Of a stretch of DNA of 64,000 bases, positions 1-64,000 are shown one piece after another. How positions within the stretch are numbered: position 1 is the first letter of the stretch; each line of letters starts with the position of its first letter. The position numbers were made by a program, and so were the translations under genes. Under the pieces are notes generated by a model, which worked only from the letters and a program-made list of their open reading frames with translations, had not been told where the DNA came from and made no database searches. Origin of the DNA: an uncultured delta proteobacterium (GTDB lineage Bacteria > Myxococcota_A > Polyangia > Polyangiales > Polyangiaceae); NCBI GenBank assembly GCA_963782055.1, contig CAWAIF010000003.1, positions 2,944,001-3,008,000 on the forward strand, read 5' to 3'.

Positions 1-37
1 CGCCGGCCGGCCGACCGCCCGAAGGGCGCGATGCCAA

Positions 38-1579
38 TCACTCCAGGCCGAAGAAGGTCCGCACCTTGGCGAGGATCTGCTGCTCCTCGGTCTCCTGGAC
101 ACGCTTCTTGGCCTCGGCGTCCAGGTCACCCTTGGCGGCGAGCAGCTCCACCTTGCGCTCGGCCAGGGTGCGCGACATCGCCGCGGCCACCTCCGGCCGG
201 GCGCGCAGGATGTGATCGAACCCCTTCTTGTCCAGGCGGTAGCACTCCACGTCGTTCACCGCGATGACGTCGTTGGCGCGCGGCTCGCCGGTCATCAGCC
301 CCATCTCACCGAAGAAGGAGGGTGCCGGGACGTTGGCGACGACGGTGGAGATCTCCCCGTCCCCGTGGACGCGCATCTCCACCTCGCCGGTGACCAGGAT
401 GTAGAGCCAGTGGGCGACGTTGCCCTGCTTGGTGATGGTCTCGTTGCGCGCGAAGGGTGCGTAGCGCAGGTGGTCGATCAGGGAGTCGATCTCCTCCGGC
501 TTGAGCACCTTGAAGAGCGCGACCGAGCGGAGCGCGGCGGCCCGCTTGGCGCGGTGCCGCTCCGACCGGCGAGAGTCCTCGCCCTCGTCGATGGCGACGA
601 AGGTGGTGTTCGTCGGGCGGGCGAAGGGGATGTCGGCGCGGCGCAGGGCCGCCTGCACACGCGCGCGCACCAGGCAGTTCGTCGGGTCGTCGTAGGCGAG
701 GTCGGTCAGCCAGTAGCGCACGGCGTAGTAGACGAAGCTGTCGCGCCCCTCGCGCGCGAAGTCGAAGGAGATGCAGTGGGGCTTCGGCTCCTCCGCCACG
801 TTGGGGATGGGCGAGGCCTGCAGCGCCTCGTTCACCACGTCGATGACCTGGTTCTGCGGGTAGCGGAAGTCCACGTTGAAGTAGACCCAGTAGCGGTACT
901 GCCGGCGCTCCTGCCCCTCCCGCTTGCCCATCACGATGATCTGCTGGGCGAGCAGCATGGAGTTGGGGACGATCAGCGTGCCCCAGTTGCGTGTCTCCAG
1001 CACGGTGTGGCGCCAGCGGATGCGCTTGACCTTGCCCTGCCGGCCGTTGTCGAGCAGCAGCCAGTCTCCCTCGTGGATGGAGCCGTCGAGCTGCAGGGCG
1101 ACGCCGCCGATGACGTTGCCCAGCGTGGACTGCAGCGACAGCGCCAGGATGGCGCTCACCACCGCCGAGGCGCCCAGCACCGAGGAGGCGTTGAAGCCCT
1201 CCTCGCTCATCGCGCCGAGGGTGGCGACGACGTACCCCGCGCCGACCGCGAGATCGCTGGCGATGTCGGGCAGCTCGATGGAGACCGCCGGCAGCGCGAG
1301 GTCGAAGAGGGCGACCACGCCCAGGTTGAGGATGACGAAGGCCTCGAGCAGGTGCGCGCCGAAGCCGAAGCGGTGCGCCCAGCGGTCGGCGCCGGCCACG
1401 CTCGCCGCCACCAGGCCCGCCTCCGCGACCAGCATGAGCAGGTAGAGGATGACGACACGGCGGAGCATGCGCCGGCTCGCCGGCCGGAACCGGTTGACCA
1501 GCATGGCCAGCACGACGATGGCCGCGAAGAGCGCGGCGAGCGCCCACCGGTCGCGGACCTGCGCGAAGAGTGCCCCCAT
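38..1579 (-). CDS. MscS-family mechanosensitive channel with C-terminal cyclic-nucleotide-binding domain
   Basis: N-terminal TM helices; MscS core (LSLQSTLGNVIGGVALQLDGSIHEGDW...GKVKRIRWRHTVLET); cNMP-binding signature FFGEMGLMTGEPRANDV. Confidence 0.9.
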   Translation of the reverse strand: MGALFAQVRDRWALAALFAAIVVLAMLVNRFRPASRRMLRRVVILYLLMLVAEAGLVAASVAGADRWAHRFGFGAHLLEAFVILNLGVVALFDLALPAVSIELPDIASDLAVGAGYVVATLGAMSEEGFNASSVLGASAVVSAILALSLQSTLGNVIGGVALQLDGSIHEGDWLLLDNGRQGKVKRIRWRHTVLETRNWGTLIVPNSMLLAQQIIVMGKREGQERRQYRYWVYFNVDFRYPQNQVIDVVNEALQASPIPNVAEEPKPHCISFDFAREGRDSFVYYAVRYWLTDLAYDDPTNCLVRARVQAALRRADIPFARPTNTTFVAIDEGEDSRRSERHRAKRAAALRSVALFKVLKPEEIDSLIDHLRYAPFARNETITKQGNVAHWLYILVTGEVEMRVHGDGEISTVVANVPAPSFFGEMGLMTGEPRANDVIAVNDVECYRLDKKGFDHILRARPEVAAAMSRTLAERKVELLAAKGDLDAEAKKRVQETEEQQILAKVRTFFGLE

Positions 1580-1589
1580 GGACCGCGCG

Positions 1590-4415
<2,826 letters not shown>

Positions 4416-4537
4416 TTGGCTGTAGTTAGCGCAATCTAGGGTCGGCCATCAGACTTTTCCGCCCCGCCGGGCCACCTTTTTGGCAGGGGCACGGCGTCCC
4501 CACCCGCCCCGCGGCACGGGCGTGCGCCGCCCGCGTG

Positions 4538-4557
4538 ATCGCGAGCATGCTCACGAT
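4538..4557. promoter_or_regulatory. Near-perfect 20-bp palindrome ATCGCGAGCATGCTCACGAT upstream of sucA
   Basis: Read directly; 18/20 identical to the palindrome at 23942..23961. Confidence 0.45.
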
Positions 4558-4588
4558 TGGACGCGCCCGGCTGCCTCTGCCGCGAAGG

Positions 4589-5485
4589 TCACTCCCCGGT
4601 GAGCCACGGGAGCAGGTCGATGTCGGGGTCCAGCGAGACCAGGACTGCCTCGACCGTGATGGCGGAGACCACCGTCCCGGCGGGGGCGATGCGCACGCCG
4701 TCCGGGCCGCGCCACACCACCACGCGGACGGCCTGGGAGGTGCGGACGGGCGCGGCGGACTCTGCCGTATCTCCGGTGTCGTCGGCCTGCGTCTTCTTCG
4801 GCCCGGCCTGGTAGGCGGGAGCACCGATGCGCGTGCGCTCGGTCCCGAAGACCGGCACGTCGGCGTTCACCTCCGTCGGCCAGGCGTCGGCCTCCTGCGC
4901 GTTGACGCGGCTCGTCTCACCGGGGTCCGCCTTGGCAGGCTTGCGATCCAGGATCATCTCGTGGGTGTCAGTGTGCTCCTCCGAGGGGTCTGGCCGGCTC
5001 GCCGAGCGCGCGCGGTGGGAGGTGCTCTTGGAGCTGCCTCGCGGCGCGTGTGTCTCGCCGGAGAGCGACTTGCGGTGCGACTTACGCTCGTCCCTGGACG
5101 GCGCCGAGGGGCTCTTCGCGCGCGCGGGTTTCGACGGCGCGGGCTTGGGCACCGGGCGCGCCGGGCTGCCGGCGGCGGGGCGAGGCGCCGCCGACGGGCG
5201 CGGGGCGGACGACGGGCGCGGCGGGGGAATGCTCGGCGGGGGCGGCGGCGTCGAGAGCAAGGCCGAGACGTCGGACGCGGCCTTCGCCAGCTCCAGCGCG
5301 CGCGTGTCGTCGTCCGCCTCCGAGGCGGCCTCGGCGGCGCGACGGAGCCACTTGGCGGCCTCCATGCGATCGCCGCGGCCCCACATCGTCTGGGCGGTCG
5401 ACAGCGCCCACGCCACGTCCTCCGGGTCGTTCTTGCGAGCCTGCGGGATGGGAGACTGCATGGGGCGCACGCCAGCGTCGACCAT
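4589..5485 (-). CDS. Hypothetical protein: helical N-domain, Pro/Ser-rich linker, short C-terminal beta domain
   Basis: 298-aa ORF with typical codon usage; ordered N-terminus (DPEDVAWALSTAQTMW...AAKWLRRAAEAA) and C-terminus (QAVRVVVWRGPDGVRIAPAG). Confidence 0.75.
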   Translation of the reverse strand: MVDAGVRPMQSPIPQARKNDPEDVAWALSTAQTMWGRGDRMEAAKWLRRAAEAASEADDDTRALELAKAASDVSALLSTPPPPPSIPPPRPSSAPRPSAAPRPAAGSPARPVPKPAPSKPARAKSPSAPSRDERKSHRKSLSGETHAPRGSSKSTSHRARSASRPDPSEEHTDTHEMILDRKPAKADPGETSRVNAQEADAWPTEVNADVPVFGTERTRIGAPAYQAGPKKTQADDTGDTAESAAPVRTSQAVRVVVWRGPDGVRIAPAGTVVSAITVEAVLVSLDPDIDLLPWLTGE

Positions 5486-5578
5486 CCGCCGCGCGGGCGC
5501 AACTGGCTCGTGGCCCCCGGAGGCCGGATCAGCCTCCCGGAGGTTGAACGGCGCCCCGGACCGGAACCGGCGGGCGCC

Positions 5579-5996
5579 TCAGAAGGAACCGGTCAAGCCG
5601 GCGCCCCACCCGGTGCCGAGACGCAGGGGGGCGAGCTCGAGGCGTGCGGCGTCGTCCCTGACGAGCGTGAGGCGGGGGACGAACCCCAGGACCGCGGCCA
5701 CCAGGCTGGATGCCTGCAGAAGAGTGTCGGTGATGAGGAGCGCCGCGATCCAGTCCCCCGCCGCCTCGTTGGAGGCCGGAGCGATGGTGGCCAGCGTCGC
5801 CACGGGGCCGACGACAGGGATGAAGAGCGGCCAGTAGGGGTTTCGGCAACCGGAGGCGTCGCAGAGCTTGCCCGCGTCGCTGCTGCCGACGGTGGCGACG
5901 ATCCGCACGAGCGGGGGGCGCGCTCGATGCCAGGACGGCGCCGACGCAGAGGCAGAGCGCGTATCGCCAGGGTGCAGGAGAAGAGGCCGATCGCAT
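5579..5996 (-). pseudogene. Frameshifted or internally deleted exported membrane protein
   Basis: Signal-peptide-like MRSASSPAPWRYALCLCVGAVLASSAPPARAD in one frame; body IVATVGSSDAGKLC...YWPLFIPVVGP...GWGAGLTGSF in another; junction near 5900. Confidence 0.5.
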
Positions 5997-6110
5997 GGAA
6001 GCGCTCCATGCGACTCTACCCCGTCGTGGGCGAGGGCGGTCTCCCTGCACATCGACCCGATGGCTCCGGGCGACTTGAAGGCCGCGTCCCGGCCGGCTAC
6101 CCCTTGTCCC

Positions 6111-6311
6111 ATGCAGCTCACCATCAACGGCGAACCTCGCGACGTCCCCGACGGGCTCACCGTCCGCGGTCTCCTCGCGCACCTCGGCCTGGACACCGGG
6201 CCGGTCGCGGTGGAGATCAACCGCGCCGTCGTGCCGCGCGCCGAGCACCCTGCGCGCGCCGTCTCCGCCGGGGACGTGGTGGAGATCGTGCACCTCGTCG
6301 GCGGCGGTTGA
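6111..6311 (+). CDS. thiS: Sulfur carrier protein ThiS
   Basis: 66 aa, MQLTINGE...VAVEINRAVVPR...GDVVEIVHLVGGG with terminal Gly-Gly. Confidence 0.93.
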   Translation: MQLTINGEPRDVPDGLTVRGLLAHLGLDTGPVAVEINRAVVPRAEHPARAVSAGDVVEIVHLVGGG

Positions 6312-6315
6312 CGGG

Positions 6316-7113
6316 TCAAGCATTGCGGGCGACGCGGTCGCACGCCTCGCGCGCCCGCGCCACCTCGCGCGCCACGGCCTCGCGCGCCTTCTGGCAGAGC
6401 GGCCCCGCGGCCGTCTCGCCATCGGCCGGGATGGCAGCGCCCACGGCCATCACCACCGTGCTGCCCGGGCTCGCGGCGAGGCGGGCCAGGTGCTCGGGGA
6501 CGCTCTCGTCCAGGAAGGCGGCGCCCGACCCGCGCGGGTAGGCGATGCCGACTGGGATGACGTCCACCTCCGAGCGGAGCGCCGCCAGGAACGCGCCGGC
6601 GTGGAAGGGGCGGACCTCGTCGCCCTCGAAGGTGGTGCCCTCCGGGAAGACGGTGACGGTGCGGCCCTCGCGCAGGGCGTTGCGCATGACGCGGATGGCG
6701 CCCGCGCGGCTGGAGGAGCTCTGGCGGTCGACGAAGAGGGTGCCGGCCTTCCTGGCGCCCCAGCCGATGAGCGGCCAGCCGGCGACGTCGGCACGGCTGA
6801 GCAGCGCCCCGCCGAAGCCGCGCATGAGGATGACCACGTCGATCATCCCGCGGTGGTTGGCGACCACCAGGCGCGCCCGGCGGGAGGGGACCTTGTCGGC
6901 GTGGTCCGCCTCGCCGAGCACCAGCAGATCGATCCCGAACATGCGCAGCATCGCGTCGCACCACACGCGGGTGTGGCGATCGCGCAGCGCCTGCCGGTCC
7001 GCCTCCGGCGTGCTCGGCTCGCGCACCGCGTAGGCGGAGACGATGCCCGCCGTCGCGCCGAGCACGCCCAGGGCACGGCCCGCGCGTCGCGCCTGCGCCC
7101 GCACCGGGGTCAC
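6316..7113 (-). CDS. Lysophospholipid (1-acyl-glycerol-3-phosphate) acyltransferase family protein
   Basis: NH(x)4D motif (ANHRGMID), FVDR and VFPEGT; GTG start overlaps the upstream stop (GTGA). Confidence 0.88.
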   Translation of the reverse strand: MTPVRAQARRAGRALGVLGATAGIVSAYAVREPSTPEADRQALRDRHTRVWCDAMLRMFGIDLLVLGEADHADKVPSRRARLVVANHRGMIDVVILMRGFGGALLSRADVAGWPLIGWGARKAGTLFVDRQSSSSRAGAIRVMRNALREGRTVTVFPEGTTFEGDEVRPFHAGAFLAALRSEVDVIPVGIAYPRGSGAAFLDESVPEHLARLAASPGSTVVMAVGAAIPADGETAAGPLCQKAREAVAREVARAREACDRVARNA

Positions 7114-8249
7114 CAGAGCCTCCGGAGGCCGTAGGCGAGCCACTCGAAGGCGCGGCGGGTGCGGGGGCGCAGCCGCCAGGTGGCGAGGTCGACGCGCTGA
7201 CCCTCGCGGCAGTCGCGCTCGAAGGAGTCGCGCACGTGGGCGGCGAAGGCCTCGTCGTCGACGGCGAGGTTGACCTCCAGGTTCTTGCGCCAGGAGCGCT
7301 CGTCCAGGTTGTAGCTGCCGATGGTGGCGAAGTCGTCGACGATGGCGGTCTTGGCGTGGAGGACGCGCCCGGGCAGCGCGTAGATCTCCACGCCGTGCTT
7401 GAGGAGCTTGTCGAAGAGCGCCTCCACCGCGAACTGGACGATGGGGAGATCGCTGCGGTCGGGGACGAGCACGCGCACGCGCACGCCGCGCTCCGCCGCG
7501 CGCCAGAGCGCGCCGCGCACCGAGCGGTTCGGCACGAAGTAGCTGTTGGCGATGTCGACCGAGCGCTGGGCGTGCTGGATGCGCCACAGGTACTCGCGGC
7601 GGATGTCGCGCCGCTTGCGCCACGGGCTGGCGAGCACCCACACGCGGGAGGTGCGCCGGCGGTGGATGGGCCGCACGTCCGGCGGGAGGTCGCGGGGCTT
7701 GCTCCCAGGTGTGCCGTCGCTCGCCTTGCGCCAGGTGTCGTAAAAGAGGGTGCGGAGCTCCTGCGCGGCGTCGCCGCGCACCCCAATCATGTCGTCGCGC
7801 CAGCCCTGCCCGCCCTCGGCCTCGGGGAGCCACTGCCGGCTCAGGTTGATGCCGCCGGTGAAGCCGATGCGACCGTCCACCACCAGCAGCTTGCGGTGAT
7901 CGCGCCGCTCCAGCATGTCCAGCGTGAGGGCGCTGCGCAGGGGGAAGAGGGCGTGGAAGGGGACGACCTGGCCGCCCGCGTCCACCAGCCGCCCCCAGAA
8001 CGCCGGGGTGATGGCGAGGCTGCCGAAGGCGTCGTAGATGACGCGGACGGTGACCCCCTGCTTCGCCTTCTCGACCAGGGCGTCGAGGAAGCGCAGGCCC
8101 GCGCGGTCGGGGTTGACCCAGTACATCTCCAGCAGGACCTCGCGCTCGGCGTGGCGGATGGCGTCGAGCATGACGGGGAAGGCCTGCGCGCCGTCGCGCA
8201 GGAGGCAGACCTCGTCGGCACGCACGGCGAACCAGATGACGTCAGTCAC
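7110..8249 (-). CDS. Cardiolipin synthase B-like phospholipase D family protein
   Basis: Two HKD motifs (DHRKLLVVDG...GGIN; LHAKTAIVDD...GSYNLD); no N-terminal TM hairpin. Confidence 0.9.
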   Translation of the reverse strand: MTDVIWFAVRADEVCLLRDGAQAFPVMLDAIRHAEREVLLEMYWVNPDRAGLRFLDALVEKAKQGVTVRVIYDAFGSLAITPAFWGRLVDAGGQVVPFHALFPLRSALTLDMLERRDHRKLLVVDGRIGFTGGINLSRQWLPEAEGGQGWRDDMIGVRGDAAQELRTLFYDTWRKASDGTPGSKPRDLPPDVRPIHRRRTSRVWVLASPWRKRRDIRREYLWRIQHAQRSVDIANSYFVPNRSVRGALWRAAERGVRVRVLVPDRSDLPIVQFAVEALFDKLLKHGVEIYALPGRVLHAKTAIVDDFATIGSYNLDERSWRKNLEVNLAVDDEAFAAHVRDSFERDCREGQRVDLATWRLRPRTRRAFEWLAYGLRRLW

Positions 8250-10639
8250 GGTGACCTCTTGATGGGGGGGCGCGCGGCGACGATCACCAGCGCGTCGTCC
8301 TTGAGCGCGGAGGCCGCGTCGGCCTTCAACCGGGCGAGCGCGGGGGGCGGCGCGTCCTTCGTCCCGCGCCAGAGCGCGATGGCACGCGCGCGCGGGTCCA
8401 GCATGGCCTTGCGCGCGTCGGCGGCGGCGCGCGTGCGCGCGCGCGCGAGGTCAGCGTCGGTGAGGGCGCCGTGCGCGACCCGCGCGAAGAGGGCGCGCAC
8501 CTGCGTGACGGCGGCGTCCAGCGCGGAGCCCGGCGCGTCCACGTGGACGACGAGCGCGGGGGCGCTCGCCGGGCCGACGGACCGCACGTCGAAGGAGCGC
8601 GCCAGCCCGTCGCCGAGCGCGCGGGCGAGCAGGCCGTCGTGCCCGCCGAGGATGGCCGCGATCCACGGTGCCGCCGGGGCCGTCTCGCCCCGGAAGGAGG
8701 CCCCGAGGTACGCCTCGCTCGCGCCGTCGGTCTCGACGGCGTAGGTGCCCGCTCGCGGTGGGGCCGTCGTGGCCGCGGCGGGACAGGTGCGCGGGCCCGG
8801 GGTGCGCTCCACCCAGCGATCGATCGCGCGCAGCGCCTCGTCGCCCTGCGCGTGGCTGTCGTTGGCGAGGACCACCGCGCGCAGCGGGCCTCGACGCAGC
8901 GCCTCTGCCCTCGCGGCCACCGCGGCGGGCGAGAGGTGTCGCAGCCCGGCGACCGTGCCTGTCGGCAGGAGGGAGGAGGGCGCCGCCGGAGAGAGCGCGA
9001 CGGCGAGGGTGGAGAGCGCGGGCGACGCCTCTCCGAGCAGCACGCCCTGCGCGCGCGGGACGCTGTCCATGTCGTCCACCGCGAAGCTGCGCGCCGCGGC
9101 GTCGGCGATGCGCCGCGCGAGCCGGCCGGGTGACTCCTGCGGCCGCGCGCTGGCGTGCACCACCACCCCGACGCCGTCGGCGGCGACCCACGGGTCGGCC
9201 TCCACGCGGTAGACGCGCCGGGCGTGCCGCGCGACGGCGACGGCGAAGGCCGCGGAGAGGCCGGCGTCGGCCGAGGTCTCGCCGGTCACGCCGCATGCGG
9301 AGGCGACGAGCACGTAGGCCTCGCGCTGCCCGCGCTCCACCGCCGCGCGCCCCTGGACCACGGGCGCGCCCGCGTCGGCGCGCACCCTCTCCAGCTCGCG
9401 ACGGAGCGCGTCCCGCGCCGCCTCGAGATCCGCCGGCGTGGGCGCCGCGCGCGCGGTGTCGAGGCCGATCGCCACCGGACCCGGTGTGGCCGGGACGGCG
9501 CGATCATCCAGCTCGGCCAGCGCCAGCACCGCCCCCTGCTCGGCCGCGTCGCGCGGGTCGGCCAGCGGCGGCGGCGTGACGCTCGGCTCTGCGGCGGCGA
9601 TGGACATCTCGTGCTGGGCCAGGTCCACCAGGGCGGCGACGCGCGCCGGCGCCTTGCGCGCGTCGGCGGGCGCGCGCAGCGTCACCGAGATGCACGCCGA
9701 GCGCGCGTGGGTGCTGGCGATGACCGACTCCACGCGCGCGGCAGGCTCGGTGGCGCGGAGCCGCGCGACGAGCGCGCCGTCGCGCGCGCCGAGGGATGCC
9801 GCCGCGTCCGGGGCGCGCGCGGCGTCGAGGCGCAGCGTGAGCGATACGCGCGTCGTCCCGGGCGTGCCGTCGTCGCTGGCGTCGTAGACCGCGAGGTCCG
9901 TCGTGGGCGCCGCCTCCGGCGGGAGGGGCGCCGCATCGGGCCACGCCGGCCCGGACGTCAGGCCCGCGGCGACGCTGCGGACGAAGGCGTCTGGGCCGAC
10001 CGCGGCCCAGGCCACGCGGCCGAGGCCGCCGGCGGCCTTCCGCCACGCGTCCAGCTCGGCGACCGACGGCAGCGCGGCGGGCGGCGGGCGCACGACCCTG
10101 CCGTCGCACGCAGCGACCGGCGCGAGGGCGCGGGGGACGGCGCGGAGGTTGCCGAGCGCGGTGAGCTTGACCAGCGCCGCGGCGCGGTCCGCGTCGGACA
10201 CCGGGTCGAGCAGCGCCGCGCGAAGCAGCGCGGCGGTGGCGGCGGCGTCGGCCGGTCGCTGCACCCACCCGCGGACCCGGAAGCCGTCCGCCTGCGGCAC
10301 GACCGCCACATCGGACCAGCCACGCGCGCGCAGGCGCGCCTGGACGACGGCGCCGAGGGCCACCGCGACCGTGGCGCCGCGCTCGGGCGCGATGCCCTCG
10401 GTGGTCACGGCGGCCGCCAGGCCGTCGAGCGGGTCGCCGTCACGCACCAGCGTGGCGAGCGGCGGGCGCCCCGCGGCGCGGAGGACCGACTGGGTGGGAG
10501 CCCTGTACGGGGCGGCGGACGGCGTCGTGGTGGTGTGCCGGACCGCGGGTGTGCACGCGACCGCCGCGGCGATCTGCGCCACGAGGGCGAGGACGCTCAG
10601 CTCACTTCGCCTGGCCCGGCGAGCCCGCTCCTCCGCCAT
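8246..10639 (-). CDS. Large Ala-rich putative lipoprotein, possibly a degenerate peptidase-M16-like protein
   Basis: 797-aa ORF; lipobox-like AVAC after a hydrophobic stretch; C-terminal WIAAILGG..GLLARAL and GALTDADLARAR recall M16 C-domains; no HxxEH. Confidence 0.6.
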   Translation of the reverse strand: MAEERARRARRSELSVLALVAQIAAAVACTPAVRHTTTTPSAAPYRAPTQSVLRAAGRPPLATLVRDGDPLDGLAAAVTTEGIAPERGATVAVALGAVVQARLRARGWSDVAVVPQADGFRVRGWVQRPADAAATAALLRAALLDPVSDADRAAALVKLTALGNLRAVPRALAPVAACDGRVVRPPPAALPSVAELDAWRKAAGGLGRVAWAAVGPDAFVRSVAAGLTSGPAWPDAAPLPPEAAPTTDLAVYDASDDGTPGTTRVSLTLRLDAARAPDAAASLGARDGALVARLRATEPAARVESVIASTHARSACISVTLRAPADARKAPARVAALVDLAQHEMSIAAAEPSVTPPPLADPRDAAEQGAVLALAELDDRAVPATPGPVAIGLDTARAAPTPADLEAARDALRRELERVRADAGAPVVQGRAAVERGQREAYVLVASACGVTGETSADAGLSAAFAVAVARHARRVYRVEADPWVAADGVGVVVHASARPQESPGRLARRIADAAARSFAVDDMDSVPRAQGVLLGEASPALSTLAVALSPAAPSSLLPTGTVAGLRHLSPAAVAARAEALRRGPLRAVVLANDSHAQGDEALRAIDRWVERTPGPRTCPAAATTAPPRAGTYAVETDGASEAYLGASFRGETAPAAPWIAAILGGHDGLLARALGDGLARSFDVRSVGPASAPALVVHVDAPGSALDAAVTQVRALFARVAHGALTDADLARARTRAAADARKAMLDPRARAIALWRGTKDAPPPALARLKADAASALKDDALVIVAARPPIKRSP

Positions 10640-10648
10640 GCCTCCCCA

Positions 10649-11407
10649 TCACTGCACGAGGTCGGCCGCGGAGCGCGGCGCGATCTTCAAGTTGAAGAAG
10701 TACGTGACGAGCCCGGTGACGGACGCGAAGTGCGTGCCCGGCGGGTAGGCGTTCGCGGGGATGTCGTACAGCTCGTTGCTGATCGAGGGGCCGCCCTGGA
10801 GGTTGGTGAAGTCGGCGGTGACGCGTCCCTTGCCGTCGCCCGTCGTGCCGGTGGCGAGGGTGACGTCCTTGACGGTGACCAGCAGCCCGATCCACTTGCG
10901 CCCGCTGTCGAAGTTGTTCAGGTCGGCGACGTCGATGACGGCCGGCTCGGGCGGCGTGGTGCTGTACTGCAGGGCGACGGCCGGCTTGGCCATCTGCGGG
11001 AGGAAGGCGGGGCTGAAGTCGACCGTGGTGCCGATGGTCTGCTGCTCGACGTACTGTCCGTCGATGTCGACCACGTCGCCCGGGGCGAGGCGCAGGTCCG
11101 CCGGCTGGAGGGTGGGGGAGTAGAGGCTGATGCCGCCCAGCGGGCCGGCCAGATCCACGTCCTGCAGGTAGATGGTGCCGCGACTCTTGCCGTCCTTCGT
11201 CTCGTCGAAGGCGTCGACCGCCGTCACCACGGCGCTGGAGACCGACACAGTCTGCCCGGCGAGCCCGCGCGCGGGGTCCTGCACGTCGCGCAGGCGCATG
11301 CCCTGCCCCAGCACCGAGGGTGTGTAGGGCGCGGGGGGATCGCCGGCGCGGCTGGAGCACGCGGCGGCGAGGGCGAGGCAGCACGTGAGCAGGAGGGCAC
11401 GGCGCAT
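10649..11407 (-). CDS. Lipoprotein with probable tandem OB-fold-like beta domains
   Basis: Lipobox LAAAC; GTIYLQD...GGISLY, LAPGDVVDIDGQYVE, SVTGLVTYFFNLKIAPRSAADL resemble OB repeats of extracellular nucleases. Confidence 0.7.
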   Translation of the reverse strand: MRRALLLTCCLALAAACSSRAGDPPAPYTPSVLGQGMRLRDVQDPARGLAGQTVSVSSAVVTAVDAFDETKDGKSRGTIYLQDVDLAGPLGGISLYSPTLQPADLRLAPGDVVDIDGQYVEQQTIGTTVDFSPAFLPQMAKPAVALQYSTTPPEPAVIDVADLNNFDSGRKWIGLLVTVKDVTLATGTTGDGKGRVTADFTNLQGGPSISNELYDIPANAYPPGTHFASVTGLVTYFFNLKIAPRSAADLVQ

Positions 11408-11457
11408 CCGGGTGGCGTTTGCTTACAACACCGGGCGCCCGGAGACCAGCGGTCGAG

Positions 11458-11542
11458 CGTCACAGTGACGTAACGATCGGCGTAACGATCGGCCGGAACG
11501 TTACGCTCTGGGGGGGGTGTGACGGTGGGGACCCAGGTGACG
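11458..11542. promoter_or_regulatory. Cluster of GT(G/A)ACG repeats in a divergent promoter region
   Basis: CGTCAC-A-GTGACG palindrome 11458..11470; CGTAACGATCGG x2 at 11469..11492; inverted CGTTACG 11499..11505; GTGACG at 11519 and 11537. Confidence 0.45.
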
Positions 11543-11601
11543 CGTAGCCCAGTCCTACGGGGAAATCGGCCGTTTCTTCCTCAAGGTGCCCTCTCCGGGC
11601 G

Positions 11602-12336
11602 ATGGCACGGCGGCTGCACTGGGGGTCCCCGTCGCGCGGACGTCGCGACACTTTTTGGAGGACGACGAAGATGACCAGGCGAGTTCGTGAGAGCGGAGTG
11701 TTCGTGGCGGTGACCCTTGACGTCGCTCGCAGCATGCCCAGCGAGTGGACCGACGAGGTGCTGCTGGCACATCTGGTCGCGAGCGAGCCGGCCGCGTGGC
11801 GCGAGTTCCAGCGTCGTTTCGGGCGGCTCATCGACCGCTGCATCATGAAGGTCACCCGGCGCTTCAGCTCGGTGGTCTCCCCCGACGACGTGCGCGAGAT
11901 CGCCGCGACGCTGCAGCTGTCGCTCCTCGCCAACGACATGCACAAGCTCCGCACCTTCGACCCGGAGCGCGGCAACCGCTTCTCGAGCTGGATCGGCCTG
12001 CTGGCGATCAACTGCGCCTACGACTACCTGCGCTCGCTGCGCCGCGAGCCGGGCAAGACCTCGCTGAGCGACGCCTCCGAGCTGGTGTGCGAGACGCCGG
12101 ACCCCTTCGAGATGGTGGCGCAGCGGCAGCGCGCTGGCATCGCCCGGCGGATGCTGGACGGCTTCAGCGCGCGTGATCGCGCGTTCGCCGCGCTCTACTT
12201 CGGCGAGGGGATGGACCCGCAGGCGATCGCGCGGCGGATGAACATCAGCGTGAAGACGGTGTACTCGAAGAAGCACAAGATCCAGGCTCGCCTGGAGGCG
12301 CTGCACCGCGACGAGGTCGGGACCGTCGCTGCCTGA
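11602..12336 (+). CDS. ECF-type sigma-70 factor (true start possibly 11671 or 11734)
   Basis: Region 2 (AWREFQRRF...FDPERGNRFSSWIGLLAINCAYDYLR) and region 4 HTH (YFGEGMDPQAIARRMNISVKTVYSKKHKI). Confidence 0.88.
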   Translation: MARRLHWGSPSRGRRDTFWRTTKMTRRVRESGVFVAVTLDVARSMPSEWTDEVLLAHLVASEPAAWREFQRRFGRLIDRCIMKVTRRFSSVVSPDDVREIAATLQLSLLANDMHKLRTFDPERGNRFSSWIGLLAINCAYDYLRSLRREPGKTSLSDASELVCETPDPFEMVAQRQRAGIARRMLDGFSARDRAFAALYFGEGMDPQAIARRMNISVKTVYSKKHKIQARLEALHRDEVGTVAA

Positions 12337-12388
12337 GCGCTCCTGGACGCGCGCCCTCTGCCGCGCGCCGAGAGGCCGCTCGTGGTTA

Positions 12389-12766
12389 CTACGCTTGCGT
12401 CGGGGCGCTGCGGGCGAGGTGGAGCAGCGCCGCCGCGATGGTGGTGGCGAGCTCGGCGAGCGGCTCCTCGCCCGGCAGCGCGAGCACCAGGTAGTCGCGC
12501 GCGATGACGTCGTAGGTCGCCAGGTGGCGCAGCGGGCGAAGCTCCCCGCCGCCGGGCAGGGCGATGCCCGGCTTGGTCGGGCGCACGTCGTCGGCGAGCG
12601 GCTTGCCGTACCGGCGGAAGACGGGGGCGAGCCACTCCTCGGCGAGCTGGCCGATCGCGACGCCGTTCTCGCGCAGCACCAGCACCTCGCCTTCCACCGC
12701 CAGCGTCGTCCGCACGAGCGCGCCGCCGGCGTCGAAGGTCTCGTGCACCACGAGGGAGGCGCTCAC
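12389..12766 (-). CDS. Hypothetical protein
   Basis: 125-aa ORF; start overlaps the upstream stop (GTGA); typical codon usage. Confidence 0.65.
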   Translation of the reverse strand: MSASLVVHETFDAGGALVRTTLAVEGEVLVLRENGVAIGQLAEEWLAPVFRRYGKPLADDVRPTKPGIALPGGGELRPLRHLATYDVIARDYLVLALPGEEPLAELATTIAAALLHLARSAPTQA

Positions 12767-13203
12767 GCCTCCTCCGGCGCGACCGGTCCGACCTCCGCCG
12801 CCTTCTGCCGCACGAAGGCCTTGATGGCGCGCATGGGCACCGCGGTCGGGCAGACCTTCTCCAGCTCGGTGAGCCGCGCGTCATCGACGACGTCGAAGGA
12901 GCGGGCGGCGGCGTCGAAGTCGGGCATGCTGCGCGACGACGCGACGACGAGGTCCATGACCCCGGCGTACACGCCGCGCGAGGCCACCGCCCGCGCCGCC
13001 TCGCCCACATCGCACCGCCCGCACGCGATGCACCCGCCGAAGGCAGGCAGGGCGCGGCGCTCGTCGGGGGCCACCGCGGGGAGGCGATCTCTGGCGTAGC
13101 TCGCGCGGAACGCTGCGACGCCGCGCCGGGCGCCGAAGATGGGACCGATGAGCGTCTTGAGCAGCGCCCAGAAGAGGATCCAGGCCGCGTGCAGTCGCTC
13201 CAT
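12763..13203 (-). CDS. Small membrane-anchored protein with putative [4Fe-4S] Cys motif
   Basis: N-terminal hydrophobic helix; CIACGRC plus distal VCPTAVP. Confidence 0.65.
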   Translation of the reverse strand: MERLHAAWILFWALLKTLIGPIFGARRGVAAFRASYARDRLPAVAPDERRALPAFGGCIACGRCDVGEAARAVASRGVYAGVMDLVVASSRSMPDFDAAARSFDVVDDARLTELEKVCPTAVPMRAIKAFVRQKAAEVGPVAPEEA

Positions 13204-13227
13204 CGTGCCGTCCACGATTAGCGCCGC

Positions 13228-13266
13228 CTTAACAGTTCTTCAACCTCTCGCGCGTGGGTCCTTAAC
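13228..13266 (+). promoter_or_regulatory. Putative OmpR-family response-regulator boxes
   Basis: CTTAAC (13228), TTCAAC (13239), CTTAAC (13261) at offsets 0, 11 and 33 bp, upstream of an operon encoding an OmpR-family regulator. Confidence 0.5.
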
Positions 13267-13304
13267 GTTCGCGCCACAAGCTCTCGGGCACACGGAGGCA
13301 CATC

Positions 13305-13928
13305 ATGCTCGGGTTTCTCATCGGTACGGCATGTCTCATCGGGCTCATCAAGGTGGCCCGCCACGGCCGCGGCTGCGGCGGCTGGGAATACGCGCACGGC
13401 TGCGGCCACGGCGGCGGCGGGGGCGGTCACCATCATCACCATCACCACGGCGGCTGGGGGCACGGCCACGGCGGCGGTCCCGGCTGGGGACGCGGCAGCT
13501 GGGGACGCGGCGGCGGCTGGGGCGGACGCGGCTTCTTCCTGCGCGGCCTCTTCTCGCGGCTGGAGACGACGCCCGGCCAGGAGAAGGCCATCAAGGCGGC
13601 GCTCGATCAGCTCTTCGAGACCGCCAAGCAGTCGCGACGCGAGTGGCGCGATACCGGAGAGCTCGCCACCCTGCTCCGCGGCGAGACCTTCGACCGCACT
13701 GCGGCCGAGGGCCTGAGCGGCAAGGCCGACGCGTCCTTCGCCAGGGTGCGCGTCGCCTTCGTCGAGGCGCTCGCGCAGATCCACGAGGTGCTCGACGACC
13801 GCCAGCGGCGCATCCTCGCCGACTTCCTGGAGTCCCGCGGCGGCTTCTTCCGCGGCGGCTGGGGCGGCGGCGGTGGCTGGGGCGGCGGACCTTACCGCAG
13901 CCCGGGCGGCGACAGGGACTGGGTCTGA
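13305..13928 (+). CDS. Spy/CpxP-like (heavy-metal-sensor-type) helical protein with His/Gly/Trp-rich segment
   Basis: N-terminal TM; HHHHHHH and GGWG repeats; LETTPGQEKAI...IHEVLDDRQRRIL (LTxxQ-like); GGAGG SD. Confidence 0.75.
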   Translation: MLGFLIGTACLIGLIKVARHGRGCGGWEYAHGCGHGGGGGGHHHHHHHGGWGHGHGGGPGWGRGSWGRGGGWGGRGFFLRGLFSRLETTPGQEKAIKAALDQLFETAKQSRREWRDTGELATLLRGETFDRTAAEGLSGKADASFARVRVAFVEALAQIHEVLDDRQRRILADFLESRGGFFRGGWGGGGGWGGGPYRSPGGDRDWV

Positions 13929-13940
13929 GAGGAGGATGCC

Positions 13941-14129
13941 ATGCGACGCAGAATTCTCATGATCCTCCTCGCCCTCGGCACCGTCGGGGGCTACTCGGCG
14001 GGCTTCGCCCACATGCACTGCGCGGGGGCCGCGCGGCGCGCCGCCTTCGAGCACCACGTCGCCAGGGTGTGCGTGGACGCTGCTCGGGGGGCCGGTCGGG
14101 CCCCCGGCGCCGCCGCCGTCGCCCGATGA
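13941..14129 (+). CDS. Small exported or membrane protein (62 aa)
   Basis: Preceded by GAGGAGG; signal/TM MRRRILMILLALGTVGGY; HMHC and EHHVARVC. Confidence 0.65.
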   Translation: MRRRILMILLALGTVGGYSAGFAHMHCAGAARRAAFEHHVARVCVDAARGAGRAPGAAAVAR

Positions 14130-14171
14130 CGCCGGTTCCCGGGCGGGACGACGTCCCGCGGAGGAGGTAAC

Positions 14172-14858
14172 GTGCTGGACGCGATGCGCGTGCTCCTCAT
14201 CGACGACGACGCGAGGCTCTTCGAGCTGCTCTCGAGCTACCTCGAGCAGAACGGCGTGACGGTCAAGGGCGCGCCCGACGGCAAGAAGGGCCTCGCGCTC
14301 CTCGAGGAGGGCGGCTTCGACGCCGTCCTCCTCGACGTCATGATGCCGGGCATCGATGGGCTGGAGGTGTGCCGGCGCATCCGCCACAAGAGCAACGTGC
14401 CGGTGCTCATGCTCACCGCCAAGGGCGACGAGACCGATCGCGTCGTGGGCCTGGAGATCGGCGCCGACGACTACATCGCCAAGCCCTTCAGCCCGCGGGA
14501 GCTACTCGCGCGCCTTCGCGCCGTCATCCGGCGCGTGCAGCCCGACGTGCCGGTGGAGCGGATCGTGGTGGGCGAGGTGGCGGTCGACCTCGGCCGGCGC
14601 GAGGTGCTGCGCGGCGCCGAGCGCGTGGACCTCACCGGCATCGAGTTCGACATCCTGGTCGCGCTGATGCGCCGCGCCGGGCGCGTGGTGCCGCGCGAGT
14701 CGCTGCTCAGCGAGGCGGGCAGGGGAGACGTGGTCGTCGGCGAGCGCACCGTCGACGTTCACATCTCGCACCTGCGCCAGAAGCTCGGGGACGATCCGAA
14801 GACCCCCAAGCTGATCAAGACGGTGCGCGGCGTCGGCTACGTGCTGTCGAGGGAGTAG
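14172..14858 (+). CDS. OmpR/CpxR-family response regulator
   Basis: LLIDDD, LLDVMMPGIDG, MLTAKG, GADDYIAKPF, RTVDVHISHLRQKL, IKTVRGVGY. Confidence 0.95.
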   Translation: MLDAMRVLLIDDDARLFELLSSYLEQNGVTVKGAPDGKKGLALLEEGGFDAVLLDVMMPGIDGLEVCRRIRHKSNVPVLMLTAKGDETDRVVGLEIGADDYIAKPFSPRELLARLRAVIRRVQPDVPVERIVVGEVAVDLGRREVLRGAERVDLTGIEFDILVALMRRAGRVVPRESLLSEAGRGDVVVGERTVDVHISHLRQKLGDDPKTPKLIKTVRGVGYVLSRE

Positions 14859-14861
14859 GGG

Positions 14862-16250
14862 ATGGGCTTCCACGAGCGGTGGCGCGAGCGGAGGGAGCGG
14901 TGGCACGAGCACCACGAGCGGTGGCACGAGCACCACGAGCGGTGGCACGCCCTGCACGATCACCCGGCCGCGTGCGAGATCCCCGCGGAGGTGCGCGCGC
15001 GCTGGTACTACCGCTGGCGGCTCCAGCGGCGCATCTTCGCCTGGTTCGGCCTCACCATCCTGCTCACCGGGCTGGTCGTGGCGTTTGTCTTCCGCGGCAA
15101 CGCCGAGAGCTACAAGCGCGACATGCTGCGCGTGCAGACCTTCGTCAGCGATCGCTTCGCGCGGGTGTGGGACGAGCCCGCGCGGCGTGACGAGCTGGCG
15201 CGCTCCCTCGCGGGGGACCTGGACGTCGATCTGGTGCTGCGCTCGCCATCCGGCGCGACCCTCGCCAGCTACGGGCGGAGCTGCACCTCCCCCCAGGCGA
15301 AGGTGCCTGTCGTGCGCGGCGGCGCGACGCTCGGCGAGGTGTGGGTCTGCGCCGACCGCCACCGCGCGGGGAGGCCGTGGCAGCTCATCGGCCCGCTGCT
15401 GGTGACCTTCCTGATCCTCTGGGGCGCCTCGGGCGGGATCGCGCGGCGGCTCGCGCGTCCCTTCGCCGAGCTGGAGCGCGTGGCGCGCGCCATCGGTCAG
15501 GGCGACACGCGCGCACGCTTTGCCCTCTTCGGGCGTCGCGGCGGCGCGGAGGTGGCCTCGCTGGGCGCCACCATGAACGAGATGGCCAACCGCATCGAGG
15601 AGCAGCTCGCCGACCAGCGTGCGCTGCTCGCCACGGTGTCGCACGAGATCCGCACGCCGCTCTCGCGCATGCGGCTGCTGGTGGAGCTCGCGCGTGCGGG
15701 CGGCGGCGACGCCAGGACGCTGGACGAGCTGGACGAGGAGATCGTCGGCGTGGACGAGCTGGTGAGCGAGCTGCTGGCGGCCTCGCGCCTGGACTTCTCC
15801 ACGCTGCGGCGCACGCGGCTGCTCGCCAAGGAGGTGGCGGAGACGGCGCTCGGGCAGGCGAAGGTGGACGTCTCGGTGCTCGACGCCGAGACGCCCGACG
15901 CGGCCTTCGAGGGCGACGCGACGCTGGTCGCCCGCGCGGTGCGCAACCTGCTGGAGAACGGGCGGCGGCACGGCGGCGGTGTCGCGCAGATGCGCGTGCG
16001 CACGACCGGCCGGCGCGTCGTGTTCGAGGTGGAGGACGACGGTCCGGGCTTCGAGGCCGGGGAGGAGGAGCAGGTTTTCGAGCCGTTCTACAGCCGGAGC
16101 AAGGGCGGTGAGGCGGCCGGCAAGCGTTCGGTGGGGCTGGGACTGGCGCTCGTCAAGCGCATCGCCGAGGCCCACGGCGGCCGGGCCTACGCGGAGAACC
16201 GCGCCGGCGGCGGCGCGCGGGTGGCCGTGGAGTTCCCTCTCGCATCCTGA
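14862..16250 (+). CDS. HAMP-domain sensor histidine kinase with His-rich N-terminal repeats
   Basis: Two TMs, HAMP, H-box VSHEIRTPL, N-box NLLEN, DDGPG, FEPFY, GLGLALV. Confidence 0.93.
   Translation: MGFHERWRERRERWHEHHERWHEHHERWHALHDHPAACEIPAEVRARWYYRWRLQRRIFAWFGLTILLTGLVVAFVFRGNAESYKRDMLRVQTFVSDRFARVWDEPARRDELARSLAGDLDVDLVLRSPSGATLASYGRSCTSPQAKVPVVRGGATLGEVWVCADRHRAGRPWQLIGPLLVTFLILWGASGGIARRLARPFAELERVARAIGQGDTRARFALFGRRGGAEVASLGATMNEMANRIEEQLADQRALLATVSHEIRTPLSRMRLLVELARAGGGDARTLDELDEEIVGVDELVSELLAASRLDFSTLRRTRLLAKEVAETALGQAKVDVSVLDAETPDAAFEGDATLVARAVRNLLENGRRHGGGVAQMRVRTTGRRVVFEVEDDGPGFEAGEEEQVFEPFYSRSKGGEAAGKRSVGLGLALVKRIAEAHGGRAYAENRAGGGARVAVEFPLAS
14895..14948 (+). repeat. 21-bp tandem repeat GAGCGGTGGCACGAGCACCAC (~2.6 copies) encoding ERWHEHH
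   Basis: Copies at 14895, 14916 and a partial copy at 14937. Confidence 0.9.
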
Positions 16251-16267
16251 GCCGCAACGCGCGATGG

Positions 16268-16774
16268 TTGGGGCGCGTGCGGTCCTCGACGGCTCACCTC
16301 CCTCTCGCGGCGCTGCTGCTCTTGGGCGCCTGCTCCGGCGCGACGGCGCGTCCCGCGCACTCGCCGCGGGCGAGCTCCGCCCGGGTGACGACCACCCCGG
16401 GTCCGGCGTCCGGCCCGCGGCCCGCGTCCACGGCGTCGCAGGTGCTGCAGCCGGCGCCGCCTCCCGCGGGCGGCGCACCGTTCCAGGTGGGGAAGGCGTC
16501 GTGGTACGGCGCCGCGCTCGCCGGTCACAAGACGGCGAGCGGGGAGCGCTTCGATCCGGAGCAGATGACCGCCGCGCACCGCACGCTGAAGATGGGGACG
16601 TGGGTGGAGGTCCGGCGCACCGACAACGGCAAGATCGTGCGCGTGCGGATCAACGACCGCGGCCCGGTCTCGCACCGCCTGATCATCGACCTGTCGCACG
16701 GCGCGGCCGAGCGTCTCGGGATGGTGCGCATGGGGATCGCGCCCGTGGAGCTGAGGATCGTCAGCGGCCCGTAG
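16268..16774 (+). CDS. rlpA: RlpA-family lytic transglycosylase lipoprotein
   Basis: Lipobox LLGAC; GKASWYG, TASGERFD, TAAHRTL, VRINDRGP, IIDLS. Confidence 0.92.
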   Translation: MGRVRSSTAHLPLAALLLLGACSGATARPAHSPRASSARVTTTPGPASGPRPASTASQVLQPAPPPAGGAPFQVGKASWYGAALAGHKTASGERFDPEQMTAAHRTLKMGTWVEVRRTDNGKIVRVRINDRGPVSHRLIIDLSHGAAERLGMVRMGIAPVELRIVSGP

Positions 16775-16896
16775 GCGGGTCGTGGGGGGCTTCCCCCGCC
16801 TGCCCGGTTTGAATAATCTCTCGCCGCACCCGTCATCACATCGTGCGCCTCCCGCGCACCTCCCACCCCGGCCGGGGAAACGTGAGAAGAAAACAG

Positions 16897-17406
16897 ATGG
16901 ACCCGACGATCCGCACCTCCGTGCTCGTGACCCTTGCCGCCGTGGGCGCGGCGCTCGCCGTGGGCTGCAGCGGCATCCGCGTGGTGCGCGAGAGCAAGTA
17001 CGGCGGGGAGATCGCCCTGTTCGGCAGCCGCGAGGACGCCATGGTGAAGGCCCGCCAGGAGATGGCGGCCACGTGCGGCGGTCCCCAGAACTACGAGGTC
17101 GTCGAGGAGGGAGAGGTCGTGGTCGGCACCGTGTCCACGACCCACGAGCAGCAGCAGACCGAGCACGGCCGCACCTTCCACGGGCGCCCGGCGGTGCGCA
17201 CCAACACGGTGCAGACGACCGACACGCAGGACAAGACGGAGTGGCGGGTGAAGTACCAGTGCAAGGGCGCCGAGGCGCCGCCGCCGGCCCCCGGGACAGG
17301 CGCACCGCCGCCGGATGGCACGCCCCAGCCCGCGCCGACCGACGCCGCCCCACCGCCCGCCGGCCCGCAGGGGCGCATCATCCACGAGCTCGTCATCCGC
17401 TTCTGA
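16897..17406 (+). CDS. Hypothetical lipoprotein with Pro-rich tail
   Basis: Lipobox LAVGC; Cys pair (TCGG...YQC); YEVVEEGEVVVG. Confidence 0.8.
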   Translation: MDPTIRTSVLVTLAAVGAALAVGCSGIRVVRESKYGGEIALFGSREDAMVKARQEMAATCGGPQNYEVVEEGEVVVGTVSTTHEQQQTEHGRTFHGRPAVRTNTVQTTDTQDKTEWRVKYQCKGAEAPPPAPGTGAPPPDGTPQPAPTDAAPPPAGPQGRIIHELVIRF

Positions 17407-17431
17407 CGAGCCAGGAGGCGCGTCCTCTTCA

Positions 17432-18826
17432 CTACACGACCGGGAGACTCCGCACCGCCTTCGCGGTCCGCTTCGGCAGGCCGTCGCGCGCCGCCGGGAC
17501 GAGCGCGCCGGCGAGCGAGTGCTTGTTCGCCCGGACAATCTCCACCTCCACCACGCGGCCGACCATGTCCAGGTCGTCGGCGCCCTCCACGTGGACGATC
17601 TCGTTGCGCTCGGTGCGGCCCTCGCTCCCGCCCTCGACGAGGACGAGCTCGACGCCGCCGACGCGGCGCGCGAGGTTCGCTCGCGTCAGCTCCTCCGCCA
17701 CCTCGAAGAGGCGCGCCAGGCGCTCCGCCTTCGCCTCCTCGGGCACGTCGTCCTCCAGGCGCAGCGCCGGGGTGAAGGGGCGCCGTGAGAACTTGAAGCC
17801 GAAGAGGGAGACGAAGCCGACCTCCCGCACCAGGGAGAGGGTGGCCTCGAAGTCCTCGTCCGTCTCGCCGGGGAAGCCGACGATGACGTCGGTGGAGACG
17901 GTCATGTCCGGGCGCGCCGCCAGAAGGCGGCCGACGCGTTCGATGTATTCTGCACGCTTGTAGCGGCGGATCATGCGGCGGAGCATGCGGTCGCTCCCCG
18001 ACTGGACGGGCATGTGGACGTGCCGCGCCAGCACGTCGAGCTCCGCGTGCGCCCGGGCGAGGGACGCGGTGGCGTGTCGCGGGTGGGGGCTGGTGTAGCG
18101 AAGGCGCAGCAGGCCTGGCACGCCCCGCGCGATGGCGCGCAGGAGGTGGGGGAACTGCGACTCGTCGGGGTCCTCGCTCTCGGGGGGCGGCAGCGCGGGG
18201 TCGCGGAAGCTGTCCACCGTCTGCCCGAGGAGGACGACCTCCCGCGCGCCGGCCTCGACCCAGCGGCGCACCTCGGCGACGATCTCCGCCGCCGGGCGGT
18301 AGCGCTCCGGGCCGCGGGTGTAGGGGACGATGCAGAAGGAGCAGCGCTCGTCGCAGCCCTTCATGGTGGTGACGAAGGCGCTGACCGGCGCGCGCCCCGG
18401 CTCCGGCCGGGCGGCGAGGAAGCGCGGGGCGTCCAGGTCGAAGACGGTGCGCGTGGCGGGCGGCGCGCCGGCGATCTGCTGCTCCAGCAGCGCGGGGAGC
18501 TCCTCCAGGTTGTCCGGGCCGACGACGAGATCGAGCTCCGGGATGCGCGCGAGGAGCTTCTCCCCCTCTTGCTGGGCGACGCACCCGGCGACCACCAGGA
18601 GCAGGCCCGGGCGCTCGCGCTTGAGGCGCGCCAGCCGACCGACCTCGCTGCGCAGCTTCTGCTCCGCCTTCTCCCGGACGCTGCAGGTGTTGAGGACGAC
18701 GGCGTCGGCGGAGCGAGCCTCCCCGGCCTCCGTCCAGCCGTGGCCGCGCAGGACCTCCACCATCCGGTCGGAGTCGTGCACGTTCATCTGGCAGCCGAAC
18801 GTCTGGACGTGAAAGGCCCTTGCCAC
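17432..18826 (-). CDS. miaB: tRNA-i6A37 methylthiotransferase MiaB
   Basis: TFGCQMNVHDS, NTCSVRE, GCVAQ, radical-SAM GCDERCSFCIVP, HMPVQSGSD, IVGFPGET, TRAM domain. Confidence 0.96.
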   Translation of the reverse strand: MARAFHVQTFGCQMNVHDSDRMVEVLRGHGWTEAGEARSADAVVLNTCSVREKAEQKLRSEVGRLARLKRERPGLLLVVAGCVAQQEGEKLLARIPELDLVVGPDNLEELPALLEQQIAGAPPATRTVFDLDAPRFLAARPEPGRAPVSAFVTTMKGCDERCSFCIVPYTRGPERYRPAAEIVAEVRRWVEAGAREVVLLGQTVDSFRDPALPPPESEDPDESQFPHLLRAIARGVPGLLRLRYTSPHPRHATASLARAHAELDVLARHVHMPVQSGSDRMLRRMIRRYKRAEYIERVGRLLAARPDMTVSTDVIVGFPGETDEDFEATLSLVREVGFVSLFGFKFSRRPFTPALRLEDDVPEEAKAERLARLFEVAEELTRANLARRVGGVELVLVEGGSEGRTERNEIVHVEGADDLDMVGRVVEVEIVRANKHSLAGALVPAARDGLPKRTAKAVRSLPVV

Positions 18827-18891
18827 GGGGCCCGATTTAGCACGAACGGGGCCCTTTCCGTCTCCGGTCCGGGTGCTACGCTCCGCCTCCC

Positions 18892-20730
18892 ATGACCACC
18901 GCGCGATTTTCCACCCTCGTCGATGTCTTCGAGCACTCCATCCACGACTTCGCCGGCCGGGAGCTCTTCGGCACGAAGAAGAACGGCCAGTGGGTGTGGA
19001 CCACTTACGCCGAGTTCGGCAAGCAGGTGGACGCCTTCCGCGGCGGGCTCGCCTCCATCGGGGTGACGCGCGGGGACAAGGTGGCGGTCATCTCGGACAA
19101 CCGCGTGGAGTGGGCCGTGTGCGCGTACGCGTGCTTCGGGCTGGGCGCCGCGCTGGTGCCCATGTACGAGGCGCAGCTGGACAAGGACTGGGAGTTCATC
19201 GTCAAGGACTGCGAGGCGAAGGTGCTCTTCGTCGCGACGAAGGCGGTGTTCGACAAGACCAAGGGCTTTCTGGACTCCATCCCGAGCTTGAAGCACGTCA
19301 TCTGCCTGGAAGAGGTGCCGGCGGACGGCAAGCGCACGCACACCTATGCGTCGCTGGCGGGGAGTGGGCAGAGCGTGCCCTCCATCCACCCGAAGCCGGA
19401 GGACGTCGCCTGCGTCATCTACACGAGCGGCACCACGGGCAACCCGAAGGGCGTCATCCTCTCGCACTCCAACATCGCCTCCAACGTGAGCGCGGTGCAC
19501 GAGGTCTTCCCGATGAGCCTGGACGACCGCTCGCTGTCCTTTCTGCCGTGGGCGCACTCCTTCGGCCAGACGTGCGAGCTGCACACGCTCTTCTCGCTGG
19601 GCGCGAGCATGGGCCTGTGCGAGTCGACGACGAAGATCCTCGAGAACCTGGCGGAGGTGAAGCCGACGCTGCTGATGAGCGTGCCGCGCATCTTCAACAA
19701 GCTCTACCAGGCGGTGCAGAAGCAGATCAGCGAGCAGCCGGCGCCCATCCAGGCGCTGGTGAAGTCGGCGCTCAAGGCCGCGGGCAAGGAGCGAGAGGGC
19801 AACCGCCTCACCCTGAAGGAGCACGTGGTGCTCACGCTCGCCGACAAGCTGGTGTTCTCCAAGGTGCGCGCGCGCCTCGGCGGGCGACTCCGCTACGCCT
19901 TCAGCGGCGGCGCCGCCATCTCGCGGGAGGTCGCCGAGTTCATCGACTCGGTCGGCATCAAGGTCTACGAGGGCTACGGCCTCTCCGAGACGAGCCCCAT
20001 CGCCACCGCCAACTGCCCGGGCGAGCGGCGCATCGGGTCGGTCGGGCGCGCCATCCCGGGGGTGAAGATCGTCATCGACCCGAGCGTCGGCCACGCGCAG
20101 AACGGCGCCGGTGGCCGCGTGGAGGGTGAGATCCTCATCTACGGGCCGAACGTGATGCAGGGCTACCTGAACCGCAAGGAGGAGAACGACGCCGTCTTCA
20201 CCAAGGACGGTGGCTTCCGCACGGGCGACCAGGGCTACCTGGACCCGTACGGCTACCTGTACATCACCGGCCGCATCAAGGAGCAGTACAAGCTGGAGAA
20301 CGGCAAGTACGTGGTGCCGTCGCCGCTGGAGGAGCAGCTGAAGCTCTCGCCCTTCGTGCTCAACGCCTTCGTCTACGGGGACAACAAGCCGTACAACGTG
20401 GCGATCGTCTGCGCGAACGTCGACGCCGTGAAGAAGTGGGGAAACGAGCAGGGGCTCGGCTCCCTCTCCACCGAGGCGCTGCTCGAGAACGCGCGCGTGC
20501 GCGATCTCTTCCGCAAGGAGATCGATAAGTGCTCGGAGGGCTTCAAGGGCTTCGAGGAGGTCAGGGAGTTCGCCGTGGTGCCGGAGGACTTCACGACCGA
20601 AAACGGCATGCTCACCCCGAGCCTGAAGGTGAAGCGGCGCAAGGTGATCGAGAAGTACGGCAAGCTGGTCGAGGGCCTCTACGCGACGAAGCGTGAGAAG
20701 AAGGCGCAGGCCTCCGCCAACGTGAACTGA
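18892..20730 (+). CDS. Long-chain fatty acid--CoA ligase
   Basis: IYTSGTTGNPKGV, EGYGLSETSP, FRTGD, ITGRIKE, LTPSLKVKR. Confidence 0.93.
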   Translation: MTTARFSTLVDVFEHSIHDFAGRELFGTKKNGQWVWTTYAEFGKQVDAFRGGLASIGVTRGDKVAVISDNRVEWAVCAYACFGLGAALVPMYEAQLDKDWEFIVKDCEAKVLFVATKAVFDKTKGFLDSIPSLKHVICLEEVPADGKRTHTYASLAGSGQSVPSIHPKPEDVACVIYTSGTTGNPKGVILSHSNIASNVSAVHEVFPMSLDDRSLSFLPWAHSFGQTCELHTLFSLGASMGLCESTTKILENLAEVKPTLLMSVPRIFNKLYQAVQKQISEQPAPIQALVKSALKAAGKEREGNRLTLKEHVVLTLADKLVFSKVRARLGGRLRYAFSGGAAISREVAEFIDSVGIKVYEGYGLSETSPIATANCPGERRIGSVGRAIPGVKIVIDPSVGHAQNGAGGRVEGEILIYGPNVMQGYLNRKEENDAVFTKDGGFRTGDQGYLDPYGYLYITGRIKEQYKLENGKYVVPSPLEEQLKLSPFVLNAFVYGDNKPYNVAIVCANVDAVKKWGNEQGLGSLSTEALLENARVRDLFRKEIDKCSEGFKGFEEVREFAVVPEDFTTENGMLTPSLKVKRRKVIEKYGKLVEGLYATKREKKAQASANVN

Positions 20731-20762
20731 GGAGCGCGGGCCGATCGGCCACACGCGAGCAA

Positions 20763-21359
20763 TCAGCGCGCGGGCTCGTCCGTCGGGCACGCGCGGTCGA
20801 TCTCGCCGTGGTGGCGCTTCCGGGCGGCCTGCGCACGGCGCGCGCGCGCCTCTCCCCGCAAGAACCAGAACCCGCCGTAGGTGAGCCTGTCGAGCGTGGC
20901 CTCGTCGCCGAAGCCGAGCCGGATGCGCATGCAGAGCACCTCGAGGTGCCGGCGGGCGCGGGCGCACCGCCGCGCGTCGGGCCAGCGGCGTGCACCTGGG
21001 GCGAGCGCGCCGTCCAGCGCGAGCCCGACGTGTCCGACGAGCACCAGCCCGAAGAAGGCGCGACGGACGCGGCGGCGTCCCTCCGGCGTCAGCGCGACGA
21101 TGATGTCGCGCCCGTCGCGACGCCGCGTGACGAGCCCCAGCTGCTCGAGGGACCGCATCATGACGCTGATGGTGGAGCGCGCCACCCCGAGCCCGCGCCG
21201 AAGCTGGCTCTGAAGGTGCACGGCGCGTGTACCCAGACGATGAATCGCATCGAGCAGATCGTACCGCGCCGCCGTGAGCCCCATCGCCGCAAGCGCCCGC
21301 CGCGTCAGCCGCAGCGTCGCGTAGTAGGCCCGCTTGATCGAGAAGAACACAGGGTCCAT
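20763..21359 (-). CDS. MarR-family winged-helix regulator
   Basis: GLTAARYDLL...LQSQLRRGLGVARSTISVMMRSLEQLGLVTRR...VALTPEGRR; start at 21359 or 21371. Confidence 0.8.
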   Translation of the reverse strand: MDPVFFSIKRAYYATLRLTRRALAAMGLTAARYDLLDAIHRLGTRAVHLQSQLRRGLGVARSTISVMMRSLEQLGLVTRRRDGRDIIVALTPEGRRRVRRAFFGLVLVGHVGLALDGALAPGARRWPDARRCARARRHLEVLCMRIRLGFGDEATLDRLTYGGFWFLRGEARARRAQAARKRHHGEIDRACPTDEPAR

Positions 21360-21422
21360 GGCATCCCCCACAGCACCCCCCGTGCCACCCCCCCTTCCCC
21401 CAGATTTCCCGCGAAACGTCGA

Positions 21423-21442
21423 ATTGCGAGGATGCTAGCAAT
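21423..21442. promoter_or_regulatory. 20-bp palindrome ATTGCGAGGATGCTAGCAAT containing a minus-strand TGC-TAGCAT extended -10
   Basis: Read directly; lies upstream of the MarR gene; 17/20 identical to 23942..23961. Confidence 0.5.
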
Positions 21443-21458
21443 CCGACGTTGGGTGTCC

Positions 21459-21498
21459 GGGGACAGGGGGAGGGGACAGGGGGACAGGGGCGGGGGGG
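21459..21498 (+). repeat. G-rich tract with three GGGGACAGGGG-like units
   Basis: GGGGACAGGGGGAGGGGACAGGGGGACAGGGGCGGGGGGG. Confidence 0.7.
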
Positions 21499-21566
21499 CG
21501 CGTTGACGGACGCTCGACGATGGTGTGGGGGCTCCGCTGCGGGCGGAGGCCGCGACCCCCAGGGTT

Positions 21567-22532
21567 TCAGAGGCCGTACTTGGTCTTCAGATAGGTGTCG
21601 ATGGCGGTCATGTCGTTGTCGCTGAGCGTTCCCTTGACCGCCAGCTCCTCGGCGATATCGCCCTGGAGGTAGCCGCCCTGGAACCCGCGACTCCCGATGA
21701 AGACGATGGCGTTGGCGAGGGTGACGTCGGCCGCGGCGTTGTTGGACGTGTCCTTGGCTCCGTCCACCCAGACCTCGAGCGCCGTGCCGTTGCGGCGGAT
21801 GGCCCAGCGATGGGGCTTGCCGTCGTTGTTGGTCGTGCTGGCGCTGGTCACGGTGACGTTGCCGACGGTGCCGCCCACCGCCGCCACCGCGCCGCCACCG
21901 GTGGTGTTGCCGAAGAGCCCCAGGGTTGTCTGGCTGTTGTACGTGGCCCGGAAGTAGAAGTAGGTGGAGCCCGCGCCCTGACCCGTCGCCGGGTTGGTGT
22001 ACGAGCCGACCAGCGCCACGGCGAAATCGCCCGTGCCCCACTGCAGCGACTTGTCGTTGTTGTCCGCGATGGTCAGGTACTGGTGCTGCTGGTAGTTCTG
22101 GGGAGGCGTGAAGCGGATGACGGGCAGCCCGTTGATCCCCTTGGCCACGACGGTGGGCTGGTGCGACTGGTTGCCCTGACCGCCGGAGGCGTCGTTCTTG
22201 TGGCTGGTCTGGTCCGCCCACGCCGAGACGTTGTTGTTGTTCTGCGTGACGCCCTTGGCCGCATCGAGCCAGAGCACGAGGCCGCTGAGCTGGCTGGGGT
22301 CCCACGAGCCGGCGTCGCCCGTGTTGCCGGAGTCAGTGTTGCCGGAGTCCGCCACCCCCGAGTCGTCGGTGTTGCCGGAGTCGTCGCCCGTGCCGGTGTC
22401 GCTCGTCACGCCCGTGTCGGTCGCCACCCCCGTGTCGGTTCCGCCGCCGTCGACATCCACCGAGACGTCGTCCCCTCCGCAAGCCGCCGTGGTCAAGAGC
22501 GTCGCGGCGCCCCAAAGGATCCATGCACGCAT
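21567..22532 (-). CDS. Lipoprotein with D[ST]G-repeat linker and LamG/ConA-like domain
   Basis: Lipobox TAAC; WDPSQLSGLVLWLDA...VSAWADQT...GINGLPVIRF...GDIAEEL...YLKTKYGL. Confidence 0.8.
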   Translation of the reverse strand: MRAWILWGAATLLTTAACGGDDVSVDVDGGGTDTGVATDTGVTSDTGTGDDSGNTDDSGVADSGNTDSGNTGDAGSWDPSQLSGLVLWLDAAKGVTQNNNNVSAWADQTSHKNDASGGQGNQSHQPTVVAKGINGLPVIRFTPPQNYQQHQYLTIADNNDKSLQWGTGDFAVALVGSYTNPATGQGAGSTYFYFRATYNSQTTLGLFGNTTGGGAVAAVGGTVGNVTVTSASTTNNDGKPHRWAIRRNGTALEVWVDGAKDTSNNAAADVTLANAIVFIGSRGFQGGYLQGDIAEELAVKGTLSDNDMTAIDTYLKTKYGL

Positions 22533-22570
22533 AGGCAAGCCTCCTGGTTGAGCTCGTATCAGACGCAAGG

Positions 22571-23857
22571 TTAGCAGCTCGGTGGGGTGGTGGTACGCCG
22601 TTCGCGCCGGCGCCGGCCCCACAACAGCGGGAGGAGGAGCAGGAGCGGCCAGCGCGAGGGGCGCGATCCCGAGGCGTTGCAGCCCCCTCCGGGCGTGATG
22701 ACGCCGTCCTCGCCGTCGCCGGGTGCGGCGTCCGCCCCCGCGTCGGCATTGAGGGCGTTCATGCACGCGCCCTGGCTGCAGATCGCACCGGGAGGACAGT
22801 CCGCCAGCGTGGTGCACTTGTCCGGGCCCCCCTTGCAGCCGTCCTGCGACACACACTGGAGGTCGCCGGCGCCGCTGGTGGGCAGGCAGCGGAAGCCCGC
22901 TCCGCAGTCGGCGTCCGCGGCGCACGAGCGCCCGCACACGCGCCCTCCGGGGAGATCGACGCAGCGCGCGTCCTCACCCACCCCCGCGCACGCTCCCGCC
23001 ACCGGGTCGCAGGGCGAGCAGACCTCCTGCGTCGCGCCCGCACGCTCGCAGGTGCGCGCCACGCACGTGTAGCCGGCGGGGCAGGGGAGGGCCTCGCACC
23101 CCTCCGCGTCGCCCGTGCCGGGATACAGGGCGCAGACGCCGTTCCGGTCGTCCTGCTCGATGGATCTCCAGGCGAGCCCGGGGGGATAGCTCGGCCACAT
23201 GGTGGCGGTGGGGTCGCTGGTGTGGCCCAGGCCGAGCGCGTGGCCGAGCTCGTGGGTGAGCAGGCCGCGCGCGTCCACTGTGTCACCGTGGCCATCGAGC
23301 GACCAGGTGTGCCCTGCGCCGTTGAGGTGGATGTCCACGTCGTAGATCTGGTTCTGCGCGTCGGTGTGCACCACGGCGGTCCCCAGCGCGTCCTCGGTGA
23401 GGCCCGCCGGCCAGGTGTCGTCGTGCCAGTAGATGCCGCTCACGCCATCGTCGCCCGGCGGGTTGGCGGTGGTGCCGGCGAAGGTGGCCCGCCACGCGGT
23501 GCACGGCGCGCGCCCCCACGTGCGTAGCGCCACGTCCACCTCCGCGTCGGTGTCGGCCCCCAGGTCCCGACTGCGCGGCAGCCCGAGGTAGAAGGGCACC
23601 GGCAGGGCCGACGTGGGCCACACCGCCGGGGGCGAGTTGGGTTTCCAGGCGGGGACGATGGGGAAGGCGGGGTCTGCGAGAAAGACACGGCCTCCGCGCG
23701 CGCTCGGCCCCCCGACGGCGCGTAGCGTCACCAGCTTTCCGCCCGGCAGGCGCAGGCGCGTGACCGTCACCGGATCGCTGGTCCATGCCACGTGCTCGAC
23801 GCTGGAGGAGACCACCACCGCGTCGCTCGCCGGGCTGACGGCCGGAAGGGCGTGCAC
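22571..23857 (-). CDS. Matrixin (M10-like) zinc metalloprotease with Cys-rich repeats and MYXO-CTERM-like tail
   Basis: HELGHALGLGH, Met-turn ATMWP; Cys-rich region; GGGCNAS...WPLLLLLPLLWGRRRR. Confidence 0.85.
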   Translation of the reverse strand: MHALPAVSPASDAVVVSSSVEHVAWTSDPVTVTRLRLPGGKLVTLRAVGGPSARGGRVFLADPAFPIVPAWKPNSPPAVWPTSALPVPFYLGLPRSRDLGADTDAEVDVALRTWGRAPCTAWRATFAGTTANPPGDDGVSGIYWHDDTWPAGLTEDALGTAVVHTDAQNQIYDVDIHLNGAGHTWSLDGHGDTVDARGLLTHELGHALGLGHTSDPTATMWPSYPPGLAWRSIEQDDRNGVCALYPGTGDAEGCEALPCPAGYTCVARTCERAGATQEVCSPCDPVAGACAGVGEDARCVDLPGGRVCGRSCAADADCGAGFRCLPTSGAGDLQCVSQDGCKGGPDKCTTLADCPPGAICSQGACMNALNADAGADAAPGDGEDGVITPGGGCNASGSRPSRWPLLLLLPLLWGRRRRERRTTTPPSC

Positions 23858-23941
23858 GGGTCCAGCGTAGCACCCGCGGCGCGACGCCCGCTCCGCTCCA
23901 CCTGGCCGTCGTGCCTCCGCGGTGGGGCGTGCCGCGGCCGG

Positions 23942-23961
23942 ATCGCGAGCATGCTAGCGAT
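23942..23961. promoter_or_regulatory. 20-bp palindrome ATCGCGAGCATGCTAGCGAT between divergent protease and ECF genes
   Basis: Read directly; extends to GATC...GATC (23941..23962). Confidence 0.5.
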
Positions 23962-24011
23962 CGAGCGTCTGGCGCCGAAACCCCTCGCCCCACCCCGGCG
24001 TATCCCTTCGG

Positions 24012-24701
24012 ATGACCCTCCCCGCCGCAGGCTGGCTCCTCCCGCCCCGCGCTCCTGCGCGCGCGCCGGCCGCCGCCGCGGGTTTTGGTGGTATGACCCG
24101 GACCGTGACGGCCGAGCGAACCCCCGCGGATCGCGCGATGGAACGCTACGCGTCGGGGAACGACGCGGCGTTCGGCGAGGTCTACGACACGGTCGCGCCG
24201 CGCCTCTACGGCTACCTCGTCCGTCAGACGCGCAGCGAGGCGAAGGCGCAGGACATCCTGCAGCAGACCCTCCTCAAGATGCACCTCGCCCGTGGCAGCT
24301 TCATGCCCGGGGCGAGCGTCATGCCGTGGGCCTACGCGATCGCGCGGAGGCTGGTCATCGACGGTGTCCGCCGCGGCCGCCGGGAGGTCCCGCTCGACCC
24401 CGAGGACGCGGCGCAGGCGCCCGCCGACCCGGCGACTGCCCCGCCGGGTGCCGACGAGCTGGTGGCCGCCGGGCAGCTCGCGCGACGCCTGGCGCAGGAG
24501 CTCGCCAAGCTCCCGGAGGGCCAGCGCGTCGCCTTCGAGCTCATCAAGCAGGAAGAGCTGTCGGTGGCGGAGGCGGCGGAGGTCCTCGGCACCACCGTCT
24601 CCGCGGTGAAGCTGCGCGCCCACCGCGCCTACCTCGCCTTGCGTGAGGCGATGGGTGACCTGGCGGGGACGCCCCCGGGCGAGAAGAAGGAGGTCGCATG
24701 A
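24012..24701 (+). CDS. ECF sigma factor (start may be 24093)
   Basis: AFGEVYD..APRLYGYL...AQDILQQTLLKMH...WAYAIAR; LPEGQRVAF...SVAEAAEVLG..VSAVKLRAHRAY. Confidence 0.92.
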   Translation: MTLPAAGWLLPPRAPARAPAAAAGFGGMTRTVTAERTPADRAMERYASGNDAAFGEVYDTVAPRLYGYLVRQTRSEAKAQDILQQTLLKMHLARGSFMPGASVMPWAYAIARRLVIDGVRRGRREVPLDPEDAAQAPADPATAPPGADELVAAGQLARRLAQELAKLPEGQRVAFELIKQEELSVAEAAEVLGTTVSAVKLRAHRAYLALREAMGDLAGTPPGEKKEVA

Positions 24702-25351
24702 GCGCCACCCTCCCGCCCGAGCTCCGCGCGCACATGCTCGAGCGCGTCCGCGCCCGGCCGGTACCCTCCCGCGCGGCGACGCTGCGGCGTCAGGTCCTCG
24801 GCGTCGTGCTCGGCGCGGCGGTCGCCGTCGTGCTCCTCGCCGCCCTCGGATTTTCCCTCGGCGGCCGGCCGGTCACCTTCTTCGTGCTCTCCGGCATCGG
24901 CTGGGCGGCGCTGGCGCTCGCGGCGACGTGGGGGGCCGTCGGCCGCGGCGGATCCATGCTCGGGCGCGCCCGCATCGCGCTGGTGATCGTCGCCACGCTC
25001 ACCGCCCCAGCCATCTACGCCTGGGTGATGGGCTGCACCCTCGGCTGGCCGGGCGTCCGTGCGACGAGCGCGCCCTGGGCCGCCAACATCGCGTGTCTGG
25101 TGGCGACCACCGTCTTCTCCCTCGGCCCGCTCGCCGGCTTCGCCCTCGTGCGACTGCGCAGCGATCCGGTGCATCCCCGCTTGACGGGTGCGGCCATCGG
25201 GGCGGCCGCGGGCGCGTGGGGCGGCGTCCTCATCGACATGCACTGCGGCAACGTCCACCCCTTCCACGTCGCCTTCGGCCACGTCATGCCGGTGCTCGTC
25301 TACGTGGCGCTCGGCGCCCTGCTCGGCCGGCGCCTCTTCGGGGTACGCTGA
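24698..25351 (+). CDS. NrsF/DUF1109-family membrane anti-sigma factor
   Basis: ATGA overlap with the ECF gene; several TMs; ACL...PVHPRLTGAAIGAAAG...MHC...HVAFGH. Confidence 0.85.
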   Translation: MSATLPPELRAHMLERVRARPVPSRAATLRRQVLGVVLGAAVAVVLLAALGFSLGGRPVTFFVLSGIGWAALALAATWGAVGRGGSMLGRARIALVIVATLTAPAIYAWVMGCTLGWPGVRATSAPWAANIACLVATTVFSLGPLAGFALVRLRSDPVHPRLTGAAIGAAAGAWGGVLIDMHCGNVHPFHVAFGHVMPVLVYVALGALLGRRLFGVR

Positions 25352-25362
25352 CGGTCACCGCC

Positions 25363-25788
<426 letters not shown>

Positions 25789-25799
25789 AGCGCGCGCCG

Positions 25800-26561
25800 T
25801 CACGCCGGGCTGACGTGGACGCGGCTGGTCACGTCGCGCACGCCGGCCACGTACCAGGCGTCGCGCTCGGCGATCTGCCGCTGCTCCTCGCTGCGCAGCG
25901 TACCGAACAGCGTCACGTGGCCGCCCGCGGTCCGCACGCCGAGCTGTCCGGCGTCGAGCAGCGGCTCCTTCTCCAGCACGATGCGCACCACGTCGTTGAT
26001 CTCGTCGTCGCTGTCCTCCTCCGGCGGCATCGCCCGCAGCGTGTTCCGCACGTCGCGCGTGCCGGGGACCCACCACGCCAGGACGCCGGCGAGCCGCGCG
26101 TGGGAGAGGCTGGGTACCTCACCCTCCAGCGTGACGACGCCGCCCTCCACGGTCGCGGTGACGTCACCGTGCCGCGCGACGGGATCGCGCGCGACGGTCT
26201 CGTCGCCCTCGGCGCGCAGCACGATCCGGCACTCCTGGAGTGTCGCCTCGCCCAGCACGGCGCGCATCAGGTGATCACGGATCTCGGCGTCGCCCATGGC
26301 GCCGGCGGGCCGTACCCCGATGTGGTCGACGACATGCCGTACCTCGGGCAGCACGAGCACGAGCTCGAGCGCGCGCTTCTTTGCCGCCACCTCCGCCACC
26401 TCGCCGGTGAGCGTGAGCGTGCCCCCCTCGAGCGCGGCCTCGATGGGATGCGCCTTGACGTCCAGGCGCGGGTCGCTCTCGAGCAGGCCCAGCACCCGCC
26501 GGAGCGTGCGTGCGGGGTCTTGCGTCTCGTCGTCGTGGTCCGTCAGGCCTCGTAGAGCCAT
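25800..26561 (-). CDS. Triple BON-domain protein
   Basis: Three repeats: GTLTLTGEV...VRHVVDHI, GVVTLEGEV...GTRDVRNTL, GHVTLFGTL...GVRDVTSRV. Confidence 0.88.
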   Translation of the reverse strand: MALRGLTDHDDETQDPARTLRRVLGLLESDPRLDVKAHPIEAALEGGTLTLTGEVAEVAAKKRALELVLVLPEVRHVVDHIGVRPAGAMGDAEIRDHLMRAVLGEATLQECRIVLRAEGDETVARDPVARHGDVTATVEGGVVTLEGEVPSLSHARLAGVLAWWVPGTRDVRNTLRAMPPEEDSDDEINDVVRIVLEKEPLLDAGQLGVRTAGGHVTLFGTLRSEEQRQIAERDAWYVAGVRDVTSRVHVSPA

Positions 26562-26754
26562 GGGCTTCCTCCGCACGGCACCACGCAAGCTTCGTGCTCG
26601 CCCCCGCGCGCGCGGTCACGCGCGGTCAGGGGTCGTCCTCCCGCCCTTCTTGCGCAACCACCGCAGGCGCGCGCAAGCAGCGCGCGAGCTCGGCCAGGCG
26701 GCGGACTGCTCGCGGGCAGCTCGACCGCGGCCCTTCTCTTGCACGAAAGGAAGC

Positions 26755-27756
26755 ATGCTCCGCGTGCCTCGAATGCCCCGCTCGCTGGCGTCCGCGGCGG
26801 TGCTGGCGGCGGTGCTCGCCTTGCCCGCTGTCGCCCGGGCGGACGCGGCGCCGGGAGCCGCTGGCTCCGCGTCCGCGCAGCCGCCTGCCACGAAGACCGC
26901 GACTGCCGCGAAGACCGCGCCCGCGCCGCACCGCAACCGCGTGCGCTGGGACCCCGCATGGCCGCACGCCAACGCGTGGGATTACACGCTCGCCGGTGTG
27001 GGCGCCACGACGGCGCTGGTCGAGGCGATCGTGCTGCAGCCGATGAGGCCGCCCCTGCACTGGACGGATCCCATCCTGTTCGACAGCGACGTGCGCGACG
27101 CCCTGCGCCTCACCGACCCCACCGGACGCGACGTGCTGGAGGGCGTGAGCTGGGGGCTCTGGGGCGCGCAGCTCGCGCTGCCCCTGCTCGTGGACGTGCC
27201 GTACGCGTGGGGCCGCTACGGCTTCTGGTTGGCGCGCGACCTCTTCTGGCAGGACGCGGCCACCCTCACCGTCGCGGCCGCGCTCGACCTGGGGCTCCGC
27301 AATCTCGCCGGCCGCGCGCGTCCCTTGACCTACGACTGCCTCTCCCACGGCGGCACCAACTGCCTCGACGGGGTGGAGACCACGCGTTCCTTCCCGGGCG
27401 GGCACCTCATCAACGCGACGGCGGCCTCGGTGCTCGCGTGCACGCAGCACCTCTACACGCACCTGTACGGCGGTCCCTGGGACGCCGTGGCGTGCGCCAC
27501 GACGTTGGCGTCGGACATGACCATCACCGTGCTGCGCGTGGTGACCGACAACCACTGGGCGACCGACCAGCTCGCCGGCCTGGCGATCGGCGCCCTCGTC
27601 GGGTGGGGGGTGCCCTACCTGATGCACTACCGGTTTCACGGTCGCCCGGCGGCCGACGAGACGTCATCCTCGTCGTCGCCGCCGGGCGCTCTCATCCTGC
27701 CGGTGCCGCTCGCCTACGAGGGGGGCGGCGGCCTCGGCGTGGCCGCGATCTTCTGA
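26755..27756 (+). CDS. PAP2-family phosphatase with signal peptide
   Basis: R..AGRARP, SFPGGH, LRVVTDNHWATD motifs; start at 26755 or 26773. Confidence 0.85.
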   Translation: MLRVPRMPRSLASAAVLAAVLALPAVARADAAPGAAGSASAQPPATKTATAAKTAPAPHRNRVRWDPAWPHANAWDYTLAGVGATTALVEAIVLQPMRPPLHWTDPILFDSDVRDALRLTDPTGRDVLEGVSWGLWGAQLALPLLVDVPYAWGRYGFWLARDLFWQDAATLTVAAALDLGLRNLAGRARPLTYDCLSHGGTNCLDGVETTRSFPGGHLINATAASVLACTQHLYTHLYGGPWDAVACATTLASDMTITVLRVVTDNHWATDQLAGLAIGALVGWGVPYLMHYRFHGRPAADETSSSSSPPGALILPVPLAYEGGGGLGVAAIF

Positions 27757-27812
27757 GGCTCCACGCTCGTCGCGGGCCGCCGGCCCGAAGGGCGCGTGGA
27801 GGACGCTCGCCG

Positions 27813-28730
27813 CTACTGGGTGAGGCGGAAGAACTCGTCCATCGGCGTGGCGTTCGCGGTCGTCGCGAGGCGCGGGAGTCGCAGGATGTCCTCGACGGTG
27901 GCCAGGTACGACGCGTGGTCGAAGGCGGTCTGGCTCACGTAGCCGTTCGCCACCAGGTTGGGCGAGGCGACGATGGTCGCCAGGTTGGCGCCGGCGCCCA
28001 GGAAGCGCGTGTTGCCCTCGTCGAAGAGGACGAAGAGCGCGCCGCCGTTCTTGTAGCCCGGGGAGTCCATGATCTGCGTCACGACCTTCTTCAGCCATGC
28101 GTCGACGACGTCACCGGGGCAGTTGTGCATGTCGTTGCACATGTTCGGCGTGATCCACATGTAGCGGTACGTGTTCGCCGCGAGGTCGGTCGCGAAGTTC
28201 TGGTCGAAGTCCACCACGTGGTCTGCGCAGCGTGAGGGGTTGCTCGCCATCGTCGTGTAGTAGACGAAGGGGTTGTGGTGGGCGGAGTAGTCGCCCGTCG
28301 TGTCGAACTTGCAGGGCTCGCCCATGCTCTCCATGTACGCGCGCCACGGGACGCTCGCAGCGTCGAGCTGGTCGGCGATGTTGTCGGTGCCGCCGACCTG
28401 CACGTTGTAGCGGGGGTCGTTGTCGGTGGTGACGCCGTGCGTGCTGCCGGAGGTCATCTCGATGTAGTTGGGCAGGCTCGGGTGCGTGGTGGACACGTAC
28501 GCGGCGGCCTGGCCGTACTGGCTGGCGAGGGAAGAGAAGAAGGGAAGCGTGGGGAGGATGTTGGACTGGTCTTCGTTCTCGAAGACGATGGTGAACACCG
28601 TCCCGGTGACGTTGGGCGCCTGGACACTCGGGTTCCCCTGGACCCCAGGATTGGTGGCCGAGGAGCAACCCGTGGCGAGGGATGCCGTGCCGAGGGCGCC
28701 GGCGGCGAGGAGGGCGATGGCGTGTTTCAT
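27813..28730 (-). CDS. Phosphoesterase (acid phosphatase/alkaline-phosphatase superfamily) lipoprotein
   Basis: Lipobox ATGC; VFTIVFEN, THPSLPNY, HHNPF, ITPNMCNDMH, LFDE, FDHASYLATVE. Confidence 0.88.
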   Translation of the reverse strand: MKHAIALLAAGALGTASLATGCSSATNPGVQGNPSVQAPNVTGTVFTIVFENEDQSNILPTLPFFSSLASQYGQAAAYVSTTHPSLPNYIEMTSGSTHGVTTDNDPRYNVQVGGTDNIADQLDAASVPWRAYMESMGEPCKFDTTGDYSAHHNPFVYYTTMASNPSRCADHVVDFDQNFATDLAANTYRYMWITPNMCNDMHNCPGDVVDAWLKKVVTQIMDSPGYKNGGALFVLFDEGNTRFLGAGANLATIVASPNLVANGYVSQTAFDHASYLATVEDILRLPRLATTANATPMDEFFRLTQ

Positions 28731-28946
28731 GTTTCTTCCTTCCGTACCTGCAGTCTGGGGTCCGTACGGTCAGGTGCAAGGAAGGCGGCTCGCATTGAAA
28801 CTAGCTGAAACGCGCGTGGAATCTCATCTGTAACATGTCTCACGCAGCGAGTGCGTCGCGGCGAAGGAGGTTCGCGTCCGAACGGACGAGCCCCCGATTT
28901 TTGCGTGATTTCGCGTGGCCCGGCGCTTGCTCATCCATTCGCCATC

Positions 28947-29654
28947 ATGTCCACCATCCCCTCCTCTTTCCGTCTCGCGCTGCTGGGCTTGCTCGCCAGC
29001 GCCTGCACGTACCCCACACTCTCGCCACACCTCGCCGAGGGTACGGATGTGCTCAAGCCCGGTCAGATCGGCCTGACGGTGGCCGGCGGCGGCGGCGGCG
29101 GCGGCTACACGATCGCCAGCGGCACCAACAGCACCAGCACCAGCACCGCCGGCGGCGGCGCGGAAGCGCGTGTGCGCGTCGGCTTGCCCGGCCACCAGGA
29201 GATCGGCGCCAGCGGCGCCGCCGGCATCGCCTCTGCCATCACCGGCGACCCGCCGGTCGTCGCCGGCGGTGAGCTCTCCTACAAGATCGCGCCGCTCCCC
29301 TGGATGGCGTTCGTGGTCGATCTCGGGGCGATGGACCGCGTCATCTCCAGCACCGCCATCCTGGGCGGGTCGCTCGCGGCCATCTTCGCCCCCTACACCT
29401 GGAAGGGCGGCTCGCAGTTTTACACCGGCCTCAAGGGCTCGATCACCGTGCCCATCCTCCAGGACGCTTCGGGGACGGCCGAGCTCATCGACGTGCCGGT
29501 GGGCCTCGCGTGGCACGCCAGCGAGCGCGTCCGGCTCTACGCCGAGGGAGGCTTCCTCCTCGGCTTCGACCAGATCAACAGCGGCGGCACCACGACCAGC
29601 ACGTCCGGCTACGGCGGCTACGGGATGCTGGCGTTCGGGTACGTGTTCCGCTGA
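28947..29654 (+). CDS. Hypothetical lipoprotein, probable small outer-membrane beta-barrel
   Basis: Lipobox LASAC; alternating amphipathic strands; C-terminal LAFGYVFR. Confidence 0.7.
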   Translation: MSTIPSSFRLALLGLLASACTYPTLSPHLAEGTDVLKPGQIGLTVAGGGGGGGYTIASGTNSTSTSTAGGGAEARVRVGLPGHQEIGASGAAGIASAITGDPPVVAGGELSYKIAPLPWMAFVVDLGAMDRVISSTAILGGSLAAIFAPYTWKGGSQFYTGLKGSITVPILQDASGTAELIDVPVGLAWHASERVRLYAEGGFLLGFDQINSGGTTTSTSGYGGYGMLAFGYVFR

Positions 29655-29717
29655 ACGGGCCGTAGGGGCGGCCCGCGCCGCCCTAGCCACGCCGGCCCCA
29701 AGCGAGTGGGGAGCCCG

Positions 29718-31472
29718 TCAATGCGTGGGGCGCTCCAGGGCGACGAGGCGGAAGCCGCGGGCGGGGCCGAGGTCGTAGAGGTCGGCGACGAGGGGACCCT
29801 TCGCGACGCCGTCCTCGACGACGACGCGCACGTAGCGCCGGGCGTCGTCGTCCGCCGGGCCGCCGTCGGGCGCGACGTGCGGCAGGGCGACGCAGACCTG
29901 GCCACCTGGGAGGTGGGACGCCGGCAGCGCCTCGCCGCTCATGGTGCGCGCGGCGTAGTGGAAGCTCGCGGCGTCGCGCAGACCGCGCCACTCGGCGAGG
30001 TCCACGCCGCAGAGGGTGGCGCCGCCCGCCACGTGCACGCCGGCGATGGGCGAGAGGCGCGTGAGGTAGCGCTGGAGGATCTTCTGCAGACGCCCGTCCA
30101 GCACCTGCGCGAGGTACGTCGTCTGGGCCGGGTCGGTGAACTTGCCCGTCCGCACCAGGGCGAGCACCAGGTCCGGCGTGAAGTGCGCCAGCACGCGCGC
30201 CATCCAGGCGGCGTCGCGCTCGGTCATGCGGGAGAAGGCCGCGTTGGGGTATTCCGGCTTCCAGTCCTGCGGGACGAAGTCCTTCACGTTGAAGTAGCCG
30301 AAGATCTCGTGGCCCGGCGTGAGGCGCACCGTGTCCCACGGTCGGATCGGGATGCCGAGCGTCGCGAAGTCCGCGCCGATGTCGCCCCAGTCGACGATGT
30401 ACGACGTGCCCAGCCGGCGGTCGATGGGATCCCAGCCCCAGAAGGAGCCCAGCGCCTCGCTGGTGTCGAGCTGGTAGTGGATCACGTGCCCGGGGGAGGA
30501 GTCGGGCGGGCGCTTGGCGTCGGCGATCCAGGTGTCCAGCGAGTTGGCCTCCCGCGCGTCGTGGCGCTCGATCCACGCCGCCAGCAAGCGCATCGCGCGC
30601 AGCTCGCGCCGGTCCTCGTGCGGCACGACGTCGCTCGGGTCGTCGTCGCGCGTGCCGTCGTAGCGGAAGGGGCCGATGGCGTAGCCGTCGATCCACGCCG
30701 ACGCGCTCACGCGCACCAGGCCGTCGCGCCGGGTGGCGCGCGCGATGTCGGCGTCGAAGGCCGCCCTGTCGTACGGCTTCCGCGCGCTGAAGTTGTTCGC
30801 GTAGGTGAGGCCGGGGGTGAGCGTGAAGACCGAGGGGCTGACGTACAGCACCTGCTCGCACGGCGCGTTGTAGCCGGCGGCGTAGAAGACCCTGGAGCCG
30901 ATCACCGTGGCCGCGCTCTGCCGCTCCGGCTCCTCGTCGGCGAGCTCCAGCTTGATGTAGTACTTGCCCTTGCCCGGCACGCGGACCCGGAATGCGGGCG
31001 TCCAGCCCTGGGTCTTGCCCTTGTCGATCACCCACGACCCCTCGGCCGCGTGGGCGGGGTCGAGGAGCTGGTCGGGGCGGCACGCGCCCATCGTGATCTG
31101 CGCGGGCGTCATGGGGTGGAGCCCGATGCGGTTCTGGAACCACGTCGAGTCGGGCACCTCGTCCATGCTGTTGACGTCGACCGACTCGCCGCTCGTCTGC
31201 AGATAGAGCGCATCGGAGAGGGGGCGGAAGAAGAGGTTGTCGGCGCCGTCCCAGTAGAGCGGCGAGTCGTAGGGCTCCGGCGCGCACGACACGTGGTGGG
31301 GGTCCTTCTTGTCCGGCTGCTCGTGACAGCGCGCGTAGACCGACGCGAGATCGCCGTCGCGCCACACCGGCGCCGCGAGCGGGAAGCGCGCCTCCGTCGA
31401 CGCGCAGCCGGTCGACGCGCAGCCGGCGAGGACGGCGAGGGCGACGAGTCCGAGCGTGGTTCTGGCGTTCAT
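29718..31472 (-). CDS. Uncharacterised lipoprotein with atypical protein-kinase-like motifs
   Basis: Lipobox LAGC; KTQGWTP..., YYIKLE, HDAREAN (DxxxxN) and QLDTSEALG in kinase-fold order. Confidence 0.75.
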   Translation of the reverse strand: MNARTTLGLVALAVLAGCASTGCASTEARFPLAAPVWRDGDLASVYARCHEQPDKKDPHHVSCAPEPYDSPLYWDGADNLFFRPLSDALYLQTSGESVDVNSMDEVPDSTWFQNRIGLHPMTPAQITMGACRPDQLLDPAHAAEGSWVIDKGKTQGWTPAFRVRVPGKGKYYIKLELADEEPERQSAATVIGSRVFYAAGYNAPCEQVLYVSPSVFTLTPGLTYANNFSARKPYDRAAFDADIARATRRDGLVRVSASAWIDGYAIGPFRYDGTRDDDPSDVVPHEDRRELRAMRLLAAWIERHDAREANSLDTWIADAKRPPDSSPGHVIHYQLDTSEALGSFWGWDPIDRRLGTSYIVDWGDIGADFATLGIPIRPWDTVRLTPGHEIFGYFNVKDFVPQDWKPEYPNAAFSRMTERDAAWMARVLAHFTPDLVLALVRTGKFTDPAQTTYLAQVLDGRLQKILQRYLTRLSPIAGVHVAGGATLCGVDLAEWRGLRDAASFHYAARTMSGEALPASHLPGGQVCVALPHVAPDGGPADDDARRYVRVVVEDGVAKGPLVADLYDLGPARGFRLVALERPTH

Positions 31473-31482
31473 GGCTTCTCCA

Positions 31483-32940
31483 TCAGAAAAGGAGGGGCAC
31501 CCCGAAGGAGACGCGCCCCGACTGGATCGTGGCGCCGTGGTCGAAGGTGTCGGTGCCCAGGCCGACGATCACCTCGATGGGCGGATCGGTCGTCGTCCGC
31601 AGCCCGATGCCACCGGAGAAACGCAGCAGCTTGGGGTCGAAGCCCTCCAGGTGCGGGCCGAAGACGTTGCCCACGGTGGCCACGAGGCTGGCGTCCAGGT
31701 ACGGGGCGATGGGCCAGTGATACTGGAGCGACGCCACGGCCGCGCTGCGTCCGAGGAGCCGCCCGGGCAGGTAGCCGGTCATCCAGACCTCGTCTCCCAG
31801 GGCCACCAGCTCGGTGAACGGGATGGGTTCGGAGGTGAGGGGATCGGCGAAGAGGGTGCCCGCCGAGAGCTCGAGGATGCGCCCGTGCCCGTTCACGTCG
31901 AGGAAGCCGCTCGCCACGGCGCCGTAGCGCATCCACGCCGAGGCGGGGGCGTGCGAGACATCGCTCCCCACGTAGCCTTGCGCCGTCAGCCGGACGCCGG
32001 AGCCAGTCTTGGCGCCGAAGCGACGCGTGTCGAGCGACGCCTCCAGGCGCCCCGTCGGTCCGCTGTAGCTCCTGTCGAAGCCGAAGGGGATGGAGAAGGC
32101 GCCCGTCGCCGCGCGCGCCTCGACGCTCGGGTCGCTGCGGTACTCGCCCGACGTGACGTCCACCTTGCGCACGCCCGCGGCGACCAGCACGCGGCTCCTT
32201 CGCCAGATGCGGGCCTCGAAGGACGCGTGGGCCTCGAAGCGAGCCTCGGAGTAGCGGCTCTCGTCCGACTGCCTGGACTCCGGACCGATGCCGTAGAAGG
32301 GATCGTCCGGCCGGTGCACGCCGACCGCCCGGATCTGCAGGGTGTCCCGGTCGTCGTGGAAGCGCCAGCGGTCGGTGAGCGTCCCGCTCAGCCAGTCGTC
32401 CGGCCAGACCTCGTAGTGCACCCGCAGATCGTTGCCCTTCACGTAGAAGGCGTCGTTCCAGAAGCCGTACAGGCCCACGCTGGGGTTGAGACCGAACTCC
32501 ACGAAGCCCACGGGGACGATGCCGCCCTTGTGGTCGGGCACGAAGACGAAGAAGTCGTACGCCTTGCGCGGGAGGTCGGCGCGCTCGGCCGCGATGGTCA
32601 GCGCGCCGAGCGGCTTGCGCAGGAGCACCTCGCTCGTCAGGTACAGCGGCGACAGGAGCATGCGCAGGGGCCAGAGCCCCGGCTCGCCGGGCTGCGCCTC
32701 CGGGTTGCCGCGGCCGTCGTAGTCGGGCACCGCGCGCTTTGGCGTGGGCGGATGGTGGCGGTCCGCCACGGTGGAGGAGGGCTCGTCCCCCGCGGCCCGC
32801 GCCGCAGACTCGCCCGCGCTGATCGCCAGGCAGACGGCGATCGCGGTCACGGTGCGCCCGAGCGTCGACGGCCCGGACCAGCGAGGTTGGTGGGCGCGGA
32901 GCATCACGGAGCGCGTGGGTGCAGCGCTCGTGCCACGCAC
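31483..32940 (-). CDS. Omp85 (BamA/TamA-superfamily) beta-barrel without POTRA domains
   Basis: Signal peptide; FYGIGP, PFTELVALG..WMTGYLPGRLLG (loop-6-like), GGIGLR, terminal VSFGVPLLF; start uncertain. Confidence 0.75.
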   Translation of the reverse strand: MRGTSAAPTRSVMLRAHQPRWSGPSTLGRTVTAIAVCLAISAGESAARAAGDEPSSTVADRHHPPTPKRAVPDYDGRGNPEAQPGEPGLWPLRMLLSPLYLTSEVLLRKPLGALTIAAERADLPRKAYDFFVFVPDHKGGIVPVGFVEFGLNPSVGLYGFWNDAFYVKGNDLRVHYEVWPDDWLSGTLTDRWRFHDDRDTLQIRAVGVHRPDDPFYGIGPESRQSDESRYSEARFEAHASFEARIWRRSRVLVAAGVRKVDVTSGEYRSDPSVEARAATGAFSIPFGFDRSYSGPTGRLEASLDTRRFGAKTGSGVRLTAQGYVGSDVSHAPASAWMRYGAVASGFLDVNGHGRILELSAGTLFADPLTSEPIPFTELVALGDEVWMTGYLPGRLLGRSAAVASLQYHWPIAPYLDASLVATVGNVFGPHLEGFDPKLLRFSGGIGLRTTTDPPIEVIVGLGTDTFDHGATIQSGRVSFGVPLLF

Positions 32941-33092
32941 GGCCGAGGCGCCCGTAGCCTGCCCTGCGTGCCCCGCCCCGCACCGATTGCAGCCGCGCCG
33001 CAGCGCGTTCGTCTGCCGGTCGAGGGCGAGTGGGACCGTGTGCTCCGTTTGTGAGTCACGGGAGGCACGACGTGGTAATAGCGGCGCAGTCC

Positions 33093-34544
33093 ATGCGCAT
33101 CCTGATGGTGTCCTCGGAGGTCGAGACCTTCGCCCGCACGGGCGGCCTGGGCGACGCGGTGCTCGGCCTGGCGCGCGCCCTGGCCAAGCTGGGTCACGAT
33201 GTGTGCGTGGTCACTCCGCGGTATGGAAACACCACCATGCCGGGCCCGGTGCACTGGTGGTTCGGCAAGATCCCGGTGCGGGTCGGCTGGGGCCCCGCCG
33301 ACGAGGTCGACCTCGGGGTGGGCGAGGCGCGGCTGGAGGTGGGGCCGGGGACCCTGCGCGTCTGCCTGCTCGAGGACCCCTTCCTCTTCGGCAACCGACG
33401 CGGCATCTACGAGGACGAGGCCGGGACCTTCGGAGACAACGAGCGCCGCTTCGCGGTGCTCTCCCGTGGCGCGCTGGAGGTGGCGGCGCGCCTCTGGCCG
33501 GACGGCGTGGACGTCATTCACGCCCACGACTGGCACGCCGCCCTCGCGGTGATCTATGCGCGCACCGTGATGGGAGACGCCTGGGCGCGGGTGCACTCCG
33601 TCTTCACGATCCACAACCTCGCCTACCAGGGCGTGCTCGGCTTCGAGGCGCTGGACCGCCTGGGGATCCCACGCGGCCTGTTCCACTGGCAGTGCCTGGA
33701 GCACGACGGCCACGTCAACCTGATGAAGGGCGCCATCGCCCTGGCCAGCGTCGTCACCACGGTGAGCCCGACCTATGCGCGCGAGATCCGCCGCCGCCAG
33801 ACGGGCTTCTACCTGGACTGGTTTCTGCGCATGCACTCGCAGAAGCTGATCGGCATCACGAACGGCCTCGACGAGGAGCGCCTCGATCCCAGGACCGACA
33901 CCCGGATCGCCCGGCAGTACGGGGCGGAGGACGTCTGGAACGGCAAGTGGGCGTGCAAGCAGGCGCTGCAGCGGGAGATGGACCTGGAGCCGGGGGGCGC
34001 GCCGCTCTTCGGATGCGTCTCGCGTCTCACCGACCAGAAGGGCGTCGACCTGCTCGACGCGGCGCTCCCGGTGCTGATCGACCGCGGCGCGTCGGTGGTG
34101 CTGGTGGGCAAGGGCGACGCGCGGCTGGAGGACATGCAGCGTCGCGCCGCCCTGCGCTACCCGGGGCGCGTGGCGACGCGCATCGGGTTCGACCCGGACC
34201 TCGCGCAGCGCGCGTACTCCGGATGCGACTTCATCGTGATGCCCTCGCGGTTCGAGCCGTGCGGCCTCACCCAGCTCTACGCGATGCGCTTCGGCGCCGT
34301 GCCGGTGGTGACCGACGTCGGTGGCCTCCACGACACCGTCGAGCAGGCGAACCTCGCGCGCGGGACCGGGACGGGCTTCGTCGCCGGCGCGCCGACGCTC
34401 GTGGACCTGGTGGTCGCGCTGGAGGATGCGCTGGGGGCCTTCCTCGCGCACAACGCCTTCCAGGGGCTGCGGCAGCGGGCGATGCGCCGGGACAGCTCCT
34501 GGACGACCTCCGCGCGGACGTACCTCGCGCGCGCCTACGCGTGA
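33093..34544 (+). CDS. glgA: Glycogen synthase (GT5)
   Basis: MRILMVSSE...RTGGLGD, IHAHDWH, FTIHNLAYQG, TTVSPTYA, SRLTDQKG, MPSRFEPCGLTQLYAMRFG. Confidence 0.95.
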   Translation: MRILMVSSEVETFARTGGLGDAVLGLARALAKLGHDVCVVTPRYGNTTMPGPVHWWFGKIPVRVGWGPADEVDLGVGEARLEVGPGTLRVCLLEDPFLFGNRRGIYEDEAGTFGDNERRFAVLSRGALEVAARLWPDGVDVIHAHDWHAALAVIYARTVMGDAWARVHSVFTIHNLAYQGVLGFEALDRLGIPRGLFHWQCLEHDGHVNLMKGAIALASVVTTVSPTYAREIRRRQTGFYLDWFLRMHSQKLIGITNGLDEERLDPRTDTRIARQYGAEDVWNGKWACKQALQREMDLEPGGAPLFGCVSRLTDQKGVDLLDAALPVLIDRGASVVLVGKGDARLEDMQRRAALRYPGRVATRIGFDPDLAQRAYSGCDFIVMPSRFEPCGLTQLYAMRFGAVPVVTDVGGLHDTVEQANLARGTGTGFVAGAPTLVDLVVALEDALGAFLAHNAFQGLRQRAMRRDSSWTTSARTYLARAYA

Positions 34545-34576
34545 CCGGCGTCCCGGTGCCTCGTGGCGTGACCGGC

Positions 34577-35302
34577 TCAGAAGGTCCTGCGCGCGCCTCT
34601 CGTGGTGCTCGCCGCGCGCGCGTCCGGATAAGGCCCCTCGATCGACAGGTACGACTCCATCCCGTCTCGGACCCACGCGGTGACCAACGGCGACCGGGAG
34701 GCGCGTAGCGCCAGCGGGCGCGCGTGAAGCGGATGGTCCCAGACCTCGAGGGCTCCTCCGCCGTCCTCCGACTCGGCGAGCTCACCGTGGATCTCGAAGG
34801 TCCCCACGTGCAGACCGCTCGCGTCGCGCTGGAACGACTCGTAGCGCCGCCGCGCGGCCCGAAAGGGTTGGGCGCGCGTCACCTGGAGGGCGAGCACGGG
34901 CCGCCCCTCGGCGTCGGTCACCCGCGCGCTCGCCGTGGACGCCTCCGGCGGAGCATCGACCTGGATGTCGACGTCCGCGAGGTAGTGTGGCAGGTGCCAG
35001 AGGTCGATCGCGTGTTGCCTGGCGACCTGGGTCGTCGCCGCGAGCAGGAACGTGTGGAAGGCCGCGTGCGGCACGACATGTTCGCGGTCCACCCGCGGCG
35101 CGACGAGCACCGCCAGCGCCAGCTCGCGGTACGGTCCGACGGGGCTCGTCGTGAAGTTGAAGACGGTGACGGCGAGGGCCGCCTGCCCGTGCACGACCTC
35201 GATCGGCTCGGGGTGCTCCGGAAGGAGCTCCCGCGCGACCTCGCACGGCAGCTCGAACATGGCGCTCAGCGCGACGTCGAACGGGTACTCTACGGGCGGC
35301 AC
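34577..35302 (-). CDS. Acetoacetate-decarboxylase-fold protein
   Basis: ARELLPEH..P...AVTVFNF..SPVGPYRELALAV...AIDLWHLPH; GTG start overlaps the upstream gene end. Confidence 0.7.
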   Translation of the reverse strand: MPPVEYPFDVALSAMFELPCEVARELLPEHPEPIEVVHGQAALAVTVFNFTTSPVGPYRELALAVLVAPRVDREHVVPHAAFHTFLLAATTQVARQHAIDLWHLPHYLADVDIQVDAPPEASTASARVTDAEGRPVLALQVTRAQPFRAARRRYESFQRDASGLHVGTFEIHGELAESEDGGGALEVWDHPLHARPLALRASRSPLVTAWVRDGMESYLSIEGPYPDARAASTTRGARRTF

Positions 35303-36552
35303 GGCACCCCCTCCTCGCGAAGGACGCGCGCGATGGTCTCCGCCGCCTCGTCCAGGTCGCTTCGCGTCAACGCGGCCGACACGGACAGGCGCAGACGGGG
35401 CCGCCCCTTGGGGACCCCCGGGTACGTCCCGGGCTGCACGTACACTCCGGCGTCGCGGATCCTCTTCGCGACGCGAAACACCTTGGTCTCGTCGTAGACC
35501 ATCACGGGGAGGATCTGCGACTGCGAGCCCCCGTAGTCGATTCGGGCGCGGTCGAACTGCTCTCGCACGTAGGCGACGTTGTCCCAGAGGCGGGTCCTGA
35601 GCTCTGGCCGCGCCTCCAGCTCGCGCAGCGCGGCCAGCGTGCCGGCGACCACCGCGGGGGGCAGCGTACACGCGAAGAAGCGCGAGCGGGCGTAGGCCTC
35701 GAGGTAGTCGATGACGTCGCGGCGGCCGCAGGCGAACCCACCGAGGCCCCCCAGCGCCTTGGAGAGGGTGCCCATGTGGATGTCGATCCGGTCCTCGACG
35801 CCGAGGTGCTCTGCGGCGCCGCGGCCGTGCGCGCCGAACACGAATCCGGAGTGTGCCTCGTCCACCATGACGCGGGCGCCTGCCGCGCGAGCCACGTCGG
35901 TGATCTCGCGCAGAGGGGCGAGGTCGCCGTCCATCGAGTAGACGCCCTCGACCACGACCAGCTTGCGGCCTCCGACGCCTTCGATCTTCCTCGCGAGGTC
36001 CTCCGCGCGGTTGTGGCGGAAGAAGACGACCTTTGCCTTGGCGAGGATGGCGCCGTCGATGATCGAGGCGTGGGAGTAGTGGTCCAGGAAGGCATGATCC
36101 CCGGGGCGCAGCAGCCCGGAGAGGATCCCGACGTTGGCGCTGTAGCCCGAAGGAAACAGCGTGGCCGCCTCGCGTCCGTGGAAGCGTGCGAGGGCCTGCT
36201 CCAGCTCGCGATGAACGTCGTAGATGCCGCTCAGGATGGGGCCACCGCAGGCGCCGAGCCCGTATCGCTCGATCGCCTCGGCGGCGGCCGCGCGCACGGC
36301 GGGATCCGTCGCGAGGCCGAGGTAGTTGTACGACGTGAGGTTGACGAGCTCGTGCAGACGCCCGGTGTCGTTCTCGCGGATCACGACGCGCGCGCCGGGC
36401 GCGGAGGTCATCGGGGCCTGGTACAGGTGATACCCGCCGGCGTGCGCCTCGCCCCACCACCCGGCGAAGGCCTCGGCCAGGCCGAACAAGTCCTCGCCGG
36501 CGCCGTAGTAGAAGTTGCTCAGATCGTAGCTCAAAAAGGCGTCGTTCTGCAC
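35290..36552 (-). CDS. PLP-dependent alpha-oxoamine synthase (serine palmitoyltransferase/BioF/Kbl family)
   Basis: LTSYNYLGL, FPSGYSAN, DHYSHASIIDG, FRHN, EGVYSMDGD, VDEAHS, GTLSKALG, RLRLS; start at GTG 36552 or ATG 36663. Confidence 0.9.
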   Translation of the reverse strand: MQNDAFLSYDLSNFYYGAGEDLFGLAEAFAGWWGEAHAGGYHLYQAPMTSAPGARVVIRENDTGRLHELVNLTSYNYLGLATDPAVRAAAAEAIERYGLGACGGPILSGIYDVHRELEQALARFHGREAATLFPSGYSANVGILSGLLRPGDHAFLDHYSHASIIDGAILAKAKVVFFRHNRAEDLARKIEGVGGRKLVVVEGVYSMDGDLAPLREITDVARAAGARVMVDEAHSGFVFGAHGRGAAEHLGVEDRIDIHMGTLSKALGGLGGFACGRRDVIDYLEAYARSRFFACTLPPAVVAGTLAALRELEARPELRTRLWDNVAYVREQFDRARIDYGGSQSQILPVMVYDETKVFRVAKRIRDAGVYVQPGTYPGVPKGRPRLRLSVSAALTRSDLDEAAETIARVLREEGVPCRP

Positions 36553-36714
36553 GAGGTCCCCTGGTGTCCGCGGCGGGCGGAGATGGATCGGAGAAGAGGG
36601 TCGACGAGCTGACCGCTGGTCACGAGGCCCGGGAGCGTACGTCGCTCCAGCGTCGTTTTCCATGAGCTGTGAACGGTCGCGGCGGCCTCGACGGCGTCGC
36701 TCGCCGGCTCAGGG

Positions 36715-37512
36715 TCACGGCGGATGCGGGTGACGGCGCGCGAGCCACGCGCGGGCCATCATGGCGAAGGAGCGCGGGACGATGGCCTCGTGCGGGTGCG
36801 GGCCCGTCACGTTGAGCCGCTGGATACGCACGCGCGGCTCCGCCTTGCCCAGCGCGTGACGGAACTCGTGGAGGTCGCGCCACCACGTGTAGGGCTGCCA
36901 GGTCACCCAGAGCTTCACGTCGGGCTGGATCTGCGCCATGGCCGCGCCCGCGTCGTCATCCATGCAGGTGTCGATGGCCATCACCCCCCGTACGCGGGTG
37001 CGCCGGACCCGCGCGGCGTCGGCGAGGCCGCCGTGCTCGTTGCACCCGGCGCCGCTGTGACCGACGACGTAGACGCGCGTGGTGTCCAGCTCGACGTGGT
37101 CGGAGATCGCCTGGGCGGTCTCGCTGACGAAGTCGTCCACGTCGAAGTCCGGCCAGAGGAAGCGGCCGCGGCTCGCCTCGCGCGTCTGGCTCGGGGCCGC
37201 GAGGACGAAGGGGGGCACGCCGCTCGCGACCAGGCGCTCGACCAGCGGACGGAGGTCGTGGGCGCCGTGCATCCACACATGCATCTCGCCCGCGGGGTTG
37301 ATGCCGTGCAGGAAGACGACGACGGGGAGCTTCTTGCCGCTGGCGAGCGCGGCGTCGGGCAGGTAGGCGGCGGCGCCGTTGTCCTGATCGTCCTGGAGGT
37401 AGCGGGCGTCCTCGAAGGGGTAGTGCACCGTAACCGGCGCGGCGTGGGCGGCGCGCGTCAGGAGGGCTGCGGGCAGCAGCGTGGCCAGGACGAGGAGGGG
37501 GCGAGAGGTCAT
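36715..37512 (-). CDS. Secreted alpha/beta-hydrolase-fold protein
   Basis: Signal peptide ending AHA; VVVFLHG, nucleophile elbow GHSGAG, C-terminal His (PHEAIV). Confidence 0.75.
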   Translation of the reverse strand: MTSRPLLVLATLLPAALLTRAAHAAPVTVHYPFEDARYLQDDQDNGAAAYLPDAALASGKKLPVVVFLHGINPAGEMHVWMHGAHDLRPLVERLVASGVPPFVLAAPSQTREASRGRFLWPDFDVDDFVSETAQAISDHVELDTTRVYVVGHSGAGCNEHGGLADAARVRRTRVRGVMAIDTCMDDDAGAAMAQIQPDVKLWVTWQPYTWWRDLHEFRHALGKAEPRVRIQRLNVTGPHPHEAIVPRSFAMMARAWLARRHPHPP

Positions 37513-37568
37513 ATGGGTGGGGCCGTGGGATGCGCTCCCCCCCGGCACGCGCACCTGCTCTCATTATG

Positions 37569-37582
37569 CTTGGAGTTCCAAG
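37569..37582. promoter_or_regulatory. Inverted repeat CTTGGA-GT-TCCAAG in an AT-rich divergent promoter
   Basis: Perfect 6-2-6 palindrome in a locally AT-rich patch. Confidence 0.4.
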
Positions 37583-37781
37583 TAATTCAAGTGGAAGCGT
37601 CCCTCGCCACGTCCCGTCCACGCCGCCGTGCGCTCCCTCACGACACGAGGGGCGGGGGAGCCGGAATGAATGAGCTACCCCCCGTGTCGCAACGAGGTAG
37701 GTCACGAGACGTCGAGCTGCCGCGCAGAGCGGCGGGGCCCGTCTCGCTTTGACGCGCGCGCTCGCGCGGAGGGAGCGGTCC

Positions 37782-38177
37782 ATGAACATCCAAGCCATCC
37801 AGGACGCCGACGTGCAAGAAGAGCGGCGCACGCTCGGCGGCGGGGAGCGCTCCACGCTCCCCTCACCCTCCGTCGCCGATCGCCTCGAGGCGTACGGCAT
37901 TCTCCCGCCCGGCGGGACGTGTGACGAGCGGGTGCTCGCGCTCATCGAGCAGCTCTTCGTCACCTGGTACGAGATGGACGACGACGCCTCGCGCCGCGCC
38001 GCGGTGCCGTACCTCTTCGCGACCGAGCGCGATCTGCGCGCGGTGCTGCTCGCCGTCGTGCCCCTCTACTACGACAGCCTCTTCTTCGACGAGCGCACGC
38101 CCACGCGCGATCTGGTGGAGATCACCCTGGTGGCCCACCGCAAGTGGCGGCGCTGGCTGGATTCGACGCGGAGCTGA
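37782..38177 (+). CDS. Hypothetical protein
   Basis: ATG preceded by GGAG; typical codon usage; ordered sequence LFVTWYEMDD...PLYYDSLFFD. Confidence 0.65.
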   Translation: MNIQAIQDADVQEERRTLGGGERSTLPSPSVADRLEAYGILPPGGTCDERVLALIEQLFVTWYEMDDDASRRAAVPYLFATERDLRAVLLAVVPLYYDSLFFDERTPTRDLVEITLVAHRKWRRWLDSTRS

Positions 38178-38268
38178 TCACCCCGCCCGGTAGGGCGCGT
38201 CGACGGGCTGCGGGCCGAGCTCCACGCGCGGCAGGCGCCGCTGACGGAGGCGGCGCGCGCCCTCGGCG

Positions 38269-39582
38269 TCAGGGCGACAGGCGGTTGAGCATCCGGGGGA
38301 AGGGGATGGTCTCTCGCACGTGGGGCAGCCCGCAGATCCACGCGACGGTGCGCTCGATGCCCAGGCCGAAGCCGGCGTGGGGGAAGCTCCCGTAGCGGCG
38401 CAGGTCGAGGTACCACTCGAACGCCTCCTTCGGCAGCTTGTGATCGGCGATGGCGCGCTCCAGCGTCTCCAGGTCGTCCTCGCGCTGGCCCCCGCCGATG
38501 ATCTCGCCGTAGCCCTCCGGCGCGAGCACGTCCATGTTGAGCGCCAGAGTGGCGTCTCCCGGGTCGCGCTTGAAGTAGAAGGCCTTCAGGTCCATCGGGT
38601 AGCGGTGGACGATCACCGGGCGGTCGAAGTGGCCGGAGATCACCGTCTCCTCGTCCGCGCCGAAGTCGTCGCCCACCTTGGCCTCGGGGTGACCACCCTT
38701 CTGCAGGATGGCGATCGCCTCCGCGTAGGTGATGCGCGGGAAGGGCGCCTTGACCTGCTCCAGCCTGGAGGTGTCGCGCTCGAGGACCTTCAGGTCCTCC
38801 TTGCGCGACTCCAGCACGTGGCCGACGACGTACGCCAGGAAGTCCTCGGCGAGCTTCATGTCGCCGTCCAGATCCATGAAGGCGACCTCCGGCTCGACCA
38901 TCCAGAACTCGGCGAGGTGGCGGCGTGTCTTGGACTTCTCCGCGCGGAAGGTCGGGCCGAAGCAGTAGGCCTTGCCCACCGCCGCCGCCGCGGCCTCCAT
39001 GTAGAGCTGGCCGCTCTGCGTCAGGTACGCGGCCTCGCCGTGGTAGTCGGTCTCGAAGAGGGTGCTCGTCCCCTCGCACGCGTTGGGCGTGAAGATGGGC
39101 GCGTCGACGAGCGTGAAGCCGCGGCCGTCGAAGAAGTCGCGCACCGCCTTGATGATGGCGTGGCGCACCCGCAGGATGGCGTGCTGCCGCGGCGCGCGCA
39201 GCCACAGGTGGCGATGGTCCATCAGGAAGTCGGTGGAGAAGACGTCCCCGGCGAGCTTCTTCGCGCTGAGCGGGTACTCCTGCGCCACCGGCACGACCAC
39301 GCGCACGTCCTTGCCTTGCACCTCGAAGGCGCCCTCGATCTTGCCGTGCTTCTTGACGGTGCCGACGACCTCCACGCTGGACTCCGGCTGGATGTGATCG
39401 GCGCGGGTGAAGGTGTCCGCGTCGACGTCGCCCTTGAAGACGACCACCTGCACCGTGCCGGATCCGTCGCGCACCTCCAGGAAGTGGAGCTTGCCGCTGG
39501 AGCGCTTGTTGTGGAGCCACCCCCGCAGGGTCACTTCTTTGCCGACGTGGTCACCGAGGCTGCCGATCTGCACGCTGGACAT
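38269..39582 (-). CDS. asnS: Asparagine--tRNA ligase
   Basis: N-terminal OB ([17 protein letters not shown]), [51 protein letters not shown]. Confidence 0.96.
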
Positions 39583-39624
39583 GGCGTGCGATTAGCACGA
39601 AGGGCGCCCGACGGGCGAGCCGCC

Positions 39625-40455
39625 TCAGAGGCCGCAGGGGCCGGCGGGGTGATAGGTGGACGCATCGAGCCCCCCGGGGCTGGCGTCGCCTGCCTCCGGC
39701 GCGCCGGCGTCCGGCGCGGGCGGGTTGGCGAAGGCGAGCAGGTCGCCCAGCGTGCCGTTGAACTCGTCCATGTCCAGGCCGCCGGCGGTGCCCACGCCCT
39801 TCACTGTGCCCTTGTCGTCGTACTGCCAGAAGATCCACGCCGTCCAGCCGGTGGGCATGAGCGGGCACTTGGCGCCGTAGTTGGCGACCCAGAGCGGGTA
39901 GCCGGTGAAGCCGGAGCCCAGGATGGAGGACATGAAGTTGGCGGTGTAGATCATCGGCTTGCGGCCGACCTTCTGCGCCACGTAGTCCAGCCACGTGGCC
40001 ATCGCCTTGCGCACCGCGTTGGTCGACACGCCGTCCGCCGTCTCGATGTCCATGACCGGCGGCAGATCATTCGGCAGCGCGCCGGCCTTCGCCATCTGCC
40101 CGAGCATGTAGTCGGCCTGCTGGACGGGATCCTGGCTGGCGCGGAAGAACTGGTAGACGCCGCGCACGATGCCCTGTTGCTTCATGCCGTCCCAGTTGGG
40201 GACGAAGGTGGCGTCGGGGTAGCCGAGGCCGTCGCTCACCCGCGCGATGGCGAACTGGACGCCGCCCTTCTTGGCCGCCGCCCAGTCGACGGTGCCCTGG
40301 TACTTGGAGACGTCGATGCCCTGCACCACCAGGCCGTCCGGGCACACCGTGAGCGCGGCCGCGTTGGAGCAGGTGTTGTCCGGCTGCGAGCCGCACGCGA
40401 CGGCGAGCCCGACCGACGCCGCGAAGCCTCCCACGACCAGCGGCCGCAGTCTCAT
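39625..40455 (-). CDS. GH25 lysozyme (muramidase) lipoprotein
   Basis: GIDVSKYQGTVDW, RGVYQFF, PPVMDIE (DxE), LWVANY, FWQY, LDMD. Confidence 0.92.
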   Translation of the reverse strand: MRLRPLVVGGFAASVGLAVACGSQPDNTCSNAAALTVCPDGLVVQGIDVSKYQGTVDWAAAKKGGVQFAIARVSDGLGYPDATFVPNWDGMKQQGIVRGVYQFFRASQDPVQQADYMLGQMAKAGALPNDLPPVMDIETADGVSTNAVRKAMATWLDYVAQKVGRKPMIYTANFMSSILGSGFTGYPLWVANYGAKCPLMPTGWTAWIFWQYDDKGTVKGVGTAGGLDMDEFNGTLGDLLAFANPPAPDAGAPEAGDASPGGLDASTYHPAGPCGL

Positions 40456-40489
40456 CCGTCCAGGATAGCAGGGCGCCGGCCGGCGCGCG

Positions 40490-40951
40490 TCACCTGCGAC
40501 CGAGGCGCGCGGCGCGGCGCCGTTCCCCTGCGGTCTGCGAGGCCCGGACCTCCTCGGAGTCGAGCAGCAGGGAGGGCGCGGGGGTGGGCTTGCCCGCGTC
40601 GTCGATCGCCACGTAGGTGACCAGCGCGCTGACGCACGGCCAGCGCCTGCCGGTGCGCGCGTCCTCGCCCTCCACGTCGATGGCGATCTCCATCGAGGTG
40701 CGGAAGGTGGCGGTCACCCGACCGCGCAGGCGCACGACCTCCCCCACCTTCACAGGCTGCTCGAACTTGAGGTCGTCGACGAAGGCGGTGACGCCCACCC
40801 GCCCGGAGTGCCGCTGCGCGCAGATCGCCCCGCAGAGGTCGACCCACGCCATGATCTGCCCGCCGAAGACGTTGCCCAGCGCGTTGGCGTGAGGCGGCAG
40901 CACGTACTCGGTCATCTCGGTGAGGGAGGCGGACTGCGGCTTGGGGTCCAT
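40490..40951 (-). CDS. Acyl-CoA thioesterase (hotdog, YciA-like)
   Basis: HANALGNVFGGQIMAWVD, VTA..D...F..PV.VG, TSME, YVAID..GKP. Confidence 0.92.
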   Translation of the reverse strand: MDPKPQSASLTEMTEYVLPPHANALGNVFGGQIMAWVDLCGAICAQRHSGRVGVTAFVDDLKFEQPVKVGEVVRLRGRVTATFRTSMEIAIDVEGEDARTGRRWPCVSALVTYVAIDDAGKPTPAPSLLLDSEEVRASQTAGERRRAARLGRR

Positions 40952-40990
40952 GACGCGGACGTTAGCAAACCCCCGGTCGCGCCGGAGGAG

Positions 40991-41419
40991 CTAGCCGCAG
41001 ACCAGGTAGCAGTCGCGGCCCTGCAACATCCCGCACTGGTCGGGGGCCGCGCAGTAAGGCGGGGGCGGCTTGCACGGCTCCGGCTTGCACGGCGCTTCCT
41101 TCGGGCAGGTCTGGTCGAAGGTCGAGCCCGGTGGGCACGTGACCGTCCCGCCGTCGGTGCCGTCACCCGGCTCGCACGCGATCTGTATGCCGCCGCAGCA
41201 CGGGTGCACGCACACGTCGCCGCTGCTGCACATCGCCTCGCCGCAGGGGTAGGGCCCCGACGTGTCCGGTGCGCCGTCGACCGGCGCGCCGTCCTTGCCC
41301 CCGCCGCCGTCGGTCGTGCCGCCGTCGTCGGTGGAGGCGTCGCCGCCGCTGTCGAAGGTGGAGCCGCCGCACGCGACGAGCAGGAGGGCGAGGGAGCCGA
41401 AGGCAAGGATCCGCTTCAT
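40991..41419 (-). CDS. Small Cys-rich lipoprotein (paralogue A)
   Basis: Lipobox LVAC; GPYPCG..MC..GDVCVHPCCGG...CPPGST...GRDCY. Confidence 0.75.
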   Translation of the reverse strand: MKRILAFGSLALLLVACGGSTFDSGGDASTDDGGTTDGGGGKDGAPVDGAPDTSGPYPCGEAMCSSGDVCVHPCCGGIQIACEPGDGTDGGTVTCPPGSTFDQTCPKEAPCKPEPCKPPPPYCAAPDQCGMLQGRDCYLVCG

Positions 41420-41577
41420 GCACGGGCCCCAAGCAAACCGTGGGCCGGCGCCGCTGCGGGACCGAAACCGGCGGAGGTCCGGGGAGAAGGCCCCCCCGCC
41501 GCGCTTCGGTGAAGCTGTGCCGCCCTGGGCCAGTGCGCGAACGGTCCGTCAGGGGGCTCGGGAGCAAGCGCGTCTCT

Positions 41578-42084
41578 CTAGGCACAGAGGCCGTAGCAGT
41601 CGCGTCCCTCCCATTCAGTGGACTGGGCCCCGTAGACGCACGAGGCCGGCGTTCCGCAATGAGGTGGTGACGACGGCGGCGGAGCGAAGCACGGAAAATC
41701 CTGATCCCGGCACTCGTTCGTGTCGAGGGTGGTGCCGGGCGGGCACGATACCGCGCCCGCGTCGCTACCGGCGTCGGTGCCAGGTGCGGCATCGGCACCG
41801 GCGTCGGTGCCAGGTGCGGCATCGGCACCGATACCCGCGTCGCCGCCGTCCGGGGCAGCGCCAGCCTCCGGCAACTCGGCGGCAACGCACGGGGTGACAC
41901 CGCCGCCGACGCACGGATGAATGCAGGCCTGGCCGGTCTGGCAGGTCGCGCTGCCGCACGCATAGGGTCCCTGCAGGTCGGGGGTCGTCCCCGCCGGAGT
42001 GGAGCTGCTGCAGGCGAGGAACACGCCGGCCAGCGGCAGGAGGGCGAGGAGGGCGACCCGGGACGAACGTTTCATGGGATGCAT
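41578..42084 (-). CDS. Small Cys-rich lipoprotein (paralogue B)
   Basis: Lipobox FLAC; GPYACG..TC..GQACIHPCVGG...CPPGTT...GRDCY; start may be 42075. Confidence 0.75.
   Translation of the reverse strand: MHPMKRSSRVALLALLPLAGVFLACSSSTPAGTTPDLQGPYACGSATCQTGQACIHPCVGGGVTPCVAAELPEAGAAPDGGDAGIGADAAPGTDAGADAAPGTDAGSDAGAVSCPPGTTLDTNECRDQDFPCFAPPPSSPPHCGTPASCVYGAQSTEWEGRDCYGLCA
41771..41830 (+). repeat. Exact 30-bp tandem duplication (GCGTCGGTGCCAGGTGCGGCATCGGCACCG x2) encoding GADAAPGTDA on the minus strand
   Basis: Copies at 41771..41800 and 41801..41830. Confidence 0.9.
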
Positions 42085-42218
42085 GCGAGCACGAAGAGTG
42101 CCAGACGGGTCGCGAGCCGGAAGCAGCGAGATCCTTCCGGGACACGCGAGCTGGCGCGTCGGTGAGCGTGTGCCGCCCTGAGCCGGATCCCGGCGGCTCG
42201 TGCTAGGACTGTCCCCCC

Positions 42219-45200
42219 ATGGCCGCGCGCAAGCCCGTCTTCCAGAAGGTGCCCACCGAGATGAACTTCCCCGCCGAGGAGAAGGCCATTCTCGAGCTCT
42301 GGAAGGCGAAGGACGTCTTCCAGAAGTCGCTGGCGAAGCCGGCGGAGGCGGGCAAGGGGGACTTCGTCTTCTACGAGGGCCCGCCCACCGCCAACGGTCT
42401 GCCGCACAACGGCCACGTCCTCACGCGCGTCATCAAGGATCTCTTCCCGCGCTACCGGACGATGCGCGGCTATCACGTCGGCCGCAAGGCGGGCTGGGAC
42501 ACCCACGGCCTGCCGGTCGAGGTGGAGGTGGAGAAGGAGCTCCGCATCCACGGCAAGGCGGCGATCGAGGCCTACGGCGTCGAGCCGTTCATTGCAAAGT
42601 GCATCGACTCGGTCTTCCGCTACACGCGGGAGTGGGAGGAGCTGACCGAGCGCATCGGCTTCTGGGTGGACCTCGGCGACGCGTACGTCACCTACCACAA
42701 GAGCTACGTGGAGAGCGTGTGGTGGGCGCTCAGCAAGCTCTTCGAGAAGGGCCTGCTCTACAAGGGCCACAAGGTGGTCTGGTGGTGGGCGCAGGGCGGG
42801 ACGGCGCTGTCGGCGGCGGAGGTGGGGCAGGGGTACCGCACCGTCGACGATCCGAGCGTGTACGTGCGGTTTCCGGTCCACGGACACAAGGAGAAGACGT
42901 CGCTGGTGGTGTGGACGACGACGCCCTGGACGCTGCCGTCCAACATGTACGCCGCGGTGAAGGCCGACGTCGACTACGTCGAGGTGGAGTACGAGGGCGA
43001 GCGCCTCATCATGGCGGCGGCGCTCCGCGAGACGCTGGCGAAGAAGCTGAAGGCGGAGCTGCCGGTCACCGAGACGTACAAGGGCACGCAGCTCGAGGGT
43101 CTGGGGTACGAGCCGCCTTTCGACCTCTACACGAAGCAGTACGCCCACGATGGCGACCACCTCGCCTGGAACGTGTACGCCGCAGACTTCGTCACCCTCG
43201 ACACCGGCACCGGCATCGTCCACATCGCGCCCGCGTTCGGCGAGGACGACTACAAGCTCTTTCAGTCGGCCGCGTCCGGCGGAAAGTGGCCGAGCCGACA
43301 GCCCGTCTGCGCGGTGAAGCCCGACGGCAGCTTCGTCGACGCGATGGGCCCGAAGTACGCCGGCCGCTGGGTCAAGGACTGCGACAGGGACATCATCCAC
43401 GAGCTGAAGGAGCGCGGACTGCTCCTTCATGCCGAGCAATACCGCCACGAGTATCCCTTCTGCCCTCGCGCGGAGAACGATCCGCTCATCCAGCTCGCGC
43501 GGCCCGCCTGGTACATCCGCACCACCGAGCAGAAGGACCGCGCCATCCAGAACAACCAGGCCGTCCACTGGCTCCCCGAACACATCAAGGAAGGGCGCAT
43601 GGGCGACTTCCTCGCCAACAACGTGGACTGGGCGCTCTCCCGCGAGCGCTGGTGGGGCACGCCCCTCAACGTGTGGGTGTGCGACGAGGACAAGGCCCAC
43701 CTGCACGCGCCGGCGAGCGTCGCGGCGATCGAGGAGATGGCGCCCGGCGCCTTCGACCACTTCCGCGAGGCGAAGAAGAAGGACCCGTCCCTCAACGATC
43801 ATCTCATCGTCCACAAGCCGTGGGTGGATCGCGTCGTCTTCCCCTGCACCCACGAGGGATGCAGCGGCACGATGAAGCGCGTGCCGGAGGTCATCGACTG
43901 CTGGTTCGACTCCGGGTCGATGCCCTTCGCGCAGTGGGGCTTTCCCCACGTGCCGGGCAGCGAGGACAAGCTGCGCGCGAACTTCCCCGCGCAGTTCATC
44001 AGCGAGGCGATCGATCAGACCCGCGGCTGGTTCTACTCCCTGCTCATGATCTCCACCCTCCTCTTCGACGAGAAGACGTGTGCAGACTACAAGCTCCCCC
44101 CGGCGCTGCCGCACCCGTACCAGACGTGCATCGTCCTCGGGCACGTCTGCGACAAGGAGGGGAAGAAGGAGTCCAAGAGCCGGGGTAACTACACCCCGCC
44201 GGACATCGTCTACGACGAGGTGAAGCTGGAGTTCGCGGTCGTCTCGGCGAAGGACGCGGCCGAGCGCTTCAAGGCGAAGCTCAAGCCCGGCGCCGACGTG
44301 CTCATCGCGCCGGAGGACATGGAGGGGATGGACCTCGTCGACCCCGCGCAAGGCAAGGAGCTGCGCGCGGCGGGTGGCAAGAAGGCGACGGTCACGGTGC
44401 AGACGGCCAAGGGGCTGCCGCGCCGGGTGCTCGTCCTCTCCGACGCCGTCCTCGCCTCCCTCGGCGTGCGTCCGACGGCCAAGCCGGACGTGAAGCCGGC
44501 GGAGGTCGCGCGCCTGCCTTCCGAGGAACGCGTCGTGCTCTTCGACCCGGCGACGCCCGCGCCCGGCGCCGACGCCTTCCGCTGGTTCTTCTACGCGTCG
44601 TCGCCGCCGTGGTCCAACACGCGCCACTCGCTCAGCAACGTGCGGCACCTGCAGAAGGAGTTCCTGGTCAAGCTGCGCAACACGTACAGCTTCTTCGTCA
44701 TCTATGCGAACATCGACGGCTACGACCCGGCGCACCCGCCGAGCGTCGCGCCCGAGCCGGGCGAGCTGGACCGCTGGATCCTCTCCGAGCTGGCGCAGAC
44801 GACGCAGCGGGTGACCGCCGACATGGACGCCTACGACGTCTACCCGGCGACGCAGAAGCTCGTCGCCTTCGTCGACGGGCTGTCCAACTGGTACGTGCGC
44901 CGCAGCCGCGAGCGCTTCTGGCGCGCCGGCTGGGACGGCGACAAGCGCGCGGCGTTCGACACGCTGTACCGGTGCCTCGAGACGCTGAGCAAGCTCGTCG
45001 CCCCCTTCGTGCCCTTCACGGCAGAGGGCATGCACCAGAACCTGGTCGTCGGTCCCTTCGGGGCGTCGGCGCCGGAGAGCGTGCACCTCGCGAGCTTCCC
45101 CGCCGCCGACGCGTCGACGATCGACGAGCGCCTCTCCGAGCGCATGCGCGCGGTGCGCGAGCTGGTCAGCCTGGGCCTGCAGGTGCGCACGCAGGAGAAG

Positions 45201-45872
45201 ATGAAGGTGCGCCAGCCGCTGCGCACCGCGCACGTGGTGCTCGCGCACGGCGCCGCGCGCGAGGAGCTGGAGGCCGCCACCGGCATGATGAAGGAGGAGC
45301 TCAACGTGCTGGGCATCCACTTCGTCGCGCACGACGAGGCCGGCGCCTACGTGGAGGTGGCGCTCAAGCCCAACTTCCGCACCCTGGGCCAGCGCGGCCT
45401 GGGCAAGGAGGCGCAGAAGCTCAAGGCGGCGATGGGCAAGTGGCCCGCGGCGAAGGCGAGCGAGGTCTACGCGGCGCTTCAGGAGTCGGGCAGCGTGGAG
45501 GTGGAGGGCATCGCCCTCGGTCTCGCCGACGCGGACGTCGCCTTCTCCACCAGGCCCGGCTTCGCCGCGGCGGGCGGGCGCATCGGCGTGGTGGTGCTGG
45601 AGACCACGCTCGACGACGAGCTGCGCGAGCTGGGCTTCTTGCGCGAGCTGCAGAGCAAGGTCCAGGCGATGCGCAAGGACCTGGGCCTGGACTTCGCCGA
45701 CCGCATCGCCCTCGGTCTGAGCGGCGGCGAGCGCCTCGCCGGGATGCTTGCAAAATACAAGGAAGACCTGGCGCGCGAGGTGCTGGCCTCGTCCGTCGGC
45801 GCGGCGGGGGAGGGGGCGCGCGAGGTGGAGGTGGAAGGGGAGCCCGTGCGCGTGAGCGTGCGCAAGGCGTAG
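42219..45872 (+). CDS. ileS: Isoleucine--tRNA ligase, type 2 (eukaryote-like), with variant signatures and large insertion
   Basis: FYEGPPTANG, GWDTHGLP, WTTTPWTLP, GTGIVH.APAFGEDD, DWALSR.R.WG, WFDSGSMPF, FISEAIDQTRGWFY, SNWYVRRSR, KVRQPL; type-2 C-terminus. Confidence 0.96.
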   Translation: MAARKPVFQKVPTEMNFPAEEKAILELWKAKDVFQKSLAKPAEAGKGDFVFYEGPPTANGLPHNGHVLTRVIKDLFPRYRTMRGYHVGRKAGWDTHGLPVEVEVEKELRIHGKAAIEAYGVEPFIAKCIDSVFRYTREWEELTERIGFWVDLGDAYVTYHKSYVESVWWALSKLFEKGLLYKGHKVVWWWAQGGTALSAAEVGQGYRTVDDPSVYVRFPVHGHKEKTSLVVWTTTPWTLPSNMYAAVKADVDYVEVEYEGERLIMAAALRETLAKKLKAELPVTETYKGTQLEGLGYEPPFDLYTKQYAHDGDHLAWNVYAADFVTLDTGTGIVHIAPAFGEDDYKLFQSAASGGKWPSRQPVCAVKPDGSFVDAMGPKYAGRWVKDCDRDIIHELKERGLLLHAEQYRHEYPFCPRAENDPLIQLARPAWYIRTTEQKDRAIQNNQAVHWLPEHIKEGRMGDFLANNVDWALSRERWWGTPLNVWVCDEDKAHLHAPASVAAIEEMAPGAFDHFREAKKKDPSLNDHLIVHKPWVDRVVFPCTHEGCSGTMKRVPEVIDCWFDSGSMPFAQWGFPHVPGSEDKLRANFPAQFISEAIDQTRGWFYSLLMISTLLFDEKTCADYKLPPALPHPYQTCIVLGHVCDKEGKKESKSRGNYTPPDIVYDEVKLEFAVVSAKDAAERFKAKLKPGADVLIAPEDMEGMDLVDPAQGKELRAAGGKKATVTVQTAKGLPRRVLVLSDAVLASLGVRPTAKPDVKPAEVARLPSEERVVLFDPATPAPGADAFRWFFYASSPPWSNTRHSLSNVRHLQKEFLVKLRNTYSFFVIYANIDGYDPAHPPSVAPEPGELDRWILSELAQTTQRVTADMDAYDVYPATQKLVAFVDGLSNWYVRRSRERFWRAGWDGDKRAAFDTLYRCLETLSKLVAPFVPFTAEGMHQNLVVGPFGASAPESVHLASFPAADASTIDERLSERMRAVRELVSLGLQVRTQEKMKVRQPLRTAHVVLAHGAAREELEAATGMMKEELNVLGIHFVAHDEAGAYVEVALKPNFRTLGQRGLGKEAQKLKAAMGKWPAAKASEVYAALQESGSVEVEGIALGLADADVAFSTRPGFAAAGGRIGVVVLETTLDDELRELGFLRELQSKVQAMRKDLGLDFADRIALGLSGGERLAGMLAKYKEDLAREVLASSVGAAGEGAREVEVEGEPVRVSVRKA

Positions 45873-45908
45873 GCCCCACGGGGGCGGGCGGCGTGCGATA
45901 CTCCCCTC

Positions 45909-48438
45909 ATGCGCGCGCGTGATCTCTGGCGCCCCCTGCTCCTCGCCCTCTCCATCCCGCTCTTTCTGGGCGACGACTGCGGAGGCGGGTCCACCGAGAA
46001 GCCCCCGCCAGCCCCGGCGTCGTGGACCAACGCCTCGGGCACGGCGACGGTCGACGTCCAGACCAACCCCTTCGCGCTCGTCATCCGCGACAAGGACGGC
46101 AACGTGTTGCTGGAGTCCGCGCCCTCGAAGAGCGCCGCCGACCCGGCGGACCCGTCGCGCGCGTACTCGCCGCTCGCCATCACCCACAACACCGACGAGA
46201 GCACCACGCCGCTCGTCGTCGGCTGGGACTACTACAAGGGGGAGGACGGCCCGTGGACGCAGGTGGCGCGCGTCACCGACCTCACGTCCACCGCCGACGG
46301 GCTCACCGTCAGGCTGCAGACCGGCGATCCCGCGCAGCCGTCGATGACGGTGAGCGTCACCTCGCAGGGGCCGGGCGTGCACGTCGTCGCCTCGGTCGAT
46401 CCCCTCCGGCGCGTCGCCCGACGCCGCCGCCAACCGCGTGTCGATGGCGTTCAAGCTCCACGACGACGACCACTTCATGGGCTTCGGCGAGCGCTTCGTC
46501 TACTCCGACCACCGCGGGCAGTTCCTCTACTCGTGGGTCGAGGACGGCGGCTTCGGCAAGGGAGAGGACACGCCCCCCGGCCCGGGCGTCCCCGCGCCGA
46601 GCGGCCCCGCGCAGACCAACATCCCCATCCCGTGGTTCATGGACCCGCGCGGCTTCGGCCTGCTGTTCAACACCACCTACCGGACGCGCTACCACCTGGG
46701 CGACGACGCGCCGGACGCCTACCGGCTGGAGGCGACCGAGCCGAAGCTGGACTTCACCGTCTTCGCCGACAAGGACCCGCTCAACCTGGTGGACGACCTC
46801 ACCGCGATCACCGGGCGCCCACCGGAGATCGCCGACTGGGTGCTCGCCCCGCGCCGCCGCGGCAACATCGGCTCAGGCGAGATGGCCAAGCTGCGCGCCG
46901 CGCACATCCCGACGAGCGTCATCGACACCGCGCTGCACTACTTCCCCAACGGCATCGGCAGCCTCGCATCCACCGTCAAGCAGGTCACCGCCGACATCCA
47001 CTCGCACGGGTTCAAGGCGATCACCTACTTCTGCCCCTTCGTCGCCGACACCTTCCACCCCGACTTCGACGAGGCCGTGGCGAAGGGCTACCTGGTCAAG
47101 CACCAGGACGGCACGCCGTACATCGTCTTCGACATCCCCTACAACGCGGGCATGGTGGACTTCACCAACCCCGACGCCGTCACCTGGTACCAGGCGCACC
47201 TGCAGAAGGCGCTGGACGACGGGTGGGACGGCTGGATGTACGACTTCGCCGAGTACGTCCCGCAGGACGCCGTCATGTTCAACGGCATGACCGGCTTCGA
47301 GGCGCACAACCTCTACCCGACGCTCTACCAGAAGGCCGCCTTCGACCTGCTGGAGAAGCAGAAGAAGAAGGACTACCTCATCTTCGTGCGCTCCGGGTAC
47401 ATGGGCACCGGCGGGCGCGTGCCCATGGTGTGGGCCGGCGATCAGAACACCGACTTCTCCCTCTCCGACGGCCTGCCCGCCGCGCTCAACGGCGCGCTCA
47501 ACGCCGGCATGAGCGGCATCCCCCTCTGGGGCTCCGACATCTCCGGCTACCACTACCTGTACAACCCGCCGCCGGACGAGGACGAGTACCTGCGCTGGAC
47601 CGAGCTCGGCGCCTTCTCCGCCGACATGCACGACGAGAACGAGGGCGCCGGCAACGGCCCGGTCTCCGACCGCTGGCAGATCTGGAAGGACCAGTTCTCC
47701 GAGGACACCTACCGCACCTACGCCTCGCTCCACACGCGCCTGCTCCCCTACCTGCGCATCGCGGTGCGCGAGGCGCGCGACCGCGGCACGCCCATCATGC
47801 GGCACCTGTACCTTTACTACCCGAAGGACCCCAAGGTGTATGACCTGGGCGACGAGTACATGCTGGGCGACTCGCTGCTCGTCGCGCCTGTCGTCCAGCG
47901 CGCGCGCACCGCGCGCGACGTGTACCTGCCTGACGCCGAGTACTACGACTACTTCACCGGCGCGCGCGTGACGGGCGGCGGCACCGTCAACGTCGCCGCG
48001 GCGCTCGACCAGGTGCCCGTCTTCGCCAGGGTGGGGGCGATCGTGCCGCTCCTGGCGCACGACGTGGAGACGCTCATCCCGGCGACCGACGGCAGCGGCG
48101 TCGTCTCGATGGCGGACCGTGCGGACGTGGTGGAGGCCGACGTGTTCGCAGGCGGGTCCACCTCGGTGACGCTGGACGACGGCACCACCCTCTCGCAGGA
48201 CGCGCCGACGGGCGCGTTCGACACGCCGGACCCTGCGGCGCAGGGCGCGACGCTCGTCGCCGCCGCGCAGCCGGCCGACCTTCAGACGTGCGACGCCTGC
48301 TTCGTCAACGACTCGGCGACGCGCACCCTGTCGGTCACGCTGCGCACGCAGGGCGACACCGTGACCGCTGGCCCGCTCACCGTGACCATCAAGGCTTCGC
48401 CCGTCGTCAAGCGCTTTCTGCTTCGCGTGCATCATTGA
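45909..48438 (+). CDS. Secreted glycoside hydrolase family 31 (single +1 frameshift near 46403)
   Basis: GFGER, DFTNPDA..W, GWMYDFAE, WAGDQ, WGSDISGY, PIMRHL, EYMLGDSLLVAPV; removing one C from CCCC at 46401..46404 joins ORFs 45909 and 46438. Confidence 0.88.
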
Positions 48439-48559
48439 GCGCGCGGGCGTCGCGCGACACCACGCGCACCCTTTCCGCGCTCCAGGGCCCTCCCTCCTGG
48501 TATGCTCGCTCTTGGTTCGCGCTCGCGCGCGAGCCGGGTAAGCACCTCCTCTTGCGTCG

Positions 48560-49945
48560 GTGACGACGCACACGGTTCGGGGAAGGCACGTGGGGAAGAC
48601 AGCACGCGCGGTCGAACAACGAAGTACGCGCTCCGCCACGCGGGGCGAGCCGCGCCGCACCGAGGGTGCCCGTCCTGCGCCGCTACACTCGGCGAAGGCC
48701 AAGCGGCCGATCGGTCTGACGAAGACCGACCTGGTGAGCAAGGTCGCGCGCGACCGCTTCGCCGAGGAGGTGGACGGCGCCCTCAAGCGCCGCCCGGCGA
48801 ACGAGGCACGCCTCGCCGGCGCGCTGCGCGCGGTCGCCCCGCTCAGCCCGCAGCTCCGGGCCGAGATGGCGGACGCGCTGCGCGTGCTGCTCCGACGCCG
48901 CACCCTGAATCGTGACATCTACGGCGCGGCCATCCGGTCGCTGGCCGAGTGCGAGGACAAGAACGCCGAGGCGCTGCTCAAGCTGGCCCTCGCCGACGGC
49001 GACGCCGGCGGCACGCCCACCCTCTGCGCCGCGGCCCACACCCGCGACGCGGGGCTCGCCCCGCTGCTCGCCAAGGTCGCCGCCAGTCGCCAGTCCCACC
49101 TCGCCTTCGGCGCCGAGACGGCGCGCGTGGTGCGTGGCGAGTCCAACGGCGCGCACCTTGCGGCGCTCGCCCCGATGATCAAGGAGAGCCACCGCATCTC
49201 GCTGTGCGTCGAGCTCTTCGTGCCGCTCGCGCGCCGCGCGCCGTCGCCGCCCGCCATCGCGCGGGCGCTCTATGTCCTGGGCGAGGCGGAGCGCCACCTC
49301 GGCCGCTGGCTCGTCCTGGGGCAGGTCGCGACGAAGGCGGGCGACCGCCGCGCGCTGGAGGAGGCGCGCACCAAGGCGCAGCAGGGGCCGCAGAGCTCCC
49401 GCGCCGCCTGGGCGCTGCTGAGCTGGGCGCTGGCCGACGTCGACGCCCGCACCCGCGGCGAGGCCGCACCGGAGGCGCCCACCACGCGTCCCACGGTCGA
49501 GCTCGTCGCGCGGCTGTCGGATCGGCCCAGCGCGGATCGCGACATGACGTTCCTCTTTCGCATGGCGCACGCCGGCGCCCGCGCCGCGCGGCCCATGCTC
49601 GAGACGCTCGCGAAGGGTCCGCCCCCCGGGGACGAGGCCGGCGTGCGTGCGTGCCTGTACCTGGCGCGCGATCATGGCCGCGAAGATCTGCGCGCGGCGC
49701 TCCGCGCGGTGGCCCGCGGGGAGAAGCGCGAGGAGCTTCGTGGCGTGGCGGCCGCGGCGCTCTGGGACCTGGGCATGCACGAGGACGCGCGCGCCGCCGC
49801 CGATGAGCTGGTGACCTCGCGGCTGCTGGGCAACGTGGCGTGGTCCTCCCTCGTCCGCGCCGCGGCGATGCGCGGAGAAGGGGAGATCGATCCCCTCTGC
49901 ACCGAGACGCACGTCCGGTGGATCCAGCAGGGCTGGCTGGAGTGA
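48560..49945 (+). CDS. Hypothetical all-helical (HEAT/ARM-like) protein
   Basis: 461-aa Ala/Leu/Arg-rich ORF; stop overlaps the next start (GTGA); start uncertain. Confidence 0.65.
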   Translation: MTTHTVRGRHVGKTARAVEQRSTRSATRGEPRRTEGARPAPLHSAKAKRPIGLTKTDLVSKVARDRFAEEVDGALKRRPANEARLAGALRAVAPLSPQLRAEMADALRVLLRRRTLNRDIYGAAIRSLAECEDKNAEALLKLALADGDAGGTPTLCAAAHTRDAGLAPLLAKVAASRQSHLAFGAETARVVRGESNGAHLAALAPMIKESHRISLCVELFVPLARRAPSPPAIARALYVLGEAERHLGRWLVLGQVATKAGDRRALEEARTKAQQGPQSSRAAWALLSWALADVDARTRGEAAPEAPTTRPTVELVARLSDRPSADRDMTFLFRMAHAGARAARPMLETLAKGPPPGDEAGVRACLYLARDHGREDLRAALRAVARGEKREELRGVAAAALWDLGMHEDARAAADELVTSRLLGNVAWSSLVRAAAMRGEGEIDPLCTETHVRWIQQGWLE

Positions 49946-51732
49946 CACCCGACGTGTCGACCGCGCCCCACGTGGTGGTCGCGGCGGACCTGGACGACGA
50001 CGACGTGGACGGCGTGCCCGACGGGCGCGACGGCGTGGTCGCGCCGGCCGCGCGCGGGGACCTTGTCGTGCTGGACGGCGCGCTGAAGGGCGCGCGCTTT
50101 CGCGTGGCCGGCGGCACCGGCAAGGTGCGCATCGTGCAGGGCGGAGGCGTGGTGCCGTGGGGCAAGCCCATCGCGCGGGGGGCCGCGCTGCAGGGGGTCG
50201 CCCCGGGCATGGTGACGCTCGTCGCCCGGCTGAAGAACTGGCGCGAGCGCACGATTGTCGTCGACGTGCGCGGGGTCACCTTCCGCGACACCAGCGGCCA
50301 CCCGGTCGACGCCACCCGCAGCCACGCGTCGATGGAGCGCAACCCGCCCTCGTTGCCGGCCACGCCGCTCGGCGCGCCCCCACCTGGCGGGCCCGCGGAC
50401 CCGTCGGATCACGACGCCCTGCGCGCGGTGCTGGTCGTGCCCGACGCCTCGACCGCGCCCATCGACGCGAGCGTGGTGTCGTACTCGGCGGGTGGCATCG
50501 AGCTGGACGCGCTCGACCACGTGCCGCTCTTGCCCGCCCCGTGCGACCCGGGCTTCACCGCCGTGCACTGCCTGGAGACGGTCCCGCTGCGCTTCGTCGT
50601 GGACGACGTGGACCGCGCCCACCCGCTGGTGGTGGACCGCTCGCTGCGCGCGGAGGTGGGCGGGGCGATCGTGGTGCGCACCGCCGGCCGCAAGCAGGCC
50701 ATCCGCGTGATGGGCCCGCGGGAGACGCCCGCCGGTCCGATCGGGCGGCTGCGCGCTCACGTGCGGGCGTTCGTGGTGCGCCTCACCCGCGGCGGTCCGC
50801 CGGCCATCGGCGGCAACGACGCCGGCGCGGTCGCGATGCTCCGCGCCGAGCTGGCCCTCGCTTCGGCCACGTGGGGGCAGTGCGGCCTGAGCTTCGGCAA
50901 CGCCGCCAGGCAGCAGGTCCACGTGGTGGACCCTCCGCCGCCCTTCCTGCTCGCCATCGGCGACGATCTCGGCCTGCCTGCCTCCGGCGGCGAGATCCGC
51001 CTGCGCGTGGACGGTCGCAACGTCTCGGTGCCCGTCACCGCGGGCAGCAGCGTGGAGAGCGTGGCGCACCAGGTCGCCGCCGCCCTCGGACGGGCGAGCT
51101 TCGTCGTGACCGAGTCGCCCAACCCCCGGATCGGCCCCGGCGCGGCCGCGAGCATCGACCTCTTGGTGCGCCGGCCGAACGGCCACCCCGCCGTCCTCGA
51201 CGCCCGCGCCGGCGGCCCGCTCTCCACCGACGCCACGCTGAGCGTGCGCATCGGGCGCGTGGACCCGGCCGATGGCGTGGACCACTTCGGCGACACCGAC
51301 GCCGTCGCCGGCACGCTGGAGGAGCGCACGCTGCTCAAGTCCCTCGACGACGGCGACCCCTCCACCATCGAGGTCGTGGTGGTCCCCTTCTTCGGCGGCT
51401 CCGGTCGCATCGGCGAGTCCTTCATCGCCGACGAGTCACCCTCCATGCAGAACGCGGTGCTCCTGGACCGCGCCGGTGTGCGCGCGCGCCGGTCCAGCTT
51501 CACCCTGGCCCACGAGCTCGGGCACATCTTCCTGCACGAGGCCGGTCACCCCGACGACTACGGCGTCGACACGCCCACCCTGCTGATGGACTCCGACGCC
51601 TCCGATGCTTCCCCCTTCGGCCCGCGCCGCATCACCCTGGATCAGTGCGCGGAGATGCTGCGCGAGTCGGGCCCCACCTCCCGCGTCCCCCTGGTGGCGC
51701 CGTGGCCCCTCACCCCCCTCAACCTCCACTAG
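49942..51732 (+). CDS. Hypothetical protein with C-terminal zinc-metallopeptidase motif
   Basis: ADLDDDDVDGVPDG acidic loop; TLAHELGHIFLHEAGHPDD...LLMD. Confidence 0.75.
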   Translation: MTPDVSTAPHVVVAADLDDDDVDGVPDGRDGVVAPAARGDLVVLDGALKGARFRVAGGTGKVRIVQGGGVVPWGKPIARGAALQGVAPGMVTLVARLKNWRERTIVVDVRGVTFRDTSGHPVDATRSHASMERNPPSLPATPLGAPPPGGPADPSDHDALRAVLVVPDASTAPIDASVVSYSAGGIELDALDHVPLLPAPCDPGFTAVHCLETVPLRFVVDDVDRAHPLVVDRSLRAEVGGAIVVRTAGRKQAIRVMGPRETPAGPIGRLRAHVRAFVVRLTRGGPPAIGGNDAGAVAMLRAELALASATWGQCGLSFGNAARQQVHVVDPPPPFLLAIGDDLGLPASGGEIRLRVDGRNVSVPVTAGSSVESVAHQVAAALGRASFVVTESPNPRIGPGAAASIDLLVRRPNGHPAVLDARAGGPLSTDATLSVRIGRVDPADGVDHFGDTDAVAGTLEERTLLKSLDDGDPSTIEVVVVPFFGGSGRIGESFIADESPSMQNAVLLDRAGVRARRSSFTLAHELGHIFLHEAGHPDDYGVDTPTLLMDSDASDASPFGPRRITLDQCAEMLRESGPTSRVPLVAPWPLTPLNLH

Positions 51733-51776
51733 TTCTTGGGAAGGGCGGCACGCGCCGCCTCGCGCGTCGGGCGTCT

Positions 51777-52481
51777 TCACGCCAGATCGAACACCAGCGC
51801 TTCCCCGCCTCCCTCGCCCCCCGCGATCACCAGCTCCCCGGCGTCGCTCGTCGACGCGCCGTCCCCCGCGGCCAGCGCCTCCCCGTTCACCGTCACCTTT
51901 CCCCGCGCCACCTGCACCCACGCGTGCCGTCCCGGCTTCACCGCGTGCACGACCTTCCCGCCCGCCTCGAGCACCGTCGCGTACACGCGCGCGTCGGCGT
52001 GGATCGTCACGCTCCCGTCCGCGCCCTCCGGCGACGCGATCAGCCGCAGCCGCCCGCGCTTGTCGGCGTCGTCGAAGCGCTTCTGCTCGTAGCTCGGGGC
52101 GTGCCCCGGTGCGTCGGGCATGATCCAGATCTGCAGGAAGTGAACGGGCTCGGTCGCCGACCCGTTCTGCTCGCTGTGCCGCACGCCGGTGCCGGCGCTC
52201 ATCCGCTGCACGTCGCCCGGGACGATGGTCCCCGCGGTGCCGGTGGAGTCCTGGTGCGCCAGCGCGCCCTCCAGCACGTAGGAGAGGATCTCCATGTCGC
52301 GGTGGCCGTGCGTGCCGAAGCCGTTCTTCGGCTTCACCCGGTCCTCGTTGATGACGCGCAGGGCGCGGAAGCCCATGTGCTCCGGGTCGTGGTAGTCGGC
52401 GAAGGAGAAGGTGTGGCGGGTGTCGAGCCAGCCGTGATCGAAGCGGCCACGATCGGCGGCGCGGCGGATGGTGAGCGTCAT
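51777..52481 (-). CDS. Pirin family protein (YhhW-like)
   Basis: HGWLDTRHTFSFADY, LRVINED, GFGTHGHRDMEILSY, MSAGTGVRHSE, FLQIWI. Confidence 0.95.
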   Translation of the reverse strand: MTLTIRRAADRGRFDHGWLDTRHTFSFADYHDPEHMGFRALRVINEDRVKPKNGFGTHGHRDMEILSYVLEGALAHQDSTGTAGTIVPGDVQRMSAGTGVRHSEQNGSATEPVHFLQIWIMPDAPGHAPSYEQKRFDDADKRGRLRLIASPEGADGSVTIHADARVYATVLEAGGKVVHAVKPGRHAWVQVARGKVTVNGEALAAGDGASTSDAGELVIAGGEGGGEALVFDLA

Positions 52482-52636
52482 GTCTTCCTCCAGGCCGAAA
52501 GGTGCCCGACATCCCTGTCGCCTGGCAATGGCGTCTTCGCGAGCAAAGCGAGCGCCGCGTGGGGTGGGGCCCCGAAGAACCGCGTCTTTCGGGGCGGGCG
52601 GCGCGTGCCGGCCCCGTGAGACAAGACCTAGATCGG

Positions 52637-52663
52637 ACGAGCGCGACTCCGAATCGCGCTCGT
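52637..52663. promoter_or_regulatory. Perfect 10-bp inverted repeat ACGAGCGCGA-N7-TCGCGCTCGT (operator or RNA hairpin)
   Basis: Read directly between the divergent pirin and 52680 genes. Confidence 0.4.
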
Positions 52664-52679
52664 TCATTTAGGATGACGG

Positions 52680-53267
52680 GTGATGCCTCGCCGTTCCGCG
52701 CTCGCCGCGCTCGCCGCGCTCCTCTCGGTCGCCGCCCCCGCGTGGCCGCAGCCCGTCGCACAGGCGCACACGGCGACGCCGGCGGCCAGGGCGCCCCGCG
52801 ACTTCTGCCGGGGCTGCGCGGTCGCCCGCGCGATGAGGCGCGCTGGGCCCTTCACGGCCGCGCGCATCCTGGCGGAGTCCCCGCCCGGCCGGCGCTGGCG
52901 CCCCGGCACCGGCACCGGCGTCACGGTGTCGTTTCACGTGACGGTGCGCACGCGCGCGGGCGAGTTCGTGGTGCGCGCGCCGAGCAGCACGGAGGGCGTG
53001 CGGGAGCGCTTCGCCCAGACCTCCTCGCCGGTCGCGCTGAGGGCGGTCCGCGTGCGTGGCGCGGTGCGCGTGGTGGCGGAGTTCAGGGAGAGCGTCACCG
53101 GCGAGAGCACGCAGGCGCTGACGCGGGTCCTCGTGCTCTGCCAGGTCGCCGCGTCCGGCGTGCCGGCGTGCCTGGTGGTCCGGGGCGCCCGGCTCCTTCC
53201 GGACGGGGACGTAGAAGACGAGGGAGCCGGACCGAGCGCTCACCCCTGGACTCCCCTGTTTCCCTGA
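52680..53267 (+). CDS. Hypothetical secreted protein
   Basis: Signal-peptide-like N-terminus; CRGC and a further Cys pair. Confidence 0.5.
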   Translation: MMPRRSALAALAALLSVAAPAWPQPVAQAHTATPAARAPRDFCRGCAVARAMRRAGPFTAARILAESPPGRRWRPGTGTGVTVSFHVTVRTRAGEFVVRAPSSTEGVRERFAQTSSPVALRAVRVRGAVRVVAEFRESVTGESTQALTRVLVLCQVAASGVPACLVVRGARLLPDGDVEDEGAGPSAHPWTPLFP

Positions 53268-53358
53268 AGCGCCACCGCCCGTCGAAGCCCAAAAGAGACA
53301 GAGGTCTGCTGGACGAGCGTCCAGTCGCTGGGCATAGTGCCCCCCTGGAGGCACGGGT

Positions 53359-55053
53359 TTGCGAAAGCTCACTGGCTTGCTTGGGCTCTGCGGTCTTGTG
53401 GTGGCGGCGGCCTGCGCGAAGGGCACCGGTGGGGTGGACGACACCATCCCCGGCACTGACGCGGGCGGCGGCGATGACGGCGGCCTGCCGGCGCTGGACG
53501 CGAGCGAGGGCGGCGGCCCCACCGACAGCGGCCCCCCGCCCGACGCGGGATGCGCACCCGGCACCTACGATCTCGACGGCGATCCCAAGAACGGCTGCGA
53601 GTACAAGTGCACGCCGACCAACAACGCGCCAAACGACCCGATTGACGGCACGTACACCGACGACAACTGCGACGGCAGCGACGGCGTCGTCGCCGATTGC
53701 GTCTACGTCGCGCAGGACGGCACCGACGATCCCAAGAACGGATCGCGCACCGCGCCGGTCAAGACGGTCGCCTACGGCATCACCCTCGCCAAGCAGCAGA
53801 AGAAGTCGGTGTGCCTCGCGGGGGACACCTTCGACGGCGAGGTGGACGTGGAGTCGGGCGTGAGCATCTACGGCGGCTTCGACGAGAAGGACAAGACGTT
53901 CCCCTTCCGCCGCGGGCCGGGCGCCACCAGCACCCTCTCGGCGAAGGGCACGGTCCTCTACGCGGCGACCGTCGACGCCGACACGCACCTCGAGGGCCTC
54001 ACCATCACCGCCCTCAGCCCCGACGCCGGCGACTACGGCGCGAGCGCCTATGGCGTGCGCAGCGTCGGCGGCACCGGCACCCTCTACGTGCGCTACGACA
54101 TCATGAACATCGGCGCCGGGCAGGACGGCGCGGCCGGCGCGAAGGGCGGGAACGGCGCGAACGGCAACAACGGCAGCCAGGGCACCAACGCGTGCAGCAA
54201 CTGCTCCAGCATCGGCTTCGGCAAGGGCGGATCGCCGGGCGGGGCTGCGGTGACGTCGTCCTGCGGCGGTGACTCGAGCGGCGCGGGCGGGCAGGGTGGC
54301 TACGACCAGGGCGGCGGCGCCACGGGCGGCACCACGACGGTCGCCGGCGGTCCCGCGGGCAGCGGCGGCGGGTGCAGCGTGGGCTTCTCCACCCTGGGCA
54401 GCGACGGCCAGCCTGGCAGCAAGCCGAGCAGCCCGGGCGCCTCCGGCAACGACGGCGCCGGTGGCGCGTCCAAGGGCGCGGTCTCCGCGATGGCCCTCTA
54501 CGTCCCCGCGATGGCCAACCCCGGTACGCAGGGTTACGCCGGCGGCTCGGGCTCCGGCGGCGGCGGCGGCGGCGGTGGTGCCGACTGCACCTTCTCGAAC
54601 CCGGATCGCGGCGCGGGCGGCGGCTCCGGCGGCACCGGCGGCTGCGGCGGGGCGTCCGGCAAGGCGGGGCAGGGCGGAGGCGGTAGCCTCGGCGTGCTGA
54701 TCTACGGCGGCACCGCCGTCGTCGGCGCGAACACCATCACCACGGGCAAGGGCGGCACCGGCGGCGCGGGCGGCGCGGGTGGCAGCGGGGGCGCGGGCGG
54801 CAGCGGCGCGCCGGGCGGCGGCACCGCGGACGACGGCCGCGCGGGCGGCGACGGCGGCGACGGCGCCGCGGGCGGGAGCGGCGGCAGCGGCGGCGGCGGC
54901 GGCGGCGGGCCGAGCGCGTGCCTCGCGTACATCAGCTCGGCCACGGTCACCGAGACGCCGCCGAACACGTGCACCCCCGGAGGCGGCGGCGCCGGCGGCA
55001 ACGCGCCGAAGGTCGGAGCGACGGGGTTCAGCGGGAGCAAGCTCACGTTCTAG
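53359..55053 (+). CDS. Gly-rich (PGRS-like) surface lipoprotein with beta-helix-like N-domain
   Basis: Lipobox AAAC; NGCEYKC, DDNCDGSDG, YVAQDGTD...GSRTAPVKT; ~300 aa of GGx repeats; GGAGG SD before TTG. Confidence 0.85.
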   Translation: MRKLTGLLGLCGLVVAAACAKGTGGVDDTIPGTDAGGGDDGGLPALDASEGGGPTDSGPPPDAGCAPGTYDLDGDPKNGCEYKCTPTNNAPNDPIDGTYTDDNCDGSDGVVADCVYVAQDGTDDPKNGSRTAPVKTVAYGITLAKQQKKSVCLAGDTFDGEVDVESGVSIYGGFDEKDKTFPFRRGPGATSTLSAKGTVLYAATVDADTHLEGLTITALSPDAGDYGASAYGVRSVGGTGTLYVRYDIMNIGAGQDGAAGAKGGNGANGNNGSQGTNACSNCSSIGFGKGGSPGGAAVTSSCGGDSSGAGGQGGYDQGGGATGGTTTVAGGPAGSGGGCSVGFSTLGSDGQPGSKPSSPGASGNDGAGGASKGAVSAMALYVPAMANPGTQGYAGGSGSGGGGGGGGADCTFSNPDRGAGGGSGGTGGCGGASGKAGQGGGGSLGVLIYGGTAVVGANTITTGKGGTGGAGGAGGSGGAGGSGAPGGGTADDGRAGGDGGDGAAGGSGGSGGGGGGGPSACLAYISSATVTETPPNTCTPGGGGAGGNAPKVGATGFSGSKLTF

Positions 55054-55093
55054 GGAAGGCCGATCATCCTCCCCGCCCGCAGGGCTGGCCCCC

Positions 55094-55696
55094 TTACTTC
55101 TTCTTCTTCCCGCCGCTCTCGCTCGCCGGCTCCACCAGCTCCACGTCCCACGGCACGACCGAGTCCACCGGGGCCGCGTACGGGGGAAACACCAGGTTCT
55201 TGAACGCCAGCTTGATGCACCTGCCCACCGGGTTGTCCCCGTAGGGCTCCGGCACGTCCACCGCGTGCACGTGTCCGTTGCGTCCGAGGTCCACGTGGAT
55301 GGTCAGCTGGCCCCACGGCCCGATCGCCTTGCCGTTGGCGTCGGTGGCCGCGCCGCAGTTGCCCTTGACCTGCACCGCGGCGCGCTTGAGCACCATCTCC
55401 ACGTTGTCCTTGTCGTAGGGCGTCTTCGGTTCGGCCGGGGCGGTCCCTCCGCCGGTGCCCGCGCCGTCGCCGCCGGAGGCCTCCCCGCCGCCGCCGGTGG
55501 AGCCGCCGCCGGAGCCGGGTCCCGATTCGTCCGGGGGCGCCACGCAGTCGCCGCCCTGCTTGGACGTGCCCGGCGGGCAATCGTCGTCGGTGCCGCCGCC
55601 GGGCGATTCCGCGGGCTTTCCACCACCACACGCGGCGACGAGGAGCGCCGCCGCGGCCATCCAGATGCTTGCACTGTGCAGATGTCTCATGACCAC
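55094..55696 (-). CDS. Lipoprotein with C-terminal TonB-C/AgmX-like domain
   Basis: Lipobox VAAC; C...GQLTIHVDLGRNGHV...PVGRCI..AF....FPPY. Confidence 0.7.
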   Translation of the reverse strand: MVMRHLHSASIWMAAAALLVAACGGGKPAESPGGGTDDDCPPGTSKQGGDCVAPPDESGPGSGGGSTGGGGEASGGDGAGTGGGTAPAEPKTPYDKDNVEMVLKRAAVQVKGNCGAATDANGKAIGPWGQLTIHVDLGRNGHVHAVDVPEPYGDNPVGRCIKLAFKNLVFPPYAAPVDSVVPWDVELVEPASESGGKKKK

Positions 55697-55777
55697 CCCA
55701 GGGTTGTCGTTGGACGCAGCGGGTGGAGCATAGCGCGATCGGCGCAGGTCGGCCTGATCCGCGTCCCCCTTCTTCTT

Positions 55778-55823
55778 CTCCCCCCTCTCCCTCGCAGGGA
55801 GCGGGAGGCCCGGAGGGGTGAGG
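55778..55823 (-). repeat. REP-like imperfect hairpin directly after the IgGFc gene stop
   Basis: Minus strand reads CCTCACCCCTCCGGGCCTCCCGCTCCCTGCGAGGGAGAGGGGGGAG; core stem CTCCCT-CGC-AGGGAG. Confidence 0.5.
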
Positions 55824-57800
55824 TTACTTGATGCTGATGTCCTCCAGCTGCGTGCCCCCGGCGTAGGCGTAGCTCACGTAGCTGTCGAAGCCGTACACCA
55901 CCACTCCCACCGGCTGGTCGGCCTGCACGTGGTGCACGCCGTCGTCCTGCTTGCCCGGGGCGATGTTGTCCGGCGCCGTCTTGGTGGGGTCGATCTGCGG
56001 GAAGGAGAGCTGGCAGCGGTACGCGAGGTACGGCGGGTCCTTCGCTCCGCGCTCGTCCGGCGTGAGGCCGTCGCCCGCGCCGATGTCGCACCGGGTGGAG
56101 TCGAGCGGCAGGCCGTCCAGGTAGACGTGCGCATCGAACGGGGCGGAGATGACGAGGAAGTCGAAGTCGTACTTGTCCGGCGTGAGCAGGACGTAGTCGC
56201 CGCGCCACTGCTCGATGGGCGCGACGAAGGTGATGCTGGGATCGCCGCCCGGCAGGCCGCGCGGGACGCCCGCCGCGTCCTGGCTCGCCTGCGTGTCCAT
56301 CACCACCGCGGGCTGCGAGGCGTCGAGCAGGAAGTCGCCGTAGGCGACCAGCGTCTTGTTGGCGCCAGGCCCGGCGAGGTCGAACTGATCCTGCGGCGGC
56401 GGGAGCGTGGTCTTGACGTGCGTCGTGCCGTCCGCCACCGCCATCACGCGGAAGTACTCCGGCTCGCCGACGACCCCGATGTTGCCGCCCGCCGCGGCCA
56501 CCACCTTGGAGCGCGTGGGCATGTGCGCGAGCGCGTAGGTCTTGCCCACCGCGCGCGCCGGCGTGAGCTGCTCCTCCAGGTGGTCGGCGCAGCAGAAGCG
56601 GTCGGCGATCTTGGTGAAGTCGGGGGCGTCGGAGGCCTCGCTCCCCGGGAAGACGGCCACCGGCTGGTCCGCCGAGACGGTGCTGCCGGTGAAGTCGCCG
56701 TTGAACTCGCCCGTCTCCAGGTTGAGCACCTCGAAGGGCTGGAGCGTGACGTCCGCCTCGCCCCCGGCGTCCAGGCCCTGCGCGAAGGGCCCGCCCGGGA
56801 TGATGCGCACCGCCGTCTTCAGGTGCACGTGGGTGTCCGGGCGCGTCCCGACGACGGTCAGGAAGGCGCGCAGGTCCTCGCCGAAGTTCTGCGAGGGCAC
56901 GTCGCTCTTGGCGATGGTCTGCGGCCACCCCAGCACCACGTACCCGCTGCCCGCCTGGCTGGAGAGCGCCGAGACCGGCAGGAGCTGGGAGGCGTCGTTG
57001 GAGAAGACGTTGACGTTCTCCAGCGGGTTGAACTGGTAAGCGACGATGGGCATCGACGCGCGGACCCGGAAGGCGTGGCGGGTGAGCGCGGTGCCGGTGC
57101 CGGTGTTGAACTCGCCGTCCGGCGAGCCGTCCACCTCCCGCGGGCCGAGCTTGAAGACCTCCAGGTTCTGCGGGGCGATGGTGGCGGTGGCCACGGTGCG
57201 GACGTCGGGTGGATCGCCCGGCGCGGAGTCGTCCTCCTCGACGGTCACGGTGGTGGCGACGTCCGGCTCGGCGTTGGAGACCACCACCGCGAACTGCTGC
57301 GCGGCGGCGTTGAGCGAGGCGCTCTCCACCGCGTTGTCCAGGTCCGCCGCCCAGTACTCGCACCCGATGTTGGAGTGGTGATCGTCGGCATACTGGCAGA
57401 GGTTGATGCACGCGCCGCCCCGGCACGCGACGCCGGCGCTCGGATCGCAGGTGTCGCCCTTGACGTAGGAGTCGCCGTCCGGCGCGCACGTCTCGGTCGT
57501 CTGCCCGTCACACGCCCCGAGGCCCGGCGAGCACCTGGTGCACTGCAGCAGCGCCGCCGCGCAGACCAGCCCGCGCGCGCCGCAGTCGTCGACGGTCTCG
57601 TAGCCGCTCTCGTCGTCCTTGCAGCGCGAGAGCACCTCACCGCGGCAGCTCACCGTCCCCGCCACGCACGGGTGCTGCACCTTCACCGGCGTATCGCGGT
57701 ACGCCGGATCGAACCGACAGGCCACCGCGAGCCCGAACGCGGCGAGCAGCAGCCGGTGAGCGTCAGTACGCGCCGTGGTACGAGTCGAACGCATAGGCAC
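55824..57800 (-). CDS. IgGFc-binding-domain lipoprotein
   Basis: Cys-rich N-terminus; NIGCEYWAADLDN, PIVAYQFNPL..FSNDAS.LLP, ADHLEEQL, GDPS....PIEQW, VYGFDSYVSYAYAGG. Confidence 0.88.
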   Translation of the reverse strand: MPMRSTRTTARTDAHRLLLAAFGLAVACRFDPAYRDTPVKVQHPCVAGTVSCRGEVLSRCKDDESGYETVDDCGARGLVCAAALLQCTRCSPGLGACDGQTTETCAPDGDSYVKGDTCDPSAGVACRGGACINLCQYADDHHSNIGCEYWAADLDNAVESASLNAAAQQFAVVVSNAEPDVATTVTVEEDDSAPGDPPDVRTVATATIAPQNLEVFKLGPREVDGSPDGEFNTGTGTALTRHAFRVRASMPIVAYQFNPLENVNVFSNDASQLLPVSALSSQAGSGYVVLGWPQTIAKSDVPSQNFGEDLRAFLTVVGTRPDTHVHLKTAVRIIPGGPFAQGLDAGGEADVTLQPFEVLNLETGEFNGDFTGSTVSADQPVAVFPGSEASDAPDFTKIADRFCCADHLEEQLTPARAVGKTYALAHMPTRSKVVAAAGGNIGVVGEPEYFRVMAVADGTTHVKTTLPPPQDQFDLAGPGANKTLVAYGDFLLDASQPAVVMDTQASQDAAGVPRGLPGGDPSITFVAPIEQWRGDYVLLTPDKYDFDFLVISAPFDAHVYLDGLPLDSTRCDIGAGDGLTPDERGAKDPPYLAYRCQLSFPQIDPTKTAPDNIAPGKQDDGVHHVQADQPVGVVVYGFDSYVSYAYAGGTQLEDISIK

Positions 57801-59808
57801 TCCACGCGCCGCTGTAGAGCTGGCCGGAGCGGAGCTGGGCGTACTGGAAGCCGTTGATCGACGCGACGTACGCGGTGGTCTGGATGGTGCCGTGCTGCGG
57901 GCCGAGCCCGGGCGCGATCTGCGAGAGGTCGGGCACCTTGAAGGAGAGCTTGCCCGGGCTGACGACGGTCCACACCGAGAGCCCGCCGCCCGAGGAGATC
58001 TGCACCTCCACCAGATCGATCGGGCCGCTCGCGGTCACGTCGACGCTGGTGCCGTCCCACTGACCCTGGCCGGGGGAGAGCGGCGTGGGCACCGGCAAGA
58101 AGCCGGTGAGGGCGACGGGCACGTTGGCGTCGTTCGTCTTGACGCCGGAGATGACCGAGGCCGGGTAGGAGAGGTACGGCCCCGTCGCCGCCTGCACGCC
58201 CAGCACGTAGCTCTCGCCGGTGAGGGCCCCGACGAGCGGCGGCACCCCGACGAAGGACACCGCCCCGGGGTGCGGGAGGAAATCGGTGCGGCGGCCCGTC
58301 GGCAGCAGGGCGTAGGTGCCTTGACCCACGCTCGTCGAGAGCAGCGACAGCATCCGGTCCGGCCCGCGGGTGGTCGACGCCGGCGGCGCGGGGGCCACCT
58401 GCACCTCGTGGTCCATCGGGATGTTCATCAGCACGTCGACCTGCGTCGTCTGATCGTTGGGGATGATGGGCACGCCCTTGACCACGCCCATCACGAAGGG
58501 AGAAAAGCGCGATGGCTGCACGCTGGTGTCCTCGATCCCGGCGAGGGCGTACAGGTTCTGGTTCCCCGGGTAGTAGGTGAGCGAGTACGCGTAGCCGTGG
58601 TCCCCGGCGGAATCCATGGTGGTGGCCGTCTTGGGGTCCGGCTGCACGTAGGCGTTCTGCGGATTGGTGGTGGCGACGAAGACATAGGCGGCGCGCCGCT
58701 GGTTCGGTCCGCTGGGCAGCGGTACGCCCGTCCAGTCGCCCTTGGCCTGGATCTCCCCGCCGATGGGGAAGACGAGCTGGCCGGACACCAGCCCGACGGA
58801 CCTGGGCTGCCCGCTGATGCTCTGCGGATCGCCGTTGGCGCAGGAGACGTCGAGCAGCGGCGAGAGGTACGCCGTCACGGTGTCCACAGGCACGTCGACG
58901 AAGGTCATCGGCTGGTGGCACTTCTCGGCGATCGTGACCGTCACCGCGCCGGTGAGCGAGCCGTCCTTGACGATGGCCGCGCCGGAGCCATCGGTGGTCT
59001 TGACCAGGGCGGTCTGCGCGTCACTGCCGACGATCGCCGTCGCGCCGGGGATGGCCATGCCGGTCCAGGCGTCCAGGGCGAGCACCTTGATCTGGCCGCT
59101 GAGCGCCCCGCCGGAGAGGCCGCCGCGGTAGCCGTCGGCGGAGTCGCCGTAGGTGAAGGCGTCGCGCGCCGAGACCGTGCTCTTGTCCTGCGCGGTCACG
59201 AGCACGTCCTTGCTGCCCGGCGAGTCGGCGCCCGTGGTGCAGAGCAGGTGCGTGGCGTCGACCACCTGCACGTCGGCGCACGGCTTGCCGTCGATCGTCA
59301 CCGCGGTGCCGTCCGCCCAGCTCGTGCCGCTGCCCTCGATCGCCACGCGCGTGCCGCCGGTGGTGGACCCCGTCTCCGGCACCAGGTGGATGGCGTCGTA
59401 GGTGAAGCCGGCGGGGAGCACGCGCTCCTTCGCCGTCTTGTCGTCGCGCACCATCACGTCCACCGGTCCCGGCTTGCCCGGCGGCATCGTGACCGCGGCG
59501 CGTGTCGGGTCGCTGGCGAAGACCGCGCTGGGGTCGATCTCCACGCCGGCGACGAAGACGCGCAGCCCGGAGGAGAAGCCGCGCCCGGAGATGACCGAGC
59601 GGGTGCCGCCGGTGAAGGGCCCGTGCGAGGGCGCGAGGCCCAGGATGGCGAAGGGATCGCCGAGATCCACGTCCAGCTTCTGCCCCGCGTCGCCGTCGCC
59701 GAAGTCGGTGGGCGGCGGCGTCCCGGCGTCGTCCGACTGCACGAGCGTGCGCGACGGCAGACACGCCGCCATCACCGCCGTCAGTGCGAGGACCCACCCA
59801 CGCCGCAT
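57763..59808 (-). CDS. IPT/TIG-domain lipoprotein
   Basis: Lipobox MAAC; two IPT repeats (PSHGPFTGGTRSVISGRGF...FTY; PETGSTTGGTRVAIEGSG...FTY). Confidence 0.88.
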   Translation of the reverse strand: MRRGWVLALTAVMAACLPSRTLVQSDDAGTPPPTDFGDGDAGQKLDVDLGDPFAILGLAPSHGPFTGGTRSVISGRGFSSGLRVFVAGVEIDPSAVFASDPTRAAVTMPPGKPGPVDVMVRDDKTAKERVLPAGFTYDAIHLVPETGSTTGGTRVAIEGSGTSWADGTAVTIDGKPCADVQVVDATHLLCTTGADSPGSKDVLVTAQDKSTVSARDAFTYGDSADGYRGGLSGGALSGQIKVLALDAWTGMAIPGATAIVGSDAQTALVKTTDGSGAAIVKDGSLTGAVTVTIAEKCHQPMTFVDVPVDTVTAYLSPLLDVSCANGDPQSISGQPRSVGLVSGQLVFPIGGEIQAKGDWTGVPLPSGPNQRRAAYVFVATTNPQNAYVQPDPKTATTMDSAGDHGYAYSLTYYPGNQNLYALAGIEDTSVQPSRFSPFVMGVVKGVPIIPNDQTTQVDVLMNIPMDHEVQVAPAPPASTTRGPDRMLSLLSTSVGQGTYALLPTGRRTDFLPHPGAVSFVGVPPLVGALTGESYVLGVQAATGPYLSYPASVISGVKTNDANVPVALTGFLPVPTPLSPGQGQWDGTSVDVTASGPIDLVEVQISSGGGLSVWTVVSPGKLSFKVPDLSQIAPGLGPQHGTIQTTAYVASINGFQYAQLRSGQLYSGAWSAYAFDSYHGAY

Positions 59809-59891
59809 GGGCAGAAGGGTAGCACCCGCTTCGGCGCGCGGTCAGAAGAAGGCGCCGGGGAAGGGGGGCGAGGCCGCCCGGCGGCCGGACC

Positions 59892-60536
59892 TCAGTACGT
59901 ATAGTGGTCGCACACCACGCGAACGTCCTCGGCGTCGTACGCCACGTGGATCCGCTTCACCTCCGCGGCGTGCGCGCCCGGGAGGACGTACGCGGACAGA
60001 GTGGGCGGGATGCTGATGGGTTGAGGCATCCGGTCGCAGGTGCCCGCCTGCGACACCTCGCGCGTGCGCACCACGTGAGGAGCGGGCGTCAGATCCAGGA
60101 TCGCGCCGCCCGGGCCTCGCGCGAGGCGCGCCACGTCGCTGGTGCCCCGCGGGCGGGAGGGGACGATGGTCACCGCGTCGCCGGCGTCGGTCTTCGCGTC
60201 GACGGCGCCGGCGCGGAGCGCGGCGGAGAGCATGCCGGCGCAGGGGACGACGAGGGACCCGCCCTGGCTGCTGCGCTTCACGGTGACCTCCGCGGGGGCG
60301 GGTGTGGCGCCGTAGCCAGACCTGCACCGCTCCAGATCGCCGACGAAGAGCTGCTCCTCCGGCACGTCCATCACGGTCGCCCGGGCCGAGGCCAGCGCCT
60401 GCGCGAAGGCGCGCGCCTCGCTCTTGCCGTTGAAGTCGTCCACCTCGTCGTAGATCGCCCGCTTCGACGCCTCGGAGGTGTGGCCGCACCCCGCCACCGC
60501 CAGCGTCATCCCCACGAGCAGCAGGCGCGCGTGCAT
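59892..60536 (-). CDS. Hypothetical lipoprotein
   Basis: MHARLLLVGMTLAVAGC lipobox; TAACAT hexamer 7 nt upstream of this ATG. Confidence 0.65.
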   Translation of the reverse strand: MHARLLLVGMTLAVAGCGHTSEASKRAIYDEVDDFNGKSEARAFAQALASARATVMDVPEEQLFVGDLERCRSGYGATPAPAEVTVKRSSQGGSLVVPCAGMLSAALRAGAVDAKTDAGDAVTIVPSRPRGTSDVARLARGPGGAILDLTPAPHVVRTREVSQAGTCDRMPQPISIPPTLSAYVLPGAHAAEVKRIHVAYDAEDVRVVCDHYTY

Positions 60537-60599
60537 CGCGAGGATGTTAGCGGCGATTTGGCGGTTTGCCATGGCCAGCCGACCGCCTAGTCTGGCCCG

Positions 60600-62363
60600 G
60601 TGCGCCACGTCCTCGTCGCCGCCGCCCTCCTCGCCGGCTTCGCGCTCACCGCCTCCTGCCGCGATCCGACCGAGATCGTCGTGCGCATCTCCACCGACGC
60701 GAAGTGCGGCGACATCCACGGCGTCGCGCTGGCGACGGGCACGCTGGGCGACGCCCTGGACGGCAAGCCGGCGTCCACCGTCTCGATGGCGTGCGATCCG
60801 GCGACGGGCCACCTGGGCACGGTGGTCCTCCTCCCCAGCGGCGCCGACGACACGGAGGTGGACTTCCGGGTGACGGCGGGCTTCGGGCAGTCGGTGGAGG
60901 CGTGCAAGGCCCCCTTCGGCCCGGGATGCATCGTCGCGCGCCGCGCCCTGCGCTACATCCCCAACACCCCGCTGTACGTGCCCGTCACCCTCTCGGTGTC
61001 GTGCAACGGCGTGCCGTGCGGCGCCACCTCCACGTGTCAGAACGGCGCCTGCGTGGACCCCCACGTGGACCCGACGCAGTGCACCGATCCATCGGGCTGC
61101 GACGTGGCCGACGGCGGCACGCCTCCGGTGGACGCCGGACCGGACACCGGCGTGCCGGACGCGGGGGCCCCGGTGATCGCGCCCATCATCCAGGTCGGCA
61201 ACGTGCCCTACGAGACGGGCACCTCGATGCAGCAGCACATCCTGCACACCGACAACGGCGGGTACTACTGGTTTTTCTACTACGACAGCTCCAACGTCAA
61301 CGCGCTCCAGCGGGCGCGGTCCGCGGACCTGGTGACGTGGACCCCGGAGGGTGAGGTCGTCACCGGCGACACCGGCAGCGAGGGCCGGAACTTCAGCGCG
61401 GCCTACGCCGACATCGCCGGTCACGACGTGGTGCACATCGTCGCGAGCCACCAGAGCGGCCAGACCTACGGCGCCTACCACGACCGGCTGGAGACGAAGA
61501 AGGGACTGGTCGTCTCCTCGCCGCCGGAGACGAGCGTGATCACCACCACGACCTCCTCCTTCCCCGCCGGCGGCATGCCCGACGGGCCCGCCGTCGCCCT
61601 CTCCTCCGACGCGAAGGTGTTCCTCGCGACCGGGTGGATGAACGAGAACGGCATCACCCAGAGCTTCGACACCTACGCCAACATGGACGTGTACCAGTCG
61701 TCCGCGCCCGACACCGGCGTCGCCGGGCCGCAGGGCACCAGCACGTCCGACTACCACCACTGGGTCCTGACCTACGTGAACAACCGGGCGCTCGTCCCGC
61801 TCGACGCCGGTCGCGTCCTCGCCGTCTGGCCTCAGGCGGACGTCCACCCCGACTCCAGCGATCTATCGTGGGCGTGGTCCGGGGACGGGTGGGTGGACGA
61901 CCCCAACCGGCTGGTCTTCGGCGCCGGCTCGCCCACGGCGCAGAACGACTGGGCCGTGTGCGCGGTGACGCCCACCAGCGTCCACGCGGTCCGCCGCGAG
62001 GTGGGCGGCGGTACGAACGAGGTCTACGACGACATGATCTTCGACGCGGCGAAGGGGGCGTGGACGCCGGGCGCGGCCATCCCGAAGCAAGCGGGCCAGT
62101 ACGGCACCGGCGTCGTGCTGCTGACCGACGGCGCGCGCATGCTCCTCTTCAGCGTGGCGAGCGACGGCAACGACAGCATCGTCTACACGCGCTACGACGG
62201 CACCCAGTGGTCGGCGTGGCAGACGCTCGTGGGCAGCGCCGCCAAGCGCGTGGCGCTGAGCGGCTCGGGGTGCGCGGCGAAGGACCACCAGGTGCTGCTG
62301 TGGACGGAAGGCTACGTCGCCCCCTACACCGCGATGGCGGCGGGCGTGGCCGGGCTGTTCTGA
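60600..62363 (+). CDS. Hypothetical lipoprotein: Cys-rich N-domain, DAG linker, probable beta-propeller
   Basis: Lipobox TASC; GCIVARRALRYIP; RSADLVTW (Asp-box-like); YTRYDGTQWSAW. Confidence 0.8.
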   Translation: MRHVLVAAALLAGFALTASCRDPTEIVVRISTDAKCGDIHGVALATGTLGDALDGKPASTVSMACDPATGHLGTVVLLPSGADDTEVDFRVTAGFGQSVEACKAPFGPGCIVARRALRYIPNTPLYVPVTLSVSCNGVPCGATSTCQNGACVDPHVDPTQCTDPSGCDVADGGTPPVDAGPDTGVPDAGAPVIAPIIQVGNVPYETGTSMQQHILHTDNGGYYWFFYYDSSNVNALQRARSADLVTWTPEGEVVTGDTGSEGRNFSAAYADIAGHDVVHIVASHQSGQTYGAYHDRLETKKGLVVSSPPETSVITTTTSSFPAGGMPDGPAVALSSDAKVFLATGWMNENGITQSFDTYANMDVYQSSAPDTGVAGPQGTSTSDYHHWVLTYVNNRALVPLDAGRVLAVWPQADVHPDSSDLSWAWSGDGWVDDPNRLVFGAGSPTAQNDWAVCAVTPTSVHAVRREVGGGTNEVYDDMIFDAAKGAWTPGAAIPKQAGQYGTGVVLLTDGARMLLFSVASDGNDSIVYTRYDGTQWSAWQTLVGSAAKRVALSGSGCAAKDHQVLLWTEGYVAPYTAMAAGVAGLF

Positions 62364-62370
62364 GCCAGCG

Positions 62371-62871
62371 TCACTCCACCGGCCCGGTGACCGCCACCCA
62401 CGCGGCGACGTCGCTGCACAGGGGCCGACCGTCCACCGAGCCGATCATCGACACCACGTAGGCCTGGCCGGGCGGTGACTCCGGCATCCGCGCGTCGACG
62501 TCCACCTCGTACGTCTCTCCGGGGGCGAGTGTCCGGTCCACCGGCGTCCAGTCGGAGAAGCCGCAGCGCTCCACCGGCCCGGCGTGACAGACGACGACCC
62601 TTCGGACGCGCACCCGGTGGGCCTCCGCGCCCCCGTTGTGGATGCTCACCCGGGCGAAGTCATAGCGTCGGTCCGGTCCGCGCGGGTAGCGGGTGCGCGC
62701 GACGAGCCCCGCGTCGGCGAAGGTGACGGAGGAGCGATCGGCGGTGCAGTTGGCCACCGGCAGCATCGCGTGCACCGGGGCGGTCGCGGGTGGCGAGTCG
62801 ATCGCAGGGCCGGCGCTCCCGCACCCGCCGAGGCCGGTCGCCACCCCGAGCAGGACGAGCGCGCGTCGCAT
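62371..62871 (-). CDS. Hypothetical lipoprotein (Ig-like beta sandwich likely)
   Basis: Lipobox LGGC; VSIHNGG, RTLAPGETYEV. Confidence 0.65.
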   Translation of the reverse strand: MRRALVLLGVATGLGGCGSAGPAIDSPPATAPVHAMLPVANCTADRSSVTFADAGLVARTRYPRGPDRRYDFARVSIHNGGAEAHRVRVRRVVVCHAGPVERCGFSDWTPVDRTLAPGETYEVDVDARMPESPPGQAYVVSMIGSVDGRPLCSDVAAWVAVTGPVE

Positions 62872-62929
62872 CCCGGGGATCTACGGAGGGCGCCCCGCCA
62901 GGCTTCCCCGGCCCGGTCTGCCGCGGAGA

Positions 62930-64000
62930 TCAGAAGAAGTTGCCGATGGTGAACTCGAAGTCCATCGGCTGCTCGTAAGGCAGCCGGTACAGCGGGAAGC
63001 CCCACTCGAACCGCAGCGGGCCGAGCGGCGAGAACCACCGGATGCCGAACCCGGAGCTCGTCCGCAGGTACGCCAGGCTGTCGGCGGTGAAGCAGGGGCT
63101 CACCACCTTGTCGAACTGCGGCGCGGGCGTCGTCCGGCAGAACTGGTCCTCGGTGTTCCACGCGTTGCCGGCGTCGAAGAAGACGACGCCGCGGATACCC
63201 ACCTTGTCCAGGATGGGGAACTCCAGCTCGAGGTTCATGTACGCCTCGAGGTTGCCGCCGATGTTCGCCCCGTTGGTGATGGGCGGGGAGTTGGGGTCGA
63301 GCGACTGGTTGAGCGGCAGGCGCGGGCCGATGCTCCGCAGGAGGAATCCGCGCACGTCCAGGATGCCGCCCAGAAAGAAGCGCTGGTAGATGGGCACGCC
63401 CTGCGGGCTGGGGCTGGTGATGAGGCCGACCTCGGTGTTGAGCTTCAGCACGAAGCCGGAGCCGGGCATGCCGTTGCCGCCGCCCAGCGGGTAGTAGAAG
63501 CGGCCGGTGAAGCGCTGCCGCCAGAACTCCACCTCGCTCCCGAAGGCGCTCGACGCCAGCTCGCTCGACGCGTTCAGGTACACGCCCGACGTCGGGAAGA
63601 GGCGGTTGTTGCGCGTGTCCAGCACGATGGCCGGGCGCAGCGAGATCGTCAGGCCGCTGTTGAACAGGTTGGCGAGCGGCAGGTTCTGGAAGACGCCGTA
63701 GTAAGGGTTGCTGGTGCCCAGCGTGCCGAAGAGCGTCGTCGACGAGTTGTCGACCTGATCGTACTCCGCGGTGCCTGTCAGGCTGGTGCGCAGCCACGGC
63801 TGGATGAGCGCGTAGCCGAAGGTGAGCGACCCGCCCAGGCTCCGCCGCGCGAAGTTGGGGTAGACGTAGAGCTGATCGTAGAGCTCGGTGCTCATCGACC
63901 AGTCCGTCCCGAAGAAGTACGGCTCGAAGAAGCGCAGGCTGACGACCTGCCGGAGCGAGCTCACCTGCGCGGAGAGTGCCAGCGACTGCCCGTTGCCGAA
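62930..64000 (-). CDS. bamA: Outer membrane protein assembly factor BamA (3' part; continues beyond the window)
   Basis: FGNGQSL, FFEPY, DTRNNRLFPTSG, RFFLGG..DVRGF, FFDAGN, GFGIRWFSPLGPLRFEWGFP, FEFTIGNFF. Confidence 0.95.
   Translation of the reverse strand, partial: FGNGQSLALSAQVSSLRQVVSLRFFEPYFFGTDWSMSTELYDQLYVYPNFARRSLGGSLTFGYALIQPWLRTSLTGTAEYDQVDNSSTTLFGTLGTSNPYYGVFQNLPLANLFNSGLTISLRPAIVLDTRNNRLFPTSGVYLNASSELASSAFGSEVEFWRQRFTGRFYYPLGGGNGMPGSGFVLKLNTEVGLITSPSPQGVPIYQRFFLGGILDVRGFLLRSIGPRLPLNQSLDPNSPPITNGANIGGNLEAYMNLELEFPILDKVGIRGVVFFDAGNAWNTEDQFCRTTPAPQFDKVVSPCFTADSLAYLRTSSGFGIRWFSPLGPLRFEWGFPLYRLPYEQPMDFEFTIGNFF

Follow-up and report, generated by a model that had tools for sequence, protein, structure and literature searches.

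The periplasm is commonly regarded as devoid of ATP. The window, by which we mean the whole 64,000-nucleotide stretch of DNA analyzed here, carries a gene for a predicted outer-membrane barrel beside a gene for an exported lipoprotein with kinase-like motifs. The question raised by this locus is whether a kinase could work outside the cytoplasm and what would supply it. An initial annotation had read the two genes as a two-partner system placing a kinase or pseudokinase at the outer membrane.

Gene pair and predicted folds

Both open reading frames are real and co-directional (Table 1), and their coordinates upheld the 10-bp spacing proposed initially; the gap includes a GGAG ahead of the lipoprotein ATG. 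The GC3 of the two genes was 0.95-0.97. The likelier start of the barrel gene is the ATG at 32904, which yields a Sec signal peptide ending in AARA. A search of the locus found no sigma-70 promoter, and terminator matches were at chance level. Pfam, NCBIfam and PDB sequence searches with both window proteins returned nothing useful.

Table 1. Features of the barrel-kinase locus, in window coordinates.
Feature	Position	Strand	Evidence or remark
POTRA-less Omp85-type barrel gene	31483..32940 from GTG (485-aa ORF); 31483..32904 from ATG	-	ORF call, Pfam of relatives, structure model
Loop-6 motif MTGY in barrel	31771..31782	-	Lid-lock Arg lost
Lipoprotein with predicted kinase fold	29718..31472	-	584 aa
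Lys174, beta3 lysine, predicted ATP binding	30951..30953	-	93/103 diverse, 120/120 close homologues
Catalytic loop H-D305-x-R-x-x-N310	30543..30563	-	D 98/103, N 96/103 diverse; both 120/120 close homologues
Asp336, metal-binding 'DFG' Asp	30465..30467	-	98/103 diverse, 73/120 close homologues
235-aa protein, no Pfam family	28947..29654	+	Lipobox-like start, aromatic-ending C-terminal strand
Phosphoesterase-family (PF04185) lipoprotein	27813..28730	-	Recurs beside pair in close relatives
Exported PAP2-family phosphatase	26755..27756	+	Signal peptide, near-intact motifs; PAP2 genes recur beside pair

The barrel model (pLDDT 84.9) has 16 strands and no POTRA domain. Its N-terminus is disordered and then forms three helices, and the predicted periplasmic helices span residues 87-131 in the numbering of the 485-aa ORF. 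Foldseek gave BamA as the best match (E 1e-11), and a second structure comparison (VIA) ranked BamA/TamA best (Z 23.4, rmsd 4.1, 305 aligned). The window barrel itself matched no Pfam family at E<=1, and 31 of 58 members of its family matched Omp85, the only Pfam family found among these 58 at E<=0.01, so that DUF5982 was absent from their matches. The 16-stranded, POTRA-less Omp85-like barrel claimed at the outset was thus supported by the model, by Foldseek and by the relatives. The barrel also carries a conserved KRxxPDYDGRG stretch.

The sequence likewise confirmed the degenerate loop 6. In the motif definition of PMC11358297, (V/I/L/M)RG(F/Y/W) in loop 6 and FxDxG in strand 13 form the lid-lock. 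The true BamA of the genome, at 62930, has VRGF and FFDAG at these sites, whereas the window barrel has lost the loop-6 Arg and carries ATVGN in place of FxDxG in strand 13, so that the acidic partner is gone as well. Across 149 barrel-family rows, which were not de-duplicated and include a few other Omp85s, neither residue was present in 77, Arg only in 39, both in 31 and the acid only in 2.

The lipoprotein has a lipobox at Cys18 or Cys23, a feature shared by 106 of 113 close homologues; residue +2 is never Asp or Lys, and six Cys are invariant. Some homologues (e.g., L188) have an ordinary signal peptide instead. In the structure model (pLDDT 87), an atypical protein-kinase-like (PKL) domain at about 120-470 is followed by a C-terminal Ig-like domain at about 469-580. 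The top 14 of 48,161 chains compared with the model were all atypical PKL kinases, which bore out the kinase-like fold proposed initially. CtkA, PI4KII, Fam20 and CotH matched at Z 12-13, a MavQ-type fold was also among the top matches, and CtkA aligned over 229 residues of the bilobed PKL fold (Z 13.2, rmsd 3.8). Sequence profiles returned little: Pfam kinase families, including the Fam20C, CotH, HipA and PI3-4K profiles, had no match in 62 family members at E<=0.1, one distant member matched HipA_2 weakly (E 0.014), and a 97-sequence family profile found no PDB sequence relatives. The kinase-fold family comprises 795 representatives at E<=1e-30.

Conservation of catalytic residues

The motifs KTQGWTP, YYIKLE, HDAREAN and QLDTSEALG occur in kinase order, as had been pointed out, and map to the model where such motifs should lie (beta1-loop-beta2, beta3 at 169-175, a helix at 184-199, a loop at 302-310 and a strand at 328-334). 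Conservation was scored in 103 diverse and 120 close homologues (Table 1). The initial expectation that homologues would conserve K, D, N and D held for 93-98 of the diverse set and only in part for the close set, where Gly replaces Asp336 in 47 of 120; an Asp336Gly clade is sister to the window lipoprotein. The motif around Asp336 reads DTS in the window copy, compared with DFG as the family consensus. The helix-C acid at position 189 is E or D in 86 of 103 diverse homologues and Thr in the window lipoprotein, for which E183 (119 of 120 close homologues) may be a stand-in. Gly160 is Ala in the window protein only, among the 120. Because K, D, N and D are kept across the family, the window copy, judged from its sequence, looks like an active kinase.

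Conservation of the pair

The expectation that the pair would be syntenic elsewhere was met in three locus surveys. A barrel gene was found near the kinase gene in 60/79 GTDB loci, in 29/31 loci of a phylum sample (excluding the weak matches L085-L088, which are kinase-like but more distant and lack a barrel-profile match nearby) and in 38/40 metagenome loci of at least 10 kb. Cultured Sorangium strains carry the module (L073-L076, L081), and the organism's own genome has a second, paralogous copy of the pair. Fully dead kinase paralogues also persist alongside their barrels. Altogether, the conserved two-gene core joins a POTRA-less Omp85 barrel to an exported lipoprotein that is predicted to adopt an atypical kinase fold.

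One clean kinase-to-barrel fusion was identified (P0154), with the kinase N-terminal to strand 1 and hence on the periplasmic side. The 11 matches from a kinase-domain search of longer proteins look like partial joins or read-throughs caused by frameshifts, L033 and L093 are probably artefacts, and a search of longer proteins with the barrel alignment returned no fusions, which is weak evidence.

Inter-protein co-variation was analyzed in 120 barrel-kinase gene pairs with 100 shuffles. The strongest signal, between barrel 96 and kinase 91 (z 11.8), was equalled in 6 of 100 shuffles. An apparently enriched cluster among the N-terminal helices of the barrel was not counted, because shuffles with a movable block match it (9-12 of 100 with small blocks, 59-70 of 100 at the original block size). 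The mirror-tree correlation between barrel and kinase (r 0.83) reflects linkage only and was discarded as a sign of interaction.

Nucleotide carriers and other neighbours

A third partner, absent from the initial annotation, was a gene for an NTT/TLC nucleotide carrier. It lay nearby in 42/79 GTDB loci (31 of the 49 with full flanks), 16/31 phylum-sample loci and 26/40 long metagenome loci; the organism's 7.58-Mb genome holds four carriers, or by simple arithmetic about 0.01 expected per 14 kb. Pfam TLC was matched by all five linked carriers tested, and carriers matched NTT1 in the PDB (E 2e-9 and 8e-9). Among de-duplicated loci flanked by 3 kb or more on either side, a carrier stood within about 6 kb of 68/103 intact kinases (and was missing within 6 kb at the other 35) as opposed to 0/12 degenerate kinases. 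Kinase decay arose in about six lineages, five of them without a carrier, and a carrier is present beside three Asp336-to-Gly copies with short flanks. Within the organism's own family, Pfam TLC was found in 9/11 genomes with the kinase and 0/11 without it, and in the sister family in 8/8 genomes, four of them lacking the kinase; in these counts kinase-positive genomes are larger and related genomes are not independent. The 64-kb window contains two phosphatase genes (Table 1) and no carrier gene, and a carrier gene adjoins the paralogous pair at G000:C3:4204141-4205409.

This second-pair carrier keeps a Lys that lines up with the GK(S) motif in NTT1 of plastids and chlamydiae; by our own mapping, this would be the gamma-phosphate Lys527 of AtNTT1. 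The Lys is kept in 9 of 115 linked carriers, most of which have Asp or Gln, and because it is missing in most, many linked carriers may not move ATP. Carriers of this type act as exchangers of ATP against ADP plus Pi (PMC2606016). Among the related non-canonical NTTs are a carrier of NAD and another that failed in nucleotide transport (PMC5381601).

The same linkage of carriers and phosphatases would fit nutrient scavenging. The barrel would let in nucleotides or phospho-compounds, for which lysed prey or soil could be a source; these would be bound or phosphorylated by the kinase-fold protein, trimmed by the phosphatases and imported by the NTTs. Known NTTs are uptake carriers, described as nucleotide importers (PMC5381601), the gamma-phosphate position of most linked carriers is unlike that of ATP/ADP exchangers, and lid-lock loss might leave the barrel more open. 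However, the invariance of Asp305 and Asn310 among close homologues exceeds the needs of pure binding, the kinase would still require a periplasmic phosphate donor, and substrate-binding or TonB genes were not prominent among the recurring neighbours. We regard scavenging as rather unlikely.

PAP2 genes were present in 20/40 long metagenome loci. The gene for the 235-aa protein, possibly a small barrel judging from its sequence, adjoins the pair in four close loci, and a divergent glgA was rejected as a module member, having no recurrence beside the pair in relatives. NTT-HEAT and cNMP-binding genes recur near the pair (16/80 loci, 17/40 metagenome loci), and sigma-54 activators occur in 12 loci. 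These neighbours would suit a kinase fold acting at the outer membrane as a sensor of nucleotide or ligand, with NTT-HEAT and cNMP-domain proteins relaying the signal inward and the window copy perhaps drifting to inactivity, as its Gly-bearing sister clade and the persistent dead paralogues might indicate. Such a sensor or pseudokinase role is improbable, given that all four catalytic residues are kept in the window copy and that carriers are lost, not kept, beside fully degenerate copies.

Comparison with known systems

In TpsA/TpsB systems, the partner is a passenger exported by Sec that bears a TPS domain at its N-terminus. The window lipoprotein gave no TPS-family match and has a kinase fold instead. 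BamA/TamA insertases and TpsB transporters have one or more POTRA, and the window barrel has none. Two-partner export in the TpsA/TpsB sense was therefore not sustained: the barrel lacks POTRA, its partner has its own lipoprotein signal, and the kinase of the clean fusion precedes strand 1, on the periplasmic side. The PKL fold, the 16-stranded Omp85 barrel and the synteny of the initial interpretation stand.

The barrel more closely resembles noNterm Omp85 proteins (Heinz & Lithgow 2014, PMC4104836; Leptospira paralogues, PMC11358297), which have 16 strands and no POTRA and occur alongside BamA; in its model, no POTRA or enzyme domain precedes the barrel. The leptospiral proteins keep (L/M)RG(W/Y) and FxDxG and have a periplasmic region of 22-43 aa (PMC11358297), whereas in the window barrel both lid-lock residues are lost and strand 1 is preceded by about 90 residues that include invariant helices. 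A fixed kinase partner also sets it apart from noNterm Omp85 as described, and the word 'kinase' is absent from the main texts of both papers.

Leptospiral noNterm Omp85 genes adjoin adhesin-like lipoproteins (PMC11358297), which, together with the tight coupling of the window genes, the resemblance of the Ig-like domain to adhesin modules and the CtkA and MavQ-type folds, might point to surface display, the barrel flipping the lipoprotein outward to act on prey, neighbours or matrix. Quite unlikely in our judgment, this would demand the work of a barrel without POTRA or lid-lock, conflicts with the placement of the kinase in P0154 and with the ordinary signal peptides of homologues such as L188, and leaves unexplained why the pair is linked to inner-membrane carriers and why that link disappears upon catalytic decay.

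PlpD, of the patatin-Omp85 type, is a lipase-like fusion that has a single POTRA. Its enzyme domain is joined to an Omp85 barrel and resides in the periplasm, a precedent for a periplasmic enzyme on a barrel (PMC11116518), but the window enzyme is a separate kinase-fold lipoprotein linked to nucleotide carriers and phosphatases. With CtkA (3akj), PI4KII-alpha (4hnd), Fam20 (5xom), CotH (5jda), actin-fragmin kinase and HipA/HipT, it shares the predicted fold (Z 9-13) and the K, DxxxxN and D(F)G residues at 8-12% identity. Of these, Fam20 and CotH work extracytoplasmically. The lipoprotein differs from these kinases in carrying a lipid anchor and an Ig-like tail, along with a conserved arm at its N-terminus (DEVPDSxWF) and the Arg-rich segment PHEDRRELR. 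The linked carriers belong to the NTT/TLC family, including NTT-HEAT with an adjacent cNBD gene, an arrangement also seen beside the pair (Major et al. 2017, PMC5381601). The main text of that paper does not describe a carrier link to the pair or contain the words kinase, Omp85, periplasm, outer membrane or export, and our literature search found no description of the barrel-kinase module.

Proposed mechanism

That the pair is kept together, often near carriers and phosphatases, suggests that it likely runs phosphorylation in the periplasm, and the linked carriers are a candidate answer to the periplasmic ATP puzzle raised by the initial annotation. We consider it about an even call that the kinase faces the periplasm, docks on the barrel and receives nucleotide exported by the carrier. 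The lipoprotein would sit at the inner face of the outer membrane, binding the conserved N-terminal helices of the barrel, which without its lid-lock would be a scaffold or substrate conduit, not a BamA-type insertase. The NTT-type inner-membrane carrier would run outward, exchanging ATP out for ADP and phosphate in, so that the kinase could be supplied with ATP or another nucleotide; the window copy would depend on a carrier from another locus, probably that next to the paralogous pair. The phosphate mark would be removed, and phosphate returned, by the exported PAP2 and PF04185 phosphatases. Because the nearest folds are PI4KII, Fam20 and CotH, the candidate substrate is most likely either the head group of a lipid or glycan in the envelope or a protein that is exported.

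More tentatively, and with rather more doubt than confidence, free-living Gram-negative bacteria would run a full periplasmic phosphorylation cycle, in which NTTs export ATP, the barrel-docked kinase acts on envelope or outgoing substrates, and phosphatases return phosphate for re-import of ADP and Pi.

Significance

The novelty lies in the combination of parts, the folds of which are already known. The module adds a large unnamed kinase family and suggests what two orphan groups may do, namely the POTRA-less Omp85 barrels and the NTT carriers found in free-living bacteria. A widespread module of exported kinase and nucleotide carrier makes the assumption of an ATP-free periplasm directly testable, and, if true, the periplasmic phosphorylation cycle would give bacteria an equivalent of the kinase system that operates in the secretory pathway of eukaryotes.

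Gene pair and predicted folds

As the initial annotation had claimed, two co-directional genes were found 10 bp apart; both are on the minus strand. Neither protein reached the Pfam or NCBIfam cut-offs, and no sequence relatives of either were found in the PDB. The barrel model (58 sequences, pLDDT 84.9) consisted of three helices followed by 16 predicted strands and lacked any POTRA domain, with BamA and TamA as its closest structural matches. Together with the 31 of 58 family members matching Pfam Omp85, this upheld the assignment to a POTRA-less Omp85-like barrel; the family profile also matched H. ducreyi BamA (E 1e-4). The loop-6 motif described as degenerate has indeed lost its Arg, and its acidic partner on strand 13 is lost too. 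Across 149 family rows, the strand-13 acid occurred almost only alongside the loop-6 Arg (31/33), a pattern of concerted lid-lock loss. The canonical BamA at the end of the window contains VRGF and FFDAG. Since R93, P98, E104, R108 and P110 are invariant in the N-terminal helices of the barrel, these helices are a plausible candidate docking site.

Coordinates of the genes and loci discussed (G000, source genome; C3, contig; L, numbered loci)
Feature	Location	Strand	Remark
Barrel gene	window 31483..32940	minus	likelier start ATG 32904
Lipoprotein gene	window 29718..31472	minus	584 aa; downstream of barrel gene
Canonical BamA	window 62930-64000	minus	C-terminal part cut by window end
GlgA glycogen synthase	window 33030-34544	plus	divergent from barrel gene
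Second barrel-kinase pair	G000 C3:4199652-4203963		TLC ATP/ADP-carrier gene adjoining
Second pair with carrier	G000:C3:4199652-4205409 = L005:9650-15413		
Further TLC-type carriers	G000:C3:3834186-3837344, 4524510-4525958, 6247567-6248910		no barrel or kinase adjoining
Large kinase-like proteins	L085:94-3663, L086:2808-7022, L086:6398-10018, L087:2-2935		frames of about 1000-1400 aa
Barrel and kinase between two carriers	L188:1994-11431		

The kinase-like fold proposed for the lipoprotein was supported by its AlphaFold2 model (62 sequences, pLDDT 86.7), for which Foldseek returned Fam20 and CtkA (E 3e-4 to 9e-4) and a wide VIA search gave atypical protein-kinase-like (PKL) kinases as 14 of the 14 best chains. 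VIA scores were Z 13.2 for CtkA (rmsd 3.8, 229 aligned), 12.2 for PI4KII-alpha, 12.1 for Fam20 and 12.0 for CotH; residues 469-580 of the model matched Ig-like domains.

In a diverse full-length set of 103 sequences (the query plus the 480-620 aa members among 150 representatives listed), the predicted catalytic residues were largely kept (K174 93/103, D305 98/103, N310 96/103, D336 98/103), with DFG as the consensus at D336. Among the 120 closest proteins, K174, D305, R307, N310 and six Cys were invariant, and D336 was replaced by Gly in 47. Because it possesses all four residues, the window copy has a full catalytic set, yet it neighbors a degenerate clade; Ala160 (Gly in 119 of the 120) and Thr189 are unusual in it. 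Sensor or pseudokinase signalling, on which both the conserved residues and the Gly replacements bear, appears quite improbable.

Export and topology

A lipobox pattern was present in 106/113 close and 64/93 diverse full-length homologues. The +2 residue was Asp or Lys in none of those checked, which, under the E. coli and M. xanthus sorting rules in PMC3222651, argues against retention in the inner membrane. A periplasmic topology is proposed because of the one clean kinase-to-barrel fusion (protein P0154) and the precedent of PlpD, a periplasmic enzyme on an Omp85 barrel (PMC11116518). Display of the kinase lipoprotein at the cell surface appears quite unlikely. A barrel-kinase co-variation test gave no significant signal.

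Family extent and gene neighborhood

The family comprised 1408 matches among 8000 candidates, with 795 representatives at E<=1e-30 and 2894 at E<=0.001. Named close homologues came from Polyangiaceae, two of ten members checked had phylum-level names (Acidobacteriota, Calditrichia), and Atlas clusters were from Myxococcota and Acidobacteriota.

The pairing expected from the initial annotation proved to be conserved: counted, like the carriers, with profiles built from these same data, barrels lay near the kinase at 60/79 GTDB loci (41/49 with full flanks), 29/31 phylum-search loci (possibly overlapping the GTDB set) and 60/78 metagenome loci (38/40 of those of 10 kb or more). Genes of the TLC type (NTT-type nucleotide carriers) were present at 42/79, 16/31 and 30/78 of these loci, respectively (26/40 long metagenome loci), compared with four in the entire 7.58-Mb source genome. 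PAP2 phosphatases (28/80 loci; 20/40 long metagenome loci) and cNMP-binding proteins (16/80; 17/40) also recurred. Just downstream of the window pair are genes for a PAP2 protein and a PF04185 phosphoesterase lipoprotein, both matching neighbors of the pair at other loci. GlgA has no link to the pair elsewhere, and the source genome contains two more glgA-like genes. At L188, genes for a barrel and for a kinase that is not a lipoprotein are flanked by cNMP-domain genes and a pair of HEAT-repeat carriers, of which one reaches the Pfam TLC cut-off and the other was recognized only by our own profile.

The window contains no carrier gene; of the four in the source genome, three stand alone, one of them a 1051-aa long form. 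The fourth adjoins a second pair (38% and 32% identity), in which a sigma-54 activator is inserted between the two genes and the carrier is divergent and Lys-type, a layout also seen at L204. Because this carrier is 55-60% identical to those beside the closest relatives of the window kinase (L007, L017, L038, L051), sequence comparison suggests a split cassette of window pair and second-locus carrier.

Carriers and kinase catalysis

Of 301 genomes from the phylum, 40 had a match to the kinase profile, which was weak in five cases. TLC was searched in 30 genomes: within the organism's own family it occurred in 9/11 with the kinase (one exception has a dead kinase copy only) and 0/11 without (a twelfth, of 1.8 Mb, was excluded), and in the sister family in 8/8, four of these lacking the kinase. 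Among the 192 sequences that remained once duplicates had been collapsed at 97%, a carrier lay within 6 kb of 68/103 intact versus 0/12 degenerate kinases with flanks of at least 3 kb on each side, and of 86/173 versus 3/19 with no flank filter. About six loss lineages were seen in the kinase tree, among which only the Asp336Gly clade had carriers. Since kin are not independent, carrier loss with catalytic decay is described here as a pattern and given no P value. A basal clade (L090, L091, L098, L199, L200) consists of fully degenerate pseudokinase paralogues, with a barrel neighbor in 4/5 and a carrier nearby in 0/5. A distantly related kinase-like domain occurs in large proteins, tandem copies of which are present at L086; the one at L085 had no Pfam match.

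The Lys aligned by inferred position mapping to the gamma-phosphate Lys527 of AtNTT1 (PMC2606016) was found in only 9/115 linked carriers, most having Asp or Gln, a low count that speaks against a simple ATP story. These Lys-type carriers are those with close relatives of the window kinase, and the phosphoesterase is also present at six of the nine loci. Nucleotide scavenging by the barrel, kinase and carrier, to which the carrier data are relevant, seems rather unlikely.

Implications

The leading reading, at about an even chance, is a kinase lipoprotein that would sit on the barrel facing the periplasm and use nucleotide exported by the carrier, with phosphatases completing the phosphorylation cycle. 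No paper describing the pair or module was found in the literature outside subscription papers, and barrels of this kind may already figure as noNterm in the tables of the Omp85 survey. The mechanism proposed here is bold; the module itself is a real, conserved and apparently undescribed part of the envelope.
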